NCBI GenBank assembly: GCA_964016885.1
Contig: OZ024745.1
Coordinates: forward strand, 56,668,001 to 56,732,000
DNA: 64,000 bases
DNA from: Eledone cirrhosa
Lineage: Eukaryota
Direction of reading: 5' to 3'
A program made the translations under genes and the position numbers. Of this stretch, positions 1 to 64,000 are shown piece by piece. How positions within the stretch are numbered: the stretch's first letter is position 1; every line of letters begins with the position of its first letter. The notes beneath the pieces were generated by a model that was given only the letters and a program-made list of their open reading frames with translations, was not told the DNA's origin and made no database searches.

Positions 1-1412
1 AATACTCCCGTTTTGCTGCCAGTTGCAGTAGAGGGCTTCGAAGAGATTGGAGAACAAATCTGGCATATTTACGTAAAGCTCGTAGGGCAGACCATCCAAA
101 CCGGGTAACTTGCGCCTCATGCAGCCGAAAAGGGCATCCTGAATCTAGGCTGAAGTAATTGGCCTTTCGCAGCGCCCAGCGTCAGCCGTCGAGAGTTGCA
201 GCAAGCCATCGAGGTAGGGACTGAAGTCCGCCACCCATATCTGACCCGCCACGTCCCCCGAACAACCGAGCAAAATGTTGGCGAAAGGCATCACACATCC
301 TCTTGGAATCGCACAGCTCGTGCCCGTCTCGGTCCGTGAAAGACCGAATCGTGGTTTTATAACCACGCTGCGCCTCTGTCACGTGGGCCCATCGAACAGC
401 TTTGGTTCCCTCGTTTCTCAAAGCATGCGCCTTAGCTCTGACAATGCAACCTTCGTGTTTCTCATTGAAGAAATGGTCTAATGCCATTCTCGCCGCTAGC
501 ACATCAGTTGCAATGACACTACCAATAGCCTCGTCTAACTTATCTACCAACTCCCCCTCCTTTCTATTTTTCTCTAATGGTACTTCTTTGCTAAACTCTA
601 TCGACATTACTCTAATCTCTCTTTTGAGAGCCCCCCACCATCTATTGTTGACGACTCCCCCTGTCAACTGTTTCTTAACTAAATTGTTGACCTGGTCCCT
701 GTAAGCCTTACGTGCCGGAAATGACAAGTGATCTGAATAGGCGACCGTTTCAAAACGTGGACAGCTTACACTATTTCTGTCTATTTTCCTAATGAATATC
801 CTGTCTATATACGATCTAGATGACCCTATGCCGTTAGCCCAGGTCAACACTGGCGCATTAGGGAAATCTAGTCGGTACCTGTCAGACAGTTGGAACTGGC
901 TGATCAGGTTCTTGAGGCTTTTGCACCCCCTGCTCCTATCGCATACTCCCACACAGTCCCAGCGTGCGTCTAAGATGCCGTTCCAGTCTCCCGCCAACAG
1001 TAAAGGGCGAGACGTACCCAGAAAGGCTTCCAGGCATCTAAAGAAGTCCGGCCATCTTGCCACAGTAGGAGCATAGAAGGCCACCAACCAATCTAAAGGC
1101 ACCACCTTCATTATTGTTCACGTCCAGGACCACCAACTTCCCTTCCGGGTCCCGGAAGATCGACCTTACCTCGAGATCCAGGCCTTTCCTAAACAGCACT
1201 TCCACCCCGCCTCCCATTCCCAGCCGGCTAACAGATGCAGAGATCTGATAGTCGTCGAAAATGGAGGCTTGTGCGCGCGTGTCGGAAATCCTGGTCTCGC
1301 TGACTGCAATCACATCCATTTCTATAGACCTGAGGTCGTTGAGCAGGTGACCCTGCTTCCAGGACGATCCCAGGTCTCGAACATTTATGCATCCTACTCT
1401 TAATACGGCCAT
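1..1412 (-). pseudogene. Tx1-type ORF2 N-terminal part (APE endonuclease and start of RT), disrupted
   Basis: ORFs 1038-1412 and 182-1111 carry APE motifs GDWN, YIDR and SDH; frameshifts present. Confidence 0.88.
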
Positions 1413-1443
1413 GTTGGCAGGTTAAACAGAGAGAGAGGAAGGT

Positions 1444-3357
1444 TTACTTACCTTCCGAGCTCTGGTGAAGGTCGGGTTGTACGACCTCCATAGATAGTGG
1501 GCTTTCTTTTGGGAACCCCTTTAAAAGTCTTGAAGTGGGGTTTACGTTCGGGGTTCGAACGTCCCGAAGAAAGCTGTCTAGTATTTCTTTGAATATGTCG
1601 AGCGACATTCGCACCAGAACTAAATCTTCCGGCACGCGAAATGTGCTCGATTTAAACATTTCCCCCTCCTTTTGTATATTTTCACTTCGTGCGACGAGGA
1701 CCATCAGTTCCTTGTTGGCCCTCCTGACGAGCAAGAAGTTGTGTATGTTTTGTTGGTGTGATTTTATTTGTTTGCGTGGCTGTGGTGGTGATGGTTTTGG
1801 TGGTGTTGTTTCGGTTGTATCTGTGTTTGTTGTGACTGCGGTGTCTGTGGTTTCAGATGTTTGTGTGTATATTTGTTCTTGCGTCTGTTTCGGTTGTTTG
1901 CGTTTGGGAGATTCTGGTGATGGTGATGGTGGTGTTGATGTTGGCGTTATTGGAGAGATGTTTGCGTGGGTGGTGTCTGCGTTTTTTTATTCTGGGTGCT
2001 TTTGTGCTTAGTTGAGTTTTTTTTTCTTTTTGTGTTTCCTTTTTGTATTTTGGGGGATTTGGGATTTCCCTCATTTTATGGGTGTGTGTATTTTTTGGGG
2101 GGAGAGGGCGAATTTGACAGCTTTTCTCGTTTCCCCCCTGGGTGGTCAATGTTGGTGGTGGTCTTGCTATTGGTGTTGTTGTTGGTGGTTTTGCCGGTGC
2201 TGGTGTTGGTTGTGGTGCTCGCCCCGGCGTCGGCAGCAGTGGAGCCTTTCGACCCCTTGCTTCTTTCAGCAGTTGAGGGCAGAAGACCCGCAAATGGGTT
2301 TTTTCCCCACAAACAAAACACTGCGGCCTTTTGCCTTCTGTCATAATGTGAATGACCGTCCCATTCTGAAGGCGGATGTTGTCCGGGATTTTCTTCACAT
2401 TCTCGGGCCTGATCTGGAAAGGATCTCCTGGTCAACCCCGGACTATTCCTCTCTGGCAGTTCTGGTCACTTCTATAGGGACTGTATCCGTCCCCTCCACA
2501 ATCACACATCCCAGAAGCCACCACATGTCAAGTCCTGGTGAGATTCTGGGAATGCGGAGACGGGCCGTTCTTTTTCCCATGTGGGAGGGGTACGTTATGA
2601 CCTTGCTGCTTTTGCAAGTCATAGCGTGTTTCATAGCGAGGGCTTCTGACTTGAACAACACCGAAATGGTGCCGTACTGTTTGCCCCTCTCTATGTACTG
2701 GGTGTCTTCTCTGATGCACCTCAGCGCGACTTCGACATCTTCTTCTGGGTTTAAAGCTGCCCTTTTGGTTTTGTGCTGAGATGCATCTATAATGCACCGT
2801 TTTGCGCTCCACTGCCTCAATAACTTCTACCGGGACAGTTAAGTTGGCCCAATTTTGCTCTTGCTTGATGAGCTTCCATGCATGGGCCAACTTTTCATCT
2901 TTGTTTGAGAGGTCCATGTTGAAGCATGGCCTCTTTTTTGCTGCTGCTGCAGCGAAAGTGTTCTTCTTGTTTTCGTTGTGGGTGTTGTTGTCGTTGTTCT
3001 TGTTGGTGTTGTTGTTAGCACTGTCGCTGTTATCATTGTTGTCTTTGTTGCCACCGTTGTTCTCGGTGCAGTTGGTATTGTTGCTGTTGGTGTTGTCGCT
3101 ATTTGTTTTCATGTTAGTGGTGTTGATATTGTTGTATTTGTTATTTTTTTTTTGTTATCTGTATTTTCGTTGTCGCTGTTACTGTCATTTTTTTCAAAAT
3201 TAGAGTTCTTATTGGTATCATTGGTGTCTTTGTTTACCTTGTTTGTGGTGGTGTTTGTGTTATCAATGTGTGTTAATTTCGCTGTAGCGCTCCTCTCAAC
3301 TTCTACGCCGTTGTCTCACGACAGCCGACATATCGCTGGGGGGCGTGGCTCAGCCAT
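1444..3357 (-). pseudogene. Tx1-type ORF1 (gag-like, zinc knuckle), frameshifted
   Basis: ORF pieces 2528-3112, 2443-2820, 1853-2398 and 1444-1734; homologous to the ORF1 at 18031-19793 (IERGKxYG..I..MWW.LG..CxxC). Confidence 0.8.
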
Positions 3358-3559
3358 GTTTTTTTTTCTTCGTAAATTTGTTAACATGTAAAAAAAAGTT
3401 CAAATAATTGGGCCAAAAGGCCCAAATATTATACTTTCCCCTTCACAGGGCAAATTCTAAGGGTTTATATCCCTTACACAACAAGAATTATTTAACAACA
3501 AATAATTTTAAGAGGCAAATAAAGCGACTTACTGGGAGCGAGCAAAATACGTCCGCTTA

Positions 3560-3560
<1 letters not shown>

Positions 3561-3619
<59 letters not shown>
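3561..3619. repeat. (AAT)n microsatellite separating two divergently oriented LINEs
   Basis: Direct reading. Confidence 0.95.
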
Positions 3620-3628
<9 letters not shown>

Positions 3629-3980
3629 TTATAGAACAGAACACAGACAGAGGCAAACGCAACAACGGACACGGGTCTCAAACGTTTTGAACACAACTCC
3701 TACTTCCCTTAGCAGCAGCAGCAACAGCAACACTAGTAACCGATGTTACTGGCCTTGTAAGAGAAAAAGGAAAGAAAAGCAGTCAGACATTCAAACATTA
3801 CAATGAAACTTCTGTTTGTTTTTGTTGTTGTTTTTTTTTTTTAGGTTTTTATCTATTTGTTTGTTTGTTTATTTATGTTCGTCTACAACGTGACGGTGCC
3901 ACGCTAAAATCACCGGGGGTGATGAAATCACCGGTAGTTATGTAACCATACATTCACCAATCCTCGATATGAGTGCTTAA

Positions 3981-6678
3981 ATGTCGAACCTAAACAGTTC
4001 GAATAACGGTGAAGTGGTGACTGGAATGTCATGTGATAGACTCTCACCCAGCAGATGCTCCCTGGCCCAGCAGCAGGGACCTGGCTGTCATCCAAATACT
4101 GCTGGTGTTGGAGAAAGAGGAAGAAGGAAAGGGACCAAAACCAACTGGACGAAAGAAATGAATAGAGCTGTTACGCAATATTACCTAAAGAGTAACCCCA
4201 AGGAAAAAGGCTATAGGAAACGGATGCATAACATCTGGAACGAGATTGTTCTATTTAAATTAGATGAACAAAAATTGGCCGCGCAGGCTCGGGTAATAAG
4301 AACTACTGGGTGGATAAGCGAGATGGAACTGGAGGAAATGAGCAGAGAGATTAGGTTGGAAATGGAGAGTGGAGTATGCAAGGCAAACGAGCCAATGGGA
4401 AATGGATGTGAAGAGGTTGAGAGAACGGAGGAACCATCCGGAGCAGACAATGATCTGAATGCTGAAATAAATAATACAGATACGGCCATTGAGGAGATGA
4501 ATGCTGACGGGCTAGGACAAGATTTGGTTGATATCCTAAACTTAGTGGTAGATGAACAATGATAGTGGGAAACCTATGAACCTAAGATTTGTAGACAGGA
4601 AAAAGTTAAAAGAAACAACAGCTAAGGTGAACAAAGTCATCCCATACCTTGAGGCGAGGGGCTTTCACCAGTGCAACAATATCCTTAAAGCAACAGCAAA
4701 TGCGGTGAGGAAATTACTTGGCATACAAGCGTGAGGAAACAACAAACAAGAAAGATCAGAACCTTGGTGGAAGAAACGACTGAATGGTCAAATCAGGGAA
4801 ATGAGAAATGACATTGGAAATGACATTGGAAAGCTTGAGTCCATATTGAATGGGACACTAAAAAACATAGACACTAAAAATACACTGGAAATAAAGTACA
4901 AAACTAGGAGGAAAAAGCTAAATATTATCATAGAGGAACTGAAGCAACGCATTGTAGCAAAGAGTGCAAATGTTAGGCGATACGAGAGCAGAGTCAGTCA
5001 GTATAGACAGAACCGCATGTTTGACAGAAGATGTTGTTTGGACAGCTTCAAGGGAAAGAAAGAGTCAACGAATTGATCCCCGAGGCGGAACAAACTAGGA
5101 CATTCTGGAGAGGTATATAGGATGTTAAACATAATGACCAGGTAGTGTGGATTGAGACAGATTAGTGAACAGGCACACCAACAAACTGATTTGAGTATCA
5201 CAGTTGAAACTCTTAAGGGGTAGGCTAAAAAACTAACCAACTGGAAATCACCAGGCCCAGATGGTGTGCAGGGGTATTGGATTAAAATATAACATCCCTC
5301 CACCCGAAACTGACAACCATGTTCAATGACTGCTTGATGCCAGGTGAGGTACAAGAGTGGTTGACAAAAGCTACCACAGTTCTGGTAATGAAAGACCGAA
5401 TCAAGGGTAATGATGTTACCAACAATAGACCTATCACATGTCTGTCCGTAATGTGGAAACTGTTGACAAGCATTGTGTCTGAGGAAATCTACCATCACCT
5501 CCACACATACAACTTGTTATCGGACGAACAAAAAGGATGCCGAAAGAAGTCACGTGGTACAAAGGACCAGTTACTTATTGATAAGATGGTAATGAGGATT
5601 TGCAAGAGGAGACACACTGGTCTTGCCATGGGATGGATAGACTACAAAAAGGCATTTGACATGGTGCCTCATTCTTGGATCACTAAAAGCCTAGAGATCT
5701 TCAAGGTGGCAGATAACATCATACAGTTGTTGAGCAAAAGTATGAAGTCCTGGAAAACAGAGTTAACATCAGCTGGAGAATCCTTAGGAGGCGTGAAGAT
5801 CAAGAGAGGTATCTTCCAGGGAGATAGTCTGTCGCCTCTGTTGTTTGTCCTTGCCCTGATGCCCCTGACCCTTATACTACGAAATGTGAGAGCAGGATAC
5901 ACGTTGGGAAAGGGAGAGCTTACCATCAATCACCTCCTCTTCATGGACGATCTTAAGCTCTTCGGGAAGAGTTAGAAGGAGTTGGATGTGCTTGTCGACA
6001 CTGTCCGAATTTTCAGCAATGATATATGTATGCAATTTGGCATTAGTAAGTGTGGAGTCCGTGTGATGAAGAGGGATAAATTGAGCAGCAGCAATGGAAT
6101 CCAGGTACCAACAGGGTGAGATGATAAAGGAAATTGATACTGAAGAAGGATACAAGTATTTGGGTGTTCTGGAGGCTGATGACATCAAGAACAAAAAAAA
6201 GAAGGAATTGATAAGAACTGAATACATTCGGAGAGTAAGGAGCGTATTAAAGTCACATCTGAACAGTAGGAATGCCATAAGTGCAGTAAATTCCCGAGCT
6301 GTGTCTATTATTAGGTACAGTGCGGGAATTCTGAGATGGAATGTTGCTGAACAAAAAGAAATGGATAGGTAGACTAGGAAGCTATTGACTATCTACAACA
6401 TGTTCCACAAGAGGAGTGATGTCGATAGACTCTACTTAAGTCGATCTGAAAGTGAAAGAGGTCTTATCAGCATAGAGGACTGTGTTCAGATGGAGAAAAA
6501 CAACCTACATAAATACGTGACTGATAGTAGGGAGCCAATGCTCAGAATTGTACTGAAGGAGAGGACAATAGACCAGGGATGTCCAAGGAGGAAATAACAA
6601 CAAGGAGTAAGAGCAACCTTCATTAAAAATCCCTTCATAGTTCCTTCTTTGAGAAAACTGAATTCACAGATCCACAGA
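3981..6678 (+). mobile_element. R4/Dong-like non-LTR retrotransposon ORF, decayed and lacking its 3' endonuclease region
   Basis: N-terminal WTKEMNRAV..Y..SNP..GYRKRM..IW; RT motifs WKSPGPDGVQG, RPITCL, EQKGC, WIDYKKAFDMVPH, GIFQGDSLSPLLF, HLLFMDDLKL, YKYLG, DVDRLYL; multiple stops. Lies downstream of (TAA)n, the known target type of Dong elements. Confidence 0.85.
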
Positions 6679-7310
6679 CATGCATTTGTCCAGTGTCCTA
6701 AAATTGCTGACTTGTGGGTTTATGTCGAACACCTGCTGTCGCGTGTAGGACGGATCCGGCTATCATCTGAGTCCATCGTGAGGATTGCCCCGCCCTCTTA
6801 CTTTAGCCGGGAAGGGCAGGCAGTTTTTATCTGTCTGGTGGCCATGGCGAAAGAGATAGTATGGTGGACACGTTTGAAAGCGCTGACGACGAGCACTTAC
6901 CTCTTCGGTGATGCCCTGATTGACTTTTTCAAATTTCATTTGAAAAGGAAAATCAGAGTAGAGAGGGAAGTGCTCTCTTCCCAGCATTTTGTTGAAAGAT
7001 GGGTGAGAGAAGCAAGAATGGTCCGAGTGAATTGGCCTACTCTGAGTATGTATCTGTAAATTAAAGGTGGAAAACTGGGAGAGGGCACTTGCCTTGGTGG
7101 TCAGGGTCACTGTGGCCTTTTACTGGGCTCTCTCCACAAATGTCCCTCCGAAGTCTCCCCCCTATTGGGGAATTTTTCATTGCTATTTTTTGTTACATCC
7201 TCTGTTTTTGTTTTTTACACGCAGAAATGCCCATTTGTACCGTCCTGTATTGTCCTGCACTGTCCTTAATGTCTTCTTTATGTAAACCCTTGTGGTTAAT
7301 AAAGAAATCA
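6679..7310 (+). mobile_element. 5'-truncated Tx1-clade LINE 3' end (ORF2 C-terminus and 3' UTR)
   Basis: HAFVQCPKIADLWVYVEHLL..FHLKRKIRVER; closely similar to the reverse complement of ~59821-60470; ends AATAAAGAAA. Confidence 0.88.
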
Positions 7311-7324
7311 TTATAATACTATGA

Positions 7325-7514
7325 AGGCGGTGGATTGGCAGTATCGATAGAAGGTCGGACGCCATGTTTGACGCATAGAGTTACGGTCCTTGCCATTCTG
7401 AGTTCAAATCCCGCCGAGGATTACTTTGCCTTTCATCCTTACGGGGTCGATAAAATAAAGTACCAGTAATGCACTGGGTTATTGCTGGCCTTGTGTCAAA
7501 AGTAGAAACAATTA
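7325..7514 (+). mobile_element. tRNA-derived SINE
   Basis: A-box-like TGGCAGTATCG, B-box GAGTTCAAATCC, shared body TTTGCCTTTCATCCTTACGGGGTCGATAAAATAAAGTACCAG; five more copies in the window. Confidence 0.85.
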
Positions 7515-9461
7515 TAATACTATGAAGGATATATCATTGTTTCATAAAACGTAAGCCTCTACCATTGTTCTGTTTTCTACAATTACAATTGAAATGACAC
7601 CTGAAACGTTTTTGAATGTTCCTTAAACACCACGTGTTGATGTTATTACATTTCTCGGACTTCTTTAATCAATTGCTGAGCATACAGAGATGTGATACAA
7701 TGATACGCATCGTCATGATGGGGAAACCTAAGAACAACATTAGAAATGAAAGATAAAGAGTATATGCACATTATAATTCAAATATCTATTTATCCGATTT
7801 TTTTTCACTAATTAGAATTATTTGTTTATTTTATTGATACTTGTGTTTTGTTTTTCTTCTCTTATATCTCTCCACTAGAAACAAGAAATACTTTTTATTG
7901 TAGCCCGTTTGAAATATGGCGTTTGATTTGTCATTTTTGCAAAGAAATACTGAATGAAGTGGAAGAAAAAGAATGTGTTTGTGGTTTATTCAAGATTCAG
8001 CACTCAGAGCGACTAGAATAATGTTGTTAAGTTGATACAATGGTTAGCAATTTCCTCCTAAGAATTTCTTGAGAAACCACAAAGTTGTGACACAAATGCT
8101 ACTTATTATTTTGTTTTAAGCATTCACAAGCTTTTTGTCGTCCGTCAAATGAGAAAAAAAATACTGAACAAAATCTAACAGCAAAAGAAAACGAAATTAA
8201 AAATCTAACGAATGTTAGCACTAGTGTTTATTTCATATGAGATAAAAACAAAGCTTATCTTAACGATCTTGATAGTTTAATTCTCAGAAAAATAAAATAA
8301 TTCTTAACATTTTCGTAACTTATACTGAAATTATATTATCTGCTGCAAAAAGCCTTCCTCCCAGACGAACGTCTTAAATATAGAACGAATTTCGAGGTGA
8401 ATGAAATCTGCTATTAAAATTAAGTTTGCATTGATGATGATAATGATATTATGCAATATGTTATATAATTGATGGATTACTTCCTCTTCATTAACATTTA
8501 GTTTCAGTTCGTATTAAATGAATGTGATGATGTGATCATAGAATTTAACTAAATATTACCTCGCAAACAGCGTAAACTTTCGTAATATTTCAACCGGTTT
8601 CTCTTAGATTAGGCACTTAATAAATTGTGGAAAGTAAAGATTTGTTTTTTTTTATATAAGTAACTGAGTCAATGTTCTATTTCTTTCTATCGGAAATGTA
8701 GAACGTACCACCTATTACGAACAGTTTTGACTGAAAGCCTGTAGAAATGACAAAAAAGCAACCCAATTCCTTTTAATTGATTTTAGGTTATTAAACTTAG
8801 ATTCCATTCCATTAATTTTACTGAATTATGTAATAACACGCGAAGTCTTTATTTAATTTTAGTGAAATTTCTAATTTAAATGATACAAAAGAAATAATCC
8901 TTGCTTGTCAATTTTCCCCATCTTACTAGATTTTCCTCTCATTCAGCTGCAGCCAACAACCAAGGTGCTATTTAACCCATGTAATCTCTTACGGGCAATG
9001 AAAACGAACCGTGCTAGAATTTCCATGATATTCAGCTTTATATATAAGTAGTGACGGCCTCAAATCCCAACGTAAAAGTTAGAACGATCAGTGGTGTTTT
9101 GCCCGTTTATAAAACATTTATTTCTGCATTTCTCTGTGAAGCTTTATGCAAGAGAGTATTATCCACATAGGGAGCTCTTGTAAAATTTGAACACAAAAGG
9201 AACATAAAGGAAAACATTGTTAGTTCCTTTATAAGATTAAACGAATAACAGACCTAAAACGCCCAAACCCAATGATGTACTTACGCTCAGAAGTAGTTGT
9301 TAATGTCAGATTATTTATGTTATTATCTCAGGAGGATTTGATAAAATAGAAGCATTTTCCAAACCGATCTAACAGAACGTGTTTTTTCGCAAAAGAATAT
9401 TTTCCGTGCCATCCTCCATTCTCTCGCTATCTTGCTATTTCATATTTCATTTCTCATTCTA

Positions 9462-9497
9462 TCTTCTGGTGAAGGACTAGTTCCCGAAATGTAAAGA
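9462..9497 (+). ncRNA. Degenerate minimal type I hammerhead motif
   Basis: TCTT-CTGGTGA-AGGA ctagt TCCC-GAAA-TG-TA-AAGA; core CUGANGA changed to CUGGUGA. Same repeat family as 55336-55371. Confidence 0.5.
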
Positions 9498-9598
9498 CAC
9501 GTTTCCTACTATATCAAGCGTTATACTAATATATTTATTCATTATACTGTACCATTCGCTTGGTTATTTCTGTATCCTTTTTGCATATATATATATAT

Positions 9599-9600
<2 letters not shown>

Positions 9601-9670
<70 letters not shown>

Positions 9671-9745
9671 GCGTGTGTGTGTATGCGTGCGTGCGCGTGT
9701 CTGTGGGTATGTGTGTGTGCGTGCGTGTGTGTTTGTCTGTGTGTG
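9601..9745. repeat. (GT)n microsatellite
   Basis: Direct reading. Confidence 0.95.
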
Positions 9746-10885
9746 CGAAAGAAATATACATTGTTATGACCTGTCTTAATCCGTAGTACGGGAGATTGAG
9801 GAGTTCCAAACAACTTAACAATAGATAAATTTATATTGGTGTAAGAGCGGAGATCCACGTGATTGTGTTAATTATAGTGATTGTAAAGACAGAAAAAAAG
9901 CAAGACGAAACGCAAATAAGACATAATACGCTAATTAACTGTTTGAATGTTCAAATGTGAGAGAATTCCAGTGAAAAATGTGGGGCTTGATGTGGGGCTT
10001 GTGGCGGTCATCATAGATTAATTTGAGGAAGAAAATAATGCAAGAAATTATGAATATTGTATACACAGCACGATAGCTAAAACAAGGTGTATACGGTTAC
10101 TAAGAATAACTGTTGCAGCAGAAGAGCGAGAGTAAAGCAGGATATGTTATTGTGAAGACATCGGACAATTGCAGCTGGGGGCTTGCATGTTGTTGGTAAG
10201 GGGTTGAGCGGAACACTTCGCACATAGGTTTGTCGTCAACTATATAGATCTGTTTTTTAACCAAATTACAACTTCCCTATTATATCTTGACATGTTTTGC
10301 ATGCACAACAACACCAGAAGCGAAATATATTTTATGATATTTCTATAACCTTTTTAAAATGTTTACTTTACGGTGTTATGCATTTTCTTGTTTTTATTTA
10401 TTGAACATCGAAAAGATAACAATGATTTTGTGAGTAAAGATTTAATGGTTCCTAGATATGCAATGTCGAAATGTTTTCTTTTTTCTATAAATAATTTCTC
10501 TTGTCCACATTATTACTAAGGGAATTGCTAAGAAAAGACTTGCTCTGTAACACATATTTGAATCCTAGGCACATTGATTATTTTTATTCATTCATATCTG
10601 AAATTTGCAAAATAAATGACCAAATGTGAATACATGTTGATATTTTCCCTCTTGCATTGGAATATTTATTGCATTACATTCAGAAACAGAATATGAAATA
10701 TCATGCATAGTAATACATTTTTAAAAGCTAATGTCATAATTACCGTATTAATGCTTTGGTATATCAGGTCTATTGCTATATATTTATATTCCTCTCTTGT
10801 TCAGCGAAAATATATTGCGTCCCATCTTTACATGTCAAAATTCCCTGAAACGATATGTAACTTTATTATCATAAAGGAACCCACG

Positions 10886-10948
<63 letters not shown>

Positions 10949-11994
10949 CATAATAAATAATTGAAGAATTTGTTCAATTTTTGTCACCTCACAGCCGAAT
11001 TCCGTAGCGATTTCGTCTCTAAGTAATTAAGCCCAGTTCGGACTGATTGATACAGTGCTGCCCTACTATACATTGCGTGAAACACCTGGTAGGATTGTTG
11101 TTTCGTTACATTATTAATATTTAAAGTTCTGGATTTTGAGCTTAAATTTAAATTGAAGTTCAAATCCCCAGTCCGAGTGCCTCCTTTAAAGAGGTAAGAG
11201 AGTTAATTCCTTTCCCATCGTCTCTTCAGCAACATAGAATTGTAAATCTCTTTACTGTGGTGGCAAACACAGGAAGGAGACATGCTGGATTTCGACATGG
11301 TTTACTCAGGAGAAAATGACTAATTTTTGCCTGTGTCGATTTACTGAACGACACCGATTGAAGATCTCTTGCCGGTTCCAGTTGTCGCAACTAACTGCTG
11401 GAATATATACATTTTACGTAAATACTTCTAATAGTCAGGCTTTTGGCGAAACTGGCCTACTACTCCCATAGCATGATTATAATTTAAATGGCTGTCAGCC
11501 GTCTTAATAGGAGTAATGCATATTCTCGCCTCACAGTCAGAGTAAGACGTAATATTAAGAACACATACAGAACTTCGTCTGCAGTGTATTTTCCTAGCTC
11601 TGAAAATAATCAAAGTGTTTTATGGTACATTTCTCGACGACTATTCCTCATTAAAGCAAAAGTGGGACTTGGTAGCCATCTAAGAAGACATTGCAGGTAA
11701 ATGAATCTACCTCATACGGGCAAATGACCACGTCATATTTGAAATTGTGCCGACAGCCACCATCTTCCTCCCGTTTGGCTAACAGTGGGCCTCTTCTTGC
11801 TTACATCTCACTCACGTCGGACGTCTGTACTTTTCGCTCATGAAATCCACCCGGCTTATGCTGATCAGGACTAACATGTTGCTTGTTTATTTCCTTTCTT
11901 TGGTTTGTTTTTATCCTCCTATGTCGTTCACTTGTCCCCCCCCCATATTACGCGATTGCTGGTCCCAATAACTTTTTTTAGATTATTGCTCGCA

Positions 11995-12065
11995 CCAACC
12001 TGAGGTATCTGATTTTTAATGTGATGAATTACCAATGATGGTTGGAAAATCACTGACGAAGGACT
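11995..12065 (+). ncRNA. Permuted hammerhead-like motif, copy A (GAAA mutated to GAAT)
   Basis: CCAACC-TGA-GGTA-TC-TGATTTTT..GAAT-TACC-AATGAT-GGTTGG-AAAATCA-CTGACGA-AGGAC. Confidence 0.55.
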
Positions 12066-12520
12066 ATTTTTATCATATGTAACCCATGTGCAAACCACGC
12101 ACTATTCTTCTTTCTTCTCATGTTTTTTATATATATATTTACCTCGGCTGCGTTTGTCTGTTTCTCTCTTACTGCTTCCCCGCTCTCTCTGTTTCTCTCA
12201 CCTTCTTTCGCCCCCTCTGTCAGTTACACTTTCTCTCGACTGACCGCTTCTTCGCACTTCCACTCACTCACTCTCTGTTTCTCCCCTTCTCACTTCCTCC
12301 CGTTTGGCTAACAGTGGGCCTCTTCTTGCTTACATCTCACTCACGTCGGACGTCTGTACTTTTCGCTCATGAAATCCACCCAGATTATGCTGACCAGGAC
12401 TACCATGTTGCTTGTTTATTTCCTTTCTTTGGTTTGTTTTTATCCTCCTATGTTGTTCACTTGTCCCCCACGTATTACGCGATTACTGGTCCCAATAACT
12501 TTTTTAGATTATTGTTCGCA

Positions 12521-12590
12521 CCAACCTGAGGTATTTGATTTTTAATGCGATGAAATACCAATGATGGTTGGAAAATCACTGACGAAGGAC
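12521..12590 (+). ncRNA. Permuted hammerhead-like motif, copy B (core intact)
   Basis: GGTA-TT (12530-35), stem I TGATTTT/AAAATCA, GAAA 12552-55 plus TACC, CTGACGA 12579-85. Confidence 0.65.
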
Positions 12591-12648
12591 TATTTTTATT
12601 ATATGTAACCCATGTGCAAACCACGCAGTATTCTTCTTTCTTCTCATG

Positions 12649-12690
<42 letters not shown>

Positions 12691-12779
12691 CACACACCCA
12701 GGAGCTGGACATCGATAAATTAACAGAGTGGAACACATTTCAACACAATGTTTGCCTGTTCTTTCTACATTAATTCGTA

Positions 12780-12832
12780 CTGCCTGAAGAGGTCACAGCC
12801 AATAATAGCTGTCACTGAAATATATATAGCAG
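12780..12832 (+). ncRNA. Type I hammerhead ribozyme motif (core intact)
   Basis: CTGC-CTGAAGA-GGTCACAGC caataata GCTGTCACT-GAAA-TATATA-TA-GCAG; predicted cut after 12828. Confidence 0.8.
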
Positions 12833-13090
12833 AGAATTTATAATAAACGAAGCCAAATTTAACATGTTTGACTTACTTATTTTTACATTACTCCGGAGTA
12901 AACAAACCAACCTGCGTACTTCGTCGAGTGCTCCAGCGAGGTGTCGGTAAACAACCAACACATACTCAACGTATATAAATATATATATATATATATAAAG
13001 GTTAGACAAGGTTCAATGAATAAATCAAAGAATGAGTTTTACAATAGATTGGAAGCACTCCACATTTTATGGTTTTCCGGAGTTATTAAT

Positions 13091-13308
13091 ATTAATTCAA
13101 AATATTAACAAAAATAGTCATTCGTGTGATCAAGTATATTTTATTATACATATTTCAGAGGTACTGAGCTATCTTCAACAGTACGTCCTCATCAGATAAA
13201 ATATTTTATCTGATGAGGACGCACTGTTGAAGATAGCTCAGTACCTCTGAAATATGTATAATAAAATATACTTGATCACACGAATGTCCATTCTTGTAAT
13301 ATTTTGAA

Positions 13309-13314
<6 letters not shown>
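13091..13314. repeat. Near-perfect spacer-less palindrome centred at 13202/13203
   Basis: ..CCTCATCAGATAAAAT|ATTTTATCTGATGAGG..; arms of about 110 bp. Confidence 0.92.
13201..13269 (+). ncRNA. Type I hammerhead ribozyme motif (mirror copy on minus strand at 13136-13204)
   Basis: ATATTTTAT-CTGATGA-[GGAC GCACTG..CAGTAC CTCT]-GAAA-TATGTA-TA-ATAAAATAT; 9 bp stem I. Confidence 0.75.
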
Positions 13315-13367
<53 letters not shown>

Positions 13368-13502
13368 TGACAATGTGTTGGTTGTTTACCGATACACCTG
13401 GCTGGAGCACTCGACGAAGTACGCAGGTTGGTTTGTTTACTCCGGAGTAATGTAAAATAAGTAAGTCAAACATGTTAAATTTGGCTTCGTTTATTATAAA
13501 TT

Positions 13503-13559
13503 CACTGCTATATATATTTCCGTGACAGCTATTATTGGCTGTGACCTCTTCAGGCAATA
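13503..13559 (-). ncRNA. Type I hammerhead ribozyme motif (inverted copy of 12780-12832)
   Basis: Reverse complement TATTGC-CTGAAGA-GGTCACAGC..GCTGTCACG-GAAA-TATATA-TA-GCAGTG. Confidence 0.75.
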
Positions 13560-14934
13560 CGAATTAATGTAGAAAGAACAAGTAAATATGGTGTTGAAAT
13601 GTGTTCCACTCTGTCAATTCATCGATGTCCAGCTCCTGGGTGTGTTGTTAGTCCTACGAGGAACTGGAATCATATGTTTCCAGTCACAGTCACAGAGGTC
13701 ACAGCCAATAATAGCTGTCACTGAAATATATATAGCAGAGAATTTATAATAAACGAAGTCAAATTTAGCATGTTTGACTTACTTATTTTATATATATATA
13801 TATATCTGTGTGTGTGTGTGTGTGCGTGTGTGTGTGCGTGTGAGCGCGTGTAAGTATGTGTGTGTACGTGTGTATGTGTGTGCGTGTGAGCGTGTATGTG
13901 TGTGTGCGTGTGTGTGTATGTGTGTGTACGTGTGTGTGTGTACGTATGTGGTCTACTTTACCTAACCATAATTATAATGCTTAAACTATATGAAAAAACT
14001 GTAAATGTATATCATTTAATTCAGATTTAATATTGATTTTCTTCAGTTTTAATCGAAAGAAAATATTGACCTTCAAAATGATATTAAAAAATACCCATCA
14101 GCGATATTTCATGATATTTAGTCATATACTATAAATTATTATATATATCTTAAAATTGTGTTTATATTTAATGTTTGCTGCTTTAAACATACAATCTTAT
14201 AATTAAATGAAAATCCACAATGAATATACACATAAGACAGTTGTAGTCATAATAAACTCATTACTTATAATCATTATTGATATATTTAATAGAACGGAAA
14301 CATAACTATTATCCTGTTTGCGGTGATGGGGGGTAAGAATAAGTTTACTACATCGAAGACTAAAATCCAAACATCTTCAATTCACGAGGTATACTTATGA
14401 TAGGAAAAATAATTAATTATCAATTGCAATGTGGCATAATATTTAGAGAGTCGGATACAATATCGTACATTATTCTTTCCGGCACATTACATTATGATTT
14501 CATCTCCTCTTCGAGTTTGCGTACTAACGTACAATGCTTGGTTTTCTCCAGGGCTCTCCCTTTTTTCTGGGGAAAAAAACATGCGTGTAAAACGCCCGGT
14601 AATAATAAAGTGATTCCGCAAAGTGATTCGACACAAGATTTGCATGACGACTAATCATGTCTCTAGAATACGTTAAAAGTTGATATGATGCATTGCAATT
14701 ATATTTCTAGAGGAGGAATATATATTGTGTTGGACCAAGTTTGTCTTGCCTTGTACAAATGGAGTAACACGTTATATTTTTTTCTATTCGAAAATATGAA
14801 ACCATTAATCTTATATAACCAGTTCCACGAGTGGCATCTATGTCAATTCTTCTCTAAGAACTCCTTCCAAGACAAGATCACATAATGTAATGGATTAAGT
14901 GTAATGTCCTAAAAGACACTTCATTTTCGTTTCA

Positions 14935-15290
14935 TAATTGTTTCTACTTTTGGCACAAGGCTAGCAATTACCCAGTGTATTACTGGTAATTTATTTTATC
15001 GACCCCGTATGGATGAAAGGCAAAGTTAACCTCGGCGGGATTTGAACTCAGATCATAAAGGGACGTAACTGTGCAGGAAAGCATGTCCGACCCTCTACCG
15101 ATACTGCCAATTCACCGCCATTGTTAAATAAATTCATAATTGTTTCTACGTTAGGCACAAGGCTAGCAATTAACTTTATTTTTGGTACTTTATTTTATCG
15201 ACCCCGTAAGGATGAAAGGCAAAGTTAACCTTGGCGGGATTTGAACTCAGAATGGCATGGCGTCCGACCCTCTACTGATACTGCCAATAA
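14935..15290 (-). mobile_element. Two tandem tRNA-derived SINE copies
   Basis: Reverse complement of the 7325-7514 family, twice (about 14935-15122 and 15137-15290). Confidence 0.85.
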
Positions 15291-16239
15291 ATTCATAATG
15301 ACATCGAAACAGGGACCTTTAACATTACCTTATAAACAGGAAGCATATGGTCCTAGGTGGAATGCGTTTATTCATACAACAGTTTCAGCAGGTATTTAAA
15401 AAAACAACAGCATCTATTATCAAGAACTAGGTGCTGCAAGATATCTGTAATAAAGTAGGATGTGGGATATTAGATCCTCAATTCTAGATCAGTTAAATTT
15501 AAAAACTTTTAAAAATTGACTTTTCTTTCTCCTATTATCATCTCTTCTTCGCGTTTCTTCTTCGAGTAATGTGTCATTATCATTTCTTCTTCGCGTTTCT
15601 CACTAGCAAACATACACTAGCAAACATACACCAACTTACAAACAGACAAAGACTCTTGTTCCTCGAGATTTTTTGTATTTCTTTGTATAAAAAAGCTATC
15701 ATGAAAGTAGGTCTGTGATCCAGTTATTATTTGAAAACCTCCCCTCCTTTAATCGACCCAGCTCACCGAATCTGACCTCACTTGGTTAATAACCACTCTC
15801 ATTATTCCGCCATTCATAAATTGAAAATTAATCAGTATGGAAGAAGAAAGGTTTTATAAGAAAATAACAGAATAAAAGCGTTTGTTGATGCGGTCTAAAT
15901 ATAACCCCAGATGTTTCTTGTTTGTTTATATGCTTTTACGTAACACTTACCTCTGTGTTGTGTAAATATAATTCTAGCACACAGCAAAACCCATGTTAGT
16001 ACTTGACTACAATTCTCAACAGTAATGTTATTACTTAGATATAGGAATCACAACATATTCTGCCTTTGTGCATCTATATCTTATTGAAGCACACATCGTG
16101 TTTATCCTACTAACATCATCTTCGTTCGTTCATATTACACCCACGCACTACTCCACACACCCATACACACACCACCACATACAACTAGACGCACAATCAT
16201 ATGTGTGTGTATATATATATATATACAAATATATCGAAA

Positions 16240-16283
<44 letters not shown>

Positions 16284-17213
16284 CACAAATATATCTAAGT
16301 CTATCTATCTCTCTCTATATATATATGAGTATGTTTGTGTGTGTACGTTTGAGTGTTTGTGTATGTTTGTATATACTTATATACATACATAGATATCAAC
16401 AAGCCCTCCCACTTTGTTTATACTAGGACGCCGTTTAACAAGTTAATCTTATAAATAATTCTCACTAGAACAGTTTATGCAGAAGTTGATCGCCTATATT
16501 AATGTAAGATTTTGACATGTCTATAAACTATCGTATATACAACAAATATATCGTATTTCTAATCCACTGAATCTCTACTATGAAGATTCAAGTATTCATC
16601 TATCCTTATATTTTTAGTTGCATTCAATTCTAAAATACTTCTAAATAATTCGCATAGAATTACGGCTTATAATGGACTTTCACTATTTAACACATGAATA
16701 AATAAATTGATAAGTCCCTAATGTTTGTTAAATCAGTTAACATTTTTTATTTATATAAGATAAATTCTGATAGATGGTGGTTTGTTTTTGTATTTCAACA
16801 CACCAACTCAGGCAATATTAATTTAACTGAACTATTAGCAATGTTCAACCAGTCGTAATTATCTCGTCTTTATGTTGTGTCAGGGACCACGTTTTCTACG
16901 TATCACATAGTATTCATAGAGGAAAAGGTTGTATTTACTGAAACATTTATAAAACTTATAGAGGCTATTTTTGGGGGTTATAAACATTGATTTTACATGC
17001 AACATACTTCAGAATTTATCTCAAACAAATAGAAAAAATATGAAAAACATTGAGCGGAACAACTACAATTCAGAAAGGCTTGCGAAAATATAAACCAACA
17101 TGTGTGAAGCTCAGATTTTCGAACTTACGAAATCGCTGAGGAAATAAATTAATAAGAATATGTAGGAAACTTAGGCGCAGGGAATAACGGAAAATTACAG
17201 TCCATTGCTATGA

Positions 17214-17250
<37 letters not shown>

Positions 17251-17254
17251 TATC

Positions 17255-17480
17255 TATTGTTATACATTGGGTGTGTCATGCTGCCAATAAAATCACACGC
17301 ACCTGTTGGTTTTCACTTCAATTTATAACACATTTCCAGTTAGTTGGTTTAATAACCGGATGGTTGTTTATGTATTATCAAAGCTCTATCGTCACACATT
17401 CTGTGACCGCCACAGTGATAAATTTGTAATTTTCTGTCTCTCCTTTGTTCTGTCCTACCCCCGGATACGTAAATGCATTC
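17255..17480 (-). mobile_element. Old diverged copy of the PLE pseudo-LTR family at 32247-33085
   Basis: GTCATGCTGCCAATA..CACACGCACC..CGTCACACATTCTGTGACC..TTGTTCTGTCCTAC shared; hammerhead core eroded. Confidence 0.65.
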
Positions 17481-18030
17481 GTGAGGCAATAATAATAATG
17501 TGTTAATAATATTAATATTCGATTCGTTTGCAAGCAAACAGCCTCTTTTCGCTTGTGTTCTAGACGACTAACATCATCCTTTGTTTCGGTGCTAACAGAG
17601 AGAAAAACATTCTACCAGTAAGCCAACTATAGTCTGATGAGGCTTTTGATTCCAGAGTCGGGCCCGAGTGATAGAGATTGAACATTGAGCTGATCAATCA
17701 CGAAACGCACGTAACACCTCAATAAACTAAATGATGATTTGACTTCTCAAACTTACTTATTATTACGATATATGTGTGTCTGTCTATCTATCTATCTATC
17801 TATCAAATCTATCTATCTATCTATCTATCTATCGCTGATAGTAGACGTGTGTTACTTCGGCTGCAGCCTTTTGGATTTGTATTACGTTTTTGACTGTGAG
17901 TTTGTTTTTCATTTGCTTTATTTGTGTGACCTAACCTCCCGCCTGGATCTCCAGACGGGTGGTTATTTTATTTTTACCCCTTTTTGGGGGTAAAAACTAC
18001 TTTGAAAAATGTGTATACCAACTTACAATA

Positions 18031-19793
18031 ATGGACACCATACATGAAAACCCAACTTCCACGCCCCCCAGGGAAAGTGATAAAGAGCAACAAGTAACTC
18101 AACCTACTGAAGCTTCCCTTCCCTCGCTTTCGCATGCGAGTATGGAATTGGTTTTGGCGAACAATTCTAAAAACTTGGGTAATAACACAAACAATGGCAA
18201 CAGTAAACTGAAAGAATGTATAAATTACACTGACACCAACAACAGCAACACAAATAACAAAGAAAATAACACAAACACACACGAAAGCGAAAACAGCAGC
18301 AACAAGGACAAAGAAAACAACATAAATGTGAACTCAAAACCCGAAAAACTGGGTGAAAACCCAAAAAACTGTACCGCAAACAACAACAACAAAAATGCAA
18401 TCACCCAAGAAAAAAAGAACAACAGCAACGAAACACACAAAAAAGAACCCACTACACGAATATCCTTTGTCCAGGTCGTTAAGGAGACCTAAACTTTCAC
18501 CCCAGTTGACATCAGTAATGCAGCGGAATTGCTAAAAGAGGGGAGAAAACAGGTGAGCTTTTGGTGAAAACGCTGAATTCACCATCAAATGCGTCGAAAA
18601 AACCAGCTCAATTATCGCATAGCAAAATTGAGCTGGTGTTAAAAGACGCGTTGAAGGACATGATTCTTATAGAGAGAGGGAAGTTATATGGGAGTCTGAC
18701 AATTTTGATGAAGGACCAATTGGTGGCCCAAAAATACTCGGTGTCGCTAATTGTGTCCAAACTACACTTTCTTCCCCACCTACATGGGGAATAAAACTCA
18801 AAAAATAACAAACTCCGGTATACACCCAAATACAAATATGTGGTGGATACTAGGAGGGATACTGGACGACGAAGATGAACTCCTTGATATAGGCAAAGCC
18901 ACCAGGGGCCACTTTTGCGGTATAGGCATACAGGTTCTGGTTCGAATGAAACCGGAACGTATCGCAAAGATACCCCAAAGAGTGTCCCTGGAAGGCTCCC
19001 AATTTATGAACATTGCAATTGAGGATAGGCGGCCCGCTTGCTACCTCTGTGGAGGCAGAGGTCACCTGGGGGCTGCCTGTCCTCAACAAACTAAAAGACC
19101 TTTACTGCCAACACCTGCAAAATCAACATCACCACCACCACCACAACAACAACAACAACAACAAACACAAGTCAACAAAAAACTGAACACGGACCCACCC
19201 AACCCCTCCACACCTAAACAACTCCAACAACATACATAACAAAATCCCAAAATATACAAAGAGGATCCCTTAACGTCAGAAGACGAGCGAAAAAAGAGGA
19301 TCCCTTAACGTCAGAAGACGAGCGAAAAAAATAGAAAACACACCGCAGCCACACACAGGAAAATAACCCCCCCCCCCCCCCAAAAAAAAAAGTCAAATAG
19401 ATACAGAACAAAAACCAATAAAAATTACACACACACAGCTATGCACATACTTCAACACAAAAAAATATAAAACTTGTAAACAAAATTGAACAAAACTCTT
19501 CGATGCAAACCATAGGGCCAAATTTCACGAGGGACACAGAGAACTCCTCTTTAAAAATTATTAAAACTCCGATAGACATTTATATAGAACTAAAAGACAA
19601 TTTTCCTGAGGACGTCCTCCCCCCCCCCCTGTGTAAAACCAATGAATCGAGTCATCTTGAAAAATGTCCCCACTCCAGATACCCACACCAAACCTCAACC
19701 CCACCACACTCTGATGCCCCCCCCCCACCCAACAACCCCTCCGCCACCACAATGGAAATTGTGCGGCCGGGTCCTCGGGACGCAGAGAGGTAG
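18031..19793 (+). pseudogene. Tx1 ORF1, disrupted
   Basis: ORF pieces 17959-18492, 18561-18794, 18751-19239, 19503-19793. Confidence 0.8.
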
Positions 19794-19821
19794 GTGCCTC
19801 CTTTTTCTCTTTACCACCAAC

Positions 19822-22800
19822 ATGGCTGTATTGAGAGTGGCTTGTCTAATTGCGCGTGGCCTGGGGTCATATTGGAAGCAAACAAAACTTCTAAATGACC
19901 TCAGATCACGCTGTTTAAATGTGATGGTCAATTGCGAGGCCCGGATCAGCAGCGTGCGCCAGTTAGCCCCCACTTTTAACGACTTTGAGAGCACGCATCT
20001 CTCTGTCAGCCCGGAGGTGGGAGTGGGGTTGTCGTTCTGCTGCAAAAACATCTGGGTCTCACCGAACAGACGCTACACCTGGACTGGAAGGGTCGACTGG
20101 TGGTTTTAGACCTTTGCAGTGGTGAAGGCGGAGCCTTTAGGCAGGTCGCCGCCTACGCCTCTTTTGGGTCAACGCGGCGGGACTTCTTCCAGCGTCTGGA
20201 GACTTTTCTTTTAGTGGGGGACTGGAATGGTATCCTAGATGCACGTTGGGACTATGTAGGGGCATGTCCCGATAGAGGAGGATGTAACAGTCTCAAGGAG
20301 TTAATCGGCCGATTTGAGCTGGCCAATAGATATCGACTAGATTTTCCGACTGCGCCAACCTGAACTTGGGCAATCCGCAGCGGATCATCTAGGTCGTACC
20401 TAGATAGGGTCCTAGTTAGAAATAAGGATAGGGACCTTTTAAGCTGTCCAGAGATGCTCATGGTTGGCTATTTGGATCACAAATTAGTGACCTGCATACT
20501 CAACCTTGATAGAACCCATAGACAGGGATCCGGTTACTGGAAACTGAACTTGTACTTACCGGCAAGTAAAGTGTACAGGGACCGGATTAGTACTTTAGTT
20601 AAAGAGCGGTTGATGGGAGCGATCGTCAACAGAAGGTGGTGGGGATCTCCCAAAAGAGAGATTAGAGTAGTTTCAATAGGATTTAGTAAGGAGTTGCCTC
20701 AGATAGAAGTAGGAAGGAAGGGAAGTGGCAGATCGTGTAGAAGAGGCAATTAGAAGCGGCGACGTGGCCAGAGTGCTAGCGTCGAGAACGGCCTTGGGCC
20801 AGTTCTTTGACGCGAAGCACGAAGGCTCCGTTGTCCGAAGCAAAATACGTGTTCTAGGAAACGAGGGAACCAAAGCTGTTAGCTGGGCCCGCGTGATAGA
20901 AGCCAAAAGAGGGATTAGATCCACTATCCGGTCTTTGTGAGACCAGGATTGACGGGTGATCCTTGAACCTAAGCAGATGTGTGAGGCCTTTCAAAGGCGA
21001 AGTTCTGCGAGAGGCCGATTTCAGCTGCTGAGATAGAGGACGTGCTGAGCCAATGCGGCAAACGCAAATCCCCGGGTGTCGATGGTCTTCCATACGAACT
21101 ATATCTAGCTATGCCGGACTTGTTCCCCGATCTCCTCGAGGCAGTCTACTGCAACTGGCAACAGAACGGGAGAATTCCCTGTGCTGTGACCAAGGGCGTA
21201 GTCACGCTAGTGAGGAAGGACAAGAACAAGGCGGACGAAATAAGTAATTTCAGGCCCATAACTCTGCTAAATACAGAGTTAAAGATTTTGGCCAAAGTGT
21301 TAGCAAAGAGGTTGGCGCTTGTCGTGGGCAACCTGGTGCGAGATGCGCAGACATGTGCTATCCCGACCAGGTCCATTCACGACAACCTCCACCTTATGCG
21401 ATACATCATAGGGACGGTTGGGAACGAACCCGGCTTTGGTGGAGCCTTGATCAACTTGGATCAATCTAAGGCGTTCGATAGGGTCGACCATGGTTACCTG
21501 GATGCGGTGCTAGCGGCGGCATGTTTCGGACCCGTTTTCAGGGGATGGATCTCTGCCATGCAAAGCAGCCGCATCTGCTCTAGAGTCAAGGTGACGGCTA
21601 CCTCTCGGAGCCGTTCGAAATCACGCGGTCCATCCGACAGGGGTGCCCTCTCTCCTACCTGTATGTGTTGGCCCTCGGGCCGCTGCTGCGGAAGTTGGAG
21701 TTGTTGCAGGGCATCCCTTTGGAACCCGGATTTCGGAAAGCGATATCGGCCTACGCCGATGAGGTAACAGTAATGGTGTCGACCAACTCGGAAATCGGGG
21801 CGATCGGTACCTTACTGGAGGAATACGAAAGGTTTACAGGGGCTAAGCTGAACCGAGACAAGTCTATCGGTTTGCAACTCGGCACATGGAGGGGGAAACC
21901 GATGCCCTCTGATGGCGTCGTCGGACGCTGAACGGAGGGCCCGGTGAAGTTGCTCGCGGTGAAGAAGACCTGGGGTGAGGTAACGAACAGGTTGTTTGCA
22001 CTGACCCAGAAGTGGGCCAAGTGCAAACTATTCCTGAAAGGTCGAGCTGAGATGGCAAACACTTATATAGCGTCCGTCATCTACTACCGCCTGACCGTCG
22101 TGCCTAGCCCAAGGCAAACGCTCACCAAAATGGAGCGCGCACTCTTCCAATTCCTTTGGTGAGGAGATCCATCTGCTGTCAACACCCTTTGAAAGGAGGG
22201 CTGGGGGTGCCGTGGCTGCTGATGCGTAAACACGCATTAAGGCTACGGCACCTCCAGGTATTCCCCACCGGTCAATCGGTGTGGGCCCGATCTATGAGAC
22301 GAACCTTTCCGAGATTCGTCTCACTGAGCTGCAATCCTGGGTCAAGCAAAGACCGAGAAAACTGGGCGCCTGGCACACCGAGTGTGCCCAGGCTCTCTGG
22401 CAGGCGGACCCGGCTATCAGTGGAGCCTCCACCTCGACATTCTATAGAGGGCTGGTGCGCAGCAGGTGCTACGACGCCCTCGGAGATGCCCTAGACATGG
22501 AGGAAGACGAATTGGCCAGTCTGTTTGGTAGGACATTTAAGCCGGGGCCTATGGACAAGTTCCAGAGGTCTCTGGCCTGGCAGTGCTACCGAGGGGCTCC
22601 ACCCGTTCGAGAAAAGCTTTACAGACACGGGCGCCCAGTTAGGGACCCCTCGAAAAAGATCTGTCCCAGATGCGTGCGCGACGAGGAAACCGTCGCGCAT
22701 GCATTGGTACACTGCCCGGGCGTCGCCGATCCGTGGGGCTATGTCGAACGACTGCTGTCACGAGTGGAACCTATCCGGTTGACCACCGAGTCCATTATAA

Positions 22801-23078
22801 CGATCAAGCCACCTCCCCCCTTCAAAAATGAATGAGAGGCGGTGTTTCTGTGCGTAATAGCCATACTGAAAGAGTTTGTATGGTGGAGGCGTTTGAAAGG
22901 GCTGAGGTCGGGCACCTTTCTCTCCGGCCAACAACTGGTCCTTTTCTTCCGATATCATTTGGGAAGAAGGATCAGGATGGAGAGAGAGGTGCTCCACCCC
23001 AGCCAGTTTTATTAAAGGTGGGTGAAAGTGGCGAGAATGGCCCGTGTGAATGGGTCTTCTCTCTATATCAGCCTGTAG
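19822..23078 (+). pseudogene. Tx1 ORF2 (APE-RT-zinc finger), disrupted
   Basis: Starts MAVLRVAC like the ORF2 at 1412; many frameshifts and stops. Confidence 0.88.
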
Positions 23079-23300
23079 GTGAAAAAGAAGGAAGAACAAG
23101 GGAACATCCTCTCTCTGCTCCTGAGGAGAAGGGTTGCACACTTTTTCGGAGGTGTGTACGACCCCGAAAAACGCCTCCTCCCTATTGAGTACTTTATTGT
23201 TAATTTTATATTTGTTATTTGTGTTGTTACTCGTTCTTTTGTGTAAACTCCACCCTTGTATTTGTCCCCTTCTGTTGTGCCCTCGTAGCAATAAATAGAA

Positions 23301-23393
<93 letters not shown>

Positions 23394-23925
23394 TGTGTTG
23401 TGTGTGTGGTGTGAGTGTGTGTATGTGTGTGTATGTCTGTGAGAGTGTATGTGCGAGTGCGTGTGTTTCTGTATGTGTGTTGTATGCTTGTATATATGGA
23501 TTTAACATTCTCCTATCCAATGAACTAGACAAAATCTTCACAAAGATATTCAGAAGATTAGATGCTTGATAATTGATGGATCGGTGGTGTTGAGATGTTC
23601 GACGCAACCAATGCTTTGTATTCGAACAAAGAATATTTGAATAATAAATTAGATTTCGTATAATGTATATTCTAACGATTCTTATATAATACATTGATGG
23701 ATACTCTATGGGTTTACTCAACTATCGAGATATATTATGCACGCTCTTCTAAATAACAGCTTAAAGCATTAAGAATTAAATTATTTAATACAAAAACGGC
23801 CGGAACAAATTTGACGAAAATTCTACTGCATTGCCTCTAATACAAGATAATGCAATGGAAAGAAATCATGTAGCAGAATACTCTTGCGCAATGTACCATG
23901 CAATGAAATCGAATGCGTAAACACG

Positions 23926-23965
<40 letters not shown>

Positions 23966-24101
23966 GTTATATAGTAAGGTGCATTATTGGTTGTGTAAAA
24001 TGGTCCAATAACTTTATGTTAGCAATATTAAGTTCTCCACGCTTTTATATATCTCCAATTCCATTCGAGGGAACAGCTAGATGATGTAAAACAGAGTATA
24101 A

Positions 24102-24979
24102 GTATCAAAATGAAAATCCGAAGGCAAGGTAGAATTCCAATCATTTAATCACGACACATGTTTCAATAAGAGATAGATCGATTTTGAAGCCATGATCGAT
24201 TATCACTGACCTCATCAGGTGAAAATGAATTGTCTTCAGATTCTTGATATGAGGGAGAAAAAATAACGATGTTCTCTCCCAGAATTCATTCCCTCATATG
24301 GAGACACACCAGTCAGTGAACTTACTTGTGTGCACGCGCGCGCGTGTGTGTGTGCATGTGTGTGTGCATGTGTGTAGAGTTGGTTAACCCAATATTTCCA
24401 ATTTACATCGTCAAATTGAGATAGCTTCTGTTGCTTTGTAAACTAACTTTCGGTGAGTGGTGTGTTGGTACATTCTTATATTTGTTTTTTCTCGGACATC
24501 GCTTCGGTGTGTGTAAAAGTGTGTATGTACCCACCCACGCTAATTCTACGGGTTTAATACTGTGTTGATGTGTGTATATATATGTATATATTTTTCTTTG
24601 ACCTAGAGCCGATGTATGTTGATGTGGAGTGTGTGTGTACCCACTCACTTTCAACTATGACTGACTGTATCCCTACAGATTTGATTGATGTCCAGCGTCT
24701 TTTGCAGCGATAGAAATCTGGAAACTTTTATGCCCTCAACTAAAGCTAATAGCAGTTGCCGTGTCTCTGACTGACTGGTGTGTCTCCATATGAGGGAATG
24801 AATTCTGTGAGAGAACATCGTTATTTTTTCTCCCTCGTATCAAGAATTTGAAGACAATTCATTTTCACCTGATGAGATCAGTGATAATCGATCATAGCTT
24901 CACAATCGATCCATCTCTTATTGAAACATGTGTCGTGATTAAATTATTGTAATTTTACCTTGCCTTCGGATTTTCATTT

Positions 24980-24984
<5 letters not shown>
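24102..24984. repeat. Inverted repeat (arms ~24102-24317 and ~24770-24984), PLE pseudo-LTR-like
   Basis: TATCAAAATGAAAATCCGAAGGCAAGG.. matches ..CCTTGCCTTCGGATTTTCATTTTGATA; followed by (TA)n. Confidence 0.9.
24865..24938 (+). ncRNA. Type I hammerhead motif with long stem II (mirror copy on minus strand at 24149-24222)
   Basis: TCAC-CTGATGA-[..GATAATCGAT..ATCGAT..]-GAAA-CATGTG-TC-GTGA; GUC cleavage triplet. Confidence 0.7.
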
Positions 24985-25063
<79 letters not shown>

Positions 25064-26089
25064 GGAGGGTCATACTGTTGTAATAATATTGCCAGAAATA
25101 ATAACAGAACACACTCACCGATTGATTTAACACCTGGTTATTTACAGATTTTATTCCAAAGTGTCCATGATAAAAAAACGTGAGGTTAAATATCCATTCA
25201 ACCATTACTAGTATATTAATAACATCTTATCAATTATTTAGAATCTGATTCTCTGGGGGTGTTCTAATCGGTTGCATAATATTTCATGGTCTGTTATTGT
25301 TCATGTGTAATTATGAAAGTTTCCAATTACAGATATACTGTTGTCAAGATATGGTATTATTTCATGATTTAAATGGTTTCTGATATGTTTGTTGATATGT
25401 TATCACAGACCTTTAGATGTTGTAGTTAGTGGTTATTAATATGAAAGTATAAAGATATAAGTTTACACTGATGTAGCTGATGTCTCAGTTATTTCGATAA
25501 TCGTAAATGTAATATTTCCTCCTTGTTCTATTAAGCTGTAAAGGCAGGGATTGCATTGCACACTCTCACAACACTGTGATGTAGTGAAAATGTGGCGAGT
25601 AAAGGCCGCCTCTAAAAAAACTTAATCTTCGCTTGTCTCAACAAATTAACAAATTGGTAAATGAGCCGGCTATGACCAACAAAATTACTTGCATTATGGC
25701 CAGATTCAATAATAACAGCCACATGCATTGTCCTTCACAAAGGGCCTATTCGAAAATACATTGTTGTCTCCATCTAACCCCCAAACAACTGATGGTGTTG
25801 GTGCCTATTCGTATTAATGGTCTCGACCGAAATAATATGACACTGAATACAACTGTCCGAAATGGCGTTCATCCGAATGGTCTTTGGTGTAACGTTATTC
25901 GATATGCAAAGAATGAGAACAAACACGCACAATATATTGTTCGGCGCTCAGATGATTTGCTACTTTTAATTAATAGTTTACTTTACCTGAGACGAAAGGT
26001 GAGAAAAAGCAAACGTGTCCCGGTTGAGAAGAATTAACGAAAGGTTGTTTGAACTACGCTTTCAAATAATTGTCAATTATTTATAATTG

Positions 26090-26232
26090 TCGGTGGATTG
26101 GCCCTTTTACGGTCTGAGTTCAAATCCCGCCTAGGTTAACTTTGCATTTCATCCTTACGGGGTCGATAAAATAAAGTACCAGTAATGCACTGGGATAATT
26201 GCTGGTCTTGTGCCAAAAGTTGGAACAATTTA
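26090..26232 (+). mobile_element. tRNA-derived SINE, internally deleted
   Basis: GAGTTCAAATCCCGCC..CATCCTTACGGGGTCGATAAAATAAAGTACCAG. Confidence 0.85.
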
Positions 26233-27425
26233 TCATTATAAGGTTTTACACATATTCTTCGTTTCCATGTAATACACCTGTGTTTCCCTTCTCTCTAATT
26301 GAACTCAACATTTTGATCACATCTTTACTCCCTTCCACTTCAATTTACTAACTTCTATGCATAACTCTTGTAGCATACATTTATTCTCATTCAATCCCTT
26401 AATAGCTATAGATTCTGCTTTTATCTTCTGTTTCAAAACATTATTCACTTAGAATTTTACTCCGTCGACATATTTAACAAGTTTTTATGCGTAAAGATTC
26501 AGTCGTTAAATAACATATATTTTCCCAGTGAGACGAATCATGGAAATATCAACAAAACTATGTAAATCTAGATAGCTAAACAACTGGGACTGCACCAACG
26601 TGTATAAGTATATACATATATTTAATAACGTAGGTATGTGAACATGCCAGAAATTAGGAATTAACCTGCAAATTAGAAAAAAATATTTATGATAAACACC
26701 TTTAAAAGGGAATGTATATTTCCTGGAATAGTTACATGCGCATATATGTAGATATGTGTACATAATTATACATATTCATGCATTTTTGGTTGCACACGCA
26801 TATCATACATATTTTACAATATATATATGAATTAATTACTAGTAGGAACGGTAATTATATGCAAATTAGTATGTCCATCTCAAAATAATATTAAGAAGGA
26901 ATAGGTATATGTACCCAGAAAATATAAATTTCCTTTCTGTTTGATTAGATTATATGCATGCCCTCTGGTATGGCTCCATTTAGATCCGAAAATAGATTAG
27001 AGGTATTTATCCTTTTTACAATTTGCAAGGAAATTCGTATTTATTGCAAGATTACAGGACTACATAATTAGATAGAATATATATTTATGTTGGGGCTATT
27101 TCGGATACACACTCCGTAGTTATACAGATATAACTTTATCATATACTATACATACATCCATACATATACATCAATACATACATACATAATCAGTATTGAA
27201 TGTTCGACTTTATATTATTAGACAGCCTTTAGATGCGTGTATATGTATGTATATGCATATATGCCGATATATATATATATATATATATATGCCGATATAT
27301 GTATATATATCGGCATATATACATATATCGGCATATATGCATATACATACATATACACGCATGTAAAGGTCCCACCACGCTTTCAGATCGACTCTCTCCC
27401 TTTCTCTCTTTCTTTCATTCTTTCT

Positions 27426-27516
<91 letters not shown>

Positions 27517-27883
27517 CATCTCTCTCTTCCTCCCTATACATCTGCTTGTTTCCGGTCTGATCACACACGTGTCGGTAACCCCATTTTGATTAACTTACTC
27601 TTACTCACCCCCTCTCAGTTCCGCTTTCTCCGTCTTTCTCTCTCTCTACATTCATTTTACTGAGATCTCCACGGAAAAACCTTGCCCCATCGGTACAGTA
27701 TAACTTTTTCTATTTTCTCCTCGATTACTTACTTACATGTGCAATTGTCCTGTTTTCCCAACTTCAATTCGGTATGTTTACTTCGGTTTTTCCTCTTTCC
27801 CTTGTTTTATCTTTTTCTTCCTCACTCTTCACTATCTCTTCTGTCCGTCATGGTCTTTTGATGGATAACAGGCCGCGGGCGCG

Positions 27884-27951
27884 CTACGGATCGATGTCCT
27901 GTTTTAAGCTCCGAAACATCTATGATCCGTAGTAAACAGCTGACGAAGGGC
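27884..27951 (+). ncRNA. Permuted hammerhead-like motif, copy C (core and all three stems formable)
   Basis: GATG-TC-CTGTTT-taa-GCTCC-GAAA-CATC-tatga-TCCGTAG-t-AAACAG-CTGACGA-AGGGC. Confidence 0.7.
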
Positions 27952-28802
27952 AACTTTCTTCTCTTGTTTACGTCCCTATTACCTTCTTACACTTCGTTTC
28001 AGTAATCACACAGCCTGCCTCGTTCTCTGTATCTGGGTGTATGTGCGTATACCACAATTTGGATGCACTTTACTAGTTGAATTCTAGATTAGCGGGAATT
28101 CTATATTTTGAATTTACCCATCATAAGGTGTGTTTTTTTCCCATGCAGTGGGATTCCCCTATATTTTAGAGGCCACCTATCATGTTAGCGTAAAACTGAT
28201 ATGTTTATTATCCCAGCAATACGCGCTAGTATGCACACACTACTGCCTAATGTATTGAGTGGAGCATACACCTGATGATGATATGCAATTGCCTGATTGT
28301 ATACTATCTTCTGATAATGCGAAATGCTCTGCACACTGCAGTTTTAATAATTGTTGTTGGACAGAATATTGCACGGAAACGCAATCTATCCACGAGCTAG
28401 ATACATAACATATCTTTACTCAAGCACAGTCACTGCACTCACTATTTAACCGTTATGTGTGCACTCTGAACATCGTGATCCAGTTTCACAACTACAAACT
28501 TGTTGATTCATTGCGTAAGTGAGGCAAGGCCGGAGGTCGCTGAAATGACATCACCGAATTTCGTAAACCGTGTATATATATATATTTGCACAGTGAGATA
28601 GAAATATATAAAATATGATTAAACATTACCAGAAAATAGGTCACCTTTTAGATTTTTCTATATAATTATCTTTCTCCTAATCTTATTCTCTGTGTATGAC
28701 TCACTCACTTCACACACATATTCTCTTTTTATATGTCCGTGTATAGTGTCCTATTTTTTTCTTTTAGTATAGATTAATTATATTTGTATACTTATTTATC
28801 CC

Positions 28803-28846
<44 letters not shown>

Positions 28847-30439
28847 CGGGAGTACAGATATATTAGAGCGTGAAATAAATGCACACAGATATTATGAGGT
28901 TGAAAGAAAGAGAAATGAATTTTAAGCGCTTCATTTCATTTTTGGTTTATGTTTACAATTTTTTTAGCGCTATCTTTTAGACGATATCTAAATCTGATAC
29001 TATATTTGAATGTCTTGTTTCAATATTTTTTTCAGATCAATACGAAATCCAAGTAATATTATAGACTTTTTCATATCAATTCGCCACATCTATGAATAAA
29101 TTAAACAATACAATATCTCGTTATATTACTGCTGCTATAGTTACTAACCTATTGTATTTTGGGCCAGTACAATGCGAGAAAAACGAATAAAATGCAACAT
29201 TAATTATGGAATGTAATATTTTATCAATAAGAAATCATGTAATTTTTTCTAGCCTTTATATATCTTGGTTTCCAAGGCATCGTATATTTATAATAGTATG
29301 CCAGTAATAATACACCTCCTCACCACTGTGTGAATCCGATATTTAATATAGTATATTCAAATTATGTACTTTTAACAAGTCACTCCACATCCCACATTCA
29401 AGTACAGATTCTGAACAAATATTGTTGACTCGATGCTGGTGTTCTATTTGGAAAGATAACATCCAAATACCATACAATTAAATCTTACCGTCTTCAAAAA
29501 AATGTTTTGTAATTGTAATCCGCTATAAGCAAGATAAGACTGAATAGTAACGATTAGTACGCATTCTGTCATATGCTTGCTGAACTTTAGACATGTCAGT
29601 ATATGTAGGATAATTTTAATATATACATACTTTCTGTACAATGAACTTTTACGACGATCACAGATTTTTGTCCTTTCATCAGAAATCGAAAACTGATAAG
29701 GATTATATTGGAAATTAAAAGGGATTGCAATGAATGTCGAACCTAATAATGAATATAAAAATTCCTTCTCTAATTTGATTTAGTTTAGTAACGTGATTAA
29801 ATATCACAAATTTATCCGCAAGAAAGCATACATTATAGAAATGTGGAAGCCTACAACATTTGCTTTTTTATGACATGAAATCATTAGATCATGACTCAAA
29901 TCTCCGATATGAAAATCATAAGGTACATTCGCATATGTTACGCATAAATATTTATTTCATTTATTAATTAATACAACGAATATTATTTACCCAATTACAT
30001 TGCCAAATATATGCACTTCAGGTAAAATTGACTGGACACTTCTGTTAAATAGCACACTGTGGTGTGTAACATCTGTTATAATGATCTAATGTAGGTAGAA
30101 GAGACAAGAATCTGTGAAACTTGGAAAAGCAATCTGTTATGTTTTTCTGTGTAGAGGGCATATATCAGAACATTGAGTTATATTTTTTTCCGAGGGGCTT
30201 TGTAATTAAATAGTTTGACCTTTAATTCATTTCAAATGCGAGGAACATTGACTGTGACGAAATGTACAACCAGTCTAACAAATGTATTTTTAAATACATA
30301 TATACTCAACTTCGCTTCTGCCCAAGCTACATGATTCAAGAACTATGACGCATGAGTTGCATAACGTATAGTGCTTTTCTAACTATTACATTATGTTTTA
30401 TTAACCTGAATATCAGTGTTACCCATACAACATAGATGG

Positions 30440-30474
<35 letters not shown>

Positions 30475-30562
30475 TTAGTAATAATAATAAATTTGAAGAC
30501 GAAAATCCAAAAAGGCTCGATACGGATAAATATATATCAAATATATATGAACCGTAGAGCAA

Positions 30563-31584
30563 ATATTTATTAAAATAACAGATTAAAGTTTAAGCAAAGA
30601 ATCGCTGCTTTCACCCTTAACGGGATCTTCTGAAACTAACAAAGTCAATCTGTGAACGCAGAAAGGGAATATTTCAAAAAACGTTGCAACCGGAGGAAGA
30701 CAGGAAGACGATACTTTGGTTCGTGGAAACGTTCCCTGGCAAAGAATGGGAAAAAACGAATATAATACGTCATTATTTGGAGCGGTGAAAAACAATTACA
30801 CGCAAAGACAAAACCACGTTTATGGTATAAAAGAAGTCGTAGACAAATATTCTATTAGGTGGTTCATAGAGACGTTCTCAGGAAATGAACGGAAAAAACG
30901 AAGATAATACGTCATATGTGGACCGGGGAGAACAAATGCTCGCAAAGAGAAAACCACGTAAATAGTATAACTGAAGTCGTAGACAAAAATTCTAACTAGG
31001 AAACCGTGCGTGTATTTGTATACCTATGACGAGTGTTTTCGCGTATGCTTGTGTATGTACGTATATGGATGCGTGTATGTATTTATTTCAATTACCTCTG
31101 TATTTTATTTACTTTATTCTTAACTCTGAAGCCGAGAATCATTCGGTTTCCTAGTTAGAATTTTAGTCTACGACTTCAGTTATACCATTTACGAGGTTTT
31201 GTCTTTGCGTGCAATTGTTCTCACCGCTCCACATATGACGTATTATCTTCGTTTTTTCCCGTTCATTTCTGAGAACGTCTCTATGAACCACCTAATAGAA
31301 TATTTGTCTACGACTTCTTTTATTCCATAAACGTGGTTTTGTCTTTACGTGTAATTGTTTTTCATAACTCCAAATAGTGACGTATTATATTCGTTTTTTC
31401 CCGTTCTTTGCCAGGGAACGTTTACACGAATCAAAGTATCGTCTTCCTGTTTTCCTCCGGTTGCAACGTTTTTGAAAAATTTACTTCTGCGTTTACAGAT
31501 TGACTTTGTTAGTTTCAGAAGATCCCGTTAAGTGTGAAAGCACCGATTCTTTGCTTAAAATTAATCTGTTATTTTAATAAATAT
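30563..31584. repeat. Long inverted repeat (arms ~30563-31006 and ~31144-31584) with an internal ~130 bp duplication
   Basis: ATATTTATTAAAATAACAGATTAA.. matches ..TTAATCTGTTATTTTAATAAATAT; flanked by (TA)n; same family as 43530-43735. Confidence 0.9.
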
Positions 31585-31600
31585 GTATATATATATATAT

Positions 31601-32001
31601 ATATATATTGGTAAACGGAATAGAAAATGCTGACAAATTGTTCACAGTTGAAAAATGGTTTAATTAGGAATAAAAGAGTATTAGTGATTGTATGGGTTAG
31701 TATTCAGTTGTGGTTTTAAGTTTTTAAGTTTTTACCGGTTGCGCATTTCTAAATGCTTTTCAAAAATAATTTTGAGATAGAGTGTCCGTGCTGTTTGCTC
31801 TGATCTGCAAACAGCACGGACACTCTATCTCAAAATTATTTTTGAAAAGCATTTAGAAATGCGCAACCGGTAAAAACTTAAAAACTTAAAACCACAACTG
31901 AATACTAACCCATACAATCACTAATACTCTTTTATTCCTAATTAAACCATTTTTCAACTGTGAACAATTTGTCAGCATTTTCTATTCCGTTTACCAATAT
32001 A
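31601..32001. repeat. Essentially perfect hairpin, ~195 bp arms with 8 nt spacer
   Basis: ..GTGTCCGTGCTGTTTGC tctgatct GCAAACAGCACGGACAC..; single-arm copy at ~54510-54710. Confidence 0.92.
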
Positions 32002-32032
32002 TAATAACTTGTGTGTTACACCTCTATTCTTT

Positions 32033-32194
<162 letters not shown>

Positions 32195-32219
32195 ATATTT
32201 ATACATATATATATATATT

Positions 32220-32246
<27 letters not shown>

Positions 32247-32252
<6 letters not shown>

Positions 32253-33085
32253 ATACTTTGGGAGGGTCATGTTGCCAATAAGAAACACACGCACCAGTTG
32301 CTTTCACTTCAATTTATTATATATTTATAAATTTATAAATTTGTAAATTTATAAATTTCTGGTTGGTTGTTTGGTTCCACAACCAGATAGTTGTTTTTGT
32401 TGTTTATATATAGTCATAGTCCTTTCGTCACACATTCTGTGACCTCTTCAGTGACTGGGGATTCTTTTCTTTGTTTCTGTGCCTCTCCTTTGTTCTGTCC
32501 TACGCCATTTTTTTATCTGTGTGTGTGTTGTGTGCTCAGTTTGCGCATGCGCCACATCCGGGTGTCTGTGTGTGTTTATGTTCATTTATCTATTTGTTTA
32601 TTTATTTATTTATTTATTTACATGTTATTGGTTGGTTGTTTGTTCTATGTGTGTGTGTGTGTTTTCATTTTGTCCTTAATTGTAAGTTGTGATGTTGCTG
32701 TTCCACCAATAACATGTAAATTAATAAATAAATAAACAAATATATAAATGAACATAAACACACACAGACACCCGGATGTGACGCATGCGCAAACTGAGCA
32801 CACGACACACACACAGAAACAAAATGGCGTATGACAGAACAAAGGAGAGGCACAGAAACAAAGAAAAGAATCCCCAGTCACTGACGAGGTCACAGAGTGT
32901 GTGACGAAAGGACTATGACTATATATAAACAACAAAAACAACTATCTGGTTGTGGAACCAACCAACCAACCAGAAATTTATAAATTTATAAATTTGTAAA
33001 TTTATAAATATATAATAAATTGAAGTGAAAGCATTTGGTGCGTGTGTTTCTTATTGGCAACATGACCCTCCCAAAGTATAACAAT
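32247..33085. mobile_element. PLE remnant: two inverted pseudo-LTRs, each with a hammerhead, within (TA)n
   Basis: Arms ~32247-32635 and ~32706-33085. The centre retains the last codons of the GIY-YIG ORF seen at 48014 (WNSNITTYN). Confidence 0.88.
32876..32920 (+). ncRNA. Minimal type I hammerhead motif (mirror copy on minus strand at 32412-32456)
   Basis: AGTCA-CTGACGA-G-GTCACA gagtg TGTGAC-GAAA-GGAC-TA-TGACT. Confidence 0.75.
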
Positions 33086-33143
33086 ATCGGTTTCAACACA
33101 CGATTTCAGATAAAGAATCTTGCTAAACAAATTCAGAAACGAA

Positions 33144-33174
<31 letters not shown>

Positions 33175-33229
33175 TATATATATATAAATATATACATATA
33201 TATATACATATATACATATATATATATAC

Positions 33230-33279
<50 letters not shown>

Positions 33280-33440
33280 TTATATATATATACATTTATA
33301 TATATATATATTTATATATACATTTATATCTGCTTCGTAGAATAGAGACGTATGCGATTTCAAAGTCAGGTCGCCAAAGAAACGATTGTAATATGTCTAA
33401 TACATTTTATTCGTCGCACCACTGATTCTCCGTTTCTTAT

Positions 33441-33497
<57 letters not shown>

Positions 33498-33533
33498 GTA
33501 TGTGTGAGTGTATTAATATATGTTTGCATATAT

Positions 33534-33589
<56 letters not shown>

Positions 33590-33824
33590 ATATATACAAA
33601 CATATATGCATGTACACCCCCACTCATACACACATATATAAGTGTCCAATATATATATATATGCATGTTATTAAGGCTAAATTGTGAGCTTTATAACTCT
33701 GGAGTTTCACCTGTCAATCTCTAGTGTAATAAGGATCACTATTTAGCCTAAATGAAATGAATATTTAAATTATAATTCCTTATTGAGAGCACTTCTAATT
33801 CGGCCCTCAGCGCATATACACATA

Positions 33825-33956
<132 letters not shown>

Positions 33957-34094
33957 AAAACAGGGAGAAAGAGACGACTATTGGGAAGAAAAATATATTT
34001 TTTCCCTTTTTTGTTTCTCTCTCTTTTTTCTGGGTTAGAAAATGGTTAAAACGAAATGTTTTACTTTGTGTGAAGTGTTAAGGTATATATATAT

Positions 34095-34520
34095 GATTCT
34101 GAACTGCAGCGATGAAATTTTGTATGAATTCATTTCAACTCTTCTTATTAATAACTGCATCGTTTCTGTCCAGGTAAACTGATACTTGACTGTTGAAGGG
34201 AGATTTCAAATGTAACTAGTAGTGACGTGTCTTGAAAATGGACATATTTTGACATTGTGTTCTTATCAATTACCTGCGGAAAATTTATTTAGCCACCAAG
34301 GACATTCATGCTGACTTTGTTGCTACATTAGATGATGTCGCTTCAGCTTTATCAACACCGCAAATGTGGGCAGATGAATATATAAGGGGAAACGAGACGT
34401 GTGTGGACGTCCTACAACTGTCACCACGGAGGATAACATTAATCATATTCACTATATGGTAATGATCCGGTGATTAATTATAAATCAAAAACCAATTCTG
34501 TTAGTATATCTAGTTTTGCA
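34095..34520 (+). mobile_element. Mariner (Tc1/mariner) DNA transposon relic, 5' part of transposase
   Basis: Degenerate translation ..LATKDIHADFVATLDDVASALSTPQMWADEY..GRPTTVTTEDNI..; subterminal sequence shared with 57604-57792. Confidence 0.65.
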
Positions 34521-35799
34521 TTGTATCTCAATGTTTTCATTGCTGGACATTATCTTGCTAGTTATATCCAGAAAAATGTTTCCTTTTGGCAATATATAAC
34601 GTTATCTCTTCGGGCTACCGAATTTCATCGAAACGCCAGTTAAGTTAATATATAATACTATCGTGCTGGATGCCAACGATCGAACATGATATGGCAAAGG
34701 AAAATAGAACTATACTATTAAATCCAAAGTAGTTCGCTCGTGTAGTTTAAATTTGGCTCATTATTAGTAGCCGGAAATTTGTATCGATCACAAATAATTC
34801 AACCATAACATAAACATATGAAATGTTTTATTGTATTATATTGATCCATCAGTTTGCCACGTTGAATGAACTAACTGATCTTCAGCTGAACATCTGTCTT
34901 TCAAAATATTATCGGAGATATTTTCTATTAGGTCATTTGTATAGTGGTTACGTATCGATTGAAATCATTATGCAAATATACTTCTCCATGAGTATAATCT
35001 ATTCTATACGCAAGGCTATGAGAGTATATATATATATATATATTAGTTTACAATATAATCGACATTTGCTATTCCTAGATTTCTAGGTTAGTATGTACGT
35101 GTGCGTGGGTGTATAAGTGCGTATGGGCAAGTGTGAAACTGTTTTAGAAAGTCATCAATTATTGACATTGAACTAACATTAACAATATAAAATGAAATAC
35201 GAACGTGGAAGCATATTATGCCAGATCGAATATAATCTAGGAAGGTTTAGTTGCCATATATTCTAGTAAGAATGCTAACTTAAATATACTATGGTCACTT
35301 ATCGCAAGGATATTATATAGTTTCTATAAAATAAAAGATTGAAAGGACAAATCACATCGGATTGTAGTCGTTATATTGTTTCAAGAATCTCAGATATTGA
35401 TATGAGCGTCGTATGCATGAATTCTCCAAAATATGGAACAATGTGCAAAGATCATATCTCAACTAGCGCTATGAGAGATTAGGGTAATTATCCAGAGGGC
35501 TGAGAATAAATGCCCTGCACACAATTAACATATTACTATGAATGATTTCATAGCTTACTCGCTGTGTCGTGAGCACTTTATCACAATCTTGTATGGCTAC
35601 TCAATATTCTCATATCGATTCCTTGTCATGCGCTGACACATTTCTCTATGATGATAGGCCTTAATTCTCCAACGTAAAAGTCAGGGAAAGATAATAATCA
35701 TACATTATTGTCATCAGTTCACAGTGTGTCTCGTTTTATCTACACCTTGGTTCTCGATTGTTTCTGATATTTATCCATCATCCCCATAAATAGTGAGTG

Positions 35800-36060
35800 T
35801 GCATGGTTTTATAACTAAAGGCACATCTGACAGAGCCTCTACAATCAAAACTTTCGAAGTTCCACTCGCCTTTGAAAACGCTCCCATTATTTTCCACAGT
35901 CCAATTGGCACTTTTCTAGTTGTCCCTCTATGTAAACATTACAGTGTATGTAACATCTCTATGATCAATTTCTTTAAATACATTCCCCAAAACTGCATAT
36001 AGCATAACCAGATATTAAAGTCAGCAATCCAATACACTACCTTATTGCTATAAAATCTGT
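35800..36060 (-). mobile_element. Possible CR1/L2-type LINE relic
   Basis: Minus-strand remnant resembling YAVQFW...(R)ATRKVP; very degenerate. Confidence 0.25.
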
Positions 36061-36575
36061 ATGTTCCAGTTACTTCTTTGATGTAAGACACGCATAGTGT
36101 CTCTTAACAATACACTTTTTTTTTCGATGGTGATCAATGCCTCTAAAATTTAGTTACATAACTTTCCTAATATATTAGGTCTGAGATATAAGCTATTAAT
36201 TTGAGTATATGTTCTTTTGCCTCTCTTATGGGTAGGAGATATGAACTGTAGGTGTTCACCATTTGCATGGGAACTTTAGAAACCTTTTTTGAATTGCTTG
36301 CGAAGGCATTTCGTATCACTTACACATTAGGGAAGAAATCCGCGTGAATTGTGAAACAGATTTGCATCATTATTACAGTATTAGTCAACTCAAGTATGTG
36401 TGTGGGATGTGTGTCCCCTGAAAAAACATACATGTTCAACTTAAGTATCAAATATCCGTGACCTAGGGGAAATAAATTTCTCCCATATTAAAATAATTTC
36501 TATAGTCAGTAAAGCGATATATACATTCAGTCAGTCACACAAATACATATTTATATATTTATATATATGTGTGTT

Positions 36576-36609
<34 letters not shown>

Positions 36610-37555
36610 GCATACACACATACATACCGGCACAAACATAAATAAAACTCCCTTTCCTTTACATTTCCTTCTGCTTCTTCTGATTTTCTGTAGGATATAC
36701 ATGAAACCAATATATCTATCTTTATTCATACACAACACATTGTATATTGTTACGTTCACGAGCACTGACTTTTGCTTAGATATTATATACCGTTTTCCTC
36801 AAAATAATATTTCCCAAGAGTACGAGATTACTGGAGAATTTGACACAGACTCCCGCACATACATAAATACACACATGTATATATTTGTATATGAATATTT
36901 ATATATGTTTGTGTATGCACACACAAAGAAACACACACATACACGCACACATACACACACAAACACACACACACATATATAAATATATGAAATAATAGCC
37001 ACATATCCTTCGACAAAGGTCGTGAACATAAATGCATCGAGTTTTCCGTTGGTAAGTAAATATTGTGCGCTACTAGAAACTGCGGCGGTAGGTGATATTT
37101 ATGTGGAATGTATTAGAACGAGTGATTAGGTTTATACAGACATTGCTTTCCTGCATAACTACTCCGCCTCATTAGAGTTAGTAGATTCCAATAATGTATT
37201 CATTAAGAGATCGTTATTCTTTCGCGATGTATATATGACTGTATGCATAAACGTATATAATGTATGTATCTATTGGTAGATGTAGAACCTCTTAGTTGTG
37301 TACAGTTGCTAGATTTCATGGATGCTACTATAGGCATACATTGTCTCATTCATACTGAAAAATGAATACATACATATGTATCTATATACACATACACACA
37401 CACACCTATATATATATATATATATGTATGTATATTCATACATATATATATAACGAAGGAAGTGTCGTAATGAACCAGGTGGACCATAACGCACCAGAGT
37501 ACTCGATACTTTGGGTAGTAGAGTGGGTAATAGGAAAAGAGTCACAACCCCGCCG

Positions 37556-37626
37556 GCAGAGCTCAAGCTGTTTCGACAGCTATTTCTGATCCAGAAATAG
37601 CTGTCGAAACGGCTAGAGCTTTGCCA
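37556..37626. repeat. Short fold-back containing a hammerhead 3'-half-like string
   Basis: GCAGAGCTCAAGCTGTTTCGACAGCTATTTCTG atc CAGAAATAGCTGTCGAAACGGCTAGAGCTTTGC. Confidence 0.7.
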
Positions 37627-37647
37627 TCGGTGTTCTGACTCTTTTAC

Positions 37648-37713
<66 letters not shown>

Positions 37714-38297
37714 GTATAAAGTGAGGAAGAGCGAGTCAAGTCCAAAAATTTCCATGAATTTAAGTTCGGTGAAATCGTGAACGAGAGAGAATAAAGACCA
37801 TCAAACCAAACCTGCTTGAAATGTGAGCAATGCTTCCTCTTTCTCTGTATCTTTACCCTCTCTAACAGTCACTCTCTCTGTTAGCCTCTTCATCACCCTT
37901 CACTCACTCACTCTCTGTTACTACCTATCCTCCTCCTCCTTCTTCCCGTTTGACCTGTGCGTAATTATTTTCTTTCGCACACTTGACCAGGCCGGTCGGC
38001 ATTTTCTCTCGCTCTCGTCTACGATTTCACAGAACTTATGTTTACCGAATTCACAGACTAGAGCCCTTCTTCCTCCCGTTAGACCTGTGCGAAATTCCTT
38101 CCTTGCTCACATTTCAACCAGGGCTGATGGTCTTTATTCTCTCTCGTTCACGATTTCACCGAACTTAAATTCATGGACATTTTTGGACTTGACTCGCTCT
38201 TCCTCACTTTTCGTTGCTTCACCATCTTTGTTTGTTTACACTCTCGCTGGTCCCTTTATTTAAATGTCCCAACGAATTTCTTTAGCCGTTGCTCGCA

Positions 38298-38369
38298 CCA
38301 ACCGGAGGTATATGGTCTTTAAAGCGAAGAAATACCGATGATGGTTGGAAGATCACTGATGAAGGACCA
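38298..38369 (+). ncRNA. Permuted hammerhead-like motif, copy D
   Basis: CCAACC-GGA-GGTA-TA-TGGTCTT..GAAA-TACC-GATGAT-GGTTGG-AAGATCA-CTGATGA-AGGACCA; lies in a diverged relative (~37830-38420) of the 11764-12655 repeat. Confidence 0.65.
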
Positions 38370-38413
38370 CTTTATTCATATGTAACCCATTTGCAACTCC
38401 GCAGCACGTTTAT

Positions 38414-38464
<51 letters not shown>

Positions 38465-38502
38465 TATAGAGGGAGAGATACATATATGTATTATATAATT
38501 AT

Positions 38503-38760
38503 TTTTCTTCGCCCATTATTCTTGAAAGGGTCGTGGAGGAAGATTCCTCAAACACTCATTCTAACGGGTCCTGTCAGAAGCAACGGCCTCCAACTGATCC
38601 GGCTGGATCGATCCTCAACACTGACCAGCCAAGATCATGGATGTTATCCAAATATCTTCCTCGGTGTCTACCCTTCGGTCTCCTGCCTGTTTCTTTTGAC
38701 CGCAATATCTGTCAAGCGAATCTTTACTGAGACATTCGAACCACATTCCCAAAGTAAACT
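38503..38760 (-). mobile_element. RTE-clade LINE 3' relic
   Basis: Homologous to 44566-44800. Confidence 0.55.
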
Positions 38761-41700
38761 GTCAATTTGTTCACTCACATCACGGATTCTAGAAAATCCC
38801 ATCAGCATCAATTTGTTCTTTACACATTACTATGTATATACATAAGCAACGATCGTTGATGTTTTTTCCAATCGTGTATCTTCTAACCGTGCAAATAAGT
38901 TGCTCGGTGCAATGCTTATATTATACATAGATTGTTTGAAAGGAGAAACTAGTGTACATATATAAATACAAATGCAAGATGAATCACCTGCTTTTGTTGT
39001 TATTTCTTTGAAATTTCAATGAATGTAAACAACCGTAAATAATAATGTTAAACTTAACATCAGTTCTACACTCAATATCACGTAGCATTCGTCTAACTTA
39101 AATCTCTTCTATTCTTATTTTTGTTTACTTATTTTCGCATGCACACAAAAAGAGACTTTACATGCGTAACATTCTTTAATACTTTCCCTATCGTAATAAG
39201 GCCAACGACAGTTACATTTATCTACTTTGATTCCCGCTCCTATATATCTAAATTCATGTTAGTACCGAGAGCAACGTCTCCACTTGTTTTTATATATTTA
39301 TCATTTACTTCACAAATGTCATTTATGTATGGCAGATAATCTACCTTTTCTTCCTCACTCATTCTATCACAATATGCATATTGTATTTGTGAGACAGTCG
39401 TGAGAACTGTAAGCAGATGGGAAGATTCCGTAGGCCATGATTTTCTTTGAAAGATTACAATCGCCCTTTTGTGTTCGAGTACTACTCCAATGTTCTAATG
39501 CTAGCTATTGTTTCCAATGAATGAAAACATTCAGAATGATATTTATACAAATAGGTTGAATTTCAAATGAACAAATGTGGATTAATAATCAATACAAATA
39601 CAATGTCTTCACCTTAAACATCTTCAAATATAGAAAAGAAATATCATTCTTTTTCTTATATTCTGACTTATTTCCACCGTGCGAAACCATTAGATAAAAT
39701 ATAGATTTCGTTCGTGAAATACGAAAAAAAAAAAAATGATAATAATAATAATAATAAATACATAAACAAACAAACAAAACCAAACTGTGTATTTTGGTAT
39801 ATTTCATATAATCTATATTATAATGATGTTTACCAATATGATATGTTGTTGTTGTTAACTGAAAATAATATTTCATAATATTTTCTAGTAAAACGACCAA
39901 TATATAACAAATAAGTGAAATACACAATAGAGATCTAATTATTCGTCTACTCAAATGTATTCCTTCAAAAGTTATTTAAATGGTAATATAATATAAGCAT
40001 AATGATAATGTGTTAAATGTACTGATGTGCCTTATGTAATGATGACTACTCTGATTCCCTGCTTTGTTCTGAAATAAAACATCAATATATGGTCTAGCCT
40101 GTGCGGAATTAAGTTTCAAATGTCATTCCAAATGAAATTGTATACACAATACTGTTGGATTGAACTTTCCGCATTCAATTTGCTTTCTCTTAGATACATA
40201 AATATGGCAACATCAGCCTATGGCCGTCTAAGATTGACCTAATATCTGAGAAATAAAAATAAATTACGGTAGCTGTTTCGTGTACTATCATATAATTCTG
40301 CATTTATATTGGTTACTTTGAACTTTTGCATCCGCAAGTTGTAACAGTGCCGTCAAGATTCATGGCGTATTTGATAGTCTGCCGCTCCCTATATCTCAGT
40401 GCCTAAATTATACGTGGTTTATCGAACCCTAAGCGATGAAAGAAACATTTCTGCTCGGCCAAATTTCAAATTAGAGAAACGAAAACCAGACGATATCTAC
40501 AAGTTATTCTTTCCGATGCTTTAAAGATCATGCATTCCCACCACTCTATACTGGAAATAATAACATCCCAGTACATTCTCACAAATAATTTGTAAAGGTT
40601 TAGTGCTGATCGAAAAAATTATATTCCAATTGCCGGACATAGTTCAATGTATGCTCTGTTAAGAATTATTTTCTTTATAATCAAGGTAGAGAATGATTCA
40701 AGGATATTCCATTGATAGTTCTTGCATAGTGGGTATGTAGAGGAAAATTTCAATACAAGTTTTGCTCATATCCCTGTTAACAAAGGTTATGCTATCTCCG
40801 TTCAGTAACACCATAACTTTTTAAATGTTTAAATGGGTTTATTACGCTTGTGAAGATTTATGATAAATATAAAAAGCGATAGCAAAATAATCTAAAATCT
40901 GTAAAATGTTTTAGGTGAGATTCTAGTGAAAAATACACATAATACACTAATATCGATGCGGTGACGAGCTTAAGTTGAAAGCAACCTACAGCACTTATAT
41001 TACAAGGTGATCTCTGCGAACATCTGTGATTTAATGTAATGATTTAAACCAATAACCATATTCCACATAGCGTCATGATAGTTAGAATGGTCATGTAACA
41101 GTGAGATTTGAAAAACTAAGAGTAGTAGATTTAATCCCATCTCTATTGAAATGTAGTGATTTATTACATCATTTATTTACATATTTTAGAATAAATAAAA
41201 ACCTACCAGACACGAAATTGTTTATATCCTAAAAAATGTGTTTGTCTTGTAGTCAAGGTAAAAAGGTCTACTTCATTTGAATATCACCGAGAAAGTGATA
41301 GGAGTACATTGTCCCGATCTGAAAACTTACGAAATATCCACACAGCTACAGGCAAAAAGATTGAATCTACGGCACTGACCTAATTACATAAATATATGCG
41401 AAACAAATTGCGGGGAATCATTAAATACTAAAGACATAAATAAAATCTGAATAATACATAAAAGAAATTCTCAAGTGGAATAAGGCATCATTGTTATATT
41501 ATAATTCATTGTTTGTGTATATATTTGTGTGTGAGAGAGTATTAGCGTATATATTTGAGTGTTTTTATGCAATTGTATTAATAAGTTTGGATCTAGATGT
41601 GAGTGCGCATTAACTGTACACGAGGCCAACGATAATGTTCTTGTAATCATCAAGAGGTAATTACTATCATTGCATTTACCTGCAGGGAACACCATTTAGT

Positions 41701-42377
41701 ATTATTGAGGAATTATTATTCATCTTTCTCTCTCCTCATATATATTATTGTTCGCGAGAAATAGATGCACACACAAACACGAACAGATATACAAATACAC
41801 ACATGACTACATATATATTAACATATATATAATATATGTTTTTATTTGTATATATTTTTTGTATCTGTTATTTTATTGAGTCAGACAGATAATTGTTCTT
41901 TTCAAATCACAGTAACTAAAAATGCGTTAATACATAACGACCGAGTATATGGAATATAAGTATGTATTAGAAACTTACACAAAGCATCTATTATCTTTTC
42001 TCTCCGGCAATAGCAATGAGATCGTATATGATTGAGATGAACTGAAGATCAGTCCAGATGAATACTGGCTGTTCAATTTCCTGCTATGTTGTTAATCACT
42101 AAACTATACTATATTTTGCCTTTCTCATACTTTCATTTAATCGTACGAACAAATGTACTATTCAAATAATCAGGCTCATAGTTTAGACAGAAATAATATA
42201 CCAACATCTCTTTAAATCTGTATTTCAGCTCACTATTACGCGAGTACGTTCCTGTCCCTCTTCCTGTATACATGTATGTGTGTATGTACTTATGTATGTA
42301 TCTATGTATGTATGTACGAATGTACAGGCATGGCTTTATATCTGGAGATCTCTCTGCATTTGTCATCACATGGTACC

Positions 42378-42548
42378 ATGGGCCCAGCACTATGTGTCAA
42401 TAATTGTCACAAGAGTAGTGTTTGTACCAGAGTTCTCAAGTCACTGGCTGGACTAAAAAGTCACACTCGTTCAGCGCATCGCTAGGGGTTCTCTTACATG
42501 GATATAAAGTAATGGCCGTACTCGGAAACGAGTTGGCAGCCACCATGT
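42378..42548 (+). repeat. Dispersed ~170 bp repeat (second copy on minus strand at ~63788-63957)
   Basis: GGGCCCAGCACTATGTGTCAATAATTGTCACAAG..GTTGGCAGCCACCATG in both places, flanked by (TACA)n-type repeats. Confidence 0.85.
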
Positions 42549-42605
42549 ACGTATGTATATGTGAGTTTGCATGTAGGCCTGAAGAAATATATATATATAG
42601 AGAGA

Positions 42606-43016
42606 GAATTCACAAGAATCAAAGCTATGTTCAAAGCATTTATTCACTTACAATTGTTTCATCCAAACCTAGGCTTGGTGTCTTCGGAGCATTTTGCAAT
42701 GTTTGTACATATAATTGACCTCCTATCCAACGCAAGAGACATACAGATACATATATATATATTGATGTACAGTGGAGTGACATATATTATACTATACTAT
42801 ATTTGTATAGCAATTCAAATTCAAAATCAAAATCAAAATTAAAATTAAAATTAAAATACATTCGGCAGATAACACAGATAATGCAAGAGGATAGTTTGAT
42901 AGTCAGAGCAACTGGAGAACAACTGATGTTATTATATCTTACTGGTAATAAGGTAGTATAAATTACTGACCTTCCCTGTTTATAGTTTAAAATATACATA
43001 ACTATAAATAGTATCA

Positions 43017-43020
<4 letters not shown>
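42606..43020 (-). mobile_element. Solo pseudo-LTR of the PLE at 50878-54183, with hammerhead motif at 42645-42691
   Basis: Near-identical to 51012-51315; reverse complement reads TGCT-CCGAAGA-CA CCAAGC ctag GTTTGG AT-GAAA-CAATTG-TA-AGTG. Confidence 0.8.
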
Positions 43021-43080
<60 letters not shown>

Positions 43081-43083
<3 letters not shown>

Positions 43084-43370
43084 TAATAAAAATAATGAAT
43101 AAAAACAAAGAAACAGTTCCTTATATTAAAAATTCATCATTTTATGATCGTTTCTAGGATATATATGTATGTGTTGGTATGTATATCATATAGATCTATG
43201 TAAAATGTGTAGGTATGTATATTCCCTCTGATAGTTTGTAAACATTTTACATAGATCTATATGATATACATACCAACACACACATATATATCCTAGAAAC
43301 GATCATAAAATGATGAATTTTTAATATAAGGAACTGTTTCTTTGTTTTTATTAATTATTTTTGTTAATTT
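43081..43370. repeat. Inverted repeat, ~128 bp arms
   Basis: AATAAAAACAAAGAAACAGTTCCTTATATT.. matches ..AATATAAGGAACTGTTTCTTTGTTTTTATT. Confidence 0.88.
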
Positions 43371-43497
43371 ATCTTGACTCTGTTTTCCTGTTTTTCATCG
43401 AAAACATTTTGAATACATCTTCTCTTTTCATGATATTTAGATTACATTGAGTTCTTCATACGGATTGGACACTACCGTATATTTTGGTAGATTTATC

Positions 43498-43529
<32 letters not shown>

Positions 43530-43535
<6 letters not shown>

Positions 43536-43730
43536 TAACGGATTAAAGTTTAAGCATGGAATCGCTGCTTTCAACCTTAACGGGATCTTCAAAAGATCCC
43601 GTAAAAGGTGAAAGCAGCGATTCTTTGCTTAAACTTTAATCTGTTATTTTAATAAATATTTGCTCTACGGTTCTTATATATTTGATATATATTTATCCTT
43701 ATCGAGCCCTCTTTGGATTTTAATCTTCAA

Positions 43731-43735
<5 letters not shown>
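43530..43735. repeat. Fold-back of the 30480-31584 family end
   Basis: TTAAAATAAC..CGGGATCTT caa AAGATCCCG..GTTATTTTAA; the right arm continues as the reverse complement of 30480-30630. Confidence 0.85.
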
Positions 43736-43788
<53 letters not shown>

Positions 43789-43827
43789 GATATTAACAAA
43801 TGGAAACTATATTTATAAAACCATATT

Positions 43828-43892
43828 TATTTCATTATACATATTTCAAGGACACCAAGTTAAATTATGGTGTGCTTTCATCAGATAAAATA
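43828..43892 (-). ncRNA. Type I hammerhead ribozyme motif (core intact)
   Basis: Reverse complement TATTTTAT-CTGATGA-AAG C ACACCA taatttaact TGGTGT C CTT-GAAA-TATGTA-TA-ATGAAATA; relative of 13201-13269 with a different stem II sequence. Confidence 0.8.
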
Positions 43893-44278
43893 TAATATAG
43901 ATCAGTTTTATAAATAAATATTGACATACCCTTAAAGAATGCAACCATTACAGGTTGCATTCGTTAATCTTTTACATGACTAAACATTTGAATAAATAAT
44001 GCTCTGAAAAATACAGATTTATGATTGAATATATATATATATATGCATACAACTAAACACACACACACGCACAGGCATACTCAATATATATATGTATATA
44101 TTATTATATATAATAATTAAAACTGACTGGCCAGTCTACTGATATGCAAATCTGGGTGATCAGTGGATCTCCTAATATGTAGATTTGACTCATTAGCCAG
44201 TCTGCTAACGTGCAAATCAGGCCGATCAGTCACTGTGTAATTTTGAAAATAGTATATATTTTCACTAACTCTGACAGT

Positions 44279-44355
44279 TTGGCAGGTGAACAGTGAGCTG
44301 TACTAATGAAGGGTGATACCCAGAAACAGTGTCTGCAGTTCTGTTCACATGCCAA
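44279..44355 (+). ncRNA. Hammerhead motif with long stem I and one core substitution (CUAAUGA)
   Basis: TTGGCA G GTGAACAG TG AGCTGTA-CTAATGA-AGGGT gat ACCCA-GAAA-CAGTG-TC-TGCAGTT CTGTTCAC A TGCCAA. Confidence 0.65.
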
Positions 44356-44473
44356 CACAAGAGCAAGAATGAAGTGTTCATTCTAGTGACATGTTAATAA
44401 AATTGAGGCTTGTTTGCATAATTGCAAACGAATCGAATGTTATTATTAATATTCGAAAAACTCAGATTACATT

Positions 44474-44554
<81 letters not shown>

Positions 44555-44565
44555 TATATATAAAT

Positions 44566-44980
44566 CTTCTTCTTCTTCGCCCATTGATTCCTGAGAGTCT
44601 CGCGGGGGCAGAGTCCTCAAATACTCACCCCAACGGGTCCTGTCCGAAGTAACCGTCTCCATCTGATCGGGCTGGATCCCCAAGCGTGACCACCAAAGCT
44701 CATGGCTGCTATCCAACCATCTTGCTCAGCGTCTACCCCTGGGTCTCCTATCACTTGTTTTGCCGGTAAAATTTGTCCAACGATACTTTAGTGAGAAATT
44801 CGCACCACAAGCCCATAGTATTGGAGCTGCGATCTGTCAATTGAGAGAAAAAGCGGCTCTACCTGGAGTGACTCTCTGATCTCCGAGCTACTGACGCTAT
44901 TGAGTAACATTAATCCAAAGAACATTCCGAGGAATCCCATTTCGGTCGAATGTATTCGCAATCGTATTACTTCGGTCATA
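44566..44980 (-). mobile_element. RTE-clade LINE 3' end relic
   Basis: RIHSTEMGFL..SSEIRESLQVEPL..RSQLQYYG..RPRGRR..WSRLGI; ends in (GAA)n. Confidence 0.7.
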
Positions 44981-45491
44981 CTTGAACTTCTCTACCTGCT
45001 TCACATATACACATGACTGTATTTAAATAAATAAGTATATATGCAATTATAAATGTTATATAAACATCATTATAAATAGCAGATTATATTGATCTCATTA
45101 CAGCTAAATAATTATGCAAATATGTGTTTTGTTAGATTTTGGTAGTTGAAAATAGTCTCAAAACAATTAAACTTAAAATAATTATAACAATTTTCCTTTG
45201 CTCATTATAATTATTATGTTTCGTTGCACTTTCTTTAATCTTTATATTATCTAGCGGTTTCCCTATCCCCATACAAAAAGAAAAAATCACATGAAATTAA
45301 AATGGCATTCAGTCCAGCCCCCATATACTCTTCCTTCATTTGTGTTCATTCATTTGCAGCAGTCCCTCATTTGTGTTCATTCATTTGCAGTAGTCCGTTT
45401 TGTGTTCTGTCGATACGAATATCGCCTTCTAATATATTGAATGCATATTAGCTTTATAAAATGTCGATTCCCTCAACATACTACAACATAC

Positions 45492-45573
45492 TAGGCAAAC
45501 TACTAATGCAGGTCCAAGATGTTGATGATTATTCCATCATCAATATCTTCGACCTGCATTAGTAGTTTGCCTA
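45492..45573. repeat. Isolated 82 nt near-perfect hairpin
   Basis: TAGGCAAACTACTAATGCAGGTC c AAGAT g TTGATGAT tattcc ATCATCAA t ATCTT c GACCTGCATTAGTAGTTTGCCTA. Confidence 0.9.
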
Positions 45574-46530
45574 AAACGATTTTGCACACAACTGTATCAT
45601 TTTGTGAGATTAAACTTTCAATATTTAAAATATAACATAACGTGCATCATTCTTAGCTAACAATGGTCATATGTGTATTAAACCTGGGCAGAAATATATA
45701 TTATCTTACATCTTAAGTTTAAATACTCAAGAAATTTACTACAATGGATAAACATTTTTTTTCCCGGAGAGAGTGCCGGGAGGGCTAAGTTTATGTTGTT
45801 CACTTCAATCAAACAACAACTTAGCTCTATCAACGAAGTAGACCGAATCGTGATTAAACAGGATATAAAAACCAGCGATAAAAATAAACATACAATTTAT
45901 CTCCCACAATGCTATATTAATTCCATTCTCACTCCACGTTCTTGCCTCGTAGCAAACACAGCAAGTGTGTATCAACAATTGGTGAATCATGTGATACATC
46001 ATAATGCATTCAGGGCACCAATATGGCGGCTATTTTCTGAATCTATTTACTTCGATTAATTCATAGAATTATCCAATGTATGTTTAACTTTAATTTTCTC
46101 TATATAATTATATTCTGTACTATATTACTGAAAATATTTCTATCTCGCAGGCGCAACTATGCTAGGGTGTTAAATAGGACTAATTACTAAAACGTAACAA
46201 TGAAGAATGTATATTAAATATATTACTATGAACTGGCACGCAATATGTTATATTGCCGTGTGTCCCAATAAATTCGATGAACGGAACAGGCTCAACGTGA
46301 AATTAACATGCAAATGGCTGTGCATACGACAGACACGTTCACCCTTAACGTTTTGCTTAGGGAGATATATCACAACAAGAAAAGTTCATTTTTACCATCT
46401 TAGTGGAATTGAGCAAGGCGAAAAAAAGTGGCTTGCTCAAAGACAACGCGCCACCGAGAATCAAACGCATGACCTTACGAGCATGGACCGAACACACTAA
46501 GCACTAACCCATCTGCCTTCACACACACAA

Positions 46531-46566
<36 letters not shown>

Positions 46567-46577
46567 GGTAGTGGGGT

Positions 46578-46628
<51 letters not shown>

Positions 46629-46630
46629 TA

Positions 46631-46693
<63 letters not shown>

Positions 46694-46705
46694 GCACATA
46701 TTTAT

Positions 46706-46799
<94 letters not shown>

Positions 46800-47515
46800 G
46801 CACATATTTATATATATATATATATATATTACTTCAAAATATTAATACATATAGACATTCATGTGATCAAATATATTTTATTTTATTATACATATTTCAG
46901 AGGTACTGAACTATTTCCATATATTGGTATTTCACTATGGTGTCCTGGGTCTATCTATTGTCTGCCATAGGCAAGCAATATTCTTCTGTCGAGGCTGCAT
47001 TATGCAAGATCTGCCTATCAATATATGGAACATTACATTAATGTAACCATCTTTCTTTACCTTAATTTATATTCCTTATCAATATTTTCATTATCTCTTT
47101 TGAAGTTCCTATGAACTGCTCCATTTTTACGTAAGTTAATTATCTTCATCTGAACCAGATCAATAATGTTCTATAATCATTTGATCCAGAAACATTATAT
47201 GGAGTAGCGAAACAATTGTAAACGGACATAATTAGTATTATTATTATTCCTTACATTCCTTACATTAAACTACAACTATGTTGACAATCTTTAAATAATG
47301 TCTTCCTTGTGAAATGTGTGGTCTTGATTTTCTTAACAAAAGAATATTCCCAGCTCTGTGCACCTAACCTCTGCATGAAACCAGCCATCTAGCTGCCTTC
47401 CACTGTATATTGCACATAGGGCACAAGCCTTTACGCTTTGGCTTCTAACTAATTCACCAATCTCTCTTCTCCTCTCCTATCTCAATCGCTCTCTTTAAGA
47501 TTGGTTACTCTTGAA

Positions 47516-47587
<72 letters not shown>

Positions 47588-48013
47588 CGTTTCTGAATTT
47601 GTTTAGCAGGATTCTTTATCTGAAAACGTGTGTTGAAACCGATATTGTTTTGCTTTGGGGGGTTCATGTTGCCAATAAGAAACACATGCAGCAGTTGCTT
47701 TCACTCCAATTTAAGAATTTATAAATTTCCGGTTGGTTGGTTGGTTCCATGACCGGACGGTTGTTCATATATTGTCAACGTTCTTTCGTCACACATTATG
47801 TGACCTCTTCAGTGACGGGATTCTTTTCTTTGTTTTTGTGCCTCTATTTTGTTCTGTCATACGCCATCTTGTTTTTGTGTGTGTTGCGTACTTAGTTTGC
47901 GCATGTGTTACATCCGGGTGTCTGTGTGTGTTTATATTTGTTTATTTACTTGTTTATTTACATGTTACTGGTTGGTTGTTTGTTCTATGTGTGTGTGTGT
48001 TTTCATTTTGTCA

Positions 48014-48455
48014 TTAATTGTAAGTTGTGATGTTGCTATTCCATTCATGTTTTCTATTTAATTTTGGTTGGAGTTCATTTATGTTTATTGCCTCTGTGAT
48101 TTGTCTAAACATTGCGTCTTTTCTGTGTGTAGATTCTATTTTTATTTCTATGTTCTCTAATTTGCCCTTATGTTCTATTTTAGCATGTTGGTGGAGTATT
48201 GATGATTCTTTTTTATATTGAATTTCTCGCCAGTGTTCATTTAACCGTTCTCCTATATTACGAGCTGTCTCACCTATGTACACTATATTCTTATCTTTAC
48301 ATTGCCCTTCAGTACATCTTATGCAATATACTACATTTCAAGTTTTGCAGTTAATATGGAGGCTTAGTTTACAGATTATGCAATTCTTATCTATACAGGG
48401 AGGTCTTTGAAAAGGGTAGGTATTGCTAATAAGTGTTTTCATGGAGGTACCTGGT
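48014..48455 (-). pseudogene. PLE GIY-YIG endonuclease fragment with Cys-rich linker
   Basis: PCIDKNCIICK..NCKT*NVVYCIRC..C..VYIGETARNIGERLNEH..HAKIEH..RQITEAINI..LQPKLN; one in-frame stop. Confidence 0.88.
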
Positions 48456-48645
48456 CTGTGAAAACACACACACACATAGAACAAACAACCAGTAACATGT
48501 AAATAAACAAATAAATAAACAAATATAAACACACACAGACACCCGGATGTAACACATGCGCAAAATAAGCATGCAACACAGACAGAAACAAGTGGGCGTA
48601 GGACAGAACAAAGAAGAGGCATACAAACTAAGAAAAGAATCCCCA

Positions 48646-48688
48646 GTCACTGAAGAGGTCATATAATGTGTGACGAAAGAACTTTGAC
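48646..48688 (+). ncRNA. Minimal type I hammerhead motif
   Basis: GTCA-CTGAAGA-G-GTCATA..TGTGAC-GAAA-GAAC-TT-TGAC. Confidence 0.7.
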
Positions 48689-48833
48689 AATATATGAACA
48701 ACCGTCCGGTTATGGAACCAACCAACTAACCGGAAATTTATAACTTCTTAAATTTATGAATTTAATTTATAATAAATTGGAGTGAAAGCAATGGTGCGTG
48801 TGTTTCTTATTGACAACATGACACTCCCAAAGC

Positions 48834-48874
<41 letters not shown>

Positions 48875-49623
48875 AAAAAAGATGAAATCGAAAATGGAAC
48901 TGGAGTCTCTTTTTTAAAATATATATTTATTTGGTTCCCTTACCGGTTTCGCAGTTCTTCTGCTTTTTAAAAGTAGAATTTAGATGGAGGGTCCGTGGTT
49001 TTTCTCACATCTGGTTGGTCTTTGAATGTTACTTCTGTTTTATATGAAAAAAAGTGACTCACGAAGCCGTTTTTTTATAAATGTAATTTGATTGGTTATA
49101 AATGAAATTATGACTGTCACGTGAACAATTACATAAAATTTCGCGCCCGTATTTTGGAATTTATTTTGTAGCCTTTTAGAGAATTTTTTGCCAAACAAAA
49201 GATAATGGTCAAGAAAAATGGGATGGAGAGAATTGTTCTGGTTCAGTGAATATGGCTGGTGCGCTGAGGTGTCAGAATTCATACTTTCTATTGGAATAAA
49301 GAAAGTAGATATATGTATGTTTATTTGTGTGCTTGTGTGTGTGTGTCTATGTAGGAAGATGATTCTATTAGTAGAAATGGGGGAGGGAGTTGTGGCTGTG
49401 TGTGTATGGGTGTTATGTGTGTGTGTGTGTGGGAGTATGGTTAGCATGTTAAGATGGAGATATATATATACATATTGTGTGTGTGTGTGTTATGTGTGTG
49501 TGTGAGAGTATGGTTAGCATGTTAAGATAGAGAGAATATATATATTAAACTATATTTAATGCTGGTCTATATTTTTGAATAAACAATATATATATAAAGA
49601 ATCTTGCTAAACAAATTCAGAAA

Positions 49624-49659
<36 letters not shown>

Positions 49660-49971
49660 GAAGTAATTCCGTCGGAAAGATACAGGAAAAAGAGTGTTCT
49701 ATGTAGGCTGAAGAGCTTATTAATTATGTAATAAACAACATAAGATAATGAATTCATTTACCAGTGGTTTCTACGTCTAAGTACTTTTCAGTATATGCGC
49801 GTGGTTGAGTGTGTGTATGTTTATGTTCTGGATATTTATTGTTTATATATATATATATTTTTTATATTCTTTTTCTCCTCTTCTTCTTCGCCCGTTTTTT
49901 CATCAGCCTCACTTTCATATTTCTTAAATTTTGTTTTCAAATCCATATTTAATTAAAACACGATGTTTTTT

Positions 49972-50024
49972 ATTCATTCTGACGACTGAAAACAGATCTA
50001 AAATCTGCTTTCAAGAAACCACTG
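49972..50024 (+). ncRNA. 3'-truncated hammerhead motif (missing part present inverted at 49752-49771)
   Basis: ATTCATT-CTGACGA-C TGAAA A CAGAT ctaaa ATCTG C TTTCA A-GAAA-CCACTG; the minus strand at 49752-49771 reads GAAA-CCACTGG-TA-AATGAAT. Confidence 0.6.
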
Positions 50025-50153
50025 TTGTTTATTACATAACTATATATATATATATATATATATATACATGCTTTCACCGTATTTTTGACTAAAGAAATGT
50101 TTAGCCTGATAGTGGGGTTTAGAACCCTCAGAGAAATGGAAAAAGAGGAGTAT

Positions 50154-50224
50154 TGACGTACATGGGAGTCGAACCCACGTCTTTGGTTATCCAGACCACT
50201 GTGCTACCATTACACCAACACATC
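50154..50224 (-). tRNA. tRNA-like pseudogene or SINE head (anticodon loop CTGGATA)
   Basis: GATGTGT TG GTGTAATGGTAGCAC..TGGT CTGGATA ACCA..GTGGG TTCGACT CCCAT GTACGTC A; A and B boxes intact; G-U-rich acceptor stem. Confidence 0.55.
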
Positions 50225-50603
50225 ACCAATCCCCTTCCATTCCAATTTGAAGCTACATACTTAGCAAACAAATGACAATTAAGTATGTTTTGATACAGTG
50301 GGCGAGATTGAAATTAGAAATATAATCTTTCACCGTATTTTTTACTAAAGAAAACTTTAGCCTGATAGTGGGGTTTAGAACCCTTAGAGAAATGAGGGTT
50401 CGACTCCCATGTACGTCAATACTCATCATTTTCCATTTCTCAGAGGGTTCTAGACCCCACTATCAGGCTAACAATATCTTTAGTCAAAAATACGGTGAAA
50501 GCTTATATTTCTAATTTCAAACTCGCTCACGGTTTCAAATCATACTTACTTGACATTTACTTGCTAAGTATGTAGCTTCTAATTTGAATGGAAGATGATG
50601 GGT

Positions 50604-50674
50604 GATGTGTTGGTGTAATGGTAACACAGTGGTCTGGATAAACAAAGATGTGGGTTCGACTCCCATGTACGTCA
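50604..50674 (+). tRNA. tRNA-like pseudogene or SINE head, second copy
   Basis: Same as 50154-50224 with a few substitutions. Confidence 0.5.
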
Positions 50675-50806
50675 ATACTCATCTTTTTCCATTTCTCTGA
50701 GGGTTCTAAACCCCACTATGAGGCTAAACATTTCTTTAGTAAAAAATACAGTGAAAGCTTATATTTCTAATTTCAAACTCGCTCACTATTTCAAAACATA
50801 CTTACT

Positions 50807-50862
<56 letters not shown>

Positions 50863-51495
50863 TATATATATACATATTAAGGATACTATTTATAGTTATG
50901 TATATTTTAAACTATAAACAGGGGAAAGTGTGTAATTTATTACTACCTTATTCCCAGTAAGATAAATAGCTCAATGTAATAACATCAGTTGTTCTACAGA
51001 GCAGTTATTTTGAATTCACAAGAATCAAAGCTATGTTCAAAGCATTTATTCACTTACAATTGTTATATCCAAACCTAGGCTTGGAGTCTTCGGAGCATTT
51101 TTTCAATGCTTGTACATATAATTGACCTCCTATCCAACGCAAGAGACATACAGATACATATATATATATATATATATTGATGTACAGTGGAGTGACATAT
51201 ATTATACTATACTATATTTGTACAGTAATCCAAATTTAAAATCAAAATTAAAATTAAAATTAAAATACATGCAGCAGATAACACAGATAATGTAAGAGGA
51301 TAGTTTGATGGTCAGATCTAGTAGATAGTGTATGCGTTAGTCACACATGGAGCATGCAAGTGTGTCTCATTTATATACGATTATTGTGTGGCAAGGTGTT
51401 ACATGTAATGCAAGCACTTTAAGCGGGTAAGCAAGAGTATTATGGTGGTTGTAGTGGCAGGGTATTTTTTGTATAGATCAAAAAGTATGTGTGCA

Positions 51496-51559
51496 GAAAA
51501 AGAAAAAGAAAAAGAAAAAGAAAAAGAAAAAGAAAAAGAAAAAGAAAAAGAAAAAGAAA
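51496..51559. repeat. (GAAAAA)n microsatellite
   Basis: Direct reading. Confidence 0.95.
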
Positions 51560-52599
51560 GTTATAGTGTTCGCATCCACCACCATTTTCACATTTATAAA
51601 AAGGAAGATATAGTTTTTACATCCATCACATAAGTTACGATGATTTTGTATTGAATGTTTGATGCATTAAATTATTGTAGCGTATTCAAGCTCAGTGTTA
51701 TTTAATCCATATTTATAGAATAGGTTCTTTCTGCTGCGAGAATTTACAGTGGTTTATTACCTGGAAGTAGGTGTGTAATTAAGGAGAGGTAACTAGCTGA
51801 TTCTCATAACTAGATTCATTGTTCTTACCTACATTATATGGTGCCTCAATTGAGTCCCTTATATAAAAGGTTATATATTTCTATCCAATTTTCAATACAG
51901 TCTACTCTATCATAATGTATTAAAGGTATCTATAGGAAGTTGATTACTCTTTATTGTACAGCGCCATAATTGAATTTCCCACACAAAGTGCCATATCTTT
52001 ATATAAAAATTCACTGTAAATACAGTCTACTCTCAAAATATATCAGAGGACCAATTAGAATTTTGTCTACATAACCCCTGGTGAGCTATGGGGCAGTGTA
52101 TGGCTGTTTGCATGACAAAATCAAATACATCTCTTGGGTAGACAAATATATCTCTCATTTACAATGTCATTAATCTATCCATCAAGTTATACATGCATCT
52201 ATAATTCATATATAATTCATTGCACCACGCTACATATAAGTTAGACATATCCCTTATGTTAATAAATTAATCCTATATATATCTAATGTTATTACTCCAT
52301 ACATTTAATTACAATTGCATATATAATTCACTGCTGTATCTAGTATTTAAAGTTTATATAAACTGTATTATATTTCTATCCCTATATAATTATAAGTAAT
52401 TGAAAGTAATTATATTAAAAATCGGTGTTTATGGGGGTATTTCTAGGGTATAAAGTTATAGATAGATAAGATGAGGGAAGGCTGGATCAGAGAGTGTGGT
52501 GTAGTCGTGTAAGGCATGCCCTTGAGGTGTGGTGTTAGAAGCGGTGATGTGTTCAAGTCTGACATTGTTATATATTGGGTTTAAAGTTTCGGAAGGAAT

Positions 52600-53900
52600 T
52601 TCGGAAGCGTTGCTGGCACGACGCAAACACTTCCGATTTTTTATTAAGGAGGTTAAGGCTCGAAAAGATTATAGAATGGGTCTCTAGTAGACAGAGGTTA
52701 CAGAATATATTAGGTGGTGTGTATGAGGCCGCCTTACCTATCGCTTCCCATTGAATTGTATATAATCTATTTCTAGTTTTCAGATAGTGTATGTAGCTAG
52801 ATAGTGAAGTGGAGTTGGCTAGACTGTGTTTTTTGAAAGAATGGAGATGTGAATTGCATGTGGTTTTGAAACAGTTCGAAGTAGAGCCTACATAGATTTC
52901 AGAAGAGTTGCTAGTTCTGACTGTGCATGAGTAGATGATCTCCTTGATTGAGGAGTTTTTACCTAAAGGGTAGGTTCTATATGATCTACAGTTACAATTA
53001 TTTTGGATTTTAACCTGTCGGTTATTATGTTATTATGTTGTGTAGAAGTCTGGTTACTAGGCATTGCATTATGGCTATGGGGGTTGTCGACACCAGTGAT
53101 ATTGATTTCATTAGTGTTATTACTATTATTACTATTGATATCAGGGTTGCAGATATTACGTTGTTTTGAAAGTTTAACCCCTGCTGTGTTTTAGTTTGTA
53201 AAAGTAAGTATTAATCTTTCTTTTATTGCTACTAACTATGTGGTATACTATGTTAGGCGTGGTAGAGTAGGAGATTTTAATGGTGTTTTCATTTATAAGA
53301 CTATGGTACTTGTGGCCAGATGGGAAGTTTTTATCCAAGAGTGAGAAGAAAGCCTTAGGTAGGTTGGTAGAGACGTTTAGATTGAAAGGGGGGTTGAAAA
53401 ATGTATTAGTTCTTCTTCTATTTTTGTTTTTTATATCTGTTGAGGTGTTTCCGTTTATGGTATTTTGGTGTCTTCCTTGGTGTGAGTTACGTTTGTTGCT
53501 ACCCTTCGTATTAGTGTGTGTGTCGTTATTACTCTTATTACTATTTTTCCTCATGGACATATTGTGAGAAATAATGTTGTAACTATGTGTTTTTTATAGG
53601 TAGGAACTCGATCTCTTTATTATGTCCTGATCTAGCTAATGTCTGATTATAGTATTGTGAGTTTTTGCTAAATATGGTTTCGTCATAAGATAGATTAGAG
53701 ATTCTATTGGATATTCCTTTAGAGATAGAGTTTAATATTGATCTAGAGTGGTTAGACTTGGTATGTACGTGAATTAGTGTTTCGTTAGGTTTATGGAATC
53801 GTGTATATATTTTAGAGTCTAGGTAAAGGGTAGCATCAAGGAAGTTAACGTTTTTAGTGTTTTTGTCTATGGTGATACTTAGGTTATAGTTTTTTAAAGT
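52600..53900 (-). pseudogene. PLE RT thumb, linker and GIY-YIG endonuclease, disrupted
   Basis: By-eye translation: VNFLDATL..HKPNETLIHVHTKSNH..ISNRISNLS; FFNPPFNLNVSTN..FFSLLDKNFP..INENTIKISYS; CNCR..PLG..IIYSC..IYVG..NSTSLSSYIHYLK..IQW..CNLCLLE. Confidence 0.85.
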
Positions 53901-54100
53901 GTTATCTGCCGCATGTATTTTTATTTTAATTTTAATTTTAATTTTAATTTTAATTTTGGTTTTGATTTTAAATTTAAATTGGTGTACACATATAGTATAG
54001 TATAATATAAGTCACTCCACTGTACATCAATATATATATATGTAGCTGTATGTCTCTTGCGTTGGATAGGAGGTCAATTATATGTACAAGCATTGAAAAA

Positions 54101-54147
54101 TGCTCCGAAGACACCAAGCCTATGTTTGGATGAAACAATTATAAGTG
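54101..54147 (+). ncRNA. Minimal type I hammerhead motif with CCGAAGA core variant
   Basis: TGCT-CCGAAGA-CA CCAAGC ctat GTTTGG AT-GAAA-CAATTA-TA-AGTG. Confidence 0.6.
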
Positions 54148-54177
54148 AATAAATGCTTTGAACATAGCTTTGATTCC

Positions 54178-54288
<111 letters not shown>

Positions 54289-54509
54289 CTACTACTACTA
54301 CTACTACACACACACACGCACACACACACACACACACACACATATTTGTTGTGAAAGACTCATTTCTCAGTCTTGGCGCAAAATCAATTTTTTACATGAC
54401 CTCTACCGACCAATCAAAATTGTTTTGACCACAATAATTTTTGCAACACCAAAGTAGCGCTGGAGCCACTTTTTTAAACATAAAAACAGGTAGAATTCCC
54501 AAAACTAAT

Positions 54510-54705
54510 CAGATCAGAGCAAACAACACGGACACTCTATCTCAAAATTATTTTTGAAAAGCATTTAGAAATGCGTAACCGGTAAAAACTTAAAAACTTA
54601 AAACCACAACTGAATACTAACCCATACAATTACTAATACTCTTTTATTCCTAATTAAACTATTTTTCAACTGTGATCAATTTGTCAGCATTTTCTATTCC
54701 GTTTA

Positions 54706-54710
<5 letters not shown>
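54510..54710 (+). repeat. Single-arm copy of the 31601-32001 repeat, ending in (TA)n
   Basis: CACGGACACTCTATCTCAAAATTATTTTTGAAAAGC..CTATTCCGTTTACCAATATA. Confidence 0.9.
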
Positions 54711-54780
<70 letters not shown>

Positions 54781-55335
54781 AGTAGAATAATCGTACTTAG
54801 ATGCGATATAAACTGAATAATTTATAGATTATTGCTCAGTTCTTCATGATTTCAATTATCATTATCGTATTATCTTCTTGGTAATATTATGAAATATTTA
54901 TTACTATTTTGCTATTTGTTCCAGGCTATTATATTATTTATAATATGCAATGATAATTAATTGACAATGTGCATATTTCTTCTCATGCGGAGGAAATTTA
55001 ATCAATCATCACCTTTATGCATTTATAGTCTAATTCTTAAGAACAAACACAAACTGAATTGATGCATGTTTTACGCAACATTAAGGAGTCTCCAAATGTT
55101 ATACATTCAGAAACATATCGCTCTGATGACGATGTTCTCTAATTCTCAACAAATTATAGTATTATTAATAAATGTACATTTGAAATGTAAACAAACTATT
55201 CATCATTTACAATCATAATTCAAACATTGGCATATATCTGCATAATGTATTTAAAAACCGAACAGGAATAACAAGAAAAACGACACAGCATATTGGAAAT
55301 ATATACTAGTTTAACACTTGAAATAGCAGGAAAGA

Positions 55336-55371
55336 GTCATAAAGTTTCGGACATAGTCCTTCATCGGAAGA
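55336..55371 (-). ncRNA. Degenerate minimal hammerhead motif
   Basis: Reverse complement TCTT-CCGATGA-A GGAC tat GTCC-GAAA-CTT-TA-TGAC; family of 9462-9497. Confidence 0.45.
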
Positions 55372-55465
55372 TATAGCTAGAAATAAAAGATAAAATAAAA
55401 ATATGAAGAGTGAGAAAAGGAAGGAACCGGGGGAAAATCACACATGAGAATTCGGTCAGCCATTT

Positions 55466-55506
<41 letters not shown>

Positions 55507-55719
55507 GTGTGTGTGTGTGTGGTTGACGGCTGAGGGAAAAGAGTTCTTAATACCACCGAATAAGTGTTCGTCCTAATGTCTGACTTCCACTAGATGTAGA
55601 ATTGAAACAGAGTTTTGTACTAAGCCGTTTATCTACTAATTAGCGTAAAGTTAACATTCCGGATTGCAAATTCGGATTAAAAGCAAGCAATCATTAAGTG
55701 TGTAGATAGCGGCCGGGAT

Positions 55720-55783
<64 letters not shown>

Positions 55784-57365
55784 CATAGGTCAGCAGAAAA
55801 ACTAAATTCAATAAAGAAGACATAATTGGTAGAATTTATGTAATGCTGAAACGGCATAAATTACGATTCTGATACTCATATTTTACGGTATTAATCCCCA
55901 ATATCAATATATCGAATTTAAACACAAGTTCGTTTGAAAAAATATATCAGTAAAGAATCCAAAACATAAATACTATGCACTAAATGTAAATATTATATAA
56001 CATTTGAATGACACGCGTTGTATATCGACAGCAGATACTTCAAAAGGCATTATCTGAAAGATAAACCATTTGAAATATACTGAAAAGCCATGATATGCTT
56101 ATGAGAATATTGGGGCTTCATGGCGTGTAAAGGTTTTACATAATGCAGTCAAACATTTACATACAAGTCGTTTTGAAGTAATGCACAAATAAACTGGAAG
56201 ATCAGGTAGCATGAATCTGGAGAAAGATATAGAAAAACTATTGTACGGCATCACCACATGACACATAATTAATGAATAACTCTCCTAACTCATACAAAAC
56301 ACACAACACCCAACAAAATAACTTAACTGACATATCATATATTCTATACAACAAAATCGTAAAATATTTAAGTGAGACATGGTCATAACAGATGTAGCAT
56401 CATAACCCTGTTACTGACGACGAGATGGTGATGATAAGATGATAATAACAGCGTTGTGATAAGCATAATTATGTGGAGGAGGTGGCAATTGTTGATAGTG
56501 GTGATGATCAAGACGACGATCATAAAAAAAACATTTATGAAAGAACAAAAACTGTTTTGTGTATGTTAAAAGTACTCCAATCGTGTTGTAAGGAATATAT
56601 CTTCGTTAGAAACAAACAGTACCTCAAAACAAACATTGATGACTTCTATATTTAACATCATATTTAAAACTAATGAGAACATCATCTCTTTACTCATTTG
56701 CCGAGAGCAATATTGAAATAAAAGCAGTAATTCAATTTATTGTAAGTTGTAAATCATATGTCATTTTCCATGCAATTCCTGTAATTAAAGATCTATGCTG
56801 GATATAGAGCATATTTTCGGCTAGAACAACTTTGGATTTCCTTATCATGAAGTCAATTAGATTTTCAGCAATAATAAAAAATATTTCAAATGAATCCAAT
56901 CTAGTCTTATCCTTCCACGTAATGACATTTCTTAATTCCAATATCGATTTTTTTCTCAATGCCATAAACATAATAAATATAGGGCAAATTGAGTACTTAT
57001 CTATATGACTGACTAAATAAAAAAGGGCTATCCTGCGTTAAAAATAAATAGTATTTTTTTTACTTTTATCCTCCATCTTTCTATTTATTCTTTATCTCTA
57101 ATACTATCATTTGATAGAAGGTTCAACATTCAAAAGACTAAGACTAATTTTCTATTACAGGAAACGTTAAACTAATAGATATATAATCATTTTACTGAAT
57201 TGTGTCCCAAAAGTATTTTCCCTCTTGATGTTCCGCGTACACACACGCAAATAAAACACACACACACACTCACACAAACACACGCACACACACCATACTC
57301 TCACACACACACACAAAACACACTCACACACACCCACACACACATATATATATATATACAAACAT

Positions 57366-57431
<66 letters not shown>

Positions 57432-57603
57432 GATATAGATATCCCAGTAGGTACTAGGTACCCACGGAAATATATATGGTATTTATAATAGTGGTTGTTC
57501 TATGGTACTAATTTAGATACCACTTCTAGAAGAGGTAAATATTTAAATCGTATTTAATTTATTAGATAGATTGTTTAATGTTTACTTGTTCCACTCATAT
57601 ATA

Positions 57604-57792
57604 CATGAGTTGGTGAAAAGTTCGTAAGCTGACTATGAAGAATTGATGCTATAGCTGTGAAATCATGCAGGTATTAATTTCAACTCTTCTTAATAATAAC
57701 TTCATTGTTTTTTTTCCGGGGTAAACTAAATATCATTTGCTCAGTTCATTCGAATATATTTGTCAGCCTATGAACTTTTAAACCGTCCCTCG
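57604..57792 (+). mobile_element. Internally deleted mariner / MITE with TIRs and TA flanks
   Basis: Left ..GAAAAGTTCGTAAGCTGAC, right GTCAGCCTATGAACTTTT..CCTCG|TA. Confidence 0.7.
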
Positions 57793-58061
57793 TATATGAT
57801 CATAAGACTAGTATATCACTGTGAACAGTATTTTAGAAAATCTTGTAAAGTGCGCCTGGAGACGGTGAAAGTGTGAATCAAAACATCTCATGAGAGGGTT
57901 GGATACTAACAAAAACACTTTGACCACCAATACCGCTTTTAAAAATATAAATGGAATTGTAAACAAAACGGTTGGAAAATTTGAAATTTGCAATGTGTGC
58001 ATCTCAATGCAAATGCCGATAACAATAGTCAACCATAGATCTAATAATCACTGAAATATGT

Positions 58062-58160
58062 TTGGCACAAGGCCAGCAATTAATCAGTGCATTACTGGTA
58101 CTTTATTTTATCGACCCCGTAAGGATGAAAGGCAAAATTAACATCGGCGGGATTTGAACA
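58062..58160 (-). mobile_element. tRNA-derived SINE, partial
   Basis: Reverse complement of the SINE body. Confidence 0.8.
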
Positions 58161-59007
58161 TAAATAATACCCATACACCTTTAGCATTTGTAAATCACGC
58201 GCTAACACACGTCGTACTGAATAAATACGCAACATCATATATGGTAACATGGTGAAAGCTGCACCACTACTATTACACCTGCATACAAGAAAGAACGCAT
58301 CCTAACGTGAAATACGAAAATGCCCGAAAAAGTGTTTTTAGACTAATGTTATATTAACTCTTCATAATTAAACCTTAATATTTACACCATCATACACAAG
58401 GAAAACAAACCCAAACACCATACACCCACAATACAAATAGAACACCTCATACTGAATAATTCGAGACAACAAAGACGCCGGAAATCATCTACGTTAGACG
58501 TAGTTCGACTTGTTTTACATAGCCAAAACCAGTCAAATAATAATACGAGTAATCCACGATCCATCATCTAGAACAAACACAGAGACACTGACCTCAAGAG
58601 AAGGCGACACAAACACATTAGAACACCGACACCTGAAGCATTCCAGACCCATATAATACAATATTGATTAGTGTCACTCAAACGAACACAAACATACCCT
58701 CCAGTCTGTTTTCCATAAAAATCAAACATTTTAACTATATCAATGCAATGACTTTCAGTTCCTAGGCAACACTAACCTCATGGAATTTTTAACCTCCATT
58801 CTTACTCTTCTGATTTTTACTCTGGTTTCATTGACATTTTTCGTTCAACTTCTACAGCATTCAGCCTCAACCTGTCAGTCAAGATATAATTCAACCCAAG
58901 GCGATAAGTTAACAGAAACAATTTGATTAATTTACAATTTCGCCATCGAAATGGTTTAATCTTGAGCATAGGGAATGTCTAACTTATAATAGTAAGGGTA
59001 ATAATAA

Positions 59008-59197
59008 TAATTGTTTCTACTTTTGGCACAAGGCCATCAATTAACCAGTACATTAATGGTACTTTATTTTATCGACCCCGTAAGGATGAAAGGCAAAGTT
59101 GACCTCGTCGGGATTTGAACTCAGAATGGAAAGGGCCGTAACTCTATGCGTCAAAACATGACGTCCGACCCTCTACCGATACTGCCAATCCACCGCA
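59008..59197 (-). mobile_element. tRNA-derived SINE, full length
   Basis: Reverse complement of 7325-7514; flanked by (AAT)n. Confidence 0.88.
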
Positions 59198-59211
59198 ATA
59201 ATAATAATGAT

Positions 59212-59771
59212 ATCTTTATTATTGGTCAAAAGGGCCGAACATAGGGGACATTACAATGACGGGGACAGTGGGGGGGGGGGGGTTTACAATAATATCAAGT
59301 TAAAAAATAACAAAATATTACAAAGAATATCAACAACATAATTACCCGATAGGAGGGGGTCATATCACCCAGGGCTGACGTTAGGAACCTTAGAAATCCT
59401 AACCTAGCCACATCTCCAAGAGCACCCTAGGATGGAGCCCCTCTGTCCCTCCGTCTTTCAATCCGACAGGCGCAAGTTCAGCGTGGGCCCATTAGTGCGG
59501 ACCATCCTCGCAACAATCACCCGCCGTTTAAAAAATGTTCTGGGGCAGTATTTCGCTTTCCAACTTCATCTTCCTTTCCAAGTGGAACTTGAAAAAGTTG
59601 ACGAAGGCTTGGCCGAAGAGGAAAATGTCTGTCTTCAGACCTTTCAGTCGCGTCCATCACACTTCTTTCGCTACATGACTCCATCAGTCAGCAATACACG
59701 GGTACTGGAAATTGTCCATAGTCCCCGACTCTAAAGACCTCCGGTAAAGACTGTCGAGCCGGGGACGCTGG

Positions 59772-59772
<1 letters not shown>
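59212..59772 (-). mobile_element. Older Tx1 3'-end fragment with internal deletions
   Basis: Minus strand GTMDNFQ..WTRLKGLKTDIFLFGQAFVNFFKFHLERKM..ARMVRTNGPTLNL. Confidence 0.7.
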
Positions 59773-59820
<48 letters not shown>

Positions 59821-59821
<1 letters not shown>

Positions 59822-62643
59822 GGCTTTCTTTATTAACCACAAGGGTTTACATAAAGTAATCATTAAGAACAGTACAGGACAATGCAGGACGGTACAAATG
59901 GGCATTTCTGCGTGTAAAAAACAAAAACAGAGGATGTAACAAAAAAATAACAATAGAAAATTCCCCAATAGGTGGGGGGGGGGGGGGGGAGAATACCGAG
60001 GGACATTCGTGGAGGAGAAAGCCCATTAAAAAGCCAGTGACCCTGACAACCAGAGCAAGTGCCTGTTTCCCGGTTATCCACCTTTAATTTACAGACACAT
60101 ACTTAGAGTAGGCCCATTCACTCGGGCCATTCTTGCCTCTCTCACTCATCTTTCAACAAAATACTGGGAAGAGAGCACGTCCCTCTCTACCCTGATTTTC
60201 CTTTTCAAATGAAATTTGAAAAAGTTAATCAGCGCATCACCGAAGAGGTAAGTGCTCGTCTTCAGCCTTTTCAAACGTGTCCACCAAACTATCTCTTTCG
60301 CGATGGCCACCAGGCAGATAAAAATTGCCTGCCCTTCCCGGTTATAGGAAGCGGGCGGGGCAATCCTCACGATGGACTCAGCTGAAAGCTGGATCCGTCC
60401 TACACGCGACAGCAGGTGTTCGACATAAACCCACAAGTTAGCAATGGTCGGACACTGGACGAGTGCGTGCAGGACGGTTTCGTCGCCCTGCGCGCATCTC
60501 GGACATGACCGGCTGACGGCACCCCCATGCCTGTAGAGTTTATCCCGAACTGGCAAAGCTTCTCGGTAGTACTGCCAGGCCAGGGATTTCTGGAAGTTGT
60601 CCATAGGCCCCGGCCCGAAAGTTCTTCCGAAGAGATTGGCTAGTTGATTTTCGTCGACGCCTAGAGTATCCCCAAGTACATCGTCGCTCTTCCCCTCCAC
60701 TAATCCTCTATAGAACGCCAAGATGGAGTTTCCACCGATCACATTGCCCGAGTGGTCGAGGGCTGTGAGCGCCTGAAGTCATTCCAGTCTCGAAGCGCTC
60801 CCTCTCGGTCTTCAAATGACCCAGTACTGGAGCTCCGTCAAGGAGACGAGCTGGTGTAAGACGCGTCTAGCAAACGGCGACTACACCTGATCACCGTCGA
60901 GGAAGAGGTGGAGATGTCATAGCCTGAGCGCGTGTCTGCGCTTCATCAGCCACGGCATGCCCAGACCTCCACGTAGCGGGTGTTGACAGCAGATAGAACG
61001 CCTGACTATTGAAGCGCGTCCCTTCCACAAAAAGCGAAAGAGCAAACGCTCCAGTGCAGTCAGGCAAGGCCTAGGACAAGCCACGACGGTCAGGCGGTAG
61101 TAGATGATGGACGCGATGTTCGCGTTAGCCACCTCCGGTGAACCTTTCAGGGATAGCTTCCTCTCCGCCCATTTCTGGGTAAGAGAAGCCACCCTGCTCG
61201 TCACCTCGTCCCTGTTTTTTCCGTCTAGAGGTCCGGACCGAACTAAACCCCTAGCAATTTAACCGGTCCGTCCGTCCAGCGCCCGACGACACTGTTGGAC
61301 GGCATGGACATGCCTCTGCAGGTGCCGAGCTGCAGGCCCACTAACTCTTCCTGGTTGATCATTGCTCCTGTCACCGCTTCGTATTATCTTAGTGTAGTGC
61401 CGATCGCCTCGATGTGTTTGGCGTTCGACACCACTACGGTGACGTCCGCATGTTCAGACAAGGATCTTCCGCATTCTAGTTCGCGTGGGACCCCCCTCAA
61501 CATCTCCAGTTTGTGCAGTAATGGCTCGATAGTCAATACGTACAAGAAGGACGAGAGGGGAAATCCTGTGCGGACCGAGCGCATGATGTTGAACGGTTCC
61601 GAAAGGTGACCGTTCACTCTCACTACAGAGCAGATGTCGCTGTGCATGGCAACGATCCAGCCTCTGAAGATGGGCCCAAAGCCAGCCGCCCTCAGGACTG
61701 CCGCTAGGTAACGATGGTCGACCCTATCGAAAGCTTTCGACTGATCTAAATTGATCAAGGACCCACCTGCGCCTCTCCCACCAGACCACCAGCGACAAGC
61801 GCCAACCTCTTTGCTAGCACCTTGGCCAAAATCTTTAACTCTGTGCTTAGCAGAGTTATGGGCCTGAAATTATATATGTTATCCCACTTGTTCGGATTCT
61901 CTCTCAGCAGCGCCACCGCTCCTCGGCTCACAGAACTAGGAATTCTCCCGTTCTGTTGCCAGTTGCAGTAGACGTCCGCCAAGAGGCCTCCGAAAAAGAC
62001 AGGCATCTGTACCTAAAGTTCATAGGTCAGAACATCCAAACCAAACGATTTACCCATTATGCAGCCAGTCATTGCCTCCCGTACTTCAGTGGCTGTTATC
62101 GGCTTTTCCCAACACTCCGCCTCAGTGGCCGAGAGCCGCGGCAGTCCGTCGAGGTAGACACTAAAGTTCATCCCTCGATCCCGCCCGCCGCTGTCCCCGA
62201 ACAGCTGAGCGAAGTGTCGCTGAAAAGCTTCGTACATTTTCCCGGGATCGAGTAGCATGCGCCCGTCGTGGTCCACCAAAGACCGGATCATGGCTTTGTT
62301 GCCACGACGCGCCTCAGCCACTCGGGCCCATTGAACGGCTTTCGTCCCCTCGTGTCTGAGAGCACACACCCTACCTCTGACAACGTACCCTTCGTGCTTT
62401 GCATTGAAGAATTGGTCAAGGGCCAATTTCGCCGCAAGTACGTCGGTCGCGATGCCTTTGCTAAGCGCCTCATCTAATTTTCTAACTAGTTCTCCCTCTA
62501 CTCTCTTTTTCTCTATAGCTAAAGCCTTACTAAATCTAATGGACTCTATTCTAATCGCTCCTTTCAGAGCAAACCACCACTTGTTGTGATGATGGCCCCC
62601 GTCAACGGCCGCTTAACTAGTTCGCTAATCCGGTCTCTGTAGC
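59821..62643 (-). mobile_element. 5'-truncated Tx1-clade LINE (RT, C-terminal zinc finger, 3' UTR)
   Basis: FRPITLL, INLDQSKAFDRVDH, HADVTV, CPRC..ETVLHALVQC; 3' end AATAAAGAAAGCC followed by (ATT)n at 59773-59820. Confidence 0.9.
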
Positions 62644-63395
62644 TATGTCAGATACCCCTTAGTAACCATCTAGCAACATGTGGTCAGAAAATATTTATAA
62701 TATTTCTATTCTACAAACTACACAGCCCAAGTGAAATCAAGAGAAAAATTAAAGAAAATAATTTTATTGATAAATCCACCCAAGCTAAATGAACAATAAT
62801 AATGGTTAGGGGTACTACTCCTACTATGACTACGCCTACGACCATGTCGACTACCACCACTAACAACAACAACAACAACAAGAGTAATAATAAAAGTGAT
62901 GTTGATGGTGATGATTACTGAAGATTTTTAATAAAAACCCTAGAATGGTATTTTCATCATTTCTAAGAATAGCAAAACAATTGATGCTTTGGATAGGGTC
63001 AAATAAAAGTCGTTATACATGCTCAACCACCCATGACGCCTAAACCAATCAGCTTTTGTAATCCAGTGAAACTACACACCGATTGGTCGAAATACAGTAG
63101 CCGCTTTTTACGGTATATAAGGCACAAACTTTACCCATCTCATTACAGTTAAAAATTGCAAACTTGACTGTCATGTAAAAGCATGAAAGTACTTGTTAAA
63201 TTAACACTTAATATTTAATATTCTACCATACTATTTCATTATAATATAATTATAATTTTAAAGGATTGTAAATAAAACGAGTAAATCAAACAAAGTTGGA
63301 ATTCCGTTTATTAATATAATCTTCTACACACAATCCTACACACCTGTGTAAATTTATTTATATATATATCTATATATATATGTATATATGTATAT

Positions 63396-63440
<45 letters not shown>

Positions 63441-63787
63441 CATACAAATATACATATACACACATATATAGAAACTCACACCACATACATATATATATAA
63501 ATATATACATACACACATACATATACACAAATAAAGACACACACATATATATAAATAAACACATATATATATATATATATGTATGTGTGAATGTGTCTAT
63601 TTATGTGTATGTATATGTGTATTTACATCTATATATATATATATATACCCATATACATACATACATACATACACATACATACACACATACACACATACAC
63701 ACATACACACATATATATATGAATAAAAAAATATATATATACATATATACACACACACATATACATATACATACACATAAATACATA

Positions 63788-63957
63788 CATGGTGGCTGCC
63801 AACCCGTTTTCGAGTACGGCCACTACTTTATATCCATGTAGGGGAATCCCTACCGATGCGCTGAACGAGTGTGACTTTTTAGTCCAGCCAGCGACTTGAA
63901 AACTCTGGTACAAACACTACACTTGTGACAATTATTGACACATAGTGCTGGGCCCAT
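63788..63957 (-). repeat. Second copy of the 42378-42548 repeat
   Basis: Reverse-complement match. Confidence 0.85.
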
Positions 63958-64000
63958 ACATACAGACACACATACATCTAAGTCAAACACACAGATCACG

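Follow-up and report, generated by a model that had tools for sequence, protein, structure and literature searches.

Introduction

The DNA analysed here, a 64,000-nt stretch of the Eledone cirrhosa genome that we call the window, carries at 38.3 kb the conserved blocks of a hammerhead ribozyme in a permuted order, with a kink-turn (k-turn) apparently built into stem III. An earlier note on this DNA proposed that the k-turn supplies a sharp bend and could make cleavage depend on a protein of the L7Ae family (15.5K/Snu13). The locus raises the questions of whether such a fold would cut its own RNA, what stands in the place of stem II and what the k-turn contributes. Permuted hammerheads of type SGC have been described by Eckert et al. 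(2023); according to the available text, the permutation is non-circular, activity was validated in vitro and the examples came from metatranscriptomes only (PMC10085705).

Results

The hammerhead core and its copies in the window

A pattern scan of the window revealed four copies in which UH, GAAA and CUGANGA follow one another in this order together with stems I and III, U16.1 lying at 12008, 12534, 27897 and 38311. The order cleavage site, GAAA, CUGANGA is that of type SGC, in agreement with the permuted topology proposed earlier, and a short linker leads from stem I to the G block. In the 38.3 kb copy, stem I is formed by 38313–19 and 38349–55 and stem III by 38307–11 and 38332–36; by analogy with the ribozymes of Eckert et al. 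(2023), the cut is predicted to fall after A17 at 38312. All the core letters, C3–A9 (CUGANGA), G12–A14, A15.1–U16.1 and H17, are present, and stems I and III flank them in register and with covariation. The features are collected in Table 1. The stem I and stem III variants previously quoted for the 27.9 kb copy were found letter for letter. Judged by its GAAU block, the 12.0 kb copy of family C is probably dead.

Table 1. Predicted fold at 38.3 kb, its further copies in the window and the repeat that carries it
Feature	Position	Strand	Basis
Inverted 5′ fragment of family A element	37718..37830	−	Sequence comparison
5′-truncated copy of non-coding 639-nt family A unit; 3′ end joins (TA)n tract	37831..38421	+	96% to natural monomer, L027 positions 51–641
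Predicted type-SGC hammerhead fold, helix P 5′ strand to helix P 3′ strand	38266..38367	+	Letters, covariation
Helix P 5′ strand GTCC; partner GGAC 38364–67	38266..38269	+	3/4 pairs change on both sides
Hairpin H (CAACG/CGTTG); missing in families F and G	38270..38291	+	Lineage comparison
Helix Q 5′ strand TCGC; partner GCGA 38324–27 (strand before GAAA)	38293..38296	+	4/5 pairs change on both sides
Helix X 5′ strand (NC arm of k-turn); partner 38343–48	38298..38303	+	98% of cells paired
k-turn non-bulged strand G3n G2n A1n	38304..38306	+	Letters, lineage comparison
Stem III 5′ strand, U16.1 (38311), A17 (38312)	38307..38312	+	Letters
Stem I 5′ strand and conserved UAA linker	38313..38322	+	Letters, covariation
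GAAA block (38329–32), stem III 3′ strand, 3-nt bulge GAU (38337–39), G1b A2b U3b (38340–42)	38329..38342	+	Letters, lineage comparison
Stem I 3′ strand and CUGAUGA block (38356–62)	38349..38362	+	Letters, covariation
Family C copy, first in 526-nt tandem pair; GAAU in place of GAAA	11962..12064	+	Sequence
Family C copy, second in 526-nt tandem pair; U:U box C/D-like k-turn	12488..12590	+	Sequence
Family B copy (27.9 kb); common fold, plain 3-nt bulge, without tandem G·A	27845..27950	+	Sequence

The spacing between blocks had been described as preserved in all copies. This holds for the interval from GAAA to CUGANGA, which is nearly fixed at 23 nt (24 nt in the autonomous family O, see below), and not for the linker between the cleavage site and GAAA, which is 16 nt long in the 38.3 kb copy, 14 nt in the 27.9 kb family and 17 nt in family H.

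Conservation was assessed over representatives of 23 lineages, 16 from this genome and 7 from metagenome records; these are related, and counts over them are not independent. CUGANGA is exact in 21 of the 23 and A15.1–U16.1 is invariant, the core letters having been part of most searches. Position N7 varies (U in 14, C in 6, G in 2 and A in 1), as does H17, which is A in 14, C in 6, U in 3 and never G, with H17 imposed by the search pattern for the seven metagenome rows. Many copies of family H (loci L181–L200) read CCGAUGA in place of CUGAUGA (U4C) or have other core changes, and U4C is apparently a trait of this subfamily. The Rfam hammerhead models gave no match at E values up to 1 in the 64-kb window or in five loci, as is expected from the permuted order of the blocks.

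The k-turn on stem III

The 38.3 kb copy contains each element of a standard k-turn, namely a C helix, a 3-nt bulge, the pairs G1b·A1n and A2b·G2n, and an NC helix. Its letters are as the earlier note had quoted them, and the 12.0 and 12.55 kb copies carry UGA/GAU. The motif does not extend to the 27.9 kb family (family B), which at the same position has no G·A pairs and a plain 3-nt bulge flanked by Watson–Crick pairs. The bulge, the two G·A pairs and C:G at −1 are shared with the standard and Kt-23-type k-turns described in the available literature (PMC8191799, PMC4382518, PMC5689011, PMC5061560).

Across the 23 lineages, G1b and A2b are invariant, A1n is found in 22 and G2n in 19, where 1b and 2b were imposed by the pattern for pattern-found rows and 1n and 2n for the seven metagenome rows. 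In the rows from this genome, for which the non-bulged strand was not imposed, A1n occurs in 15 of 16 and G2n in 12 of 16. All 23 lineages have a purine at L2, 21 have C:G at −1b:−1n and 15 have U at L3. The 3b:3n pair drifts through U:U, C:U, U:G, C:G, C:A and A:G; 2n is U in three families (among them K and G) and A in one (O), both of them known Kt-23 variants in these papers.

According to Lilley and colleagues, Mg2+ alone tends to be enough for folding when 3n is G or 3b is C; in the parts available of this body of work, a Watson–Crick 3b:3n pair or G:C at −1b:−1n blocks ion-induced folding, and U:U at 3b:3n with C:G at −1b:−1n allows it moderately (PMC8191799, PMC4382518, PMC5689011, PMC5061560). 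By these rules, the 38.3 kb k-turn, with C:G at −1b:−1n and U:G at 3b:3n (3n = G), belongs to the ion-folding class and is predicted to fold in Mg2+ alone. The blocking elements of box C/D-type k-turns (Watson–Crick or G–U 3b:3n, G:C at −1b:−1n) are absent from it, and G:C at −1b:−1n is present in no lineage. Twelve of the 23 lineages, that of the 38.3 kb copy included, fall into the ion-folding class, six have U:U and five a Watson–Crick pair.

Because 3b:3n and 2n vary and family B has a plain bulge, we conclude from the sequences compared that the conserved feature is a bend at a fixed place. A bend with an architectural role, as had been suggested, is the best reading; the k-turn likely serves as an elbow in the structure and not as a protein-requiring switch. 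A comparable exchange of k-turns for other kinks has been described in RNase P and lysine riboswitches (PMC8191799, PMC4382518, PMC5689011, PMC5061560).

A four-way junction in place of stem II

A classical stem II, made from the strand after A9 and the strand before G12, does not form: at most one of its pairs, 10.1–11.1, is available, and this in 12 of the 23 lineages. Comparison of the lineages gives instead a seven-helix fold with a four-way junction in the stem II position. Stem III runs through the 3-nt bulge into helix X, the strands of which continue into stem I and helix Q. Helix P pairs the strand after CUGANGA with an upstream strand, and helix Q pairs the strand before GAAA with the strand just 5′ of X; hairpin H, where present, sits between the strands of P and Q. 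No nucleotide is shared among P, Q, X, I and III, so that these helices do not compete.

The paired positions number 115 of 115 for stem III, 130 of 138 for X, 136 of 138 for stem I and 103 of 115 for Q, against maxima of 101, 100, 96 and 76, respectively, in shuffles that ignore relatedness. In an alignment of 18 representatives from this genome, in which the family B row is partly out of register, 87% of cells are paired and 25 of 33 pairs change on both sides. An alignment of 19 rows including metagenome sequences has 94% of cells paired and 19 of 23 pairs changing on both sides, and only 31–46% of cells are paired when its registers are slid. The folding energy of the 38.3 kb sequence, computed without pseudoknots, is no better than that of shuffles (z = −0.18).

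The earlier note had suggested that a multi-way junction replaces a simple stem II, and covariation bears this out. Of the two helices that it offered, the pairing of GCGA with upstream TCGC is helix Q. Alignment of genomic copies does not uphold the other, between the CUGANGA tail and TGGTCC at 38248: this pairing is private to the 38.3 kb copy, TGGTCC reading TGTTCC in 16 of the 17 plus-strand family A copies compared (13 minus-strand loci were left out), and the conserved partner is GTCC in helix P.

Position 11.1 has a partner, in the upstream strand or at 10.1, in 20 of the 23 lineages, the 38.3 kb subfamily being one of the three in which it has no Watson–Crick or G·U partner. The hammerhead G–C11.1 pair is rebuilt through the upstream strand in six lineages. 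No unpaired base separates P, H and Q in the autonomous family O and in several metagenome families; there P comprises 9–12 bp including 10.1, and an upstream G is the partner of C11.1. Many non-coding lineages of this genome have the junction displaced by one step, and in these 10.1 can pair with 11.1. Two other candidates were set aside. A conserved 10.1–11.1 pair fails as a general rule, occurring in 11 of the 16 lineages of this genome but in 1 of the 7 metagenome rows, and a simple stem II (GGGC/GCTC) in the 27.9 kb copy depends on a private change of GCGCC. We infer that helix Q, stacked on the A9·G12 pair, takes over the part of stem II through an exchange of strands; the literature searched yielded no tested hammerhead of this kind.

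Like the HRIMA-1 kind, the fold has the S–G–C order with all the core letters and with stems I and III, and about 3 nt link stem I to the strand that precedes GAAA. HRIMA-1-like ribozymes have a direct stem II and an extra helix between stems I and II, whereas here P, H, Q and X replace both; none is reported from the genome of a known organism, whereas the present fold sits in retrotransposons; and stem III is here a k-turn arm, whereas neither a kink nor a k-turn is mentioned in the available text and supplement of Eckert et al. (PMC10085705). Lacking a classical stem II, the fold was not filed under the HRIMA-1 kind.

Non-coding repeat units

In family A, to which the 38.3 kb copy belongs, two main end sites are joined to (TA)n, and the 5′ ends are variable and often inverted. 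A second unit on the same strand occurs at 619–709 nt in 12 of 30 family A loci. Unit lengths across the non-coding families are 470–706 nt with one ribozyme motif per unit, as in retrozymes, and no remnant of a reverse transcriptase (RT) with a restriction-like endonuclease (RLE) was found in the loci of these families (L001–L282). The window copies are, on this evidence, non-coding derivatives that are often tandem elsewhere.

Nearly all genomic copies read intact through the predicted cut site, so that either cleavage is slow or ligation or template jumping would have to come after it. The 5′ junctions are not enriched at the cut site: among 49 unique ones, counted by hand in the first 100 of 2,645 and confounded by TA microhomology, 12 lie there and 17 at the UAA linker.

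Penelope was considered as the autonomous partner and rejected. The window and 22 of 252 loci contain Penelope-like relics, yet in none of the 252 does a Penelope ORF immediately precede the fold in the same orientation; the co-location of relics and fold fits shared (TA)n targets. One such relic is a broken Penelope-like ORF on the minus strand at 52568–54011 of the window, 35–54% identical to a better preserved relic in L094; from its motifs we take it to comprise the end of an RT and a GIY-YIG-like part, and it had no Pfam match. A Penelope-like family ends in a minimal type I hammerhead-like motif followed by (TA)n (L094:8160–8240 and L040:1730–1800, minus strand). The window also contains, at 50059–50769, an inverted tRNA-like pair (50154–50224, minus; 50604–50674, plus) that is probably a tRNA-derived SINE, and fragments of other, APE-type LINEs at 182–3154, 17935–22835 and 60146–62612.

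Copy number in the genome

The pattern GAAA-N7-GA-N14-CTGAYGA has 24,051 exact matches in the 3.0-Gb genome and 219 in a reversed control, a 110-fold excess. Of the two spacings counted, that one base shorter gave 1,138 matches against 69 in the control, to which small subfamilies, deletions and an unrelated repeat of palindromic form contribute. An abundant palindromic repeat, TCATCAGGAA-N9-TTCCTGATGA, was seen in many places in the genome, matching on both strands. First-look candidates for the three window types numbered 1,903, 1,183 (family B) and 2,102, and the loci recovered contain at least 15 non-coding lineages. From the sequence counts we conclude that this genome contains no fewer than 24,000 copies of the fold.

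A looser scanner gave 11 matches in 400 kb of evenly spaced genome stretches and none in their reverse; seven of the 11 belong to one ordinary type I tandem repeat. At L124:300–3400, seven tandem units of 482–492 nt each contain CUGAUGA, a hairpin and GAAA in type I order, probably an ordinary retrozyme array.

Autonomous carriers

Metagenome contigs gave 43 matches to the common spacing pattern, of which 17 pair almost fully (14–16 of 16) and the rest at 12 or less; three matches in viral contigs did not pair. The 17 well-pairing folds are unrelated in sequence and come from other records. In several of these contigs the fold starts a few tens of bases or less past the stop codon of an RLE-type ORF, and L295 runs past the fold into the N-terminal zinc finger of the next copy. 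A full-length relative of the ORF is an RT of 1,132 amino acids that matches RVT_1 and has R2 RT as its best PDB matches. Related RT proteins of about 1,130 amino acids are annotated in fishes and amphioxus, and the metagenome retrotransposons with the fold likely come from fish.

The autonomous carriers combine RT and C-terminal RLE in one ORF; this connection to retrotransposons is absent from the earlier note. We take the latter to be an RLE from its PD...E..K motifs, no profile having matched, and we call the elements HERO-like on the strength of ELTVPWEE, PVEVGCRGF and N-terminal zinc-finger motifs that we presume to be diagnostic, not from a tree.

A search of this genome by protein only gave 150 matches, of which the best 30 loci and 40 weaker ones, picked for reaching the C-terminus, were examined. 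The fold follows the ORF in sense in 19 of the 30 and in 7 of the 40, and was found on the antisense strand in none of either set. Most copies of family O end about 40 nt past CUGAAGA, two extending into the 5′ region, and the autonomous L359 of this family is a partial tandem with a unit of 3,599 nt. Other RLE families of this genome have, by eye, degenerate folds with GA/GA or other internal loops. Several RLE matches at L403 and the C18/C28 copies had identical scores, and their tails contain a fold with a seemingly plain 3-nt bulge. No sequence similarity was found between the family O UTR and the non-coding families, so that the descent of the latter from RT–RLE elements, which we infer, is traced through the common fold and its spacing.

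Discussion

The structure at 38.3 kb is, by its sequence, a seven-helix fold with all the hammerhead core letters in type-SGC order. We consider it quite probable that this fold undergoes hammerhead-like cleavage, and on balance likely that the 38.3 kb copy is an active self-cleaving ribozyme from the 3′ UTR of an RT–RLE (HERO-like) retrotransposon.

The same features might belong to a non-cleaving docking structure for the RT of the element, perhaps descended from a hammerhead, in which the k-turn shapes a protein-binding surface. Such a structure would suit the engagement of the 11.x strand by helix Q instead of a classical stem II, the position of the fold in the 3′ tail of R2-like elements, 40–80 nt from their 3′ ends, and the integrity of the copies across the cleavage site. 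The variation, however, follows hammerhead chemistry, N7 being free, H17 never G, A15.1–U16.1 invariant, and stems I and III in exact register, and the absence of competition for nucleotides among P, Q, X, I and III also speaks against it. Penelope-like elements, moreover, are reported in the sources available to bear hammerheads upstream of an internally primed tail. A purely docking role is therefore unlikely in our judgement, and docking and cleavage are not exclusive.

An active ribozyme gated by 15.5K/Snu13, which would cleave efficiently only with the host protein on the k-turn, seems quite unlikely. Binding of the protein is plausible given U at L3 in 15 of the 23 lineages; most lineages have a standard k-turn sequence, the box C/D-like AUGAU/CUGA with U:U occurs in 6 of 23, most k-turns described in the available literature fold on binding of L7Ae, and engineered hammerhead–k-turn fusions are described as binding L7Ae resin (PMC9521606). 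Dependence is another matter and is doubtful because the published rules predict folding in Mg2+ alone: the ion-folding classes (3n = G, or 3b = C without a Watson–Crick pair) cover 12 of the 23 lineages, and even U:U with C:G at −1b:−1n folds moderately by those rules. Families K and G with 2n = U, O with 2n = A and B with its plain bulge also amplify, and loss of a required site by amplifying families would be unexpected. The part of the earlier proposal that concerned binding may stand; a strict need for 15.5K/Snu13 is weakly supported and is not the best reading.

It is hardly credible that a decayed repeat resembles a k-turn and junction by chance: most copies are neutral relics and the 38.3 kb sequence has no unusual folding energy, but covariation in every helix and the excess over the control refute this explanation, and matching spacing recurs in unrelated sequences elsewhere.

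If the preferred reading of an active ribozyme is right, the k-turn would fold the stem III arm back and so bring X to the distal ends of stem I and Q, its own folding being driven by Mg2+ and the tertiary context with no obligatory protein, and Q would stack on A9·G12 in place of stem II. Cleavage after H17 between tandem units would release monomer RNA whose ends are held by about 20 bp, the products staying paired through P, Q, X and III, and ligation could close these paired ends into a circle, or template jumping could pass across them. The RT of the element would start about 70–110 nt downstream of the cut at (TA)n targets, giving 5′-truncated and partial-tandem copies. Insertions start downstream of the cut and read through it, some of them over a length exceeding one unit, which would imply a template that is circular, re-ligated or uncleaved, or that is crossed by template jumping.

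Much of this resembles the retrozymes and the pLTRs of Penelope-like elements, with which the present units share non-coding tandem units of a few hundred nucleotides with one hammerhead each, partial tandems, a 3′ end shortly downstream of the ribozyme and AT-rich targets. Penelope-like elements also provide a precedent for internal priming near a hammerhead. Retrozymes differ in having type I hammerheads tied to Penelope-like elements, whereas the SGC fold goes with RT–RLE carriers; and in type I retrozymes a protein ligase rather than the ribozyme appears to close the circle, so that self-ligation can only be supposed here (for all of these, as far as the sources are available, PMC7229834, bioRxiv 2026.07.22.740005, PMC11167929). 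We offer tentatively the wider possibility that HERO-like elements, from fish to this animal, replicate through an RNA circle by means of a strand-exchange SGC hammerhead whose k-turn arm clamps both products and which cuts and re-ligates, with 15.5K/Snu13 tuning the balance between the two reactions in some lineages.

The carriers share with the HERO clade a single ORF of about 1,130 amino acids with RT and C-terminal RLE; HERO elements are described as mostly non-specific, with some microsatellite-targeting families, and the R2 ribozyme is HDV-like and lies at the 5′ end, whereas the present one is hammerhead-like and lies in the 3′ tail (available parts of PMC4640811, PMC12222951, PMC7650587, PMC5678591). 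In the literature covered, no ribozyme is reported for HERO, and the only k-turns in hammerheads are the engineered affinity tags in the available text of PMC9521606, none being natural. Nor was a report of the present fold found there, subscription journals and Repbase lying outside this coverage. The architecture, hammerhead-like with a k-turn and tied to RT–RLE retrotransposons, is real and, it appears, undescribed.

What protein binding contributes can be tested directly on the natural variants, which have a standard k-turn, a Kt-23-type k-turn or a plain bulge. The fold also offers one answer to the geometric question posed by Eckert et al., namely by what path stem III brings its far end to stems I and II. 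If the fold cleaves, it would be, within the literature searched, both the first type-SGC hammerhead in an animal genome, where its copies number tens of thousands, and the first hammerhead to have a k-turn naturally. Strand exchange would then be a way of building stem II, and because standard hammerhead patterns overlook this form, genome counts of ribozymes would be too low. A group of retrotransposons related to R2 would gain a 3′ ribozyme and, with it, a tandem or circular life cycle like that of Penelope-like elements.
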